Source: Trypethelium eluteriae
Taxonomy: Eukaryota
Direction of reading: 5' to 3'
Length of the DNA stretch: 64,000 bases
NCBI GenBank assembly: GCA_051942245.1
Contig: JAVECL010000039.1
Span: 1-64,000, forward strand
The position numbers were made by a program, and so were the translations under genes. Within the stretch, counting starts at the first letter, position 1, and every line of letters begins with the position of its first letter. The notes beneath the pieces are model-generated. The model ran no database searches and was not told the origin of the DNA. It was given only the letters and a program-made list of their open reading frames with translations. Of this stretch, positions 1-64,000 are shown in pieces.

Positions 1-879
1 ACCGTCTGATATTGAGGTGGCGGATGTGGTGTTTATGGGTTCAGGATCGGAAGGGGCTGGAGGGGCTTGAGTGCTTTCAGGTGGGGAGACGGGCGAAGTA
101 AATGACGCAGGTGGTTCGGAGGAGGGGGCCGAGCTAGTTGAGGGAATGCTGGCGAGGGCCTCTGTGATGTGGGCTGGTTCTGCTTCTGGATTGGAAGTTG
201 ACTGTGCTTGATCTCTGGAACCCTCAACATTCGTTGCTTTTGCCGATTGATCTTCTTTGAAGAACTCGGAGATCTCAGCCATAACCTCCTCGATCGGTTG
301 CCCGGTGTTCTTGAAGCTTAGCCGCAGTAGTGAGCTTCCCTTGTTCAAACCCAGCTGGCCCAACGTCTTTTGTAGGTCTGGAAGTGTCCCTAGCTCTCTC
401 CCAAGAACAAAGATAACTGGCATATCGTAATATATTCTTCCCGCTCCAGAGACACCATTTTGAAGTTGTGTCGTACCTCGCTGTGTGAAATTGTATGTCT
501 TGTTTGACGTAGATTGTCCTTGACCAGCAGCTCCACTTTCAAATCTTCGTAGTATTTGCCACAGCGATGTGTTGCTTGGAAATTTATCTGTCAAGCGTGT
601 GCTTCCTTCTGATCCCGGCAGCTGCAGGGCAATCGATATGACAGAGGGTGTTCGGGAGGATTGGACAAGATCCAGCTTAGCTCCTGACGAAAGGCCAGAC
701 AGCCGTATACTTAGGGACAAGTCGACGACCTTGTTCCCTTGCTTGAGCTCATACTGATCTGCATTCAACCCTTTGACTTTGCAAGCTTGCTCGAGTACGT
801 CTCGTAAATAGGTACCTGGCGAGGTTTTGATTTGTGTTCGACGCGCAGCTGAGTCGATGACAAAGATGTGGGACGCCAT
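1..879 (-). CDS. ubx4: UBX/TUG (ASPL)-family Cdc48 cofactor, N-terminal part; the gene runs off the left edge
   Basis: Manual translation from ATG 879: MASHIFVIDSAARRTQIKTSPGTYLRDVLEQACKVKGLNADQYELKQGNKVVDLSLSIRLSGLSSGAKLDLV...RLTDKFPSNTSLWQILRRFE...DLQKTLGQLG, matching the TUG-UBL1 N-terminus. It is absent from the ORF track, consistent with no stop inside the window. Confidence 0.85.
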   Translation of the reverse strand, partial: MASHIFVIDSAARRTQIKTSPGTYLRDVLEQACKVKGLNADQYELKQGNKVVDLSLSIRLSGLSSGAKLDLVQSSRTPSVISIALQLPGSEGSTRLTDKFPSNTSLWQILRRFESGAAGQGQSTSNKTYNFTQRGTTQLQNGVSGAGRIYYDMPVIFVLGRELGTLPDLQKTLGQLGLNKGSSLLRLSFKNTGQPIEEVMAEISEFFKEDQSAKATNVEGSRDQAQSTSNPEAEPAHITEALASIPSTSSAPSSEPPASFTSPVSPPESTQAPPAPSDPEPINTTSATSISDG

Positions 880-1474
880 CTTGGTAATGTAGGGAAGTCT
901 TCCAGATTCCTAGTCCAGGATGAGGTGAATTTGCACGCTTTTATGGCTGCCGTCGGCGGCGAAGAAAGCGCTGGCGCAAGCCTGTTATGAATGAAACGAT
1001 GCTTGGGCCGTAAACGACTGTGAGAAATGTATAGCTCCAGACGATAATGAATTTTCTCTCTGTGGTCGTCGGTGAAAGACCTTGGAAGTCCGTCATGCCA
1101 GATTGATCGCTGACTTTGACAGCTTCAGTATAGCATAATCGAATTAGGTGCTTGCCACGTTTGGGAGCCCGTCGCTGCTTGGCTGCCTGTTCGGTTAGAA
1201 TCCTTGGAGTTCGATGTGGCAAAGAATATTAAAGTACTTCGTACGCGGGTAAGAACAACTAAGACGACCTTTCAAGCTTGTTTGCTCGGCTAGGTTGGCT
1301 ATCGGGATTCCTACCTAATGTTTACTTCGTGTCTTACTGTTTGCTCTGGCCGGTGACGTTGTCGCTGTCGTGGTCGCTTGTTGCCCCACCAGAACGCGAC
1401 CTGGAAACCCACCTTTGAACTATTTCCCCCCGGTCCCAGTCTTCTATCCTCTCTTTCTGTACGCCACTTTCACC

Positions 1475-2628
1475 ATGTCACAAATAGTTGAAATCCAATC
1501 GCCCTCCCAATTTCAACAGCTTCTCTCCAGCAGTACCGTCGTCGTGACCGATTTTTGGGCGACATGGTGTGGACCTTGCAAATCAATAGCTCCAATATAC
1601 GAACAGCTATCCTCGCAGCTCTCAAGACCGAACAAGGTTACGTTTACCAAAGTCGATACCGATAAACAGACACAAATAGCCCAGTCTTATAACATCACCG
1701 CGTGCGTAGAATGAACTTACCTGCCTCTACCCCAGTCCCACACCATCATTCCCCGCCAGAGAGCCCAAAAGTCTGATTAGAAATTGCTCTCCGACATAGA
1801 ATGCCCACCTTCCTCGTATTCAAAAACGGCCGCGAAGTCTCACGTCTCCGTGGCGCTGACCCAAAAGGTCTCAACGAAGCTGTCCGCAAGCTCGCTCAAG
1901 AAGCCGATTCGGACAGCTCGTCCGCTGCTGGCTTTGGCGAAGCCTCTTCTTCTGGCTCATCCACAACCTGGCTCGGCGCCTCCCTTCCGCGCAACTACAT
2001 CGACGTCACCGATCAAGTCGACATTCAAGGCATCGACCTCCTCAACGTCGACACCGCCCTCGGCGAGGCGCGCACCCTCTTCCACTCCAGCCGTCCGGGT
2101 TCACTAGCAGCTGCTGAAGGAGGAGGCAAGGGCAAGGGCAAGGAAGCGACGGCTGGAGCAGGGGCAGGATCAGGTGCCAAATCTGACTGGATCGAAAGCG
2201 ACACAGATGAACAGGTTATGCTCTTCATCCCCTTTCAATCAACACTTAAAATCCACACCTTGCACCTCACCTCCTGCGCGCCAGCTGCCTCCGAGGAGGA
2301 AGATGACTCTGAAGCGCCGATGCGTCCGCGCACAATACGTCTCTTTACAAATCGCAGCAATAATCTCGGGTTCGATGAGGCGGAGGACGAGCCTGCAGCA
2401 CAGGAGATTGAGGTGCGGCCTGGAGACTGGGACCCGGCGACGGCAACAGCGAAGCTCGAATTGCGGTTTGTGAAGTTTCAGAATGTGACAAGTCTGGTGG
2501 TCTTTGTGGTGGATGGAGAAGGGGAGGGAGAGAAGGTGCGGCTCGATCGGATACGGCTGATCGGGGAGACTGGGGAGAAGAGGGCGATGGGGAAGTTGGA
2601 AAAGATTGGGGATCAAGAGGGAGAGTAG
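1475..2628 (+). CDS. txl1: Thioredoxin-like protein 1 (Trx + PITH domain); exons 1475-1701 and 1800-2628
   Basis: WCGPC active site; intron 1702-1799 (GT..AG) joins ITA|MPTF; C-terminal PITH motifs ESDTDEQVMLFIPF and LRFVKFQNVTSL. Confidence 0.95.
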
Positions 2629-2890
2629 TGTAGATACAGGTTCTCGTGGAGTTCGTGGAGCTTTGAAACAGGATCTATATGCTCTGTAGTTGTGTGGTGC
2701 CGCTGAATGGGTTTCAAACATACAGGGCTGGTAACCATTCCGACATAAAGATCCAATAGAGAGCACGAAAGCAAAAGGGACGACATCCCTATATATCATG
2801 ATATCTACTTCCCGCAGGAAAGGCTATAGATGCATGGGGCTCAGAGCAGAGATCACCACCACATTGTATCCAAATCTTTGGTCAACCTCT

Positions 2891-5800
2891 TCAAGACAAA
2901 TAACCTTTCTCCCTCAGCCATGCTCTCACATCTTCGGCATCCCTCGTCCTCCACATATCCTTCGCTCGCACACTATCACTACTCTGCGCCAACGCGCGAT
3001 CGAATCCCTTCGTACTTTTGTCTTTGAAGAACTTCTCCACCTCATCCCACTGCTCCCGCTTCGTCAACGCGCTCGTACAAATGGCGACCACACTACTCAA
3101 CATCGTCATCCCAGGTGGCAGCACCTTCTGCAATTGCTCCCAATTCCCCGTCATCCACTTCCAGAGCGCGTCCACACCCTGCTCATGTAGCCTCAACCCA
3201 CTGATCGGCAGGTAGATATCCTGCGGCTTGACGACATTGCTGTCAAGCGGCAGTCCAAGCGTACGCTCGATGAGGTTCGAGCCCTTCGCGCGTCCGAGCG
3301 CGCGCAGCGCCGTGTTGCGCTCCTCGCTCGTCGCCGCATTCTTATACTCAGCGAGAATAGCATCGTATTCCTTGGCGCCGCCTTCCTGGAGGACGATGGC
3401 GTAGATGGCGCCACGGAGGTTAGGGTGGATGGCGGAGCGCTCGCCGGCGGTGAAGCGGGCGAACATGTCGAAGGCGGCCTCGCGGGTGGAGGCATCTCCA
3501 GCGAGGGCGGCGCTGCCGAAGAGGAGCGACTTGAATTGCTGGGCGACGTGGCCGTCGGAGTCGCGGAAGGTCCAGCCGAGCTGGTGGGATTTGGCGCTGG
3601 ACAGGTCGCGCTGGAAGGCGCGGAGCGCGTCCTTGGTGCTCTGGTCTTCGAAGAGCCAGGTGGCGCGGACGGAGGAGAGGCGGGAGAGAATTTCGTCCCA
3701 GACAACGAATTCGGATTCGGAGCTGAAGCTTTGGAGCAGGGAGAAGAGGGCGGATGTCTTTTGATAGCCAGTGGAAGCAAGTGCGCCAGCATCCGCAATC
3801 ATACCTGCTCGGTCTTCAGTCGAGAGAAGGCCCTTCCTTGCAGCGTTTCCAAGTTTCTCCATCCGTTCTGGTGTGTAGGAAGTTCGGTAAATACCCGAAT
3901 GGTCAGCATTCAGTTTGAAAAAATCCAGATCATCGACTTTGAAGCTCTCCTCCCTCTTCGATAGGACAAGGTCCTTATTAACTCCATCTTTAGTACGTAG
4001 CTCAAGAAACACAGGATACAGTGTCTTATCTTCATCTGGCTTAACATCAGCCGTTCGCAAGAATCGGTTCTGCTTCACGTGAATAGATTTTGAGCTTGGA
4101 TCTTCCGTCACGTGCACGACAGGAAACCCGACGTTTTTCGTCCAGATATCCATGACCTGTTCCACATCCTTACCACTGGCATCGCTTAGAGATGCCCAAA
4201 GATCTTTAGTTTGCGTGTTCCCATAGGCATATTTAGCCAAATATCGACGAATACCCTCCATAAAAGTCTCCTCACCGAGATAGGTGGAAATCATGCGGAG
4301 GACGCATGAGCCCTTTGAGTAAGAAATGGCATCAAATATTTGGTTGATTTCGTCCGCTCGCTTGACTGGGACTTCAATTGGGTGACTACTTCGTAACGAG
4401 TCGAGCGAAAGTGCACTCTGCAGATTATCTGCAACATCGAGTCAGTTACAACGGTGTTATGGGGCCTTTCGTGCAGGACTCACCGGTCACATAACCCTGC
4501 CAGACCTTCCATTCCGGGTAGAAGGCATTACAAGAATACCACGACATCCACGTTGCGAATCCCTCGTTTAGCCACAAACCATCCCAAAAGTCCATGGTCA
4601 CAAGGTTGCCAAACCATTGATGTGCTAGCTCGTGCTGGACAACCTCGGCAACGCGCTGTTTTGACGATGCGCTGGCGGTTTTCTGATCGAACAAGATGTC
4701 GACGACCCGATAGGTGACTAAGCCCCAATTCTCCATAGCACCAGCGCTAAAGTCCGGTATGGCAGCCATGTCCATTTTTGGGAGGGGAAACTTGCTGTTG
4801 AACTTTTTTTCGTAGAACTCTAGGGTTCGAGCGGCAAGTTCGAGGGAGAATCGGCCGTGTTCGATATCCTTATCTGGGGTTGCAAAAACGCGAATGGGTA
4901 CTCGAAAACTGTTCGTTTCAATTGACTTCAACTCGCTGACGATAAATGCCAAGAGATAAGTCGACATAAGAGGAGAGGTATTGAATTTGTGGGCAATCCT
5001 CTTGCCACCAGAGATTTTTGAGTCGACCTCTGTCGCGGAAGCTTCGTCCATGTTACTCAGACAGGTCAGATGTTTGTCAGCGATCAGAGTGACGGTAAAG
5101 CGGGCCTTGAGGGCAGGTTCATCCCAACACGGAAATGCTCTTCGGGCATCTGTGGCCTCCATCTGTGTCGTCGCCATCCACTGCTTTGATCCATCAGACC
5201 CCTGCCAGGACGACCTGTAGAAACCCGCCATGTTGTCGTTGAGTGTGCCCGTGAATGTAAGCGAAAGCTTTGCCTTGCTCCCTGCTGGTATCGTCTGGTC
5301 GAACGAGAGTGTAGTCGTTTGAGCGTCCGCATCGTGCGATAATTGCGGCGACGAGGTAATAAGGGATGAACCGGAGCGAACTTCGGATTTCTCGATGTCG
5401 AGTTCTAGGGTGTTGAGTGATATTGATTTTGTATCCTCCAAGACGTCCAGACTGAGAGATTGTTTAGCGATTGTGCTGGACCATCAGTGTGGAGAAGCCT
5501 AGCTTATTGGCACACACTCTATATCCACCTTGCCATCATACTTAAAGGTTTGGAAATTGGGTTCTAGCGTGAGGTCGTAGTGCGTGGGCTTCACATTCTT
5601 CGGCAACACTTCTCGACCCTTGGTGATGTCCAAGCTACCACCAGCCTCTTCCGTGTCTCGGTGAAGCTTGCACATGTTTCGCCGATATGAACAATGTCTC
5701 TTAGAGCCAGTAGTGTTAGAGACTCGCCCAGCTGGCCTATGTGTTGGCGGAGATCTACAAGAGAAGGGCGCAATTGAGCAAATGCCAGAAAAATTGGAAC

Positions 5801-5978
5801 GAAATCTCAACGAAACGACGGAGGGAGAAGTGGAGTAGAGGGCGCGAGGCGGGGAAGAGTCCAAAAGAAAGTGCGCTATGCTCCAAGATCGGCTTCGGGA
5901 GGCGCTTGTAGCGGTAAGAAGGGTGGAATTGTGCCGGGCAATGGCCTGATTAATGGGGCGGAGAGGTAGGTGCTGCAT
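2891..5978 (-). CDS. ape2: M1-family alanyl/puromycin-sensitive aminopeptidase; introns 5452-5517 and 4429-4483; alternative start at 5675
   Basis: GAMENWG and HELAHQWFGN...NEGFA (HEXXH-X18-E) motifs; ERAP1-like C-terminal domain; both splice junctions keep the frame. Confidence 0.95.
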
Positions 5979-8413
5979 GGATATACGATCCCCAGGAATT
6001 AGCGAGCGGTGTAGACTAAGGCTATCGGTAGCTATCGTGCTGGGGGAGTTCTGATGCTGCAAGTCATGGTCATTAAGATCATGTGGAGAGCTTTGGAAAA
6101 CGAGCGAGACTGGTCGGTCGGCGATCCCGCTAGGCGGACCAGGAAACTCCGCACCCGACTTCATCCACAAACCATCTTGCTTCTTTCGTGTCAACGCAAA
6201 GAACGCTCCCGCTGTCTGCTTGCTTTTCCGTCGGCCTGCTGGGTGTTAGATCAAACTGATCGTGCTTTGCGAGACTGATACTCCGCACGTTTGAGGCACC
6301 TGTCTTCTACAACATAGGCAGAATCGTCATAGGTTAAGCGGGACATTCCACCTCTTCAGGCCACCGGTCAACCCCGTCTCAGTTGATGAGTGAGACAGGG
6401 CATCAAATGCATAAGCTCAAACCCTCTCACCAAGTCGATCAAGTCGGTAAAGAAAAGGGCATGTGATAGATATTCTGGTGTCAGGTCATCGTGGCAATGA
6501 CACAATGAACTCGTAATAACGTGGATCGTGGGTATCATACACCTGAGCATCGAATGCCATTGGCCGTTTGGGAGGAATGACACCGTATCTTTGCTTAAAG
6601 CATTCCAGGCTGGTGATGTTTATGGAGTCTTCAGGCTGATGTCTGACCGTCATAACATCGACCTTTCTTCTCATGCAGACGGCGGCAAAAGCCTCGTTGA
6701 AGACTACCTGAGGTATGTATTCGTCAGTGCTAATGTCGATACCTGCAACGTTCGGCTTTTCGCTCTTCCTTCAACTCATTCTGCAGGAGCGTAATCTCAC
6801 TGCACCATGCCACTTCTTTGCGGTCGAAAACTGCCGGAGAATGTCAGAAACACATCTAAGGAAAATATGATTTCTCACCTTATTCCCCAGGTTACGTCTT
6901 ACCATCTCCTGCCCTGGTTGCATAGTACCCTGGCGCCAGAATCGGATCCAAAGATGCTACCGCGAATCACCTCTTCGACTAAGCCTTGATAATGCTATCT
7001 TGCCAAAGAACTTCAGATAAATAGCACTCTAATTCCCTGATGAACGGGTTGTCAGCGTTGTGATAAAGGCCCTGTTACTTTTGAGCAAGTAGTGACAAAG
7101 ATAAACCTTTGGATTGACCATCCACAAACTCGTATACACAACTCTGAAATCCCGAAGTGTCTCTCCTATCTCTTCAAACAGCAATCGATGTCCATTTCGC
7201 AGTGCTTGGCAAAGAACTTGTGTTCATTGTTGGTTACCGTTTCTCGTCAGAGATTGAGTGGGGCAAAAAGGTGGCTCATTGGCTATTGTCATGTGCTTAC
7301 ATGCAGAATCGCACTGCACGTAGCACTGATTCTCGCCAGGACTTTCTGGTGCTTATTGTCTCGAGTTAAGGCTGCATACACGAATACACCGTCTCTTCCT
7401 TCTAGTTACCCCAAGTTACTATTCCTTACCTCCTCCCTACCGCAATACGGCCCTGCAAGATTGTTAGCACCAACATCCCTGCCCTCGGACGTAGCCATCG
7501 CCCTAAGCAAGCTTTGCTTTCACGGCAAAACATGTGACAATGTGTTGAAGACATATATCCATTGATATACGTAAGCATCTAGGCTAGCAGGCTATAACTT
7601 TGGTCTCAGCTTCACACTGAAGATTCTCTCAAGGTGTCACGCTGCTCTGCCCTTTCATTCTCCACTCCCATGTTCAGCTACTTACACCGCCGCTGTGCCA
7701 CTGTTAATCCGTACCCAACCCCTTGCGATCAATTCCTTGAGCAGTATGACAAGCATGTAATCTTCGCCAGCACGTCTCTGTTTGACGTATTGAAAAGGTG
7801 TGACCATCCATGCACGCCATACCCATTCCTCAAGCTCCAGGGACAGGCAGAACGGAGGAAAGGCAAACCAGATAAACTGCCGTACGGGCGCCACTGATCC
7901 ATGCAAACGCCAGACTCCAGATCGGAGTCATCGTAAAAAACATTGTAGGACAAGGCAGAAGGAGAAAATGACGGGAAGAGAAGAGAAGGAGAGTAGAGTA
8001 GCCGTTCCATTCATCCATAGTTGCCCAGAATCCTACTGTGTTACGCCGAGTAGAGTTCCCATATTCATCTGGGTAGAGACAACAAAGTGGGTATCGAGAG
8101 GTGGCTCGTACTCTCCTTGAAAGGGAAAAAAAGGAATAATAATAAACGACATGCAACACCATCCTCTTGCGCCGGGTGGAATACATCGTTTGAAGTTCAA
8201 AACGGTGGATCGAGAATGCCGTTCATGATCAGACAAAACGAAATGAAATAGGTGAAATCGACGACGACAACGCCAATGCGTCAAGAGCCATAGGTGAAGT
8301 AGATTCCACGATTAGCCCAGAACGCCAGGTATCAACCGGAGTCGAGATGGATGCCAGGGCTTTACTTGTAGAGTATCATGTCGGGAATGATGGCGATGGA
8401 CCATTGATCATTC

Positions 8414-11400
8414 CTACCGCGGTGGCGTCTGTGCTATCGTAGGAGATGGAGCGGGTGATGTCTTGGTCGGTTGTTTGCCTTGCTGCATTGTTGTGACTGA
8501 AACGCGCTTGTTGGAATTCTGGATGGTGATCTTTTTGCGCAGGGCATTCAGACGAGTTTTCGTGCCTTCGATAACTACAAGAACATCAACACCGTTACAA
8601 ACGTCTTTATTCGGATGGAAGTGGGACTTACGCTTGACAACGGTTTGCCGATCCTCCGTCTCCATACCGTTGATAATCTCATCGTCAGCTTTGCTGTCTT
8701 TCTTTCCAGTTGCAGATTTTCTCAATGGCTCATCGTCACTCTCGAGAACAGCTTCAAGCATTCGCAGGGCAGTCATGTAGGTAAGTTCGCAGCCCGGGAG
8801 ATCTTCACCGACGAGCTCGTTGACAGCAGCTTGACGACTCATCTCTACGGCTCGGTCATACATCAATTTCTCCGCTGTGACACCCGAAGTCAAGGTAATG
8901 TTCTCGGCAGAAGTTCCAATGCTGGTGTTTGAATTGGTGGTGGCTGGATGATTGTTTGGATGACCCGGGTGATCGTAAGGAAGCTGTTTCTGCGCTTCGA
9001 CCAGCTTGCGACCCACAAATTCCGATTTTTCAAGGCACTCGTTGAAGCGAGAGCGCGCCCATTGGACCACATTATTCATCCGGCCTGGCACATTGACATG
9101 GCTGGTCCTTGCAACTTCCGTTCGAGAGGTGGGAGACTCGCTAATGATCTCTCCTCTATTCCGGTGACCCCACCAGCTCCCAGCCAGATCAATTGCTTTG
9201 GCGAGGATTGACAAGGCTTTGACATAGAGGACCAGAGCTTCTTCAGAGATTGCAACGACAGCATCCACGGTAAGATCGTCGTCCTCGTCATCTGGACCAT
9301 CGCCAGTGCCTGGCCGATGGATACCAAGACCCTGCTCATTCGATGGCACTGCAGGAAGCAACTGCTTGTACTTGACCTCCGCAAAACCATAGACGGTGTC
9401 ACTGCGGGTCGCCGCGTCTTCGATGATGAAAACAACTTCAGTGTCTTTGTCCATTGGAAGCTTACGGCCGTCACTAAGTAGAAGTTGATTACTTTGGGCG
9501 GTAGGGTACATCGGAAAGGCATTGTAACCCTGGGGTGGCGATAAGCCCTTTGGGAGAGGAGGAGAGAAACCAGTGCCAGTCAGACGGAGATTCGCCATGT
9601 TCAGCGCCTTCGAAATTGCCGAAGTTACCGTAGAGCCAGCACTTGATCCGTAACGACGCTCGTATGAGGGTCTGCGTTGGTGAATAACATCCTGCTTCGT
9701 TGCAGTTGGAATTACGCGTCCTTGCGCGCCGTACGTGTTTGGCATCGACGCAGGTGCAGGTGTTGTTGTTCGACGTGTCATCACACCCTGATTTGATGGC
9801 AGACGCACCCCTCCCTGAATATGGGGGCTCGCAGCAAGTTCATCCGCAAAGGCATTCACCTCTACTACACGTTTTTCGACCAGGACGTAATCTCGTTCAA
9901 ATGCAACATCTTGTGCAGCTCGCTCACGCGCCTCCCTAGTTGCTCTATCTTCCAGTTTCCGCTGTGGCGCTCCCCGCTCCCGGTCGAGCTGTTCTTTTAA
10001 GATCGATGAGCTCGGCGAATTCTTGCGACTGCCGTGTCTCTCTAAGGCCATCGCTGCTGCACTTGGTGCCCGGTCCTGGACAGGGGCTTCACGGGCAGGC
10101 GCAGTAGCATGTGTTGTAATACTTGGTCGGTGTGTCGCTGTAAGCTCCTTTTCCTGCGCACGTTGCTCCCTCACTGGAGGCATGGTAGTAGGAGAAGGGC
10201 CTGTGCTTCGGCGACCAGCAGAAGGCGGTCTGACAGGTGCAGTATTTGCTGACACCGGTGAAGGTCGCATTTCTGGTTTTGCCGTCGGTGTCTGAGCAAG
10301 GTCTGACAATCGGTCACGTGAAGGTTTTTCGTTTACTTTGGCTTCGCTCGCAGGTCGCTCAAGCCTTCTCGCTACTTGGGCACTACTTTCAGGCGCCTTT
10401 TGCGCACGTCGTTCTGTTGGAAGTTCAAGCTCGCCGGACATCTTGGGCAGTTCGCGAGGTTTGTCATCTCCAACCAGTCCAGGAATCTCTTCAGTTATGA
10501 CCGGATGCTCAAAAAAGTCCTCGAAACTGATGCGTTCAACTGGACTCTTCTTCAGGAGGCCCCGTATGGCCTTCTTAAGCGAGGTTCCAACATGCAGCCC
10601 CGATGGAAACGGGACAACGTCATCCGCCTTTTCGATCCTTCTTAATAGCTCCACATGGTTTGAGGCACGGAAAGGTGGCTTGCCGACTAATAGTTCGAAT
10701 GTCACAGTTCCGACAGACCACAAATCAGCCTTGGCATCGTACTTCTCATACCGTAGAATTTCCGGCGCCATGTAGAGAGGGGAGCCACAAAGCGTCTCTG
10801 CTAGTGATGTCTGCGGGAGGAATCGAGCAAAGCCAAAGTCGGCGATCTTCAACATCGGTAGAGACTCCAGACCGACCATTGGTACCAGTGAGTTAGCACT
10901 GGCCTCGAGCGGCTTGTCTTCCGGCCTCTGCTGTCGAAGTGACGTGGGGGATGGGTTGAGGAGGAGATTTTGGGGCTTGATGTCGCGATGGATAATGTTT
11001 CTATCGTGCAAAAACTGGACCGCACTTGCGATTTGCTTGAGGAAATGTCGCACAATAACCTCATTAAGGCCTGCCCCTTGCGTATTCGGGTACTTTCTCA
11101 TTGCATCGGCCATGACCGCATGGTTACCAAGTGTATTCCGACCCTTAATGAACTGCGAAAGATCTCCAAGCGAACAATATTCCATGATGATATGCATTCG
11201 ATCTGGCGCATGATGGCAGGCAAATATGGCCACGATATGAGGGTGTTGCAAGCTTTTGAGAATCTCTATCTCGCTTTGAAGGTTGTCTCGGAGCTTTTTG
11301 GTCAGCTTCTGAGTGTCAACAGATTTCACGGCGGCCAAGGATTTCTTAGACTGTTGAGAATGTGTTGTCAGCACAAGGTCTTTCAATGATTTGTGTGCGG

Positions 11401-11612
11401 GATTCTGCCACTCTGCATGACTTTTCCCGGCGATAGCTAGAGGACTTCTCGTGACTCACTTTGTGCCGGGCAGAGTAAACTGTAGCAAAGCTGCCCTTTC
11501 CAATTTGCTCTCCCCGTACAAATTCTCCGATGATCATGGATCGTTCGGTCTCGGAGCTTGAGGATATGCCTCGCCTCGAAGACGAGGATTGGGGAGGTGG
11601 CCGGGCCGCCAT
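8414..11612 (-). CDS. atg1: Autophagy Ser/Thr kinase Atg1; introns 11351-11459 and 8575-8631
   Basis: IGKGSFATVY, HRDIKPQNLLL, DFGFAR, TLCGSPLYMAPE; ERDYVLVEKR..EVNAFADE motif; C-terminal MIT/EAT region (EALVLYVKALS, AEKLMYDRAVEMS). Confidence 0.97.
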
Positions 11613-14600
11613 TGTGTATCGCAGGCCTGCGCTGTTGTGGGAATTGAATAAGAGAATCAGGTTTTGTGCCCCTACCAGTAAAGGTGAGCATACAGGACGG
11701 CTGTAATGTGGTTATACATGGAGACTTGATGAAGAAGCAAGGTAAACGATGGGTTCGGGCGATTGCTAAAGCTTCAAGACATAGGCCAGGGTCCACAGGT
11801 CGCTAGCGAGACATGACGCGAAGTTGTTGAATCAGCACGTCGAGAAGAGAAGTGGCGTGTAGGCTGTCACTAATTCGGTCTACGAGGTCGATGCTGAGCG
11901 CTAGTGAGGCTTTGACGCAAGGCTGTTCGAGTCAACGAGTGTTGAAGAGAGCTCTCAAAGCTCCAGAAGAGGCCAAGCTAGAAGTTTGGCGAGGTGTGAA
12001 GTCAAAGGAAAAGAGGGGCGAATACACAAAGCGGAGCGGAGTGATAGGAGTGGAGAGATAAGGTGAGATGGAGGAGAAAGGTTGAGGAGGGAGAAATCGG
12101 ACTGGATGGAGTCGTAGTAGGTGAGGTGGTGAGCAACGAGTGGTCACGATCATGCTGCGCTGCCTAGCGTGACTGGAGTGACTGGGTGACTGGGTGAGGA
12201 CTACCAGGGCCCAGCTTATCGCCCGCTGATACTGCACCTGACCGCGAGTCACTACGGCGAACTGCCACAGGCGCGCCAACAAGATGGCCCCGCGCCCCCT
12301 GGGCAGCCGATACGGGAGCAAAGAATGCTCGGCCCTCGTGGGCATAGCACTCTACGACCTAGAGAAGACTTGATGGCAACATCATCCCCCAGAAATTGCG
12401 TCGATACCAAAACGAGTTTGCGTGCTCAATCTCATCTATGCGATCGCAGGTCTGTTCGCCGGTTCGGCCCCTCGGCCACAATTCCGAATCAACGAGACAA
12501 CACCGCCCGAGAACTTCACCCTAAATCTTCGAATAGCGTACATACTATATATTACTCAACGGATACACTTATGCTGATAAATTGGCTGGTATCTGTTGGC
12601 ACCTATGGATGACCGTTATCGCAGCTGCTTCCGCAAGGTCCCCATCTTCCCCAAATTGGCATCGGCCAAACATGCAATCCATGACTTAGGGGGAAAGCTT
12701 ATTCATCTGCGGGCTGGTCCCTTGCCAGATTTGCCAACGGTAATCCAGAATAGCGCCTGTCTTGGAGATCGTCCTGCCTGAGACACTCAGCGGAACGGCA
12801 TACCTCCCCGCAATCGGTAGGACTGTGACCCAATGGGAAGGGCGAGCTAGGCCAAACAGAGGAACTCCATCATGCCTCACTCCGATACCAGGGTTCTGCC
12901 TTTCGCGACCGGCCCTATAACCAGATATGCTTTCCTAATGAGGTGTCAGACTGTATTGCGTCGCCTGCTTACGTTGCGCGCTCCTGGTGCTCCACAGGCG
13001 GAATACTCTATGCCCGAAAGGCCTTTACCGTTGCTTTCATCTATGCCTTCGCTAGACTTGTCTACGCTAAAGATGCGGTAGTAACGGATTGTCTTGTGTC
13101 CGGATCTTGGTAGATGGTTATAACATATTTTGGCTCAAGACGCTCCTCTCTATGAAATACTCCGTACCACCCATGTCGCCGCCAACGCTCTAAGTGGAGA
13201 AAACCGAGGGACCTTCTCTTTCACGACATTCTGTACGACTAGGGTTTCTATCGGAGTCAAAACGCGACTGTGTTGTTTAGGGTGTCGTAGATATTGATCT
13301 TAATCTTTGACTGACCCAGCAACTCCCGGTAGGTTTCTCGTAGCACTACACCATCTTCCAACTGGGAGACTTCATGGAACTTAGTCGACGTAGCATGTTT
13401 GCTCTATCACAGTGACGTTTCGGATGAGACAGGACTTGAGAAATTGAAGCACGAAGTCATTAGCTTGGGACAGAAACCATTGGACCCTCAGAATTTGAGA
13501 ATATCGAGACGTGTGACACTGCCGTATTCTCTTGTGTGAGAGAAGTCACTGCTTCAGATCAACGATGAGAGAGCATTGAAGGTGTAACATTTCGTCCTTT
13601 TACATTACGTCTCTCCGTGGCTGCCTCTTCTTGTCATCTCAAGGAATGGACGAGCTCCTTGAACATGGCCTATACATATGAAGCGTAAACTTCGTGTCAG
13701 CGTACCAAGCTTAGATGCTGGAATCTCTGGTATCTGTCTTAATGCGATTGGGACTCTGGACAAAACTTATACCCGTCGAATGTCGACACAAGTATCATAC
13801 TTGTCGTCGCGCAAAGTTTGAGTCTGTCGCTAGTCAATCTTCATATACTGTGACGATGCGCTCTTGTGAGGGCCTTGAACATCATTCTCCGTTGACATGC
13901 CCCATGTCTTCTTCCTGGCAGCTCAAATCCTTGCAGTAGAGAGCCTAACGCGGCATAGGAAGGACAGACTCGGGACGCAGATGGAGAAGGTTAATACCGC
14001 CGTAATGTGGTAGACTTCTGCAGCAACAAGTGCCGGATTTGAATGTGGTAAACTTAAACCAGCCGTCGTACATATTATACATACGGTAGATAGTGACACA
14101 GGTGCAATTGTCAGATGTTTCAAGTTAGAGTGGTAGAAGCTATGAATGTTCACAGCCTAGTTTGCAAATGACCTAAAGGGTGGAAAGATTCTGGGTCGAC
14201 AAGTATCAAGGAAGGTTGGTTGTTGCCTTTTCGCTTAAAGAGTTCGTACTCAGAGACATTGCAGCGTTACCATTGACGATAAGACCCATGACAAAATCCG
14301 TCGTTCCGTCGTTCCGTTCGAAGGATCTTGACGGAAGAAGGCGCACAGTTTTGTCGTAGGCTGTCAGACAGTTACAAGCAAAAGACTGTCCTGCTTTCCC
14401 GAGGTCGAAGCTTCTCACTGAGGATGATTGATACCCGACTGCTACGTAGTACCTGGATACCTGGGACGGGCCGAAACCCCTGGTTCGTCAACTCCACAAC
14501 CTTAACGCCACCTCCAGGAATACGGGGGGTGCCGGTAACTCAAAATATCCAGACATTGAATCCATTGTGTCGGGTTCAATGCGGCCTTAGCCCAGTATAT

Positions 14601-14689
14601 CTCGCGATGTATCCACCGAGAAGTTTTTGGTCTTCCCTACGGCTTTGAGAATTCTCATGTCCTGCTCCTAAGCATTTCGTCTCATCAAG

Positions 14690-16617
14690 ATGGGTCTCGG
14701 CATTCTTGAAGACAGAAAGCTCGAACATGTCCCAGGTCCGTACTCTTTGCGCGTCCAGTATCCTTTGCTATTGCTTCTCTGACAATACAATTCAGGGACT
14801 GCGACTCTAGAAGAGAGTCGTGTTGACCTTGATACGAGTCAAGTCGCAGCTACTGGCCTTAAAACAGACAAAACTGGACGCATCATCCTCGTTCCCCAGC
14901 CTAGTGATGATCCAAATGATCCATTGGTATGCTTCAACCAATGTCGCATATCCAAACGAACGCCGAAGGCTAACTATGCCGATAGAATTGGCCAATATGG
15001 AAGCGCGATGTCATTCTTTTCGTCCTGTCCCTCTTGTCGGTCATCGCATCCACCCTGAGCCCACTCCTTGCTGCGACTACCTTAACATTGTCTCTCATAT
15101 TTGAACGCACATTCACGCAGATGGCGCTTCTCACTGGATATCATTTGCTTGGCGTTGCTGTCGCTGGTATCTTGTTTGTACCCAGTGCTAGGGTTTGGGG
15201 AAAGAGACATTTATATCTCCTCGGAACTTGTGTGCTCATATTCAGCAGTGCCTGGGGTGGCGCCAGTGGAACGAACTACAAAAGTTTGCTATGGGCTCGC
15301 ATCTTCCAGGGTGTCGCATTGGCGCCGTTCGAAGCCCTAGTCAATGCAAGCGTGGGCGACTTATACCATGTGCATGAGAGGGTGAGTACGCTCTATAGCA
15401 GTTGCAAGACGGGATCTGAACCACCTTCAGGGCAAACGTATGGCACTTTCAAACTTGGCTCTGTTCGGCGGTGCCTTCTTCACCCCGGTAATTGTGGGTA
15501 AGATCACCCATACCATGGGCTGGTCATGGACTTTCTACTTCATTGCCATCTTTTCTGGCGCCCTGCTTCCTTGCGTCATCTTATTCGTTCCCGAAACTGC
15601 CTATGCTCGCCCAGAATACCTCAACATCGATACGGCCACCATCCTCAAGAGGCTCAACGCAAACAATCCCCAATCCAACTCGGCAAACGACATGCCCATC
15701 AATACCAATCATAACAACTACTACCCCGAGAAAGAATCTTCCCCCCCTCCCACGAACACTGGACTCACTAACGTGGACGGAGGTGGGCAATCCCGCCTAA
15801 TCCCTTACTACCGCACCCTTCTTCCCTTCAATGGCCGCAAAACCTCGGAAAATTACTTCCTCCTTCTCCTCCGCCCCTTGCCACTCTTCGCTCACCCTGG
15901 TATTCTTTGGGCATGTCTAATCCAGGGTACCCTAATTGGATGGACAGTCATGATCGGCATTGTGTTGGCCGCCATCATGCTGGGCCCTCCGTTATTCTTC
16001 GACGAGGTCAAGACTGGCTACATGTACACGGGCGCGTTCGTGGGCGCCATTGTCGGGTTCGCTCTTGCGGGCTTGGTGGCGGATCCTAGTGCGAAAGTAC
16101 TAACGAGGTGGAACAAGGGTGTGTTTGAGCCGGAGTTTCGGTTGGTGTTGGTGGTGCCGCAACTGCTGCTTGGGTGCACGGGATTGTATGGATTTGGCAT
16201 CGTGAGCAATAATATCGAGAGGTATGGATGGTTTTGGCCGGATTTTTTCTTTGCTTTTGAGGTTGCGGGCATGGTGCTGGGCGCTGTGGCGAGTGCCTTG
16301 TACGTGGTGGATGCGCATCGGGATATCGCCGTCGAAGCTTTCACCTGTCTGATGATTTTCAAAAATATCTTCTCGTTTGGCTTGACATTTTCTGGGTTCA
16401 ACTGGTTGGTGGATAATGGGGTGAGAAAGCCGTTTGTGGCAATTGCAAGTGTCCAAGTTGGTATTTGCATGCTGAGTGTGTTGATGTGTAAGTCTCTACC
16501 CTTGAGATTGTCTTAAAAACTTGCAAGACTGACAATTACCACTCAGACGTCTTTGGAAAGAAAAATCGTTCTTTCTTCGCCCGACATGATATCCTTCGTC
16601 TCCTAAAACTCCGTTGA
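14690..16617 (+). CDS. MFS transporter (Hol1-like/uncharacterised fungal MFS), multi-exon
   Basis: Starts MGLGILEDRKLEHVPG; contains IILVPQPSDDPNDPL|NWP, WGKR, GDLYHVHER|G, VPET and EPEFRL; about 12 hydrophobic segments; last exon ends ...LLKLR TGA at 16617. Confidence 0.9.
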
Positions 16618-17051
16618 TAACCTACAATAATGCTAGTGTCTCTATACGGATGGATTCTCATTGCATACATACTTTCCATCGCTGCGCTCTTATTCCCCTG
16701 AATGCATTTCTCTTACCAATTGTCTCCCTGCGAACGTAAGTCAGTTATAGTTAGCGCTTCGTGAAAACTTTCGACAAAGACCATGCAGGCTCAGAACTCT
16801 GGCCTCCTCTTAAATAAAATGGCTCGTTCCGGATATTTGCATAAGCCTAACAGTCAGACCGGGCATGGTAAGTCTCGCCGCAATCCACTTCACGTAGAGC
16901 TTCTTGATTGTGCTTAACCTGGTCTTGAAAATTCCTCTTCACTTATGGTTTAGTGTGCAGGCTCGTAATGGTTCGAAATCGACATCAATCTGGTCAGAAA
17001 GATCTATTGCAATAATCTCTGGGCTCTGTAAAATGTACCGGTTAGAAGGAG

Positions 17052-17752
17052 GTGACCTGTCCGCCCCGCCCCGCCCGGGGTCCCCGCTCCGCCCGCTAGT
17101 TCAAATCTGACAACCTGCACAGACCACGGCATCCTCAAAGTCGCTCCTCGCATCAAAAGCGCGAAACCTATCTTCAGTCGCGAATAACTCAACCAGACAA
17201 ACCGATAATTGAGTGCTCGATACGGCACCTGATAGCGCACGGTCATTGGAATCTGGCGCTGTCCCAATTTTGGAAAAAGACCAAGACTTCGCTGAGAAAA
17301 GTGGGGCTGAAGCGAAAGCACCACACAAAATCGCGGTTTCCCGAAGATTTGGAACGACTTTTTGCAACTTCAAAATTTTGCAATTTCGTGACAAAACTTT
17401 TTTTTCGAATATTTACATAAAATTAATATCAATCGAAAGCACATCTCTTGGATAGTCCACCTTCGTAGTTTTAGCCTTGCCAACATCATTGTTGAGGATT
17501 TGGAGTGGACGGAAGTAGGATAGGGGGTGGTTTTGTATGGGGGAGAGCGATTTTTGCACCAAAAAAATGAAGGTCCGAATTTTTCGAAGATATTACCATG
17601 GATCATAAAATACAATTCAGTGACTTCACCTTCGCAGTCTCAGCATGATCAGAGTTGTGGGGATGGACTGGTGGCGAAGGGAAGGGGGCCAAAGGGTGGT
17701 AGAGTGGTGGCGGCGCAGATGTCGAATAGTCGAATTTTGAAAAACAGTTTAC
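17052..17752. mobile_element. Putative non-autonomous DNA transposon (MULE-like), ~700 bp
   Basis: Flanked by direct repeat GTTAGAAGG (17041-17049 and 17753-17761; 10/11 match if extended to GTTAGAAGG[A/C]G). Imperfect terminal inverted ends GTGACCTGT...ACAGTTTAC. Composition (C-runs, A/T tracts, TTCGAA) differs from the flanks. No coding capacity. Confidence 0.6.
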
Positions 17753-18316
17753 GTTAGAAGGCGGATCATCTATCACTGTATCTGTCTTCGCATTTTCAGC
17801 AACAATGATGCTTTGAGGCTGGAAACACTGGGGTTCAAAGATAGTGGAAGTGGGATCTGAAGTAGCCCGGGAGCGGAGTCCGCATGCCGGAGCAATAGCT
17901 GGGACTGCGTCCACTGCTATAACAGTAACATCACCATTACAAGGTTACTGACTTGCAATGAGCATATAATATAGCCATGTTGCAACCTTACCAAGGAGCA
18001 AGCTCGCCACTAGGTCTCCTGGCTGTCGGCAGCGCAAGCAACAACTTGCACGCTCTATGCAACAGTACTGGAATGCCCAAAGAACAGGGATCTCCTACCC
18101 GTGATTAGCCAGTAACATCGGAGAATTGCCGAAGACTGGCAAGGAGGCATTTGTAAGGCGCGGAGATACTTGATCAGAAATTTTCATGAGAAACTACGGA
18201 CCAGAACACGCGGGACTAACCAGCCCATAATTTCCAAAACCACAATACTGTGTAGTTGAATTACAATAATTACTTGATTGGTTCTCTTCGAAACTCTGTA
18301 CAGAGACCGTCCCTAC

Positions 18317-20551
18317 CTATACCTGGTCAGTCTCGCCTTCCTTGGCCTTGCCCCTCCTCTTCCACCCTGTCCCCCACGTCTTCCCAAGCTCGAATCTGGG
18401 AAATGGGTGCGCCGCTCCGCTAAATACAACCTGGTCTAAGGGAAGCACGTCCTCTGGTCCAAATAAGAGATAAAACCACTTCAGGGTCTCCGCCATCCAC
18501 GCGGGCGACATGTTATCGCGTTGTGGTGGCGGCGTCAGCGTCACATCGTCGAGGCTCGTGTAGCCATTACGCGCACCGGCGTCGGTGTGCTGGAGGAACG
18601 ATTCGAAGATATCCCAGCCCCAATGGCGATAAGTCACGTCACCAGTGAGGCGGTAGAGGTAGAAGATGGAGGCGATGGTAGAAGGTGATTGATAGTTGGC
18701 CGATTCACGGACGTCGGATTTGATGATGTAGTCGCGATGCCAGTCAGTGTCGGACGGGGAGTTTAAATCGGCGGCGGAGTTGATGATGCCATCAGAGAGC
18801 ATATGTGGAGGGTCGGGGATGTGGAAGCGGGCGGACTCAGGGGCCAGGCCTGTTGGAGTGGCTTTATACATGCCGTAGCAGGTCTGAAGGAGTCTTTTGG
18901 CAAGGCTGAGTTGGTCTTCTTGTTCTTCGTGCCATTGAAAGCTCTTCTTTAGCTCAGAGATGGGTTTGCCTCCGGTCAGCGCCAGCGCTAATGTACCAGG
19001 AACGGAACAGGAGGAATGCATCATTTTTGGATGAAGTGGTCCATCTAGCCCATTGGGTCTCTCCCCAATGAAGGTCAAGTTTGCTGTCTTTGAATAAGCG
19101 ATTAGGTTCTTACGCATGCCAGTAAAAGCCTCTTTCCACATGTCATGGTAGACTTCCTCTTGTTTTGAGGTTTGTAGATATTGTTTAATCAGGTCCTCTG
19201 TATCAGGCTATTAGCGAGGTCCTCACGAATTATCATATCTGGCCTTACGATAATAGTATTCTCCACCACTCCCAAGACGAACCCCTTGGCCTTGGAAGGT
19301 GGCAGAGTCAGGCTGAACGAGTGAGGGTAAAAGTCCGTCACTGGCGCCAATCTCATCAAGTTTTTGGATGGCCTTTTCAGCAGTCTCCCAATAGTGCTTC
19401 TCTCCCGTCATTTTAGCCACGTATTTCAACTCTAGCTGAACACCTCCGACCGAGGCACTCGACGTTGCACCCTCATTGTTCTGCGCTGCGATACCTTTCA
19501 TTGTTTGGAGATTGACGTTCGCGTACGGAATGCCAGTCTTGGATTCAAAAGCACCCAAAACCCGATCAGCCAAATCGGCAACCTTCTCTCGGTACAGGTC
19601 CTCACCAGGCGAACCTTCTATAACAGATATAGGTGCCATATCAGGGAAATCTGTCGACAGATAGTGGGCTGAGAGCAGACCGCCTAATATTTGAGTCGTC
19701 ACCTCGAAAGTTCCAACTTGATCCGAATTGATATCGAAATTCAGCGTCGTTGTTATCCAATCCCGCGCATGTAAAAGCTCGGCCGTCATATTCATTATTA
19801 TTAACGTATCCAGAGCATCCACAATGATCCATCCCATGCCATTCGATCCCTCGATAATCTGCCTTCCTCTCTTGGAGAGTGGTCGATATTCGTCGAAACC
19901 CCAAGCATGGTCCTCATATGCAGCCCATGAAATTTTGAATACGTCCCTCACCTGTTCCATCCTCGTATCCCAGTCGATACCCTGCGGCCGTGAAGTTTCC
20001 CACCATAAAATTTTGCCAAAGCCCCATCCAAGTGATCCCGTATAGAGCAGGCCGGCCCAATAAATAAGTCCTATGAACAGTAGTACCAGGCTCGCCAGAA
20101 AGCGCTTTTGTTCGATTAAAGGTCGCCTCCTTTTCGACGCGGAATAGTGATACGGCTTGTCCTTGTACATGGGCAGTCCCTTTTTCTCCCCTCCAAATAC
20201 GCTCCCTATCTTCTCCGCCACTCCATTGGCATATCCATTTTGCATCTTTCGCTCCCGTTCCTTCTCTGAACCCGCCCACATGCGCTCTTCATATCGCCGC
20301 TGAGGGTCGCTCTGTATGGGAACATTGCGGGGAATTGCATGGGGCATTTGTCCACTTGCATTCGCGCTGGAAGCTGCCGCGGGGATCAGCGCTTCCGGAA
20401 CTTGAACCCTGCTATCGCTAGCTTCACGTTTCTCTTCTTGGACGCTTGAAGGAATGGAGGTAGAGGCACCTGGAACTCGGGTGTGGAAAAGGGAACTCGG
20501 GGAGGTGCCGCGAAGGCTACTGCGCAGATTGAAAGGGTCGCGGCTGTTCAT
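18317..20551 (-). CDS. GH47 ER alpha-1,2-mannosidase (Mns1)-like type II membrane protein with degenerate active site; intron 19198-19248
   Basis: LPMYKDKPY + TM helix, AWGFDEYRP, MGWIIVDALDTL, LGGLLSAHYLS, TGLAPE, AETLKW, AHPFP. The reading frame is intact across the intron. Confidence 0.93.
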
Positions 20552-21797
20552 GCCATGAGATAAAAGGAGAGGTCTTTCGGCTTGAAGACAATTTCTTCGA
20601 AGGAGCGCTAGCTTATTCTGGGGTAGTAAACATTGAAGTGGTTGAATGGAGTGAATACGTAGATGGCTTCTTTTATGGTGCAGGGGTGCACCGCCAAGAA
20701 CCGGAGCTTGACCATCTTGTGTAAGGTATATTCCCAGAACACGCCGTAAGAAGCGACAGAGAACAATGGAGTTGCAAAAATGTCCAGGTCATTCTTGGGG
20801 ACTAGCTATGCACTCTAGTACTTGGAGGTTACCTAGACACCTAATTTTATTTCAAAATACCGGTGTTTCATGCAGGAACAGTCCAGAGGCCGGGATTGCT
20901 GCATGACGTATTCGAGAAGCAAGGTAAATACAATGCTTAGTCCATACCACAACATTCCTCATTTTCCTCGTGTTATTTATTTGTTAAAAGATATCGACCA
21001 TCACCCTTGATACTATCAGAATCCAACTCACTTCTGTCGAAATACATTGAATTACCCAGTTACTCTGAACCTAACCAAATAACTTCACTGGGCCATGCTA
21101 CCTCTGAGGAAATTCTCTACATCTATCAACTTTGTTGGCTCCCGTTATGACCCACACACATCCTAACTTCTGCATCGTGATCGACGCTTTCTCCGAGCAT
21201 GTCAGTGATCAAACTTGCTGCGATGCTAGCGAAAGGATGTTGCTTCACCCTTCCTGGCGTGACTGTGCACAAGTTGCCGCGGATCGATGCAGTGGTCACA
21301 CTATTTTGGTGAAGCATGAATGCCAACATTTCCTCATGGCAGAAGATGTCTGAGTAGCTCAATGGGGGGTAAGTCCTTCAGACTTGGGAAGTCAAGCTGC
21401 TAGCCGATTGGCTGAACGAAACCTGGATGTGTACGAATAGCTCGATATAGATCCATTGAGCTTCCATTTAGATGATAGAGCAATCTTGAGCCTCAGTACG
21501 CTGTTGTCGATGGTTACTATAGCGTCAAAGCAGGGCCCTCAGCTTTAGGTGACAAACCATTGCGGACACGCCCTACATTTCGACAGGAAAACTGATATGA
21601 TTTCAAAAATGAAACAATGATGAGTGATCAAAATGGTAGAAGGTCAACAAGATGGCAAGCTTAGCAGAGAAATTGTCTTTCATTGATCTGCACGATTGCA
21701 GCGACGATGCCGGTGCGAAAGTCATACTCGAGAACGCCTACAAATGATGCCACCACTCCATATTCCCGTGGTTATTGGTTTGCCGAGGTCCGCCAGC

Positions 21798-22260
21798 TCA
21801 TGCTTTCTTGCCCTTGACGTTCTTTTTACCCACTTCTGTAATTGCGAGTCCTAAGTTACAGAATGTTAATTTATACTCCGTCGAGCTACGGCTGAATGGT
21901 ACCATACCAGGAGGCAGGCTTTGCTTTAGTTTCTCTGCCTTGTCTGTATCCTTCAATACCAGCGTGTATAAGAACCGATGGCACCGGACCTTGAACTTGA
22001 TTTGTTGAGAGGCAGTGTTCTTCTTGATGCGCGCCGCTATAGAATTTGTGTTAGCCCTGGTGCATCCTTTCGGTTCTCCAGTTGTACAGGCGTAGAGTAT
22101 GAGTCGAATGATTTTTCGGCCGTAAAAGAGGGTCCGCGAATTTCGTGGGATTCGGACCTGGGCATGCGATGGAAAGGATGTTGTTGGATGACTCACAGGA
22201 TGCGTCCTTGCGACGGCAAATCTCGATGAACTGCTTGATGTCGGAAACTTCGCGAGGCAT
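21798..22260 (-). CDS. rpl38: 60S ribosomal protein L38 (eL38); exons 22197-22260, 21908-22036, 21798-21850
   Basis: [27 protein letters not shown]...[32 protein letters not shown]. Confidence 0.97.
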
Positions 22261-22653
22261 TGTGAAAGTGAGGGTTGACTGTTGACCTATCTCGTGGGAA
22301 AACTGAGTTTCGGGAGCAAAATTGGTGGTGGGAGTTGCGGCTCGCTAAAATTTCGGGCCGTGGAACCATAGTAGGCATGTGCATGTAAGGAAGTGGGGGA
22401 AAATTAGATGAACGGGGGTGAGCAGCACATTCTCGGGGCTTGATCCAATCAGATCAGCTGTACGAAAAATAGGACGGCTTGCTCTATACCAACGCCAACA
22501 TACATCCATGCACTGACGCAGTTGATTGTTAAGCATTCAGGATACGACCGATTAGCAAGGACATCTCTTATATGGTCCAAATTATATGCAGACATTCGAG
22601 ACATCAATTCAATCTTGTCGCATCTATTGAACATATCTTGTTGATACTCAAAA

Positions 22654-24160
22654 ATGGCCGAGTTTGATACGATTTTGAAGAAATGGACAAATCCAGAAGA
22701 CAATTATATTCACGGAGCCAGCTTTGTTGCATATGACAGGACAGGTATGGCAGGCTCTGGGCTGGACCATCGCATGTTCAGAGAGACATTGACCTGAAAG
22801 GATACAGGAAAATGCATATACTCGGGCGCTCAAGGAAACCGAACAATAGACAGGTCTTCTGGCATTCCGACGAAGGTCGATGATCTTTGTTACCTGGCAT
22901 CACAAAGCAAGATCATCTCCTCTGTAGCTGTCTTGCAAATTGTCGAAAAGGGTCTCATTGGTCTTGATGACGACTGCAGGAAAATTGTACCTCAACTGGC
23001 GGACAAGGAAATCCTTGTTGGATTTGAAGGAGACGAGAGCGCGACTGGAAAGGAGTTTAACGTAGCGAAAAATGTCTTGACTTTTAAGAATCCTCGGAAA
23101 CCTTTACTGAAGAAATCAACGAAGCCGATCACCCTCCGGTGAGATAGAAACTCGTTTTAGATGTGTGGATACGATAATCGCTGACTGATGCAATAGGCTC
23201 TTACTGTCCCATTCTTCTGGCTTCGCTTACCATTTCATGAGCGAAGCTTTATCAGAGTACTTAGCGTACATTGAAGAACCGGTTGGAATGCACAACTCTA
23301 TTGTTCGTCATTTTAACCCTCTGAGAATGAATAATGTGTTCATTTGGATGATGAACATGCTGACGCTTTCTTTGCAGGAAAAATACAATACTCCTCTCAT
23401 CTTCGAGCCCGGAACCTCTTGGGCATATAGTCCTGGAATAGATTGGGCCGGCCGTGTGGTAAGCATAGAATAACATCATGCTGGTTTCGCATGAGCTCAC
23501 TGACGAATAAAGCTTGAAATCGTTACTGGGCAGACTCTAGATGAGTATATGCAGGCAAATATTTGCCAGAGAGTGGGGATGAAGAACACCACATTCTTTC
23601 CAGATTCACGACTCGATAGACTTCCCCCACAGATGGAGCTGGCCTTCAAGCCCGAGGGACCTAAAGGCAAGTTAGTGAAAGGCCATGAGACCATGTTCAC
23701 GACACGCCCAAACACGGACTGTCTAGGTGGTGGGGGAATCTATAGTACGTGCGAAGATTTCGGTTTCTTTCTTAGAGCGCTGGTCAGTGGAGGAGAGCCG
23801 CTACTTCAGAGAGAGACCTTAGACAAGCTTTTCACAGGCACAGTGTCGAACCGTAAAGACCTTACGTACATGGCCCAAGAAAAGTTCCGCTGGGTCATGG
23901 CGGCCGACCTTCAGCCTGATACCGAAGTCGACCATGGTCTCGGTGGATTAGTGAGTCTAACACCAGTGCCGGGAAGAAGGGCCGCAGGTTCTGCTAAATG
24001 GGGTGGATTGTCGAATCCTTTATGGTGGGTCGATATGAAGACGGGTATTGGAGGAGCCATATTTACCCAAATATTCCCGGCTGGAGATCCCGTAGTGAAC
24101 GATTGTTTTGTTGAGCTGGAGACTGAGGTTTACAAGCGCATTGGAAAGGCTTCACTGTAA
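22654..24160 (+). CDS. Beta-lactamase/LovD-family serine esterase/acyltransferase, 5 exons
   Basis: YLASQSK (SxxK), ITLR|LLLSHSSG, PLIFEPGTSWAYSPGIDWAG, GGGGIYST, WGGLSN motifs. Confidence 0.9.
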
Positions 24161-24531
24161 TTTACCGTACCCACTTGCATGATGTCAAGCAACGGTGATG
24201 TACAGTCCGGAGTGAGTCAGGTCAGAAGCTCTGTAGAGAGTCAATTAGAATGCAAAACTGATCTCGATTCCACGCATCGGATTGAATCTCGAAGTTGGGG
24301 TTCCGTTAGGGTTTCGCTATTACACATTTGCGGACTTTAAGAGTGGTCGAAGGGATTCTACCGCACAGACCTCCGACACCGGGCCAGAAGGTGAGTAACA
24401 AACCGATAACATCCATTCTTATACAGTACCCAGCACGATACGGCGAGACACCTACGCGTCTGCAACAGCGCTCAAGCTTGCTTGGGGCGGTGAATGATTC
24501 CACAAATACGCGCCGCCAGCCTTCTGTCGAT

Positions 24532-25096
24532 ATGAGCAACGTTCCAGCGGACATCCGCACAAAGATCTCCACTGAAGGTGGGTCATCTGTGAATTTACAT
24601 TTGAGGGTGTATGGGGAACCCGCTGATTAGTAAAGCTGCCGAGAGCTTCGCCGAATCGTATTACCTGGCATTGCGGAGTTCAAGGGCAACAATAGCATCA
24701 TTTTACCTTCCAAAATCCGAATCACCAGATGGGAAGATTTACCCTTCGCTTGTGCTCAACGGGGCTTCTCTCGACGACGGCATGACCGTACAAAAATTCT
24801 TCATCGAGGAAATGCCGTTTACTCATTACGAAGCGCAATCAATCGACTGTCATGTACTGAATCCAAACCTCAAGCCCTTAGAGTCTGGCCGTAAAGCGGA
24901 GGCAGAACGCAACATGTCCCTGCTAGTGTCTGTCAGTGGCTGGGTAAGATTGCAAGAACTTAGCAAAGGCCCAATGAGGGGATTCTCCGAGACTTTTGTA
25001 CTAGTACCGAACGAAGAGTTTCCCAAAGGAAAGGCGCCGAAGACGGACAAGAAGAGTTGGTTAATTCAGACCCAGAACTTCAGATACGTGACCTGA
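24532..25096 (+). CDS. nxt1: NTF2-related export protein; intron 24578-24635
   Basis: ...KISTE|AAESFAESYY...ASFY...LNG...HYEAQSIDCH...LVSVSG...FSETFVLVPN...IQTQNFRYV. Confidence 0.85.
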
Positions 25097-25742
25097 TAGG
25101 TGCTGCCTGACATTCTGCGTGACAGAAGGATTCCAGCTTACTGTCAGGACTTCTTACGATGCTTTGTCTCCTCTGGATCCATGGTGCACGTCGTCAGCAT
25201 GAGAATTCCACGCAAGAGCTAACTACACCGTGTGGATATTATGGACGGGGAGACAACGATGTGTTTACTACCCTAACTAATCACGACCATCGGCAAGAAC
25301 AGGAATTCGATCGAACAGAAAGAAGCTCAAGCTATGAAGGAGGCTGAACATATTACTCAAGAAATTCGAGAGTTGCAGAAGGACGAGGCTGAATACGATG
25401 CTATGCTTGCGGAACGGCAGTTTTTGTAGACATGTATTAGATATGGCCATGACTGTATGGTTGAATCAGGAGTTTTCATGGTGCAAAGGTGGATGAACCC
25501 AGCGTTTAAGAGGACATTTCCCTTCATAGATACTCGGTGATAACCTGGAGGATTGGTCGTGATATTTCCAGAAAGTCCAGTAAGGCGATTGTTCATGCTG
25601 AACCAAAAATCATTCACACTCTGAATTTGAGGGTCTTCTGCACGACTTTATTCGATATCTAAGTATTCATGAATTGCCTGGGGTAATTAGGGTATCTGAA
25701 TAGGGGGTGACGAAGAATTCAGAGCTTTCTTTTCCGTGTCAC

Positions 25743-26204
25743 TTATGTCCTCGGTGTCCGCATATTTGCCTTGACTCGCTCTAAGAGCTCTTTTCTCGGG
25801 GAATCGCTATTAGGCAGGAGACCGCGCTGGTGGAGGTCAGCATTCTGCTGTTCGTCTTCCGAAAATGTGGAGACCTACTTCTTGAAGCCATCGGCGCAAT
25901 TCCGTATCCGTCCAACCGTTAGGGTCTGTACATAACGTCAGGCTTGTTCGAAAATCCATAGTATTTTCTGTCTCTCAAGTACATGGGCATTGAGAACTAT
26001 GGTTTTGAAACACTCATACCTCCCTTAGGGTCCTTCTCCTTCGGAAACATCTCGGAGCCCCATATGGACCATGCTGAGACTGCGCCGACAATACCAGCAA
26101 ATGTCCAAAAGGCAGTCTGAGGCATATTATGAGTGCAATGAAGACTCAAAGCTGTGTAAAAAGAATACCTTTGACTGCATAGCGCGATCTAGAGCGGTAG
26201 GCAT
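25743..26204 (-). CDS. Small (87 aa) single-TM protein with a C-terminal helix-extension-helix/Ish1-like motif; exons 26169-26204, 26020-26116, 25879-25925, 25743-25826
   Basis: Three canonical GT..AG introns splice in frame to give MPTALDRAMQSKTAFWTFAGIVGAVSAWSIWGSEMFPKEKDPKGDPNGWTDTELRRWLQERGLLPNSDSPRKELLERVKANMRTPRT. Not in the ORF track. Confidence 0.85.
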
Positions 26205-26476
26205 CTTGATGGAGCTTCTTGAGAGAATGCTTTCAGGTAAATAAGATCTGTGGTAGTAGATAAGCAACGTGATTTTTCTCGGTCAAATTACCGAATTTTA
26301 AAGATACATTTACAAAGCTGGAGTCGTCAGAGGTAAAGTTGCGAACCAAGCATGTGCTGTCCTCATGCGGTAGCCTAGATTCTTTGGTTATGGCGGAAAG
26401 AGCTTGGGCCAGCTCTGATTTTGGTGGATCGGGATACAAGACGGAGCTCTCAAGTCTTCTCAGCTCTCTCGACTTC

Positions 26477-28460
26477 ATGATACAACAAGCACCCTCCCTG
26501 CGCCTCCTGAGGCAATTATCGAGAGACCTTATAGCGATCTCAACTGCACGATGGGTCTGTCCCAGTTGTCGCGTTCGGACCAGCGCTGTTCGCAACTACG
26601 CAGCAGCTTCAACAGCACCAGTAGAAAAACCTAAATACATTACAACTCCAATCTTTTACGTTAATGCTAGTATGTGAAGTGGTTTGCTGGCTCATATTAC
26701 TCATATTGGTGAGGCTAATCTACCTAGATCCTCATGTCGGCCACATGTACTCAATGGTTCTTGCCGACATCTTCAAGCGATGGTGGATTCTAAGGGGCAA
26801 GCAGGCCTTGCTCTGTACTGGGACAGATGAGCATGGCATGAAGGTCAGAAGCTAGATCGAAACATTGTGAGAAGCGTTTTACTGAACAGTCCCAAGTAGA
26901 TCCAACAAGCCGCCGCAAAAGCTAGCAGCGATCCCAAACCTTTCTGTGATAAGGGCGCCGACACTTTCAAAGTCAGTCTTTTCCAGTGCAGAGTCGAACG
27001 CATCCTCACATTTGCGTAGGACTTGGCCTCTCGGTTAGAGTTAACCAATGATCACTTCGTGCGAACAACAGACCAGGACCATCGAGACGCGGTTCAATTT
27101 GCTTGGGTAAGATTCTGGATGCATGAGTAAGATGATAACGGCTGAGAACTGGCAGACTCGACTTGAAGAGCGCGGCTACATATATACAGGTAAACATGAA
27201 GGATGGTACTCTATCAGCGATGAGACATTTTACCCTCAATCGGCTGTACACCTCATTGTGGATCCACCTACGGGAAGGAAAATTATGGTCTCAATGGAAA
27301 CAGGAACGGAAGTCAATTGGCAATCTGAGTACAACTATCACTTCAAGCTTTCCGAATTTCGAGAGCCTCTGCTTGAATTCTACCGAGAGAATCCGCAATG
27401 GATAGTGCCTCAGACTCGGATGGAGCAAGTGGTAAAGGCTGTCACCGAGGGCCTGCAAGACCTTTCCATATCCCGACCCGCTGAAAGGCTGGCATGGGGG
27501 ATCCCGGTACCAAATGATGACACTCAAACAATATATGTCTGGTTGGACGCTCTTACCAATTACATCACCAAGGCAGGTTTCCCGTGGGCCCCGGGCAAGG
27601 ACTCAGAGCAAGGTTGGCCAGCCGATGTGCATATCATTGGCAAGGACATAACGCGTTTCCACTGCATCTACTGGCCTGCCCTACTCATGGCGCTCGGCAT
27701 CTCCTTACCCAAAAATATTGTTGCGCACGCGCATTGGACACTCGGCAACAAGAAGATGTCCAAATCCACCGGCAATGTGGTGGACCCGTTCTTCGCGCTT
27801 GATCGCTTTGGTGTCGATGTGATGCGCTTCTATCTGGCTTACGACGGCGGTCTTGCCCAAGATGCTGATTACAGCAATTATCACATTATTGAAAAATATA
27901 GAAAAGCACTTCAGGGAGGACTTGGAAATCTAGCAAGTCGGGTTGTCAGGGGAAAAGGATGGAATTTACGGCTCATTGTTGAGCAGTGCACGAGTGGGTC
28001 GATGCCTCTCCATACAAGAAATGAGCATAAGCTGCAGAAGGAATTCCTCGATGGCCTGCCGAGAGTCGTACAGCAAAGCATGGAGAAAGAACTAGATATT
28101 CGAGCTGGACTCAGGGCAATCATGAATCTGGTCTACGAAACGAACAGATACATATCGGAGATGCAACCGTGGAAGCTGGTTGCGAAACCGTATAAGGCTT
28201 CGGACTCCAGGGAAGAGCCTTCGCCGGAACTGGCGACGACTGTATATCTTACTGCGGAGACGTTGAGGAAAGTGGGGATACTTCTGCAGCCTTTCATGCC
28301 GAACAAAGCGGCACAGTTACTAGATACCTTGGGCGTGGATCAAGAAAGAAGGACGTTCGATTGGGTGGAGAAAGTAGATGACAGCTACGGGACAAGCAAA
28401 GTGGAAGTCGGACGAGGTGTGGAAGGCGTGCTCTTCGGACCTTTGCAGAGCGACTTCTGA
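26477..28460 (+). CDS. msm1: Mitochondrial methionyl-tRNA synthetase, multi-exon
   Basis: Arg-rich presequence, YITTPIFYVN, PHVGH, GTDEHG, YVWLDAL, IGKDI, KMSKS. Confidence 0.96.
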
Positions 28461-29263
28461 AAGCGATTGAGGACTAGGACTCCGTCCAGCTAGTATAGAC
28501 CAGAAAGAATTGTAAGAATTGTACGTTTGGAGATGCCTGGGCCAAACCGTCGCCAATCAAAAACCTCTGCACCGTCCTGAAGTCAGACAAGCACATGCTG
28601 AGGGTCAATTGCAGATGAGCTGAGGCTGCACGTAACCACGTCGCAATGTCAATACTCTGTGCAGCAAATGGAGATGACGAAGATGGATGGATGGATCTGT
28701 GGCTCGTTTCAAAGCCAGAGTCGTTTCAAGACTCTTCCCGCGCTGGTGTGGAAAGGCACAGCCATCAATCGCTGTCCAAGCGCTCGAGGCTGTTTCAGGA
28801 GACCGGAAATTTCTTGATAAGCGCCACAATGCGTGGCACTTTAATCTAAAGTGCAAATGTGGGCGTGAAGGGCTCGCTCTCGGCCGTAGAATAAAGTAGA
28901 AGCCAGTCGCACGTGGAAATCCTCAAAGATCTCATAGCTCAGCGAATGATTGAGGGAGCGAATGAGGTGTTATTGATCCGAGTATCTCGACTGCCTCATT
29001 ATTTCGCGGAGTAACACGGTTACAGCTGCCTTTAGAGCGGGTTGTTGGGATATTGCGATCGCATAGGAACCTGGAGTGTTTGCCCACCTAGTTTACCAGG
29101 CAACTGCACTCGAGAATAATACCTCACATAACAAACCTTCCCATCACAATTACTACTACAACCCCACCGCAACCTCAACCATTCTTCAGATTCGCGCCAT
29201 TTTCTCTGAAAACCCCCACAGCCACTTACACCACTTCGTTCACTTCCAGCATTCGCATCGAAA

Positions 29264-30686
29264 ATGACTAGCGAGGTGAGTCAAGAACACCCCTCCTGCC
29301 TCTTCTATGGGGAGTAGCTATTGTCGTGGATCTTCCAATTCCTCTGCCGCATTTTGGATTTGGAGTATAAGCTAACTTGGCCTGTCCGCAAAGCGCGAAA
29401 GGTATCGACTTCACAGCTCGAACCTACCCGTCAGCCCGATGCTAATTCCTTACAGCAAGACCTTCCTCGCAAGGCTGAGCGAGCAGGCCGAGCGTTACGA
29501 TGGTACGTATCACAGTTGACCACGATCGTGTATAGCAGATGGCTGAAAACCTTCCTTACAGAGATGGTCACGTACATGAAGGTGGGCAATAGAAAGTTCG
29601 ACCAGAGATTTGTGCCAAGCTAACCTGTGCTATAGGATGTCGCAGAGGTACGCCTTCCTAACTTATCCTGTACTCACGATCTGGACGAAGCTCTGTCGAA
29701 CGTCTTTGCTCTTCCATTCGCCAATGACTGAGTGAACAGATCGGAGGTGAATTGACTGTCGATGAGCGAAATTTGCTCTCTGTCGCCTACAAGAACGTTG
29801 TTGGCACCCGTCGTGCATCATGGCGCATAATCTCCTCCATCGAGCAAAAAGAAGAGTCCAAGGGCAGTGATAAGCATGTGACTACCATTCGCGACTATCG
29901 TCAGAAAATTGAGTTGGAGCTTGCGGACACCTGCTGGGATGTTCTTAGCGTCCTTGACAAGAGCTTGATTCCTAAGGCTGAGTCGGGAGAGTCGAAAGTC
30001 TTCTACCACAAAATGTGCGTGTGCTTGTCGCCAAGGGCTACAAATGTTCCGGACATGGGCCGGCCGAATTTTCGCTAACCCCTAGACATAGGAAGGGAGA
30101 CTATCACCGTTACCTTGCCGAGTTTGCCTCTGGAGATAAGCGCAAGGAATCCGCCACTGCTGCTCACGACTCGTACAAGGTACGTGCGATGACTCACCCC
30201 TGCTGCCATTACAGAGAGATACGTTATAAAATTTGCTCTTTAATTGCTGCCCACTGACTTCGCCTTTCCTGCGATCAGGCCGCTACCGAAGTCGCTCAAA
30301 CCGAGCTCACGCCCACGCACCCGATCCGCCTCGGGCTTGCCCTCAATTTTTCCGTCTTCTACTACGAGATCCTCAACTCGCCGGATCGTGCATGCCACCT
30401 CGCCAAGAACTGCTTCGACGAGGCCATCGCCGAGCTCGACTCCCTCTCCGAAGACTCCTACCGCGACTCCACCCTCATCATGCAGCTCCTGCGCGACAAT
30501 CTCACCCTCTGGACCTCCTCCGAATCTGGCGAGGCTGGCGAGGGAAGTGGTGCCACTGGTGCTGCTACGGGTACTGCCGATAGTAGCAAGGCCGACGGCG
30601 AGAAAGGTGCTGCTGCTACTACAACGTCGGCCGAGAAGACAGAGGGTGCCGCTGCGACGACAGGTGAAGCCACGGCTCAGGCTTAG
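29264..30686 (+). CDS. 14-3-3 protein (second, more divergent paralog type), 8 exons with 5' micro-exons
   Basis: [55 protein letters not shown]...[12 protein letters not shown]...[18 protein letters not shown]...[12 protein letters not shown]. Confidence 0.97.
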
Positions 30687-32700
30687 GCGCGGGATGGGGA
30701 ATACAGGGATACAGGGTGGGATACTTGCCGGCGTGAAGCATTTGCGGGCAGGAAGGAACATGTGCTTTCCAGCGGTTGAAAATACAAGGGGTGGAAGGTG
30801 GGATGCGATGGACGATGAGACAGAAAACCCTATGTGCTCTTGCTTCACGAACCTCAATGCCCTCCTGGTCCCCTAGGCCTATATATGACGGGAAATACCT
30901 TAGCGAGCGATGATTTATTTTCCTAAAGGATCCTAAAGCACTGCTTTTTTTTCCCCTTTCCCCTCTCACCACTGACTTTAGTCGTCGTGTTGTCGTTAGC
31001 TATATAGTTAGCTAACCGCGGTACTTGCTTATGCTAACGCTCCTTAAGGGGTACATATCTTACAGACTTTTATTTGATGTTCACCGATAAAACATCGCCC
31101 TCCTGTTCTTTTTGTTGATCTCGATGCCTACATAAAATTTTTAGAACGAAAGTATGGGCGCCGCAGATTTTCCTGTACCTCGATACCCAAATGGCCCGTG
31201 TCTCAGTCTTGGTCAATTTGAAGAAATATGATAATTGGCTGGGGCCGTTGGCGTTCTTGTGTTCAATCAACAAAGGTACTTTTTCTACACTTTCCTCTGA
31301 GACCGGATATCTGGACTCCCTCTTCGTCTACGAACTTTAAGTTGGTCTTGAGGTTTCTCACTGTGCTCTTGAGGCGCTACTTCTGTCTGAGCCGCTGATG
31401 ACCCCTATAGTCTTGCAGCGCGATACATATATTCCCCTTCACGAGACTTTGTTCTGATGTGGAACAGTATGTTGTTTCAACAACATGCAAATCCTCGCAA
31501 CCTGGGCAAATATGAGCTGGTGGAGTCATTATTCTTGAACTAATACAAGAGAGATGGGTACCTTATGGAAGGTCATTGCAATGCTCATTTGCTATACTAC
31601 TACATCGCCAAGCCTAGCTTCTTAACATCAGGTAGTGGATGACAACCACTCAACAGCATTCACCTTGAGGTTTATACTCTTCCTGTAGTATAAACACCAT
31701 AGTTAAAGCAGTACCAGTCATCCCTCTGGAGATCAAAATAGCTGGGGAGCTTGTTTCTTGAAACTTGTGAAGCGGGTGAACTTCGGCTGGGGGCGTGGAT
31801 TTAACGTCAAATCGTTTTCAATTTTGAACACTACTTTAATTTAATGACTTTCTAGCTATGTAATTAACTTCACAAACTTTGCCCGCCCGCCTCCTGATCA
31901 ATGTCACGGCGGTTCCCGATTGTTCTCTTTTCGGGCAGTAGTCGAAGTCTGGTTAGGCGTTTTCACCCGTTCAGGATGACCATGAAGGGATCCATGTAAG
32001 TGAAGCCTGTATGATTTGCTCGGGATTCGACTCTTTTAGTCGTCCGGCAATGGCTCTCAGTTCTCATTCGAGAGAGTACTTGGATTTCTGCCGTTGATTT
32101 TGGGCGTACTAAGATGGTGTATCAATATTTTCTCCTCTCTAATGGAGACGCCCAAAACAATTTCCATCCCAGCGCAGAAAAGAATGAGAGGGGCACGCAG
32201 GTGACAGAAAAACGGAGACTCTTTTCATGCGTACTTCTATCAATGTGTATCTCGGTCGGGCCGTGTCTCCATTTTTCTGTCACACGCGTGTCGGAGGGTG
32301 GGAGGGAAACCACCTCCTTCCCTCTCTTTCGGTACATCCACTAATCAGAATCAAGGATAAACTGAAGACATGGAGCTAAAGCTTGATAAAAATCCACTTT
32401 TCCCATTGATTCCGTCCTCGAAAGTCATGTTCCGCGTCAACAACAGCCAGTGAAAGCTTTTGCAGACAAGTGTCAAGAACAAATCTTGCGAGCCTTGCAT
32501 GAAAGCCAAGAGTAAGCACGTATGTTGAAGTCCGATCTTAAGTGGAAGAACAACAATGGCAGTAGGGACAGCAACAACAACCATGAGGATAATGGCAACC
32601 GAAGCAGCTCCGTATCTCATTCAATGTCGCCCTCATCATCGCTCAGGTCTTCGTCCTCTCCCATCTCCACGTCATGCTCTCTACACGCTACTCGGGTCCT

Positions 32701-33906
32701 TTAGCGTGGAGTAAAGACGATTGCGGGTGCGGCTCGACTTGAGCATGCCTTGCAGCCAGCAGCGCATGGGCGGCGGAGGCTCCGGGTGGAAGCCCGGAGG
32801 CCTAGATCGTGCCTGCGGGACCGGAACAGAGGAGCAGCAGTGCGACATGCCCTGAGGATCTGCGTTGGCGGGATTGTCTCTCTGTGGCAGCGTTTCGCTG
32901 TCGGTAGCTCCTCGAGATAGTCCACCCACGTCTCGAGGCAATTGCGACCCCGCTTCCTGCTAGCATTCTCGAAGTCGAAGGGTTCTTTGACCTCTTCCAT
33001 TGGAGCCGGCCCGTATGGAACGCGCCGGAGGCGCTTGTCGGGAACGTCGAACCACCATGGGCGGAACCCTCGCGGTGGCTCAATGCTGGGGACGCGAGGG
33101 AGGTTCCGAAACTTCCCGCTCGTTGCCCGTGTAAGGGCCAATTCCCAGGCAAGCCGCTTCCCGCGTTCGTCGGGGACGTATCGAACCAGGTCCCCTTTGG
33201 GTTGGGCCTGACGACGAAGGCGAGCGAGCTTACGGGAGGCTGCTGTGGCTCTCGAGTATCGGTCACGTTTCATGACCGTTTGGACGAAACTCTTTTCGGC
33301 AAACGCAGCCTCCAGCTTGAGCGTCAACTCTTCGATGACATCCTTGGGAGTCGGATCGTCGACCACGAGGGCCATGTCCCCAAATAGATCCCTGATGTCC
33401 GCCTCCCCGGTTGGGTGCACCCATTCGACATCCCCCTCTCGACGAGCTTCAATTTGCTCGACAAGGGAGCATCGCCTGCCATCCAGTGTGGAATCTGGGT
33501 GTTTATCGGCGAGTTTTTCGATGAGCGAACGGTACGAATCTGTGTTCGCACCTTCCTCCACCCCCTCCTCCTCTTCGTCTTCCTCGACAGCCGATCCGTC
33601 ACGGTACACCCAGAGCTGAGGACGGTCGGCTTTGGCCTTGGCTGTCGGGAAGCTTGGAGCCTCCTGAGATGGCGCCTCTAGGAAGGTCGCCAAATCGAGA
33701 CAAGCCATCTTCACCTGGAGCTGGGCCCGTGAACGGAAGGCCCTCTGCTTGGATGCCCAAGCAGACCGACAGCTGGGCCTCGCCTCCTCTGCTCTCTTCC
33801 ACGCGCGGCCACTTTGGAGTGCCTCGTGCGGAAGGCGTGTTGGCTTGCTGCCAACCTCATGAGAATAATAGCTCTGCCGAGCTATCACCGTTGGCTGAGG
33901 TTTCAT
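32701..33906 (-). CDS. Hypothetical orphan protein (~400 aa), no recognised domain
   Basis: Long stop-free, GC-rich, intronless ORF (408 codons from TTG 33927; first ATG 33906) with an acidic tract and basic NLS-like clusters. Confidence 0.55.
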   Translation of the reverse strand: MKPQPTVIARQSYYSHEVGSKPTRLPHEALQSGRAWKRAEEARPSCRSAWASKQRAFRSRAQLQVKMACLDLATFLEAPSQEAPSFPTAKAKADRPQLWVYRDGSAVEEDEEEEGVEEGANTDSYRSLIEKLADKHPDSTLDGRRCSLVEQIEARREGDVEWVHPTGEADIRDLFGDMALVVDDPTPKDVIEELTLKLEAAFAEKSFVQTVMKRDRYSRATAASRKLARLRRQAQPKGDLVRYVPDERGKRLAWELALTRATSGKFRNLPRVPSIEPPRGFRPWWFDVPDKRLRRVPYGPAPMEEVKEPFDFENASRKRGRNCLETWVDYLEELPTAKRCHRETIPPTQILRACRTAAPLFRSRRHDLGLRASTRSLRRPCAAGCKACSSRAAPAIVFTPR

Positions 33907-35858
33907 CACGCGTGTTGCGCTGCTCAAATTAGTTCAATGCATTTCGCGATGAACTCGAGCCAGATCACGAACTGGACTGGAGCTATCCCTTTGAGGATAT
34001 GTCTTGTGAGTCGTGACCCACGACTACTCGATAGGGCGATGCCCTTAAGGGCATTTCTGGTGGGTGAAAGGACGGTTTCCATCGCTACCTACAGCTTGCC
34101 ATTAGCGATCGAAAACGATGCAGTAAGCGGTTATGCTGAACGTACTTATAGCGTGGACAATGGTGATTTCAGAGATGTGCAACTTGGGAGCACCCCAGAT
34201 AGATGATGAGATGGGCTATGAAGGTGTCTGGAAAATTGAGGATGTTTGTAAGTGGTCGATGCGAAGTGGGTGAAGGAAGAAAAGCTAAAGGTGGAGGTGG
34301 AGCCAAATTATATCTGGGAAATTCTAAGGCAGCAGCGCCCAGTGCAGCTTCTGCAGTGTGATACAGCCATCACAGTGTTTGGTGTTTTGAGGCCCGGGAT
34401 TTGGATCGCGTTCGGGATATGACCGTGTGTTGGTGAGAAAGGGGTCGAGCAACGCCCGACACTGCAATCTCGAACTAACTGTGAACCTAGAGGTTTCCCC
34501 AGTCGTTTGCTCGAATTCGATCCTTGGCGAGAATTTCCAAACGCCTGTCCTGCTTTTAGTGGTCAATCTAGCTGTGATCTCCACCTTCTAGGCATCATTT
34601 TCAAATTGCTTGGATCACACAACCCCAACCTCTTGAAGAAGCTGGGGTTACATTGAGTATGTACGCCCTGAATCTGTACAGCCTGGCTTGGAAAATCTTG
34701 CAAGATTGGCTGTAGTCGAAGCATGTGACCTCCCAAATCACACAAATAATTGAGTCTTCAGGGCCGGTGATCTACGGAGAGAGCGGGGGTTGCGCCTATA
34801 TTGCATGATCTAGTGATTCGCGGTTTATGGACAAGCTCTTCTAAATTATCTGCTGATAGACAACATCACTCAGAGATAGTATACGGAAGGATACTCTAGG
34901 TATTGTGAAGCAGGGCCAACAGTCCACACGTTTATATATGACATTTCTCTACCTACCTGCAACCACAGACACCTCGTAGGCAAAAAGGCTGAAGCGATGC
35001 CAAAGTATCGAGTAATATTTAGGAAGAGGATCGAAAAAATCTAAGAGGGAGTTTTGAAGGTAAGTCCGGCGCCCGGTCCTTGCAATTTCATGAACAGCCT
35101 TTGCATGGCGGTCTTATATCTGGAGTCGGATTAAGCTAGAGAAGCAAGCATGAAGGTGAGGCGGTTTGGATTGCGTCCTATCCATCTCTGTCTTAATGTT
35201 ACCGAATCGCAACAATTATGGAACCAAAGAGTCTAAACTTCGCTCGTTGACTTGGTATCATGCCGTTGCTCATAGCAGTGGTACAGATGGTCGTGATATT
35301 TGCAGTATAATAATTTACACAATGTCGTCGTGGTATCTTCATTGATGCTATAAGCTCCCCCATTTCCTTTAGTTCGTTAGCATCTATGTCCTCACACAAA
35401 ACTTGGACAATATGCTCCACAACAGTCAGACGGATGTCTGCGTCGGTGAGACTCACTTCAGGTACACAAAGCCTGTACGACACCCTGAGCTTCTCCTTCG
35501 TTTGGAGCCTTTGGTCTTGTGGAGCCTAAGTCAGACGACGCATGACGCTGTTTCGGCGGTAGTGCTGATAGCAGAAACTGGATGCCGACAACCACCCAGA
35601 CTCTTCCATGATCTCCTGGGCACAGCAGTGGCGCCGGCAAAACTGCTGTCGACCCCACGGGCTGCGGTGTTTCTATCACCTTGTCCTGCCCTAAAATAAT
35701 TGATCAAGGGATATTGCAGGAGATATGTCTTACATCTCCCTTTCGAGGTCTGCTGGAAAGCCTAAGTCTCTGTCGCACACGTCGCTTACGGGACCCAGTG
35801 GAAACATTGTTTCGCATGGCCCCGTATCCTCCAGAAGGGTCAACAGTTGAATGCTACA

Positions 35859-36825
35859 TCACATAAGTAGCCTCCAAACACCTAGCAGAATGCCTGCCGT
35901 GCCAGCGCAAACGCCACTACGATCCAGTTAGTATTTTGCTCTCTTCCCGCGGAATACTCCTTATCCCAATTAAAGCACTTACAACAACCACTGCACACTC
36001 TGGAACTTGACTGACTCCAGCCTCTCTCTCAGTCCTGCACTCTCCTGCTCGATCCTCGTCTCCGTCTCCTTAACCTTCATCTCCTGCATGCCCGCCTCCT
36101 CGCGAATCCTCCCTTTCTCGAGATTCAGATCCAAGCGCACGCTGGCCTTCGTCCGCTCCACCTCGTCCCGCAGTCGACTGTTCAGCTTCTGCAGCTCGTT
36201 GGTGAGGCGCTCGTGCGAAGTCCGGGTCGCACTGGTCTCGGTGCTGTCGGCGCTGAGGAGCTCGGACCGGAGTTTCGCGAAGTCGACTTTCTGCGTGTAG
36301 GTCGTGCGATCTTGGTCTTCACGGAGGACCATGGTACGCGTGAGGTTTTGAATGCTACAGAAAGGAGTAAGACTGGGTCAGCGACGGAAGAGTGGGTAGG
36401 GAGATGAATGGTGGGAAAAGATAAGGAGGGTGGCGCAAGTACCTCTCCTCGATGACGTCGCTAAGGACTTTCATCATGGCAACAGCTTGCTCTTCCGTGA
36501 AGCCTTCGTCTTTGAGTCGTTGCACGAACTTCAATGTATCGAAATGGTGATCGCGAAACCGTACCATGGTGGAAGAAAACGCCCTTCGAGACTCGAGCGT
36601 TATGCCCAAGCTTGGGCATTTGGGTTCATAACTACGTCCGAGGCCGAGATTTGGATTGTGGGTTTGCGAGCATACTGGAGGCGAATGATATTGTCTAGAT
36701 CGATGCTCCGAATTCGAGTTCATCGAGACATATGGCCTCGCTAGATGTGGGATGCTCGAAGCACTGGCCCAGCGCGGTGACAGCAGACGCGGAAGATGCC
36801 TTGGAAAAGCGACTGGTGTAGCCAT
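35859..36825 (-). CDS. DUF1640 (CCDC90/MCUR1/Fmp32-like) mitochondrial coiled-coil protein; introns 36355-36442 and 35917-35982
   Basis: Presequence, HHFDTLKFVQRLKDEGF, YTQKVDFAKLRSEL, SVRLDLNLEKGRIREE; C-terminal TM FGVCAGTAGILLGVWRLLM. Confidence 0.93.
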
Positions 36826-37272
36826 AGCTGTATGTTATGTATTGTTGCCTGTTGTGCATGGAGTTGGGCATCCAAAAATTTGGATTGAAGTCTATGCTCG
36901 TTCACGTGATCGTCATAGTTAAAAATCGAGACTTGCCCAAGGTGCTAAGGTACCTAGACCTTCCAGGTTACCTGGTAGGTACCCGTAGTCATGCGATCGC
37001 GAATAGTCGCAGGAAGGCCTATATCTTACGGCAGATCGGAATAGCTCATTGATGTACGGTATACAGCTATGTTCTCCTGTCCTGCAAATAAATGTCCTCG
37101 TAGTAAAAAGGCCGCTCACGTTAATATCGTCGAAATCGTGGTAATAATAGAGACCACTTGCTCTCATCACCCGTCATTGTCCGTCATTTGCCCTATTCCA
37201 ACTCAAAGGAGAAATAAAGGGCTCTGAATGTTACCAACCGCAAATCTCACCGAGTGAAGGCTATTTTAATCC

Positions 37273-40200
37273 TCACCGCCCATACTCTAAACTCGGAATG
37301 ATGACCGGCCCATATTTCATCGGGACACCATATACACCCTCACCCTGTACCATGAAATCCACTGCCAAACTCAATTTCCCACCTCCCATTCCCATCCCAC
37401 TTCCTCCCCCAACAGTAGCACCGAAACTGCCATTCACAATCTCCGGGTCATACGCCACACATGCAACGTAGTTCCGCCGTCCCATTAGCCGCCGCATCTC
37501 GCGTGGTTGCCCGTTCACATCCTGGGTGAAGATTTCCATCATGTCTTCTTTCGTGTCGGAAGGTGAGTTGGTAGAACGATGACCGTTGGCCGGAATGTAG
37601 AGGGGCTTGTTATTATGGAGCATGCGGAGGACGTAGCCAGAAGGTGGAGCATTGACAACAGAAGAGGAGATGATTTGGTACATAGTTTTGTGGTCGGAGG
37701 GGTGACTTGGGTCGTGGACAAGGCCGGCGCCGCAGCAGTTGACGTCTGTAAATTAGAACTGTAAGCGCCCGATGGCGAGGGTTTGTGGAAAGTGTACATA
37801 CCGCCAGAGAAGAACGTCATCCGCATCGATTTGTTGTGCGAGATACCTTGCAGTGTGCGTACTAGATATGTCCGCTCTAGATCCTTGCTCTCATGTGTCC
37901 ATTGGTCTCGTAGCTCATCCAAGATGTCAATCTCGCCAAAGGGGCTGAGAATCCCGCTCATCAGTCCACTCTTGCCCACAGCCTTCTTCACGCTGTTGAA
38001 ACCCTCGCCTACGACGCCCTTTGCGCCTACGATTCCAGCGACTCCACTTGTAACACGGCTCAACGCGTTGAATGTCCCCGTCACTGCCTTCTTTCCTGTC
38101 GCCATAGTATTCGCCAGCTGTTCTGCCTGCTCTAACCGTGGATAAATTAGGGGTACCGGGACCATCCAAATACAATGTTGCACACTTGGTGGCAACATGG
38201 CCACTTTAGGGAATAGGCCCTGATAGGTTGGGCCGGCCATAACCTGGTGCGGGTTACGCTCGCTACGAGTATCGGGACCGACAACGGCGACAGCGGGTCC
38301 GAGGAATTTGACGAAGTGCCAGCCAGTGCCAGTGATTGTGAAAAGATCAATATCGGTTGAAACGTTGCGGAGGATTTCGAGGGTTGTATGATGTTGGAAG
38401 AGGAGGTACATTTCGATACCGATGCGGCCAATGTTTTTGAACATATTGGAAAATTGCATATACTCCGGGTACGAACCGAAGCCATCGAAGCTGAGTGTGC
38501 ATTAGTCATAACCATAACTTAAAGGATCAGTTGATGGAGCAAGCTTACATGTCATGATCATCCAGACTCAGTATGTGAGGAATTTGCGCAAAGGCTTCTC
38601 TTAGATGTGGCTGATCAAAATGACTGGTATAGTAATGAAAATATGCATGTGTGACGTCTTCTTCATGTTTTGCAGTCCATGGTGCATTCTTGCGATTGTC
38701 TTTACCACTGGTAGCCGTCCATTGCCTCAGCATTGGGACTTCTTTCCATAATCTGTCGGCATAGATCTGGTCGCCGAGACCCAGCTGGGCGTGAAAGCCA
38801 CCGCACTCGACATGTTTTTGTAAAATGTCTTTCCACATGAACCCAACCCCACCGAGCTTCGAACGTTCCTCAGCTTTTACGTTGAGGGCGAAGTCGTTTC
38901 CAGAGTGTGCTATAAAACGCCAGCTAGTCTCATATCGTCCAGCGACCAAGAACTCATAGCGAGTGCAGCCGAGATGTGAAGTAATTGCATAGGTCCATTT
39001 AGCACCATGATCGTCTTCCATGCGGAGATCGATATCATAACGGTAGAACATCCATCGATGGTGGCTGTAGATAGGATTTGCTTTAAGTTGTCGAGGGTTT
39101 GGAGAGAGGTCTACAGATTGATGAATGTGAATGGTAGGAGGTTGTGGCGCATCCGTAATCAGAAGAATTGAACCCAGCCATATACCCCGCTCTATATCCA
39201 TATTGGTATATCGCAAGTAAGGACCGAAGTAGACACCGTTAGTTGGCGCAACCTTGTACATATCGACACCTGCAGAAGGGGGAGGTCCAGTGAAGCCTGC
39301 AGCAGTCGGACTTGACAGACCAGCCATGCTCATGGCGTCGCTGTATCGATAATTCGCTTGTTGCGGGGGAAATCCAGGTGATGCCAACGGCTTCCCACTA
39401 AATGAACTCATAGCAGGCGAGGCAAGCGGAAAATTATTAACTGTACCTGTAGGTGACAAGGGCTCGCTAAGATTAAGTGGAGTTGGTCCTTTCGGAAATT
39501 CCCATTGCGTTGACTGTGTAGGTAGATGGATGTAGTAGTATTGTCCGGAATTCTGATCAAGGTGAGCAATCCATCCCTCGGGGAGTGGAGGTGGTGATGC
39601 TGGCCCTGCTCCCGGTCCTGGGCTTGGCGTCTGTACCGGTAGCTGTTGCTGTTGGTGAGCAGCTGCGTCTGGAGCAAGGGCAGTCTGTAGCTGAACTGGT
39701 TGAGGAGAGACAGATGCTGCAGCTTGAGCTTGTTGCTCGTTGTGAAATGCTGGATGACCTTGCGAGTTCGGTTCTGTGGTCTGCGCTCCCACAGGTGTAG
39801 CTCCTGGCGTTGGTTGAGCTCCCACTATGGTACTCCGTTTCTCGTTTGGATAGCCTTGTGCGTTGCTTGGTGTGCCTTGCGCTGGTCTTGCTACGCTGGA
39901 ATAAGCAGGAGGAGGTTCCTCACCCACATTCAGACGTCCAATATCCTCATCGAGTTCGTCTTGGGCACCATGTCTCCCAGAGACCGAAGGTGAGAATTGC
40001 TGCGGTCGGGATGCCTGCGGTGGGCTCGTAGCCTGTGGCCCTGGTGTGACTTCGTTTGGACCTTGGAAGGCGACCGGCGGGCCATGAGGATGACTTGCAG
40101 GGTCTTCCGTCGGTGTCCATGGTCGCTGGGGCGGTTGTTGCGGTTGTTGCGGCGTTGACATATTCTGTCGAGGAGGTTGTTGTGCATATTGAGCTGCGCG

Positions 40201-41106
40201 TTGCTGAGCGGCGGCGTTCTGTGCCTGAATAGAATTCAGCGTAGACGTGCCAGCAATTCCTGCTGCTGCATAGCGAGCTTCAATTCCACCTCCTGGTTGA
40301 TCGACTGCCGGTGTTTCCGGTGGGGGCGGAGAACCACGTTGAGCCTTGGTGGTAGACGTGGATGCGGTTGAGCTAAGCCGGTTGACACCTCCCGGATTGG
40401 GTATACTCAACCCACCGCCATAGCCAGCATTGCTGGAGGATGCCGCAGGAGGGGGATAGTAGGTTTGTTGGAAATTGCCAGGCTGGCCAGACGCAGGAGC
40501 TCCATAGCCTGCTTGTGGTGGCGATTGATTATTCCTCTGAGGCGGTCGTTGGAACAAGTCCTCCTTATCTGGTGCCTCTGGTCCTGGGGAGTCAGGCAAT
40601 GGCTTTGGAGCATTCCCACGCCTCTCCGCAAGGCTTGGTTGTTGTGAAGTCTCTCCGTAGACAGGGGAATGCGAATATCCTGACACGGTAGGCCTGTTTG
40701 GATCATTGGCCGAAAATCGAGGTCGAGGCGAGTCGGAATGGGTGGTGCTGGATGTCCGTCTCACGCTGCTCTCTGGTGTCCCCGTCCTCCCTGAGCCTTC
40801 TCTTTCTGAAAGGGGTGTATATTGGCGTGGCGGTCCTGCGCGAGCATGAGGAGTTTCGTTATTATCAGGGTAGGGTAGAGGCACTGTGGGAGGCTTTGAG
40901 ACAGGAGGAGGGTAGTATGCGCCAGGTTGTTGAGGAGCAGTATACGGATTCGTCTCACTGTCGGCAGAACCAGAACGGGGAGGCGCGGGAGAGCCAGAGC
41001 TCCCCTTGTTGATGCGTAGAGGACCGACAGTTGGTGTTTGTACATTGGAATGATCATTGCGCAAGAACATCTCCTCCTCTGGTCTGCCATGCTTCTTGCT
41101 GTCCAT
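37273..41106 (-). CDS. WW-domain + PhoD-like metallophosphatase protein, 3 exons
   Basis: P/Q-rich N-terminus; WW domain LPEGWIAHLDQNSGQYYYIHLPTQSTQWEFP; GDQIYAD, LDDHD|IFDG, DTRSER, SG|DVN motifs. Confidence 0.9.
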
Positions 41107-41699
41107 CCTTACTTGATCTTAGGAATGCGCCGTGTCTAGGTCACCTAGCGGTGGAGGAGAATGAGTGGGGCACTGTGAAATTGACGAGGGTGGCAAGCAC
41201 AGCGCATGTGGGTCTTCTGGTCGGATTGACGACCAGGATTGATGGGCAAGAAGTTACATGAAATGAAGCTCTGAGTAAGTAGCAGGATAATGGGATGAGT
41301 AGGTCCGGAGTAGAACTTGCAGAGACTCGGCCTTGAAGCTCTTTCGCATGGCTTTCGAATGCTCGGTGATCTGGACCCTGGCTGACGTGGGCTGTGGCTT
41401 CCTGGCCAACGATTCGCCAATCTTAAGCGCGCAGAACACGAGTCCTCCACCACACCCGCCCATCCCATCTTTCGTCACATTGCATTTCTCCATCCAGTCA
41501 CGCCCAGGTCATTTCTCTTCTGTAATCGGAGCTCGAACCCTGGCATGGAGCCTGACCATTCCCAATTAGCTGCGTGTGACACGCCAGAATCTACTGCTGA
41601 GTCTGAAACCCTAATCTTCAATCTACCTCCTAATCCTGCTCTGTACGACACCGCAAAATCCAATCTTGTAGCCGAGACCCAATCTGGCAACGGACTGAA

Positions 41700-42382
41700 T
41701 TCCTATCAATTTATCAAACTGTCCGCCTTATCCCTTCATTGCTGTTTTTTCTTTTGCGCCGCTCTTTTCCATGTTGCGTTGTTTGTCATGGCCGATTTGC
41801 GGAAAGCATTCTATTCTGCCACCTTCTTGCTCCTTAGAAGCTTTGAGCCTAGTTGCGGTGCTCTTGACGTTGCGCCAAGGTCTTCCTCAAGCCATTGTCG
41901 TCTTTGTCATGCGGTAGCCTAGGCACTCCTCCGAAGATATGTTTTGGTTGAACTTGGTTGAGCACTCGCGTGCGCTTCATTTTCCTGAGCCTGTAGCCTT
42001 CCTTGTCGGCTTTCGATGCCCTTCATCTGTGAAATCGCATCTTAACCACAGTCGAAGAACGCGCCCGCTGCGAGGGAGGATCTTCTGGACCTTGAGGCTC
42101 CTCTTTGACATCTGCAGCTTTTCGCTTCTTGCTTCCCCCCGTGGTCCCTTCTGGCACGGCATCAGTTGTCGCCCCGTAATCTGACACTCCTGTATTGCTA
42201 CCCGCACCTTCGGAAGATAATGCCGCACATTCACCCAGCGAATCATATCTTCCTCTTGCATATTGTATCCTGATTTCCAAAGGTCCTACTCTTTCTAATT
42301 CTCTAGCTGTAGATGCTTGGTCAATTGGTGCGGTTGCATTGTTTCTTTGCTTCAGGGGTCGCCTTCCTTGGTACCAGTCCAT
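41700..42382 (-). pseudogene. Degenerate gene relic (low-complexity, NLS-like)
   Basis: 119-codon ORF containing SKKRKAADVKEE, followed downstream by coding-like charged stretches broken by a frameshift and several TAG/TGA stops. Confidence 0.35.
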
Positions 42383-43280
42383 ACCTTCCTCCGAATGGCA
42401 GAAATTGTGAAGAGAGCATTACAACGACGAGCTTTTATCGCTTTCTGGGGTTATGTTTACAGTTGATCCAGAAGAACGCATCGTTATGGCAGAGAGTGGA
42501 AGAGACTTAACTCAGACACGTTTAAAAGCGACCGCATTTCACTTCCTTCTACTTTTCAAACAAAAGCACCATCGTCGTGAGCGTGCGAAAACCCAACGTG
42601 CAATGCTTCACCCAATCACAGAGATTCATTGCCAATGTCAAGACCAGCTATCTTCGAATGCTTCAGCAACTGAATGTATGCGGCACTGCAGCAGGAACAG
42701 CTGCATGCAGTGGCTCGCGACCATGTTATGGATCCTGGTAACAGTACGATCACCCTAACGCAACTTCGATAACAGGATAAAGCGGAAATATTTTCGCAAT
42801 CGATAGAGGGAACTGACGACGGACGTAGGAGAACATGAGTCTTGGATGGCATTAGCGTGTTGAACCCAGCGTGCAACCAAAGTAACTCAAGATTCCACTA
42901 GGGGGCTCCCTTGTCGCGCGATGCTAATCAGGGTATTGTACGCGGCTCTACTATGTGTTCATTTTTGTGTGAAAGATCGGATATAGACATCGTAAGCTGC
43001 GAAACCCTTGTAAGGATTTCACACGCTTGTGGAAAGGTCAATATCGACTAGCTCTAGAGCATGTAATGTACCACTAATCCTTGTACGTTCCTGCATATGT
43101 AAGACAACTACGGAGTATTTGAGAGCCTGCCCTCCTGCCCAAGCATATGCCTTTCGTACCTACCTACTTATTCGCCTACAGAGTACCTCTTACCGAGCTC
43201 GTTGACTCTGCGCGATGAGTTTTCTTAGGTGATACGCGTGAACGGGTGCCTCATGCTCGGGAGAAACACTGGGGTGTTCG

Positions 43281-43290
43281 CCCACGTGCG
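43281..43290 (+). promoter_or_regulatory. Pho4/NUC-1/PalcA-type bHLH site upstream of the Git1-like permease
   Basis: CCCACGTGCG (reverse complement CGCACGTGGG) about 250 bp upstream of ATG 43534; TATAAA at 43432. Confidence 0.5.
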
Positions 43291-43533
43291 GCTCAGCGTG
43301 CCCGCCAATTGGCTTTCGGACTGAGGGCAGCGATGGCAACGGAACCTGCAGCGTCCAACTCACCACCGACGGCGACACGCAGACCTACCTTTTCTGGCGT
43401 AGACTTCGCTATCCGCATATGCGAGCCGCAATATAAAGTCTTCTCAGATGCCAAGAAGAATGAAATCCGTAACCCTGCCAGATAAAACTCTTCATACGCG
43501 CCAACCGGTGGAAACTCGATACCTTCATCCACC

Positions 43534-45069
43534 ATGACGGAGGACAAAATCATCAACGAGGATCGCATCGCGACTGAAGCTACCAAGAATCCAGCCTCGC
43601 CTGTTGGACATCGCGTCGCCAATCCCGCTGACCCCAATGCGCCCTCCACGAACGTCTCCTCCGCCCGCCAGCGTCTCAGTGATCTCTTCACCATCGCCTG
43701 CGCCGGCTTCGCCCTCATCAGCGACGGCTACCAAAACAACCTCATGACGATGACCAACGTCGTCCTGAAAGCCGAGTACCCAAAGGCCTACACGTCCGCC
43801 TACTCGACCCAGGTCTCCAACGCCCTCCTCGTCGGCGAGATCGTCGGGCAGATCGTCGTGGGCTTGACGTGCGACTATCTCGGACGCAAAGTCGCCATTG
43901 TCACCACCACCCTCATGATCGTCTTCGGCGGCATTCTCGCGACAGCGTCTAAGGGTCGTACCGTTGACGGTATGTTCTGGATGCTGACCATCTCACGAGG
44001 GATCGTCGGGTTTGGGACGGGAGGCGAGTATCCCGCGTCGAGCACGTCGGCGTCGGAGGCCGCGAACGAGCGGACCTTGACACAGCGAGGGCCAATCTTC
44101 ATCCTAGTTACGAATCTCCCGCTATCATTTGGCGGGCCCCTTGCCGTGTCGATCTTCCTGATTGTGCTGGCGGCGGCGGGGACGAAGCACCTTAGTACGG
44201 TGTGGCGCGTGTGTTTTGGGATCGGCGTGCTGTTCCCGCTCACGGTGTTCTATTTCCGACTCAAAATGCTGAACTCGAAGCTGTACCGCCGGGGTGCCAT
44301 CAAGCGCAAAGTACCGTACGGGCTAATCCTAAAGTACTACTGGAAGCGGTTGCTTGGAACTTGTGGCGCGTGGTTCCTTTACGACTTCGTGGCCTTTCCT
44401 AATGGCGTGTTTAGCGGAGTTATTATCTCGAGCGTTGTGTCGAAGGCAGACTCCATACGTAGTACAGGCGAGTGGCAGCTCCTCCTCGGTACTATTGCTC
44501 TTCCAGGAGTCTTTCTCGGAGCCTGGCTTTGCAATATCATCGGGCGGAAGAACACGATGATGTTAGGATTTAGTGGCTACCTGGTATTTGGCTTGATCAT
44601 TGGCTGTGCCTACGACCGGATCACTAAGATCGTGCCTATTTTCGTGGTTTTCTACGGCTTGATGCAGTCGTCGGGAAACTTGGGGCCGGGCGATATGCTC
44701 GGCTTACTCTCTTCGGAGTCGTACGCCACGGCTGTAAGAGGAACTTGCTACGGCGTTTCCGCTGCGCTAGGCAAGACGGGTGCTGCGGTAGGCACCGAGG
44801 CGTTCACACCGATCCAGAATAACATAGGTAAGAAATGGACATTCATTGTTGCGGCAATATGCGGAGTGGTGGGAATCCTGGTAACTTTCTTCTTTGTGCC
44901 GGATCTGAAAGGTGAGGATTTGGCCGAGGAGGACGAGAAGTTTAGGCTGTACCTCGTGAGTAAGGGTTGGGATGGGGAGATGGGCGAGGAAGATCTGAAG
45001 GCTCTGGCAGAAGAGGGATTTCCTGAGAATGTTGTGGAGCGTGTGAACGAGAAAGGAGCTGCGAGATAG
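43534..45069 (+). CDS. git1: Glycerophosphodiester (GPI/GPC) permease, MFS, intronless
   Basis: AGFALISDGYQNN, DYLGRK, GGEYPASST.ASE, WFLYDF, GPGD, ESYATAVRG. Confidence 0.88.
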   Translation: MTEDKIINEDRIATEATKNPASPVGHRVANPADPNAPSTNVSSARQRLSDLFTIACAGFALISDGYQNNLMTMTNVVLKAEYPKAYTSAYSTQVSNALLVGEIVGQIVVGLTCDYLGRKVAIVTTTLMIVFGGILATASKGRTVDGMFWMLTISRGIVGFGTGGEYPASSTSASEAANERTLTQRGPIFILVTNLPLSFGGPLAVSIFLIVLAAAGTKHLSTVWRVCFGIGVLFPLTVFYFRLKMLNSKLYRRGAIKRKVPYGLILKYYWKRLLGTCGAWFLYDFVAFPNGVFSGVIISSVVSKADSIRSTGEWQLLLGTIALPGVFLGAWLCNIIGRKNTMMLGFSGYLVFGLIIGCAYDRITKIVPIFVVFYGLMQSSGNLGPGDMLGLLSSESYATAVRGTCYGVSAALGKTGAAVGTEAFTPIQNNIGKKWTFIVAAICGVVGILVTFFFVPDLKGEDLAEEDEKFRLYLVSKGWDGEMGEEDLKALAEEGFPENVVERVNEKGAAR

Positions 45070-47621
45070 ATGCATGTTTAGTGAGCCGCAGCAATAGACT
45101 TAGGGCAGTTTCGCGACTAGTTGATGCTCAGGAATCGTCATCGCCATTGAATTGCTTCAACTTTATAAAATCCATGTATTGAATTGCTGGGATAACTGTG
45201 GCGGGTCTCATCAGCTTCAACCGTGCGCCGTTCTAAAGTGAAACTCGGGTCGGGGCTTATTGCTTCTTTCGTCGAAGTCAAGTAAATGAACATTTCAGTT
45301 AAATTATATTTCATCGTAGTCTCCACTTGCGCGTGTTAATGAATTGCACTTGGCGCGAGGAGGCCTTGATATGTATGTGGCCCTCCGCTGCTTTGTCTAT
45401 TTTTTTTCTTTCTAGTATTTTACTGGATCCTGTAATGATAGGCGTGGATGCTCACTCAATCACGTCCACAGTGTCAAAGGCGCTCGTACAGAGGAGCACG
45501 GTCCACTATATTTCCGCACTAACGATACTGTAGGACTTCTCGTCTGTAGACACTACGCTCATCTCTTCACTACTAGCTTCTCCCGTTATAGTGGTACTTC
45601 TCTTTTCCAATGTGGCTCGACGCTATTTTCAGTTTCCCTCCGGCAACGCCGTCAGGAATATTGCGGAAGATGTCAATGCTGGAATCGTCCTCTTCGGCTC
45701 CCGTGACAGTGTTCCTGGGTATGTTGCGATTGGCATTGTGACAATGGACGAACGATAAGTTGCAGCAAAAGCTACCGAGCTCGAATTATCGCTTTGGTCG
45801 TTAACGGTAATACCGATCGCCGTCTGGGATGGCTTATGGACCAGCCGTCGAAGGAAATCGCCGAGGAGTAGGAAAGCGAGAAAGGTGGATCCATTTTGTA
45901 TTCAAGTGGTGGCGAATGAGGCGATAAAGGTGGTGGCGAGGTTGACGCTAAGGACAATAGTTACTTTGGGGTCTACCACGGAGGAGCTACCTCGGAGCGA
46001 GGGTGGAGGTAATACTGATTAAGTCGTCCATACTTGCCGTGAACTGAGTCCACAACCGGCAATTGTTGCCAGCTTCAGCGACGGGAGGGTTGTACATTAT
46101 CGACGTTAGCTGGGGAGGATGACGCAGTCCTGACAGAATGTCATTTTCATCCTCTCCCACCCTGAGGAGCAACATCAACCCGGATTCGTGGCATTCACTC
46201 CAGGTTTTAGGGCCCACGGACTGATCGAGAACCATGAAATACTAACTTACGGTCTTGAGATGCTTGGAACCAGAGCCTCCCCGTTTTCGCAGCACAAGTT
46301 TCGTAGTGATTGAATCATTGTAAATCTGCATTCGAAATATTGCGTGACCATGCAGGTACAAGATCGTTGATCTGGTTGCAGCAGCTATACTGACAGCAGT
46401 TTCTTAACTTGACACACAGCAGAGCTCGAAAATTATTCCGATCCAGTCCGATAGACGATCTGGCCGCTGGCAGTGGCCCAATAGCGTTACATGCGTTTGT
46501 GCAGCTTTAAACACATGCCACAGATGGCAAACGTCATTTCATGGCAACAAAATTAATGTCGAGAGACGTTGAAAAGCCAGTTCTGCGACACTGTCAAGAC
46601 CAATCAGGGTCTTTCTAACAATGAGAGTGTGGAATGCTACGCATGGACGAGCAAAGGCAGGTAAGCGTATCACGCTGAAGCTTCTGTTCGCGACCATAGG
46701 TGGTCGTCGTCATAGAGTGCCGGCTGTATGGGTTGTTTAAAGTGGCCTAGCGAGGCTCACAGTAAGCTTTCAATGGGTCTTGAAATCACGGTAGTATCGC
46801 TCCTTATCGAGGAACTGCCAAGCTTCGCCATAACGAAGCCAATAGACCAGGATATGGGAGGCCGGTAGGTGCCAAGTGTATGCATTGATGCAGGGGCCAA
46901 TCTTGTTGAAATTCGATATCAAGATGGGTAAGTCTTGCGACGATAATTTGAAGGTTTCACCTGGTAAATTGAGCAAAGTTTTAGCAAGTAGACCGGGCAT
47001 GTGACTTATATCTCCCCAAACCAGGATGGCCCTATCTTGCTTCCGCAGGACCGGCATGAGGAGTCCTTGCTCACGAAATGCCAGATGGTCACATTGAGAT
47101 GGGCGAGATTACCTATGCATGACGGCACATCTTGCCTTCCCATGTCAACGTGATGTTTGTGGTGTCTGAAACCCCCAAATGTCTACACAAGGTCCTGCGT
47201 GAAAAAATAACACAGAATCAAGAGGTCTGCATAGAAAAAGAATTTGAGGTTCAAGGACGTACATGGTATAGTGAATCGGGCCAAGGCAAACCCCCTGTGG
47301 CATAGCACATGCCAGGGATTCGGTGCAATCATCTTCAGCCTCATCCGATCGTTCTGTCGTTTGCAACGTTACAGTCGTGACTTTAAAAATGACTCTAAAT
47401 GTCTTCCAATTGCTCCCCAGGCGGCCATAGAAAGTTGAGTGGAGCGAAGCTTGAAAAAATCCGCTCAAAAGCGCTGTGGTACCAAATTTCTTACTCATAA
47501 ACATATTCCAAGAAAGGACTCTTGGCGAATCTGAAGAGATCAGTTCGTCGAAGCCAGGTCCAACATTATTGTCTAGAAAAAAGTGTCTCTCAACTCTTTT
47601 GAGAATCTTTGGCTATCCAGC

Positions 47622-48088
47622 TCATGTTCTATCGTCCAGGTGCCGGACAGGGTCGTAGGATAGTACCGATCTACTACGGCCTGGTCCTTGCGCTGGATCT
47701 CCTTCACTAGTTTGTACGGCTACACGATCTTAGTTTGTGCAATAGTGGTCAGCTACTGTCTCAACTCACTTGTTCGCCTTGTCTTGTTCTTGATGACCTG
47801 AGCCATCCTCCATTTCAAGATCTTTTCATTAATCGGCTGGATGCCCTCCAGGCTTAGCTGGGTATTTATGGTGTTCAGAGTGGCCAGTTGGACGTCGCTT
47901 GGCACATCATTCCACGAAGTCCACTCGATCTTATTGCCCTCCTGACTCGTGAGACGCTGTCCGACCCATTAGCAGGCATTTCGTTGGAGGGCAGATGAGG
48001 CTACCAGAAATCTTTGCCATTGAATCCAGTTGTGACCCAGAGCCGACCGCACCGTGTCAGCGCTGGACTTTTGTGTGACGAGATCCAT
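47622..48088 (-). CDS. Small hypothetical multi-exon protein (3' exon junction uncertain)
   Basis: MDLVTQKSSADTVRSALGHNWIQWQRFL, then a GTAGCC..GCTAAT..CAG intron, then RLTSQEGNKIEWTSWNDVPSDVQLATLNTINTQLSLEGIQPINEKILKWRMAQVIKNKTRRT and a GTGAGT donor. A downstream frame ends SYDPVRHLDDRT*. Confidence 0.6.
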
Positions 48089-49301
48089 ATTCCGTCCTCC
48101 TAGCAAGCTCCCAAGGGGCGCAAGGACATAATGACCAAGCTCAAGGGATTAAAGGGCGTCGGGTTGCCGAGGATGAGCCTAGAGGATGCGCTGGAGATGT
48201 GGAAGGAGCATTTCGACTTGAGACATCATTCGAAGCTGCTTGAGCCCGCATTCATCGAGGCAGACGCCCTCCAATAGGCACTGGGAGACGAGATTTTTGA
48301 GAGGTCTTTGCCGGGTGGCAGGGCTCACAAAGTTTATTTGGGATCGCTGCCTAGCGTAAGCCTTCCGTGATGCCGTTTCTGACCAGCGACATGGTCTCCA
48401 ATGAGGGCCTCCTGCCATGCCGAACCCGGGCGCCACCTGTCAAGGTACGTGTCAAGGTTCTCGCGTGCGCTGCTTCGGTGGAGCCCCCCCCTGTGGCGGT
48501 GATCATAGGGTGATGGCAGCACTATTAGAGCCCCGACGGGCCACGCCACAATATGTCCGAAGTAGCACTCGCAGCGTCAATCGCCTCCCCAGAAATTAAT
48601 CCCCGAGTCTCAACGGCTATAAATTGCCTCTGGATCCAGTTAGCTTTCCCGTGCGCCACGCAGAGAACGTGGCGACGGTGCGCGGACACTACTGTACTGC
48701 AAGCCTTAGTAGGATGGATGACAGAACGACCCTGACGCCTCCTCTGCTGCAAGCCGCAGACATCAAAACAACTTCGCTCTTCACCCTCGACCAATCCATG
48801 GTCGACGATTCACGCCATCAGGACGACCGACTGCCAGGCTATTGACAGTCGACGGATGGAAAATAGATCTCGATCCTGCAGCGTACCTGGTACCCCGTTC
48901 GCCCGAGCTGATCCATCCCATCCCCCATCTCGCGCAAGTGTGATCAAGCATTTGACTTCCGGCACGCAAATCATCGCGCTGGAAGCATTTTCTACAAGGA
49001 TCTGTGATATCTTGCGACGGGGGAGGCGAGAGAATCGATACCAACTACCGAAGTCTCGATTCTTCCAATTGCTCACAATGCTTGCCTTGCACGCGCCAAT
49101 TATGTCGTGCCAACGCGGAAGCTCTGAATTCACCCAGATATTCACCTTTCCATGAATGCTGCAGAAAGTGGAGATCGGTGCAGATGACAGCCCCGCATCT
49201 TCACGGCCTCGGCCGAATCTCCTCGATCTTCCCTTTCTCGTAATTCGAATCTTCTTATTTCCCTTCCTAAGCTCTTCTCAATCCCATACCATCAACCACC
49301 C

Positions 49302-51167
49302 ATGATGAATAGCAGGATGGAAACCCCGTCTATGATCCCCATCGCCCTACTCGCTCTGCTGGGTACCGTTGTCTTGGTCAGTGCATGTTCGTGTAACATC
49401 AGGTGCCATGGCAATCACAAGCTCACCATGACGCCTCACAGTACCTCACTTACAATGTGGCCACCATCGTCTACAACGTCTTCTTTCACCCCCTGAGAAA
49501 TTATCCTGGCCCTTGGTACACTGCCGCAAGCAGAGTTCCGTACCTCATCAAAGTCATCAAGGGCGACTACCTGACGTGGAACCAATCACTACACAGGCGA
49601 TACGGACAAGTAGTTCGAGTCGCCCCTGAAGAGCTTAGCTTCACCGACGGCCGTTCATGGAGGGATATTTACGGCCATCGGTCCGGTGGCAAAGGTAGGC
49701 ATCGCAGAGAACCCAATCGGCCTCAGCCCCCACGTTTCTGACTGCAATCATAGTTACCTTCAGCAAGGACAGACGATTCTACTTCATCGGGAATCCAACC
49801 CATCCAGAAACGCCCATACTGGTCATGACCGACGACCAGAATCATCCCAGGGTCCGTAAAGTCTTCAACAATGCCTTCTCTAACTCGGCCCTCCAGAAGC
49901 AAGAGCCGCTCTTCTTAGAACATGTTGATCGTCTTCTGAAAGCCATCGAGCAGAAGGGACCTGCAAAGTTTGACTTGGTGACTTTGTTCCATTACATTAC
50001 TTTCGACATTATGGGCGAACTTGTTTTTGGTGAGCCACTTGGGTTGTTTGACGGTAACGAGTACTATAGAGCCTGGGTCAAGGGCCTATTCTCCGATATC
50101 AAAGCGAGCTCAATCTGGCGTATCGGCTATTATTATCCCTTTTTCCTGAGATTGCTCGAATTTTTGGTACCTAAGAAGCTTCAAGAGGAAAGACTAGAGT
50201 CGTTCCGTCTTGCTAACGCCCGTATTGATAAGCGGATGGCGGAGCAGACAAATCATCCGGATATCTGGAGCTTGTCTGAGCGAGAAGACAAGGATGGCAA
50301 GCCCAGGCTTAGTGTTGGGGAAATGCATGTCAATGCCTCTGGCTTCATGCTCGCTGGTACTGAGACATCCGCTACGGTGCTCAGTGCTATGAATTACTAT
50401 CTCTTGAAGCACCCTGCCAAATTGAAGAGACTGACTGATGAGATCAGTACAAGCTTTACTAGGACCGAGGACATGACGCTAGAGCGCCTCGCCCAGCTCC
50501 CATATCTTGCCGCCTGCATTGAAGAAAGCCTCAGGCTATTCCACCCAGCACCAAACGGCTTTGGGCGCTTCGTGCCGCAAGGTGGAGCGACGATCGCTGG
50601 CCATTGGGTGCCAGAAGGAGTAAGTACTGACAGATATGCTTTGATAGTTTGGCTTTGACTGACCCACCTCATAACGGTTAGACCGTGGTCGCGACGGAAC
50701 ATAATAACACCTACCGCGACCCAGCCAATTTTCGTCGTCCCGATGACTTTATCCCCGAACGCTGGTTTGACCCCGCATTCAACTCTGATAGGAAAATCGC
50801 GTTCGAGCCCTTCTCGTACGGTCCTCGCAACTGCATCGGGAAGAAGTGAGTCTCCAACCTTTTTCTTCAGTCCTTGACGAAGCTCTAAAGTTGTCTTTCT
50901 ATTTCGGAAAGCCGAATCTCTTTCCTGCATCATGGGTCTAGTCTCGTCCCCTCGTGATCTCATTGTCGCAACATGAATGTCAAGCTTTCTGACACGTCCG
51001 TTCCGTCCAGTCTTGCGTACCACGAGTTGCGTCTCATCGAAGCCAAGTTACTCTGGAGCTTCGATTTCCACCTCCAGGAGGAGAGTAATGACTGGCTGGA
51101 CCAGAAGGCATACATGGTTTGGGAGAAGAATCCCTTGATGGTGACCGCCACACCTACCAAACGCTAG
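49302..51167 (+). CDS. Cytochrome P450 (CYP65/Tri11-like), 5 exons
   Basis: N-terminal [19 protein letters not shown] (I-helix), EESLR (ExxR), [14 protein letters not shown] (heme Cys). Confidence 0.95.
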
Positions 51168-51457
51168 AGGTCCTCAAGCGTGCAAGTGGGGCAATATTTT
51201 GCCAATTCGAGATGAAGGAGCAGCGGATGGGACCAATGTGAATAGAGTTACATGGAGTCACGAGGGCGGTAGGTAGGAGGGTTGGAGCACGTCTAGGCAT
51301 ATCTAGATTTCTATGTAATGAGTAGCAAAGCTACGGCCGATCTTTCCACAGTCAATGCAGAACCCTTTTTTATCCTTCTATGCAATGCAGTACCTACGCC
51401 CGCCCATAGATCGTTTTCTCCTTGTACCAGTCTCTGTCGTTCCTCTAAAAATGCGCA

Positions 51458-54400
51458 CTACTCCTTCTTCACCCTCTCCTGTCCATCATCTAATGTCAAC
51501 ATAAAGAATCTTCTCTCCACCGCCTTCAACACCTCGTCAATTGCTATGATCGGCGCACTGATCGCCAGCACCGCGGTCCATTCATTCAGGTTCAGCGGCA
51601 CAATGCCAAACAAAGCCTGCAGGAAAGGAATATAAAGTAGCAGGAAGTGTAATACCATGGATAGGGTGATGGCTGAGACGAGAATCGGATTCTTCCAGAG
51701 AGGCTGCGTAAGGAGGGATTCGGAGGAGGAGAGGGCATTCATGGCGTTAAGCATTTCGATGACGACAAGACTAGGGACGTGAATATTAGTGCCACGGTAG
51801 TAAAATGAGAAGGGGGCCCAGGGAATGAGCGCAGCTTACATAGAGAGAGAGATGGTGGAGGCTGCTTTCGCTTGGTCATTGACGAACATGTCGCAACCAA
51901 TTTGAGCAAACTCGGACTTGCAGCGGTGAAAGTGCGACTGTGGTACAATCCGTTAGCATGGCCTAATCTCGCCTCTTTCTAGCACAAGGAGCTGGACTTA
52001 CCAACTGATAAAAGGAAATCCCGGGTCCCTCAGAGTAAAACATGAACCACCACGCATACCCTCCAACTGTAGCCACTCCAACGTAGGTTCCGATGACCAT
52101 ATACCTGAAGAATAGCCAACCGCCCACGAGCGATTCGTCCCGCTTCCTTGGCGGTCGCTTCATCACATCATGATCTGGGGGGTTAAAGCTCAACGCCGTG
52201 GCCGGTAACCCATCCGTCACCAGATTCACCCAAAGCAGCTGCACTGGTATCAACGCCTCAGGCATTCCCAACGCCGCCGTCAAAAAGATGGACACCACCT
52301 CGCCAATATTGCTACTGATGAGGTAGCGAATAAACTGCTGCGTGTTACTATAGATGCTGCGCCCTTCCTCCACCGCCGCCTCAATAGTCGCAAAGTTATC
52401 ATCCGCCAGCACCATATCAGCCGCCAATCGAGCCACATCCGTCCCGGAACCCATGGCAACCCCGATATCCGCCTTCTTGAGAGCTGGCGCATCATTCACG
52501 CCATCGCCCGTCATCGCAACCACCGCGCCCGCCGACTGCAGGAGATCGACGAGCTTCGACTTGTGGCCCGGTTCAGTGCGCGAGAAGAGCGACGCCCGCT
52601 GCGCCGCCGCGAGCTTCTGGCTCTCGCTCAGATCGTCGAACTCACGGCCGGTGTAGCTCTTGCCGCGCAGGTCCTCGCCGGCGCCGAAGACGCCGATCTG
52701 GCGGCAGATGGTCTCGGCCGTGTTCTGGTTGTCGCCGGTGATGACGACCACGCGGATCCCGGCGGACCGGCATTTGGCGATGGAGGCGGCGACTTCTGGG
52801 CGTGGTGGGTCCAGCATGCCAACAAGGCCGAGGAGGGTGAGGCGTTGTTCGAGGTGCAGGTAGTCTTGGGAGGTCTTGGCGCTTGCAAGGGCGGACTTGT
52901 CGGTGACGTTGTCGAGGCTGGCCAGCGCGAGGACGCGAAGGCCTTGGTTGCCGTAGTCGAGGACTTCTTTGTAGAGGAGGGAAGAGATCTTTTGGTCCAT
53001 AGGGACACGCTTGCCGTTGGAGCCGGTTACGACGAAATCACAACGCTCAAGGATGGATTCGGGAGCACCTTTGACAAGGAGCCGGTTCGTAGCACCTCCT
53101 CCTACAAGCACAGACATGCTCTTACGGTCTCTCGAGAACTCGTAGGTCGATAGTCTTGGGGATTTCGATTCGTAGTATTTGCTTGCGTAATGTAGGCGTT
53201 GGTCAGGAGAGACGCTTGCCCTGGATTCATTATAGGTAGAGACAGGACTGCCGACCTTTTCTACAAGCACGCGGAGTGCACCTTCGGTAGGCTCTCCAAC
53301 ATTGCTGCAAGTGCCGGTCTTGGCATCGCGAGCAAGGTGTGCATCATTACACACAGCAGCAGCCTCAACGATCTGCTCGACGGTCTTGGAGTACTCCGCG
53401 GGATGATTGATATACTTGCCACCGTACGAAATCCTACCGTCCGGATTGAAGCTTGTGCCTTCGACGTCGAATTCCTCCAGCCCGGAACCGTTCTCACTGA
53501 CAAATACGATCTTATTGACACTCATTTGGTTGGTAGTCAGAGTACCGGTCTTGTCAGAACAGATGATGCTGCAGCTACCAAGGGTCTCGACCGAAGGCAA
53601 GCTACGAACGACCGCATTCTTCTGCGCCATTTTGCGAGTCCCTAGAGCGAGACATGTGGTAATGACAACAGCGAGACCTTCCGGAATTGCAGCAACACCA
53701 AGCGAGACGGCAATCTTAAGATAGTAGATGGCGCCTTTTGTCCAGCCACCATGGGAAGGGTCGTTGAAGTGCTGTATGTTGATCAACCAGACTAGGACGC
53801 AAATGACAGTAATGACCTTTGCCAACAAGTCTCCGAAATCGTTCAACTTCTCCTTCAAGGGTGTAGGCTGAGAGATTTGCGACGTGATGCTCTCGTGGAT
53901 ATCGCCGATGGCCGTTGAAGATCCTGTAAGGACCACAAGGGCATTGGCGTGTCCGGTGACCACTGTTGTGCCAGAGAAGAGCATATTGATCTGATCCTGT
54001 TTGACTGATTCAGGATCCTTGACTGGTTTTGTATCTTTACCAACACTTTCACTTTCGCCTGTCAAGATGGACTGATCCACCGCGAAGCTGTTGCTCTGTA
54101 TAGAAAGCATCCTGCAATCTGCCGGAATCCTATCGCCCACAGCGACCGTGATGATATCACCAGGTACCAGCTCTTCAGCCCGTATCCGCTTGACCATACC
54201 ATCTCGTATGACTTTTGCCTCATTGGCAGAATACTCTTGAAGAGCGGCGATGGCCTTTTCAGCGCTACTTTCTTGAGAGACACCAACGATGGCATTCAGG
54301 ATCAGGATTGTAAGAATCTATGTGTAAGCAACATCAGCGACGCCTGGGAAGTTGAGGAAGACGGAGTCAGGTACCACAACGGGGTCGACAAACGCAGTCC

Positions 54401-54706
54401 AATCGCCCTCTTCTTCGAATAGTGCTAGGACAAAGGAGATGGCAGCCGAACCCAGTAGGATAAGGACAAGCTGATCCTTGAATTGATCGAGAATTAACTC
54501 CCACATAGGAGTAGGCGGGTCCTCAGGAAGAGCTACATTTGTAAGTTAGTATTCATCGTCCGTTATATGCGCGGGGATGACTATATACCATTGCGCCCAT
54601 ATTTCTGCGTTTGCTCTCTAACCCGAACACCTGTAAGACCGCTTTCTTCTGTAACATTGAAATGGTTAAGCGCCTCTTGCGACGTCCGAACGAATGCGTT
54701 GTCCAT
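51458..54706 (-). CDS. nca-1: SERCA-type P2A Ca2+-ATPase, 5 exons
   Basis: [63 protein letters not shown]. Confidence 0.96.
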
Positions 54707-55388
54707 TGTGTAGCAAGGTGACGGCTGTCAATTATAAGTTCTCGCGACAGGGCCAGGTTTAACTGTTTGCGGGGCCTATTAAAAGAGAGATGAGAGAACA
54801 GCAAACCGGTTCAAGTTCACGTGTAGGAACGAAACGCGCCGGCCGCCTTCAAAGCTCTTCAAAAACTTGACCTATTTGGTCGGAAGGGCGGTCGCACTCA
54901 TCATTTGGGTTGGGCGTGGAGGGTGAAGAAGTTCGAAAGAATGGGTTGAAAGATTATTTGAGCCGCATAGGTGGCCTCTCTAAACCGGCGACGATCAGCG
55001 CCGAACCCCACAGCCACCTGTGCCACTTTTCAGCCCTATCGGCCCGAGTTGCTACTTACAGCATCCGCGCAGAGTGCGGAGCAGTAGGCGCTCCGTACAC
55101 AGAATCTCGAGCACATCCGCAACTATTTCTATGCATGACTCGTCTTTGCAGCTCCTCGCGCCTCGCCTTCCATGCAAATCGCCGGAAGAACACCGATGGA
55201 GCTAGTGATCAGAGCCTGGCTTCTCGAATGCCTATCATGCTATGTGAAGAAATGGATGTAAGGCATTCAGTATTCAAAATTGGTATCAAGCTTTTTGACT
55301 ATACAGCTGACGCGACTCATGGGAATATCCTACACTGTTTCAAAACCTCTCCCTCTGAAGAGGAAACACAAGCCACTCGAAATGTAAT

Positions 55389-56482
55389 CTACGCGTCGGA
55401 AGCATATGGGCCAAGACCGAACCACATCATGTCTTGGGTACTAGACGGAAACATGAGCTTGCAGAAGATAGAGAGAGGGGAGGAGATCATACCCATTGAT
55501 CGGAACAGTATGTCCAACATTAATTGCATACACTCCTTGCACTGTGCCAAGTGGGTTTTGAGTAGTGACGCCCCAAATGTCAGTCGTGTAGCCGGATTGT
55601 GGGAAGTTGGCCTCGACTTTCTGAGGGCTCTGGGAATTGTACCCGAAGACGCCAGTCCACTGCTTTACCGTTTCGTTGTAATTCTCGGGATAAAGAGTTG
55701 TGTCAATGGAGCCGTGGTACACTTGGAAGCGAGGACGAGCGCCGGTATAACCTGAGTACATACTTTCGGCGATACTTGCCCAAAGTTGTGAAGTAGCAAT
55801 AGAATCGCCCTGTGCGCATGTTGAGTTCCAGGCGTCAACTTGGTTGCTCGAGGAATAGAAGCATCCAGCTGGGACACCGGAGTAGGCCGTCGCTGCAGCA
55901 AAAAGCTCAGGATACGTCGCCGCCATGACATTCTGTCTTGGGTCAGATACTGTTGAATTGAATGGACGCAATGGCAGTGCATCTTACCGTCATCATGGCA
56001 CCGGAACTGGACCCAGTAACAAACACTTTGGTAGCATCACCATTGTACTGACTCAAGGCGTATGTAACCATGTTGGCAATGGCATTACTATCACCACCTC
56101 CGTTATGTGTTAAGGCTGACTTTGACGATACGTCCCAGCAAGTTCCCGAGTATGGTGAGGATGGATAGATTACAATGAATCCATACTGGTCGGCCAGTTG
56201 CGCGTAGGGAGATCCGGAGAAATACGCCTGAGCAGTACCCGTGCAATAGTGAATAGCAACAATGATGGGAGGCTTGGCGACGCGATTGGTCGGGACATAG
56301 ACGTACATCTGCGTCTGTGGGGAGCTTTCAGAGGTGACCTCGTTGCGAAAAGACCATTAGGAACTTACCCCTGTGGGGTTGCTACCAAAGTTTGTAACCT
56401 GCTGAAGCGAAGAAGTTAAGGTGGGCCGCGCAGTCACACAGCTCAGCAGAGCAGTCAAGGTTGTAACGATTGAGAGACGCAT
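55389..56482 (-). CDS. axe1: Secreted CE1 acetylxylan esterase (PHB-depolymerase family), 4 exons, no CBM1
   Basis: Signal peptide MRLSIVTTLTALLSCVTA, SLQQVTNFGSNPT, AIHYCTG, GSSSG (GxSxG), YSGVPAGCF, HGSIDTTL, GHTVP; ends DMMWFGLGPYASDA*. Confidence 0.93.
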
Positions 56483-58503
56483 CTTGGAAACGAAGTTTGA
56501 TCGAGAAACTACTTTTACTACTTTGTTGAATGAATGGATTATGAAGTATGAAGTTTTACTCAACAATCTTCAAAGAAATAATCGGGTACTTATATCCATT
56601 CTCCTCCGTTGCTCCGTGTTGTAGACTCACATGATAGCCAGCTGCAAAACGATATCCGGTAGATAATACAGTCCTGAAAGTAATTAAGAGAAGTGAGCGA
56701 GTGTCACAAATAGGCAGTGATCAGCGTCAGGAAGGGATGCGGGTGGCAGATCTTCTTGGACTTTGAATAATAGACGTGTGATAATTTTCCCACTCGCGCA
56801 TCCACCAAATCCAAAGCCGAGTCCGTCCAAGAACCGTCCAATTGGAAAATGATGAAGGTGGTATGGAGGCAGTCACGCTACCCCAACTTACTCTAGAAGC
56901 AAGAGCTGTAAGGTTTCGGATGCAGGGACAGCTAGTGCAGCCGGCAAAAAAGAGTGTATTAGGTACCTTTGCCCGCTTAGTGATAGTAGTCACTGGGAGG
57001 TTGTTGGATGAATAGCCATCAGGCAAAATGAATGGGTGTCCAGTCTTGTGACCCTCTAGAAAAGTGTCCCGCCAATGCCTGCATATCAGGCTGATTGCCT
57101 AAGCTAGTGCGCTAATATACGTCTATGATAATAAAGCTGCACAATAGAAAATTGGCTTTCATTGGATCTCCGAGTTGAAGCAACGGCAGTGGAAAAAGGC
57201 ATCATTGCTGCAAAGATGAACCTTCTCTTTGCAGTGTCAGACCAAACTGGCGAAGCGAAACCAGAGCTACAAAAGGCAAAGCATGGTAGAAGAAATCCAG
57301 TATATCAACGCAGGAGCACAAGACTTCCGTGTATGAAGAGCACGTCCGGGAGGCCAGACAGCTTGCAATGGTGAGGATGAGCGGAAGAGGAAGACTGAGA
57401 GTACGTGTGTACTCCGTACTGCCCAATACCGTGCACAAAGTTATTCCGTCTTATGTATTGTATTTTACGCACCGCACGGCCCAAGGGTTCGTGGATAATT
57501 AGGCCTCAGGTAGGTTAGGTAGGTACGGTGTCCAACACCGACATCCTATATCTCTCAGCAATACCTATAGGGCTCTCAAGAACTCGTGTCGCTTACGCTT
57601 TGCCAGTCCTTCAAGATGCAAACTGATCATAAGACACACGATCTTGTGCGGCGAAGACTCCGTTAACGATCTTTCGCAAAGCTAAACCACTCGGCGCGCT
57701 GCACAGGGCATCTGTAACTCGTACCATTTCGTTTCTGCTCGAAAATCACAATGTAGGCGATCTATTGGAGATCGGCTGCTTTCTCTCACTGCTGTTAGCC
57801 AGTGCTAATGCTCATGTCATCTCGAATATCAAGCTGTGAAGCTGCTACAGCGTGTTGCGAACGAACCAAAGTGCGCAAAACAGGCAAACACCCAAGGAAC
57901 GAACAATATGACAAGCGATTGTCTTGTGTCGTTCAACCGTTTCGTCATGGATCACAGATCGCAAAGAGCTTACGTGCTGAATCTAGGACCAAGTGGACAG
58001 GAATCTTGGTACCTTAGCGAGCATCATCGACAGCGATATTAGAAGAGCGTACAGAGTGGGTGATTGCTCCTACTACTTACCAACGAGCTGTTCATATGTG
58101 ATCAGTAGTACTTGGTACGTGCTGTGCCTACTTTCGCTTCATAAGCCGAGACCTTCTAGGTAGGTTGAAAAGCAAAGCAGCGACCACATCGCGAACTTCA
58201 GAGCGTGTCGTCCGCTGGAGATTCACTTTGCGCTTATAATGTTCTAAGCGAGATCCTTTTCCATGGTTTGCAATATTCACGTTTTGCCTGCCTAGCCTTT
58301 GCTTTTCTGAGCGTGGGCAAAAGAGTAATCGTACAAGCAAAGGCCACCCTTATCAACGATTGCTAAATCACAAACTCATCCATCACGCTATGCGATATTC
58401 CCTTTTCAACATCGCGACATTACTCTTTCAGGCATAATCTCGTACCAAGAATTGCCTAAACAAAAGCACAAACTCTAGAGTTTACCTGACCCAGACCAAC
58501 AGA

Positions 58504-59259
58504 ATGAAGTCCATTCCTATCGATCCCTCTAATCTTAATATGCTACGTTTCTATCTCGAGCTTGATCGAAACCTTCCCACTCCGTTCGAGGATGCTATCT
58601 TTGTCTGCTATCAGTTCAAGAACAACCAGTCTGGCTGCAACGATGCAGATCGGCTCGAGGAAATCAGTATCGCAACAATGGACAGTCGAGATCTTGATCC
58701 CGCCTCAGTCTTCGATCCAAGATATGTGATTCAAACCCGACAAGCAGTCTTCGGAGCTCATCGGAAGCGTAAAAGAAGGCAAGCGCGGAATATCTTTGGC
58801 GCATTCGAGGAATTCCCGAATGACTCCTCCGCGAATGTGCTCGATTTCCTCTCACAAACTTTACGATTTCCTGACCCAACCACATCACGACGTCTTCGCA
58901 ATATCGTCCTCGTGAGTAGCGGGCTGGAAAGGAGCTCAGATGCGCTGATGCGTCGGCTTGGCGTGAATTGGCATTATTTCGCGCCCATCGTTGGATATCT
59001 TGACCCGCACCTTTTAGCCCGGAAAACCTTGACTCGCAAGGACGTCGGCCCAGCATTTGCCACGTTCAATCTGGTCCACTATTTTGAAATACCTACTACG
59101 AGGGACGGTCACCACAATAAAGATCCCATTGCGGTAGCCACACATGCGAACTGTGTTTTGCGCCTCCTTCTCATGTTGGGACTTATGAATGCTCGTGGCG
59201 AGGACCTCGAACCAAGGATCGCCCGATTAGAGGCCCTCGCGAAAGCGCAATTGGTGTGA
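58504..59259 (+). CDS. QIP/Gfd2-like RNase H-fold (DEDDh) homolog with degenerate catalytic motifs
   Basis: DAIFVC..., EISIATMDSRDL, RNIVLV, YLD and the final helix ANCVLRLLLML resemble the fungal QDE-2-interacting-protein exonuclease domain. Confidence 0.65.
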   Translation: MKSIPIDPSNLNMLRFYLELDRNLPTPFEDAIFVCYQFKNNQSGCNDADRLEEISIATMDSRDLDPASVFDPRYVIQTRQAVFGAHRKRKRRQARNIFGAFEEFPNDSSANVLDFLSQTLRFPDPTTSRRLRNIVLVSSGLERSSDALMRRLGVNWHYFAPIVGYLDPHLLARKTLTRKDVGPAFATFNLVHYFEIPTTRDGHHNKDPIAVATHANCVLRLLLMLGLMNARGEDLEPRIARLEALAKAQLV

Positions 59260-59697
59260 AAGAAACGGCCACTGGACTCGAAGAAAAAGATGGGACATGA
59301 TGATCCCTTGGACGTGGACATGGATTGATCTTGTGCCTTTTTCAAATGATTTGACCTTCGTAGACTTCTGCAGTTACAGCCGTATGCGCTATGGGGAAAC
59401 TTCAAGATGACGATTCAAAGAATAGCATGGTGAAAGAGGGTCTTGGGGACATGCAGAGCGGAGGGCCAAGGTACAAAGCAGAGGCAAAGGGCTATTTAAT
59501 CCCCATGTTGTGTTTGCTAGAGCGGGTGTAGACTTTTCTTGGTCCATCAATAGCGACTTAGCTATCACGCAGGATATTGCTCGATCTGTGCTGCCCTTGT
59601 GCGCATTCTATGAATCGGTATGCAGATTTCACCAAATTCGCAAAACTTCAGAAGCACATACCGTATAATTCGTTTGCTCGTTGTCACTTTATGCTTG

Positions 59698-61899
59698 CTA
59701 CGTAACCACTTCCTCCGTCTCATCAATGATTTCTTCTACAATCTCTTCCACGTACTCCCCGCCTGCTTCGTCGTCCCCATCGACCCCATTGATATCCAAC
59801 TTCTCCAATCCCAGCTCACTCCTCTCCTCCCTCACGTCTTCCTCCGTTGCCCTCCTCCACGCCAACCACTCCTCCAACGCCCTCCTCCTCCGCTCTATCA
59901 CTTCCCGGTTCGCCGTGTTCTTCCGATCCTCATCCTCCTGATCAAACACCCGACTATACTCCCTCAGGTTCTTCCGAATCTTCTTCTGCTCATCCTTACT
60001 CAGCATCGTGGTTGGACGTGGACGCCACAGCAATTGCTTGATCTTCTCGACCGGCTCCTCCCTAAGTAGCTCACCCTTGAAGTCGTACAGGTGGTAGCCG
60101 TTTTCCATCTGGTGTTTCCAGACGCTCGCGGAGGTGATGACGTATCGCCCGGAAGGGTCCCATTCAATGTCAGTCACCCCGTAATGGTCGCCTGTTGCCA
60201 TCAACTGCAAGTTTGCCGTGAGATCTTTGTCCTTCTCCTCCTTCTCGCCTTCAAAATCGAGATCCCAAAAGTCAAGATCGAAGGACTGATTCGAGTGCAC
60301 AGTGGCGACGACAACGAAGCGGCCCTTGGGAGACCAGTAGATGGCATTGCTGTTCTTCTTGTCGATGGTCTTAATGAGCTTGAAATTGCCCACCGCGGGT
60401 GGCTTGACCTTCTCAGGACAGAAGAAGGAGATAGATGTTTTGGGGGGAACGGCGGCGCCAACGGGGACTTCGCCGGCGGTGATGAGGACGAAGCGATCGC
60501 CATGCGGCTCCCAAGCGAAGTTGATGACCGTGTCTTTGATGGCATCGACGACTTCGACGGGAACGCCTTTTTCTTGGACACGGAATATTTCGAGATTAGT
60601 GGCAAGAGATTTTTTAGACTTTGAGTGTCGGTCGACTTTGACGCATACGTATTTCGCGTCAGACTGCCAGTGCAGCTTTGCATCGGAGACATTGAATAAA
60701 TTGCGGGTTCGAACGATTTCTTTGGATGGGATGGACATGAGACCGACCTTGGCGGGATTGGAGCCGAGCTCGGGTGTCCAAAAGCAGAACAATTGTTCGT
60801 AATCTTTCTTGCTATCACGTTGGGGTGTGGCGGGAGACCATTCAAAGTCTATGATACCTTCGATCTTGATGGATTGCTTGTCAAGGAGATTCATGCGGGG
60901 CAGCTCATAAACGGATACAGATTGAGCAGGAGTCATACGGGCGACGTATTTATCGTCGGCGGACCATTTGAAAGCAGGCCATTGAATCTTCTTCTTAACG
61001 GGATTCCCTTCAGCATCCGTGGGTGGTCCTGGGAGGTCAATTGTGACGAAAGATCTGAGGACCTTGCCAGTAGCGATATCCCAGATGATATAGTTCTTCC
61101 CGTCCTCTTCAACAGACAAGATAGGATGGTTCTCATCGACAGTGAGCGGACGGTGTGACCAAGTGACAAGGTAGTTTTCGTTTGGCGAGAAATCGACAAG
61201 GTTGACACCAGGATGTGCGAACCTCATCTGTCTTGTCCAGCTCGGGCCACCCCATAATTGAACACCTTGAGAGTGGACGGAAGTGAGATATGTGCCGAGT
61301 GGCGACCACTGAACGAATGCTTCTGTCCAATGCTCTCGATCTACGCAGTTCTCTAATCCTTCTTCTTTCTCATTCCAAAATACTCCAACCATATCATTGC
61401 GATACATAGCCAGCTGGTCTCGGCCGTCCCCAACCCACCATCGTAGATGCTCCTTCTCAGCAAAGTCGGGCAATACTGGTGCATGGTACTCGTCGTCGAA
61501 GTCTGCGTTCCCATAACGATCGATATCGGTCAATTTGTTGACAGCCATAGTATGCTTCTTGTCCAAAGGAACGCCATGTAATTGCTTAATTGCAGCGGCG
61601 GCTTGATCAGGGCTTTCATATTCGACGAAGGCGAACCCTTGAGTCTTTCCGGAGTCATCGATTGGCATGAACATCTCACCCTTGAGCCTTCCAACAGATG
61701 TGAGTTTCCGTCCGACGAATTTTGTAAGCTTCTCTCGACTCTCTTCCGGCACCACGGGCAAGCCATCGACGACAACGAAAGTATCTAATCCTTCTTCGAG
61801 GTGGACATTATACGCTTCTTGGAGATCCGAAAAGTCGATTTCGTCTTCGTCATGGTCGTCGACACCGTCTTGCGGCAGATCTTGGAAACTGGGTGCCAT
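59698..61899 (-). CDS. prt1: Translation initiation factor eIF3 subunit b, intronless
   Basis: N-terminal RRM (GFAFVEY), [10 protein letters not shown] propeller, WRPRP, KNLREYS. Confidence 0.98.
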
Positions 61900-62088
61900 C
61901 TTGTCTGGATTGTCTCGGGTTTGAACAGACTCCTGCGGGGCCTTTAATAGCCCGTAAGGCGCCTAGACTCTGGTGACGCTCGACCTTCTGAGTGGAATGA
62001 CTCAGACTAATTAGTGTAAATAGTCACGGCTTGAATCAAATAGTGACTCGTCGATGCTGAGCAGAGTCAAGCTCTGATGTCTCACAGG

Positions 62089-62118
62089 TGACTTGATCGT
62101 TGACTTGATCGTTGACTT
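62089..62118 (+). repeat. 12-bp tandem repeat (TGACTTGATCGT x2.5)
   Basis: Read directly from the sequence, upstream of eIF3b. Confidence 0.8.
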
Positions 62119-62644
62119 TGCGGGAGGCGAAGTTTTGACGAATGTGGGTTTAAGGGTGTGGCTTGCCTTGGATGTCCCGGATCCGGAGTTCTGGAGTTCA
62201 GAAGTGGCGCAGCAATTGGGGACAAAAAGTTGGCTTTGGCAGTTGGCACCAGCCCGACTTTGGCATCACTCCAGACATGCCGCAGCTCACCTCCGAACAA
62301 CACGCATTTTGACGTGCCCGTGATTGCTACGGCCTTGGGCGCTATGCGGTAACGCTCGTTCTCTGAATCAATACCTACTAACTTCTAATTGCATCCTCTT
62401 TCTGTTGTGTTCTTGCATTGACGCCCTCCGGACTTGTGAAGGGAATCCCCCCACCCGACATTAACCTTACCCGCCACCCATTGCTGCTGTTCTCGCTGCA
62501 GACGCCCGTTTGAAAGAGCTACAATTGCCAACCGGGCGCGCTTTCTGCTCACGAACCGCCAATCTCTACGCTCACTTTGTCTTCCGCAACATTTCTTTCT
62601 CTTTCCACGAGACTCTCGCGTAGTCACGGGTACAAGCTTCGATC

Positions 62645-63707
62645 ATGTCGTGTAAGATGTTCAACGCTTTTATACTACCCAGTGTAGTCGCTAACCATTT
62701 CAAAGTGTCGTCCGAGGCGAAAGCATCCTACACAGGCATCATCGATAAAATCCTTGCCGCCGCTGATCTCACCACCATTACGGCCAAGACTGTTCGCAAG
62801 GGTTTGCAAGCCAAAGTGAATGAGGATCTTGGCTCGCTCAAAGTATACATGTCCCTTCATGCTGTCATATAGCACTAAGGAGTGACTCGTCTTTATAGGG
62901 ACCCATCAATGATCTCATCATTGAGCGTTTCGACAAGGCCAACGCTGCACGGACAGCCGCTGCCAATGCAGAACCTACCCCCACTGAGCGCGAAACGAAC
63001 GGTGCAAAGAGCAATGGCACCTCCAATCACGCCGGCGCGACGTCCTCATCCTCTCCACAAAAGCGCCCCGCCACTGAGGAGCCTCAAGACGAGTCCGAAC
63101 TCTCCGAACCCGCTGAAGACACCCCGCCTCCGAAGAAGAAGAACAAGAAGCAGCGCGACTCCCTAGATGACGATGCCGCTTTTGCTGCTCGTCTTCAGGC
63201 CGAGGAGAATAGCCGCGCTCGGCCAACAAGGGGGGGTAGCCAGAAGAAGCGGGTGGTCGCTAAACCGAAGAAGGACAAGAAGTCGCCTAAGAAGAAGAGC
63301 TCCGCGAAGGTTAAAGACGACGACGACAGCGACCTAGACTCTGGTACTGGCGGCGAGAAGAAGGAGAAAAAGCGTAACGGAGCCTTTCACGTGAGTCTTA
63401 CCCACATCCCCACACGGACCATCATCAGGTCCCTTTGTGGACCGAGCAGCTGACCGAACTCTATAAGAAACCCATGAACCTCTCTACGCCCCTCGCCTCA
63501 CTCGTAGGTGAAACTGTTCTTTCACGCCCGCAGACGGTCAAGAAGATCTGGGAATATGTCAAGGAACGGGATCTGCAAGATCCGAACGACAAGCGCCAAA
63601 TACGCTGCGATGATGCGATGCGCGCCGTCTTCAAGCAGGATCGTGTGCATATGTTCACCATGAACAAGATCCTCGCTTCTCAGCTCTACCCTGTGGATGA
63701 AGACTAG
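62645..63707 (+). CDS. DEK_C + SWIB/MDM2-domain protein (Tri1/Uaf30-like), 4 exons with a 7-nt first coding exon
   Basis: YTGIIDKILAAADLTTITAKTVRKGL (DEK_C); DDDAAFAARLQAEEN; SRPQTVKKIWEYVKERDLQDPNDKRQIRCD (SWIB). Confidence 0.92.
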
Positions 63708-64000
63708 AACCAATTTCACGCCATACGTATCCAGGGCATACGGTTCAGACGCGTATTTTGATGCGTTTGTGGCTTTTTTTTTACGAGGACCAACGACCTC
63801 ATGAAGGTATCCTGGAGGCTACCTATCCAGCCAAGCATTTTGGTCATTCAGTGATTTTTGACCTGTCATTAGCGGGGGCGTTAAGCTTGGCCCTTTTACT
63901 CTGCAACGTGTTTCCGGCTCATGAATGTATCATGTCAATAGGGGGCACGGCTGGTTGCTTTGATTCTTCATCACTACGGCATTTGAGCACGATATCGGCT

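What the first reader, a model, noticed from the sequence alone, without database searches (positions are those of the whole stretch)
18317..20551. Intact Mns1-like GH47 gene with systematic loss of catalytic and Ca2+-binding residues: probable pseudo-mannosidase
Seen versus the canonical GH47 motifs: FETTIR->FEVTTQ; STAE->SSAS; RGDSYYEY->GGEYYYQD (across the intron); MDHLVCF->MMHSSCS; QRPETVES->QSPSTIAS; DNMESFWLAETLKY->DNMSPAWMAETLKW; FNTEAHP->FSGAAHP. Known: in human ERManI these motifs carry E330, D463, E599 and the Ca ligand T688; here only the E330 equivalent is unchanged. The ORF, TM anchor, splice sites and structural motifs remain intact, so the substitutions concentrate in the active-site funnel rather than looking like random decay. 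Inference: a maintained, catalytically dead paralog that may act as a scaffold, lectin or regulator in ER glycoprotein quality control. It would be distinct from EDEM/Htm1 proteins, which keep these residues.
Basis: partly seen in the sequence, partly recalled or inferred. Interest (0 to 1): 0.75.

Follow-up and report, generated by a model that had tools for sequence, protein, structure and literature searches.

The report
Lichen fungi's disarmed ER mannosidase
In a family of lichen-forming fungi the single copy of the enzyme that normally starts the sugar 'timer' for destroying misfolded proteins has lost its active site yet is kept intact, and in this genome the genes that make its substrate and read its signal could not be found, hinting at a rewired protein quality control.

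Summary
Observation confirmed; interpretation corrected. The two-exon gene (727 aa, identical to an NCBI protein listed under Trypethelium eluteriae) keeps the GH47 fold, membrane anchor and disulfide pair, but 15 of 20 pocket residues are replaced (D463E, E599S, T688G; E330 kept), against 0 of 118 other orthologues losing any of the four key residues. It is not a spare paralogue: it is the only Mns1/ERManI orthologue found in the assembly. The same disarmed pocket occurs in Viridothelium, T. subeluteriae, Bathelium, three unnamed proteins and, half-way, Bogoriella: one clade (support 100), open frames at 66-92% identity, so it is selected, not decaying. New lead: Alg3 (starts the B branch that Mns1 trims) and Yos9 (reads the trimmed signal) were not found, while 17 of 17 other genes sought were. 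Best reading: substrate and reader were lost, catalysis lapsed, and the protein is kept for a non-enzymatic job, as reported for human MAN1B1. Against: one fragmented assembly, Alg9/Alg12/Htm1 intact, no RNA data, no dN/dS, no assay.

The parts
19249..20551 (-). Exon 1 (aa 1-434 plus first base of codon 435)
   Evidence: spliced product identical to P0003
19198..19248 (-). 51-nt intron, GTAAG donor, CTAAT branch-like site, CAG acceptor; splits the D463/E467 motif region
   Evidence: inferred from DNA and the database gene model, no RNA seen
18317..19197 (-). Exon 2 to the stop codon
20102..20551 (-). Cytosolic N-terminal tail (aa 1-150), predicted disordered, with conserved blocks shared with intact fungal Mns1 (start block, second Met69 block, LPMYKDKPY block, basic cluster before the anchor)
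   Evidence: alignment; pLDDT under 50; identities
20045..20101 (-). Single transmembrane anchor (aa 151-169), type II topology inferred
   Evidence: hydropathy peak at aa 151; helix 149-165 in the model
18395..19939 (-). Lumenal GH47 (alpha/alpha)7 barrel, aa 205-702
   Evidence: Pfam PF01532; model pLDDT >=90 for 477 residues; Foldseek best matches yeast Mns1 1g6i/1dl2, TM 0.90/0.89 by target
19703..19705 (-). E283 = human E330, catalytic acid, kept
19259..19261 (-). E431 = human D463, changed Asp to Glu, within GGEY for RGDS
18680..18682 (-). S607 = human E599, catalytic base, lost
18413..18418 (-). G695-A696 = human T688-E689, calcium ligand and sugar contact, lost
18878..19009 (-). C498 and C541, the only two cysteines = Mns1-type disulfide (yeast C340-C385, human C527-C556), kept
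   Evidence: numbering from PMC7835635 and PMC5035969 passages
20548..20556 (-). Two-codon upstream frame (Met-Ala-stop) overlapping the start codon; significance untested
   Evidence: sequence shown

Best explanation
The gene is the only Mns1/ER mannosidase I orthologue of a Trypetheliaceae lichen fungus and is a pseudoenzyme. Step 1 (shown in sequence): the calcium site and the -1/+1 sugar contacts were dismantled, beginning in the family's ancestor (T688G, R461G, E397S, L525S, loss of D463, D523, F659, E689 shared with Bogoriella) and completed in the Trypethelium/Bathelium branch (E599S, R597S, E602A/S, R334Q). Step 2 (shown indirectly): the barrel, disulfide, anchor and tail stay under purifying selection. 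Step 3 (inferred, about 0.85): it cannot trim mannose. Step 5 (inferred by analogy): the protein is kept for the glycan-independent job described for human MAN1B1, holding escaped misfolded clients in the early secretory pathway and returning them through its stem and cytosolic tail, or as a structural partner of such a complex.
For: Sole orthologue. Pocket-focused loss. Shared by 7 sequences in one clade, SH-aLRT 100, stem 0.8 changes per column, end branches 0.06-0.57 (quick tree). Neutral drift to 79% or 66% identity left the frame open in 0 of 2000 simulated runs each, to 92% in 53 of 2000. Fold intact. Alg3 not found: family PF05208 0 candidates, three recalled motif patterns without a true match (with 116, 128). 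Yos9 not found: PF07915 rings only at glucosidase II beta, PF17880 none, motif pattern one false match, three Yos9 proteins as queries none. 17 of 17 other genes sought were found. Literature: alg3-deleted yeast make Man5 lacking B and C branches, exposing the signal, with degradation independent of trimming but dependent on Yos9 (PMC2615083 passages; PMC7835635 passages); MAN1B1 promotes NHK degradation without catalytic activity (PMC5035969 passage; PMC7835635 passage).
Against: Absence rests on one assembly of 29.0 Mb in 1369 contigs with no completeness figure; 0 misses in 17 still allows a miss rate up to 16%, i.e. up to 2.6% for both genes by chance, and I had no genome in which the Alg3 search is known to ring (the tool warns of this) and no Alg3 protein as query. 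Alg9, Alg12 and Htm1 look intact; Alg12 keeps the catalytic Glu and the S37 and Q41 equivalents of the B-branch pocket and shows no excess change (4 of 75 conserved columns; 14 of 60 homologues have as many), although chicken ALG12 works very slowly without a B branch (PMC13503287 section 12). MAN1B1's non-enzymatic role is placed in tail and stem and does not need the catalytic domain, yet here the lumenal domain is better conserved than the tail (79% vs 49% to Bathelium). No expression data, no dN/dS, no assay.
Confidence: 0.45

Rival explanations
1. Same dead orthologue with a non-enzymatic role, but the glycan pathway is normal: Alg3 and Yos9 lie in assembly gaps, and Htm1 or one of the other intact GH47 genes took over or bypassed B-branch trimming, freeing Mns1 from catalysis.
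For: Eight of the ten other GH47 loci show most canonical motifs; Htm1-like gene intact; yeast has an Mns1-independent, Htm1-dependent route (PMC7835635 passages); Alg9, Alg12 and the glucosidase II beta lectin domain look intact; fragmented assembly.
Against: Needs two gaps falling on just the two genes that make Mns1's substrate and read its product, while 17 of 17 others were found. Other Dothideomycetes probably have similar paralogue sets (recalled, not tested) yet 118 of 118 listed orthologues keep the site.
Confidence: 0.3
2. The pocket was remodelled for a new ligand: a calcium-free lectin or peptide-binding site, or a new reaction using the kept E283 and E431, possibly tied to the lichen lifestyle.
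For: New motifs are near-identical over 75-79% identical proteins (HSSCS in 7 of 7; QSPST and FSGAAHP in 6 of 7); E330 is kept in 4 of 4 sequences that cover it and D463 became Glu in the two crown sequences that cover it; the lumenal domain is more conserved than the tail.
Against: Changed columns are less invariant than kept conserved columns (16 of 26 vs 68 of 82, p 0.03) and not clearly above variable columns (p 0.19). E663 drifts to Gln in 2 of 7; D523 is M, V, T or L; Bogoriella has a different set. Replacements are mostly small and uncharged.
Confidence: 0.16
3. It still has weak alpha-1,2-mannosidase activity using E283 and E431.
For: E330 kept, D463 conservatively changed, E663 and the disulfide kept, fold intact.
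Against: The catalytic base E599, the calcium ligand T688, and R597 and E689 that hold the terminal mannose (bioRxiv 2025.01.29.635535 and 2025.06.27.661892 passages) are all gone, as are R334 and E397, whose change causes human disease.
Confidence: 0.04
4. One reading: a spare paralogue beside an intact Mns1, or a young pseudogene in decay.
For: An intact copy could lie in an assembly gap; no RNA evidence obtained.
Against: No intact Trypetheliaceae Mns1 appeared among the 240 listed hits of two searches, where every named Trypetheliaceae protein was the disarmed form; frames are open across 66-92% identity.
Confidence: 0.04

Closest known systems
Yeast Mns1p / human ERManI (MAN1B1), GH47 class I ER alpha-1,2-mannosidase
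   Same: Orthologue by best hit and tree; type II anchor, GH47 barrel, Mns1-type cysteine pair; 51-56% identity to intact Dothideomycete Mns1.
   Different: Catalytic base, calcium ligand and most sugar contacts replaced; predicted inactive.
Catalysis-independent quality-control role of human MAN1B1 (Iannotti 2014, Sun 2020; seen only as cited in PMC5035969, PMC7835635, PMC12386520; the papers themselves are not held)
   Same: Gives a precedent for an ERManI job that needs no catalysis.
   Different: MAN1B1 is an active enzyme that moonlights through stem and tail; here the whole protein is a natural dead form and the lumenal barrel is the best-kept part.
Htm1/Mnl1/EDEM
   Same: GH47 fold; once thought to be inactive lectins.
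   Different: They keep E330, D463, E599, are active, lack the cysteine pair and have a long C-terminal region; the genome has a separate intact Htm1-like gene.
S. cerevisiae Mnl2p
   Same: Mannosidase-like ER protein with an ERAD effect and no activity seen in vitro (PMC9547274, part 1 of 2 read).
   Different: Mnl2 is an extra paralogue beside an active Mns1; its sequence was not compared here.
alg3 mutants of yeast and Arabidopsis (laboratory)
   Same: Model for the glycan expected if Alg3 is absent: no B branch, signal exposed without trimming.
   Different: Engineered mutants that keep Mns1 and Yos9; a natural fungal lineage of this kind was not found in my searches.

Membership tests
GH47 fold family (PF01532) | Profile match and (alpha/alpha)7 barrel | tested here: met
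   Pfam E 2.7e-62 and 1e-64 for the two exons; Foldseek E 7e-41, TM 0.90 to 1g6i
Mns1/ERManI orthologue group | Best match and tree position among Mns1 proteins, single copy | tested here: met
   (5 of the 10 own paralogues were in the tree; all fall outside the Mns1 group, support 99)
Mns1/ERManI orthologue group | Type II membrane anchor after a cytosolic tail | tested here: met
   hydropathy, alignment; topology itself inferred
Mns1/ERManI orthologue group | Cysteine pair C340-C385 (yeast numbering) | tested here: met
   C498, C541
Active class I alpha-1,2-mannosidase | Catalytic acids E330, D463, E599 | tested here: not met
   E, E, S
Active class I alpha-1,2-mannosidase | Calcium ligand T688 and terminal-mannose contacts R597, E663, E689 | tested here: not met
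   G, S, E (kept), A
Active class I alpha-1,2-mannosidase | Man9 to Man8B trimming | not testable with these tools
   needs an assay
Htm1/EDEM | Kept catalytic acids, no Mns1 cysteine pair, C-terminal extension | tested here: not met
   all three differ; Foldseek to Htm1 8zpw E 2.6e-19, 20% identity; true Htm1-like gene on C330
Pseudogene | Broken frame or neutral drift | tested here: not met
   open frames in the clade; simulation; dN/dS not computed
Pseudogene | No expression | not testable with these tools
   no RNA holder listed
Glycan-binding lectin | Conserved sugar-binding site | tested here: inconclusive
   old contacts gone, new residues only moderately conserved

The most novel reading that the evidence does not exclude
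Trypetheliaceae lichen fungi have naturally rewired N-glycosylation and ERAD: ALG3 is lost, so glycans lack the B branch (Man5, or an A+C two-armed Man7 built by the kept Alg12 and Alg9 and still trimmed by Htm1); YOS9 is lost, so misfolded glycoproteins are judged without the classical lectin; and ER mannosidase I survives purely as a non-enzymatic factor whose barrel binds clients or partners. It would be a natural separation-of-function allele of ERManI kept over a whole family.
Probability: 0.38. Interest if true: 0.87.

Novelty: new variant of a known kind. Interest (0 to 1): 0.72.

Why it matters
Whether ER mannosidase I has an important job apart from catalysis is debated and rests on engineered human constructs. 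A lineage that keeps the sole orthologue under selection after dismantling its active site is evolutionary evidence for such a job and gives a ready reagent: a natural dead Mns1 to test in yeast or Aspergillus mns1 mutants, with Bogoriella as a half-way stage. If the Alg3 and Yos9 absences hold, these fungi also run an N-glycan pathway not described in the papers I could search, with a simple mass-spectrometry test. It also warns that database names ('alpha-1,2-mannosidase' for the Viridothelium, Bathelium and Bogoriella proteins) and CAZyme counts can hide dead enzymes.

Tried and rejected
Expression: no RNA holder listed; the one run is DNA contigs, possibly the source. dN/dS: no DNA of relatives was obtained, so only a drift simulation was run. 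Yos9 in relatives: no Trypetheliaceae name among the best 120 of 1304 hits, uninformative since most species of the Mns1 list are also missing there. Yos9-Sla1 adjacency (10 of 71 flanks): no Yos9 remnant beside this genome's Sla1, but that adjacency was not seen in the Dothideomycete-like loci I read, so it proves nothing. Getting an Alg3 query: pattern scans of prokaryote and viral collections found 0. Alg12 remodelling as support for Alg3 loss: not seen (60 of 116 length-filtered homologues aligned). Published CAZyme tables with GT58 counts: none found in supplements of PMC9098629 (8 files, one not searched), PMC11412873, PMC7082219; PMC6909477 main text has no Trypetheliaceae and its supplements were not seen; supplements of bioRxiv 10.64898/2026.07.28.741190 (passages only) are closed and may hold such counts. 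Other splice choices rejected because they delete the motif. Neighbouring genes (Atg1, aminopeptidase, MFS, L38, MetRS and others) show no glycan theme. ESM Atlas only returned GH47. The careful tree did not finish; the quick tree is reported. Earlier findings of the scan: nothing shown. Literature searches for a description of this gene or of natural Mns1 pseudoenzymes found none in the listings; the library lacks most subscription journals.

Full report
Gene structure. The gene lies on the minus strand, 20551 to 18317, in two exons split by a 51-nt GT-AG intron at 19248-19198. The spliced product has 727 residues and is identical to database protein P0003, listed by NCBI under Trypethelium eluteriae. 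Both exons match Pfam PF01532. A hydrophobic stretch at residues 151-169 follows a 150-residue tail. A model built from 149 aligned sequences has 477 residues at pLDDT 90 or more, and Foldseek ranks yeast Mns1 and human ERManI first (TM 0.89-0.94 by target).

HMMER alignments to solved yeast and human enzymes (human numbering by my own count, offset 239, checked against the residues named in papers) give E330 kept, R334Q, E397S, R461G, D463E, S464Y, D523M, L525S, R597S, E599S, E602A, E657S, F659A, T688G, E689A; E467Q follows from the fungal alignment. H524, E570, P598, E663 and both cysteines are kept. In the 118 other full-length homologues listed beside P0003 and the Bogoriella protein, each of 14 key positions is kept in 118 of 118; only the best 120 of 673 hits were listed. 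Of 20 pocket positions that I chose from papers and recall, 15 are changed, against 38 of 205 other highly conserved columns (p 4e-7). The protein has 53 changes at 225 conserved columns; canonical sequences average 2, maximum 11.

It is the orthologue, not a paralogue. The assembly has 11 GH47 loci. An intact Mns1 from Patellaria matches this locus at 785 bits over its whole length; the next best match is 109 bits. In a quick maximum-likelihood tree of 48 rows the gene sits inside the Mns1 group (support 99), and the five own paralogues included fall outside on long branches. Eight of the ten other loci show most canonical motifs, among them an Htm1-like gene on C330 with all six motifs checked.

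It is a family trait. The disarmed form is found in Viridothelium virens (one residue different, so not independent), T. subeluteriae (91%; its gene model skips the D463 region), Bathelium mastoideum, three unnamed ENA proteins covering exon 2 (75-79%) and Bogoriella megaspora. The seven put in the tree form one clade, support 100, on a stem of 0.8 changes per column, with ordinary end branches. Bogoriella is half-way: it shares T688G, R461G, E397S, L525S and loss of D463, D523, F659 and E689, but keeps R334, E467, R597, E599 and E602 (10 of 20 pocket positions changed). So the calcium site went first and the rest eroded later. In simulated neutral drift without indels the frame stayed open in 0 of 2000 runs at 79% and at 66% identity, and 53 of 2000 at 92%: the gene is under purifying selection. 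dN/dS could not be computed and no RNA run was listed.

Are the new residues a new site? Partly conserved only: 16 of 26 changed columns are invariant in five crown sequences, against 68 of 82 kept columns (p 0.03) and 48 of 106 variable columns (p 0.19). Most replacements are Ser, Gly or Ala. This fits a hollowed, relaxed pocket better than a new tight site, without excluding one.

The pathway around it. Mns1 removes the terminal mannose of the B branch, which Alg3 starts; Yos9 reads the alpha1,6-mannose exposed later (PMC7835635 passages). I searched the genome for the pathway. Found: four GT22 genes (Alg12 by its match to chicken ALG12; Alg9, Gpi10 and Smp3 by my reading of recalled motifs), glucosidase II beta, a Sel1-repeat gene that I read as Hrd3, Sla1 (71), Alg6 and Alg8 (93), PIG-M, Alg10 (112), UGGT (113), calnexin, two derlin loci, Rft1 (135) and Htm1: 17 of 17. 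Not found: Alg3, by family at E up to 10 and three recalled motif patterns (92, 109 with 116, 128); and Yos9, by two families, a pattern and three fungal Yos9 proteins (queries). The protein search did find GH47 paralogues down to 24 bits, and the family search found intron-split membrane enzymes, so sensitivity seems adequate; but no positive control for Alg3 was possible, and the assembly is 29.0 Mb in 1369 contigs. Zero misses in 17 bounds the miss rate at 16%, giving at most 2.6% for both by chance, 0.25% at a 5% miss rate; this is a rough figure and the two genes were not named before the first search. I could not test other Trypetheliaceae genomes.

Mechanism. In alg3-deleted yeast the glycan is Man5 without B and C branches; it exposes the signal, and degradation is independent of trimming but needs Yos9 (PMC2615083 passages). 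Loss of Alg3 would therefore remove Mns1's substrate and make the Yos9 signal uninformative or harmful: one cause for three observations. This is inference. Against it, Alg9, Alg12 and Htm1 are intact, and Alg12 keeps the catalytic Glu and two named B-branch pocket residues with no excess change, while chicken ALG12 is very slow, though not inactive, without a B branch (PMC13503287 sections 11 and 12). They could build and trim a C branch on Man5, or Alg3 may simply be in a gap. Why keep the protein? Human MAN1B1 promotes degradation of a misfolded client without catalysis, through stem and tail, in Golgi-to-ER retrieval (passages of PMC5035969, PMC7835635, PMC12386520; the primary papers were not held). 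The conserved tail blocks fit this; the better-kept barrel (79% vs 49% for the tail against Bathelium) says the lumenal domain matters too, as a client- or partner-binding body.

Comparison and novelty. It is a member of the GH47 fold family and of the Mns1 orthologue group, but fails the test for an active class I mannosidase, for Htm1/EDEM and for a pseudogene. Mannosidase-like proteins without shown activity are known (yeast Mnl2, PMC9547274 part 1 of 2), but as extra paralogues; Cryptococcus keeps an active Mns1 (PMC12113280 passages). My searches of the open library (listings only unless cited) showed no description of a naturally dead sole Mns1 or of this lineage's glycan pathway; most subscription journals are not in the library.

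Verdict. Real, family-wide, selected loss of the ERManI active site in the orthologue itself: high confidence. Non-enzymatic role: likely. Cause in loss of Alg3 and Yos9: a coherent, cheaply testable lead at about even odds. New variant of a known kind; interest 0.72.

Noticed in passing
P0158 (unnamed ENA protein, 314 aa): A second Mns1-like protein with a degraded pocket (E599 kept; R597, E663, T688 and E689 positions changed) that falls apart from the Trypetheliaceae clade in the quick tree: possibly an independent loss in another fungus; long branch, exon-2 part only.
   Followed up: partly
L009 2-1564 minus (G000 C628): Another GH47 gene of this genome, with an N-terminal anchor, whose D463- and E599-region motifs are unrecognisable; the frame runs off the contig end. 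Whether this is a widespread dead clade was not checked.
   Followed up: partly
L005 1066-3087 plus (G000 C46); L007/L015 (G000 C547): C46 GH47 has Asp at the E330 position and altered R597 and E689-region residues; C547 has Ser at the R597 position (may be an intron edge).
   Followed up: no
window 20548-20556 minus: A Met-Ala-stop micro-frame overlaps the start codon; a second conserved Met at residue 69 (20347) is the annotated start in several homologues, so two starts may be used.
   Followed up: no
L032, L033, L040, L045, L047, L059, L067, L070, L071, L072: Yos9 lies next to a Sla1-like gene in 10 of 43 metagenome loci (some are duplicates); in this genome Sla1 (C404) is preceded by a BRCT gene and a STE2 pheromone receptor instead.
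   Followed up: yes
P0124, P0245: Further erosion in relatives: T. subeluteriae has His for the conserved Asp at 245 and a gene model that skips the D463 region; Bathelium and one ENA protein also lose E663 (Gln).
   Followed up: no
window 662-664 of the protein (aa 663, exon 2): The E657S change creates a new N-glycosylation sequon at the pocket in this protein; it is absent in Bathelium and one ENA protein.
   Followed up: no
window 1777-62000: Neighbours by Pfam: PITH protein, M1 aminopeptidase, Atg1, MFS transporter, ribosomal L38, beta-lactamase-like, NTF2-like, MetRS, CCDC90-like, PhoD-WW protein, sugar transporter, P450, P-type ATPase, eIF2A/WD40-RRM protein; several long frames (5502-6245, 32704-33933, 54871-55752, 58438-59256) have no Pfam match.
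   Followed up: no
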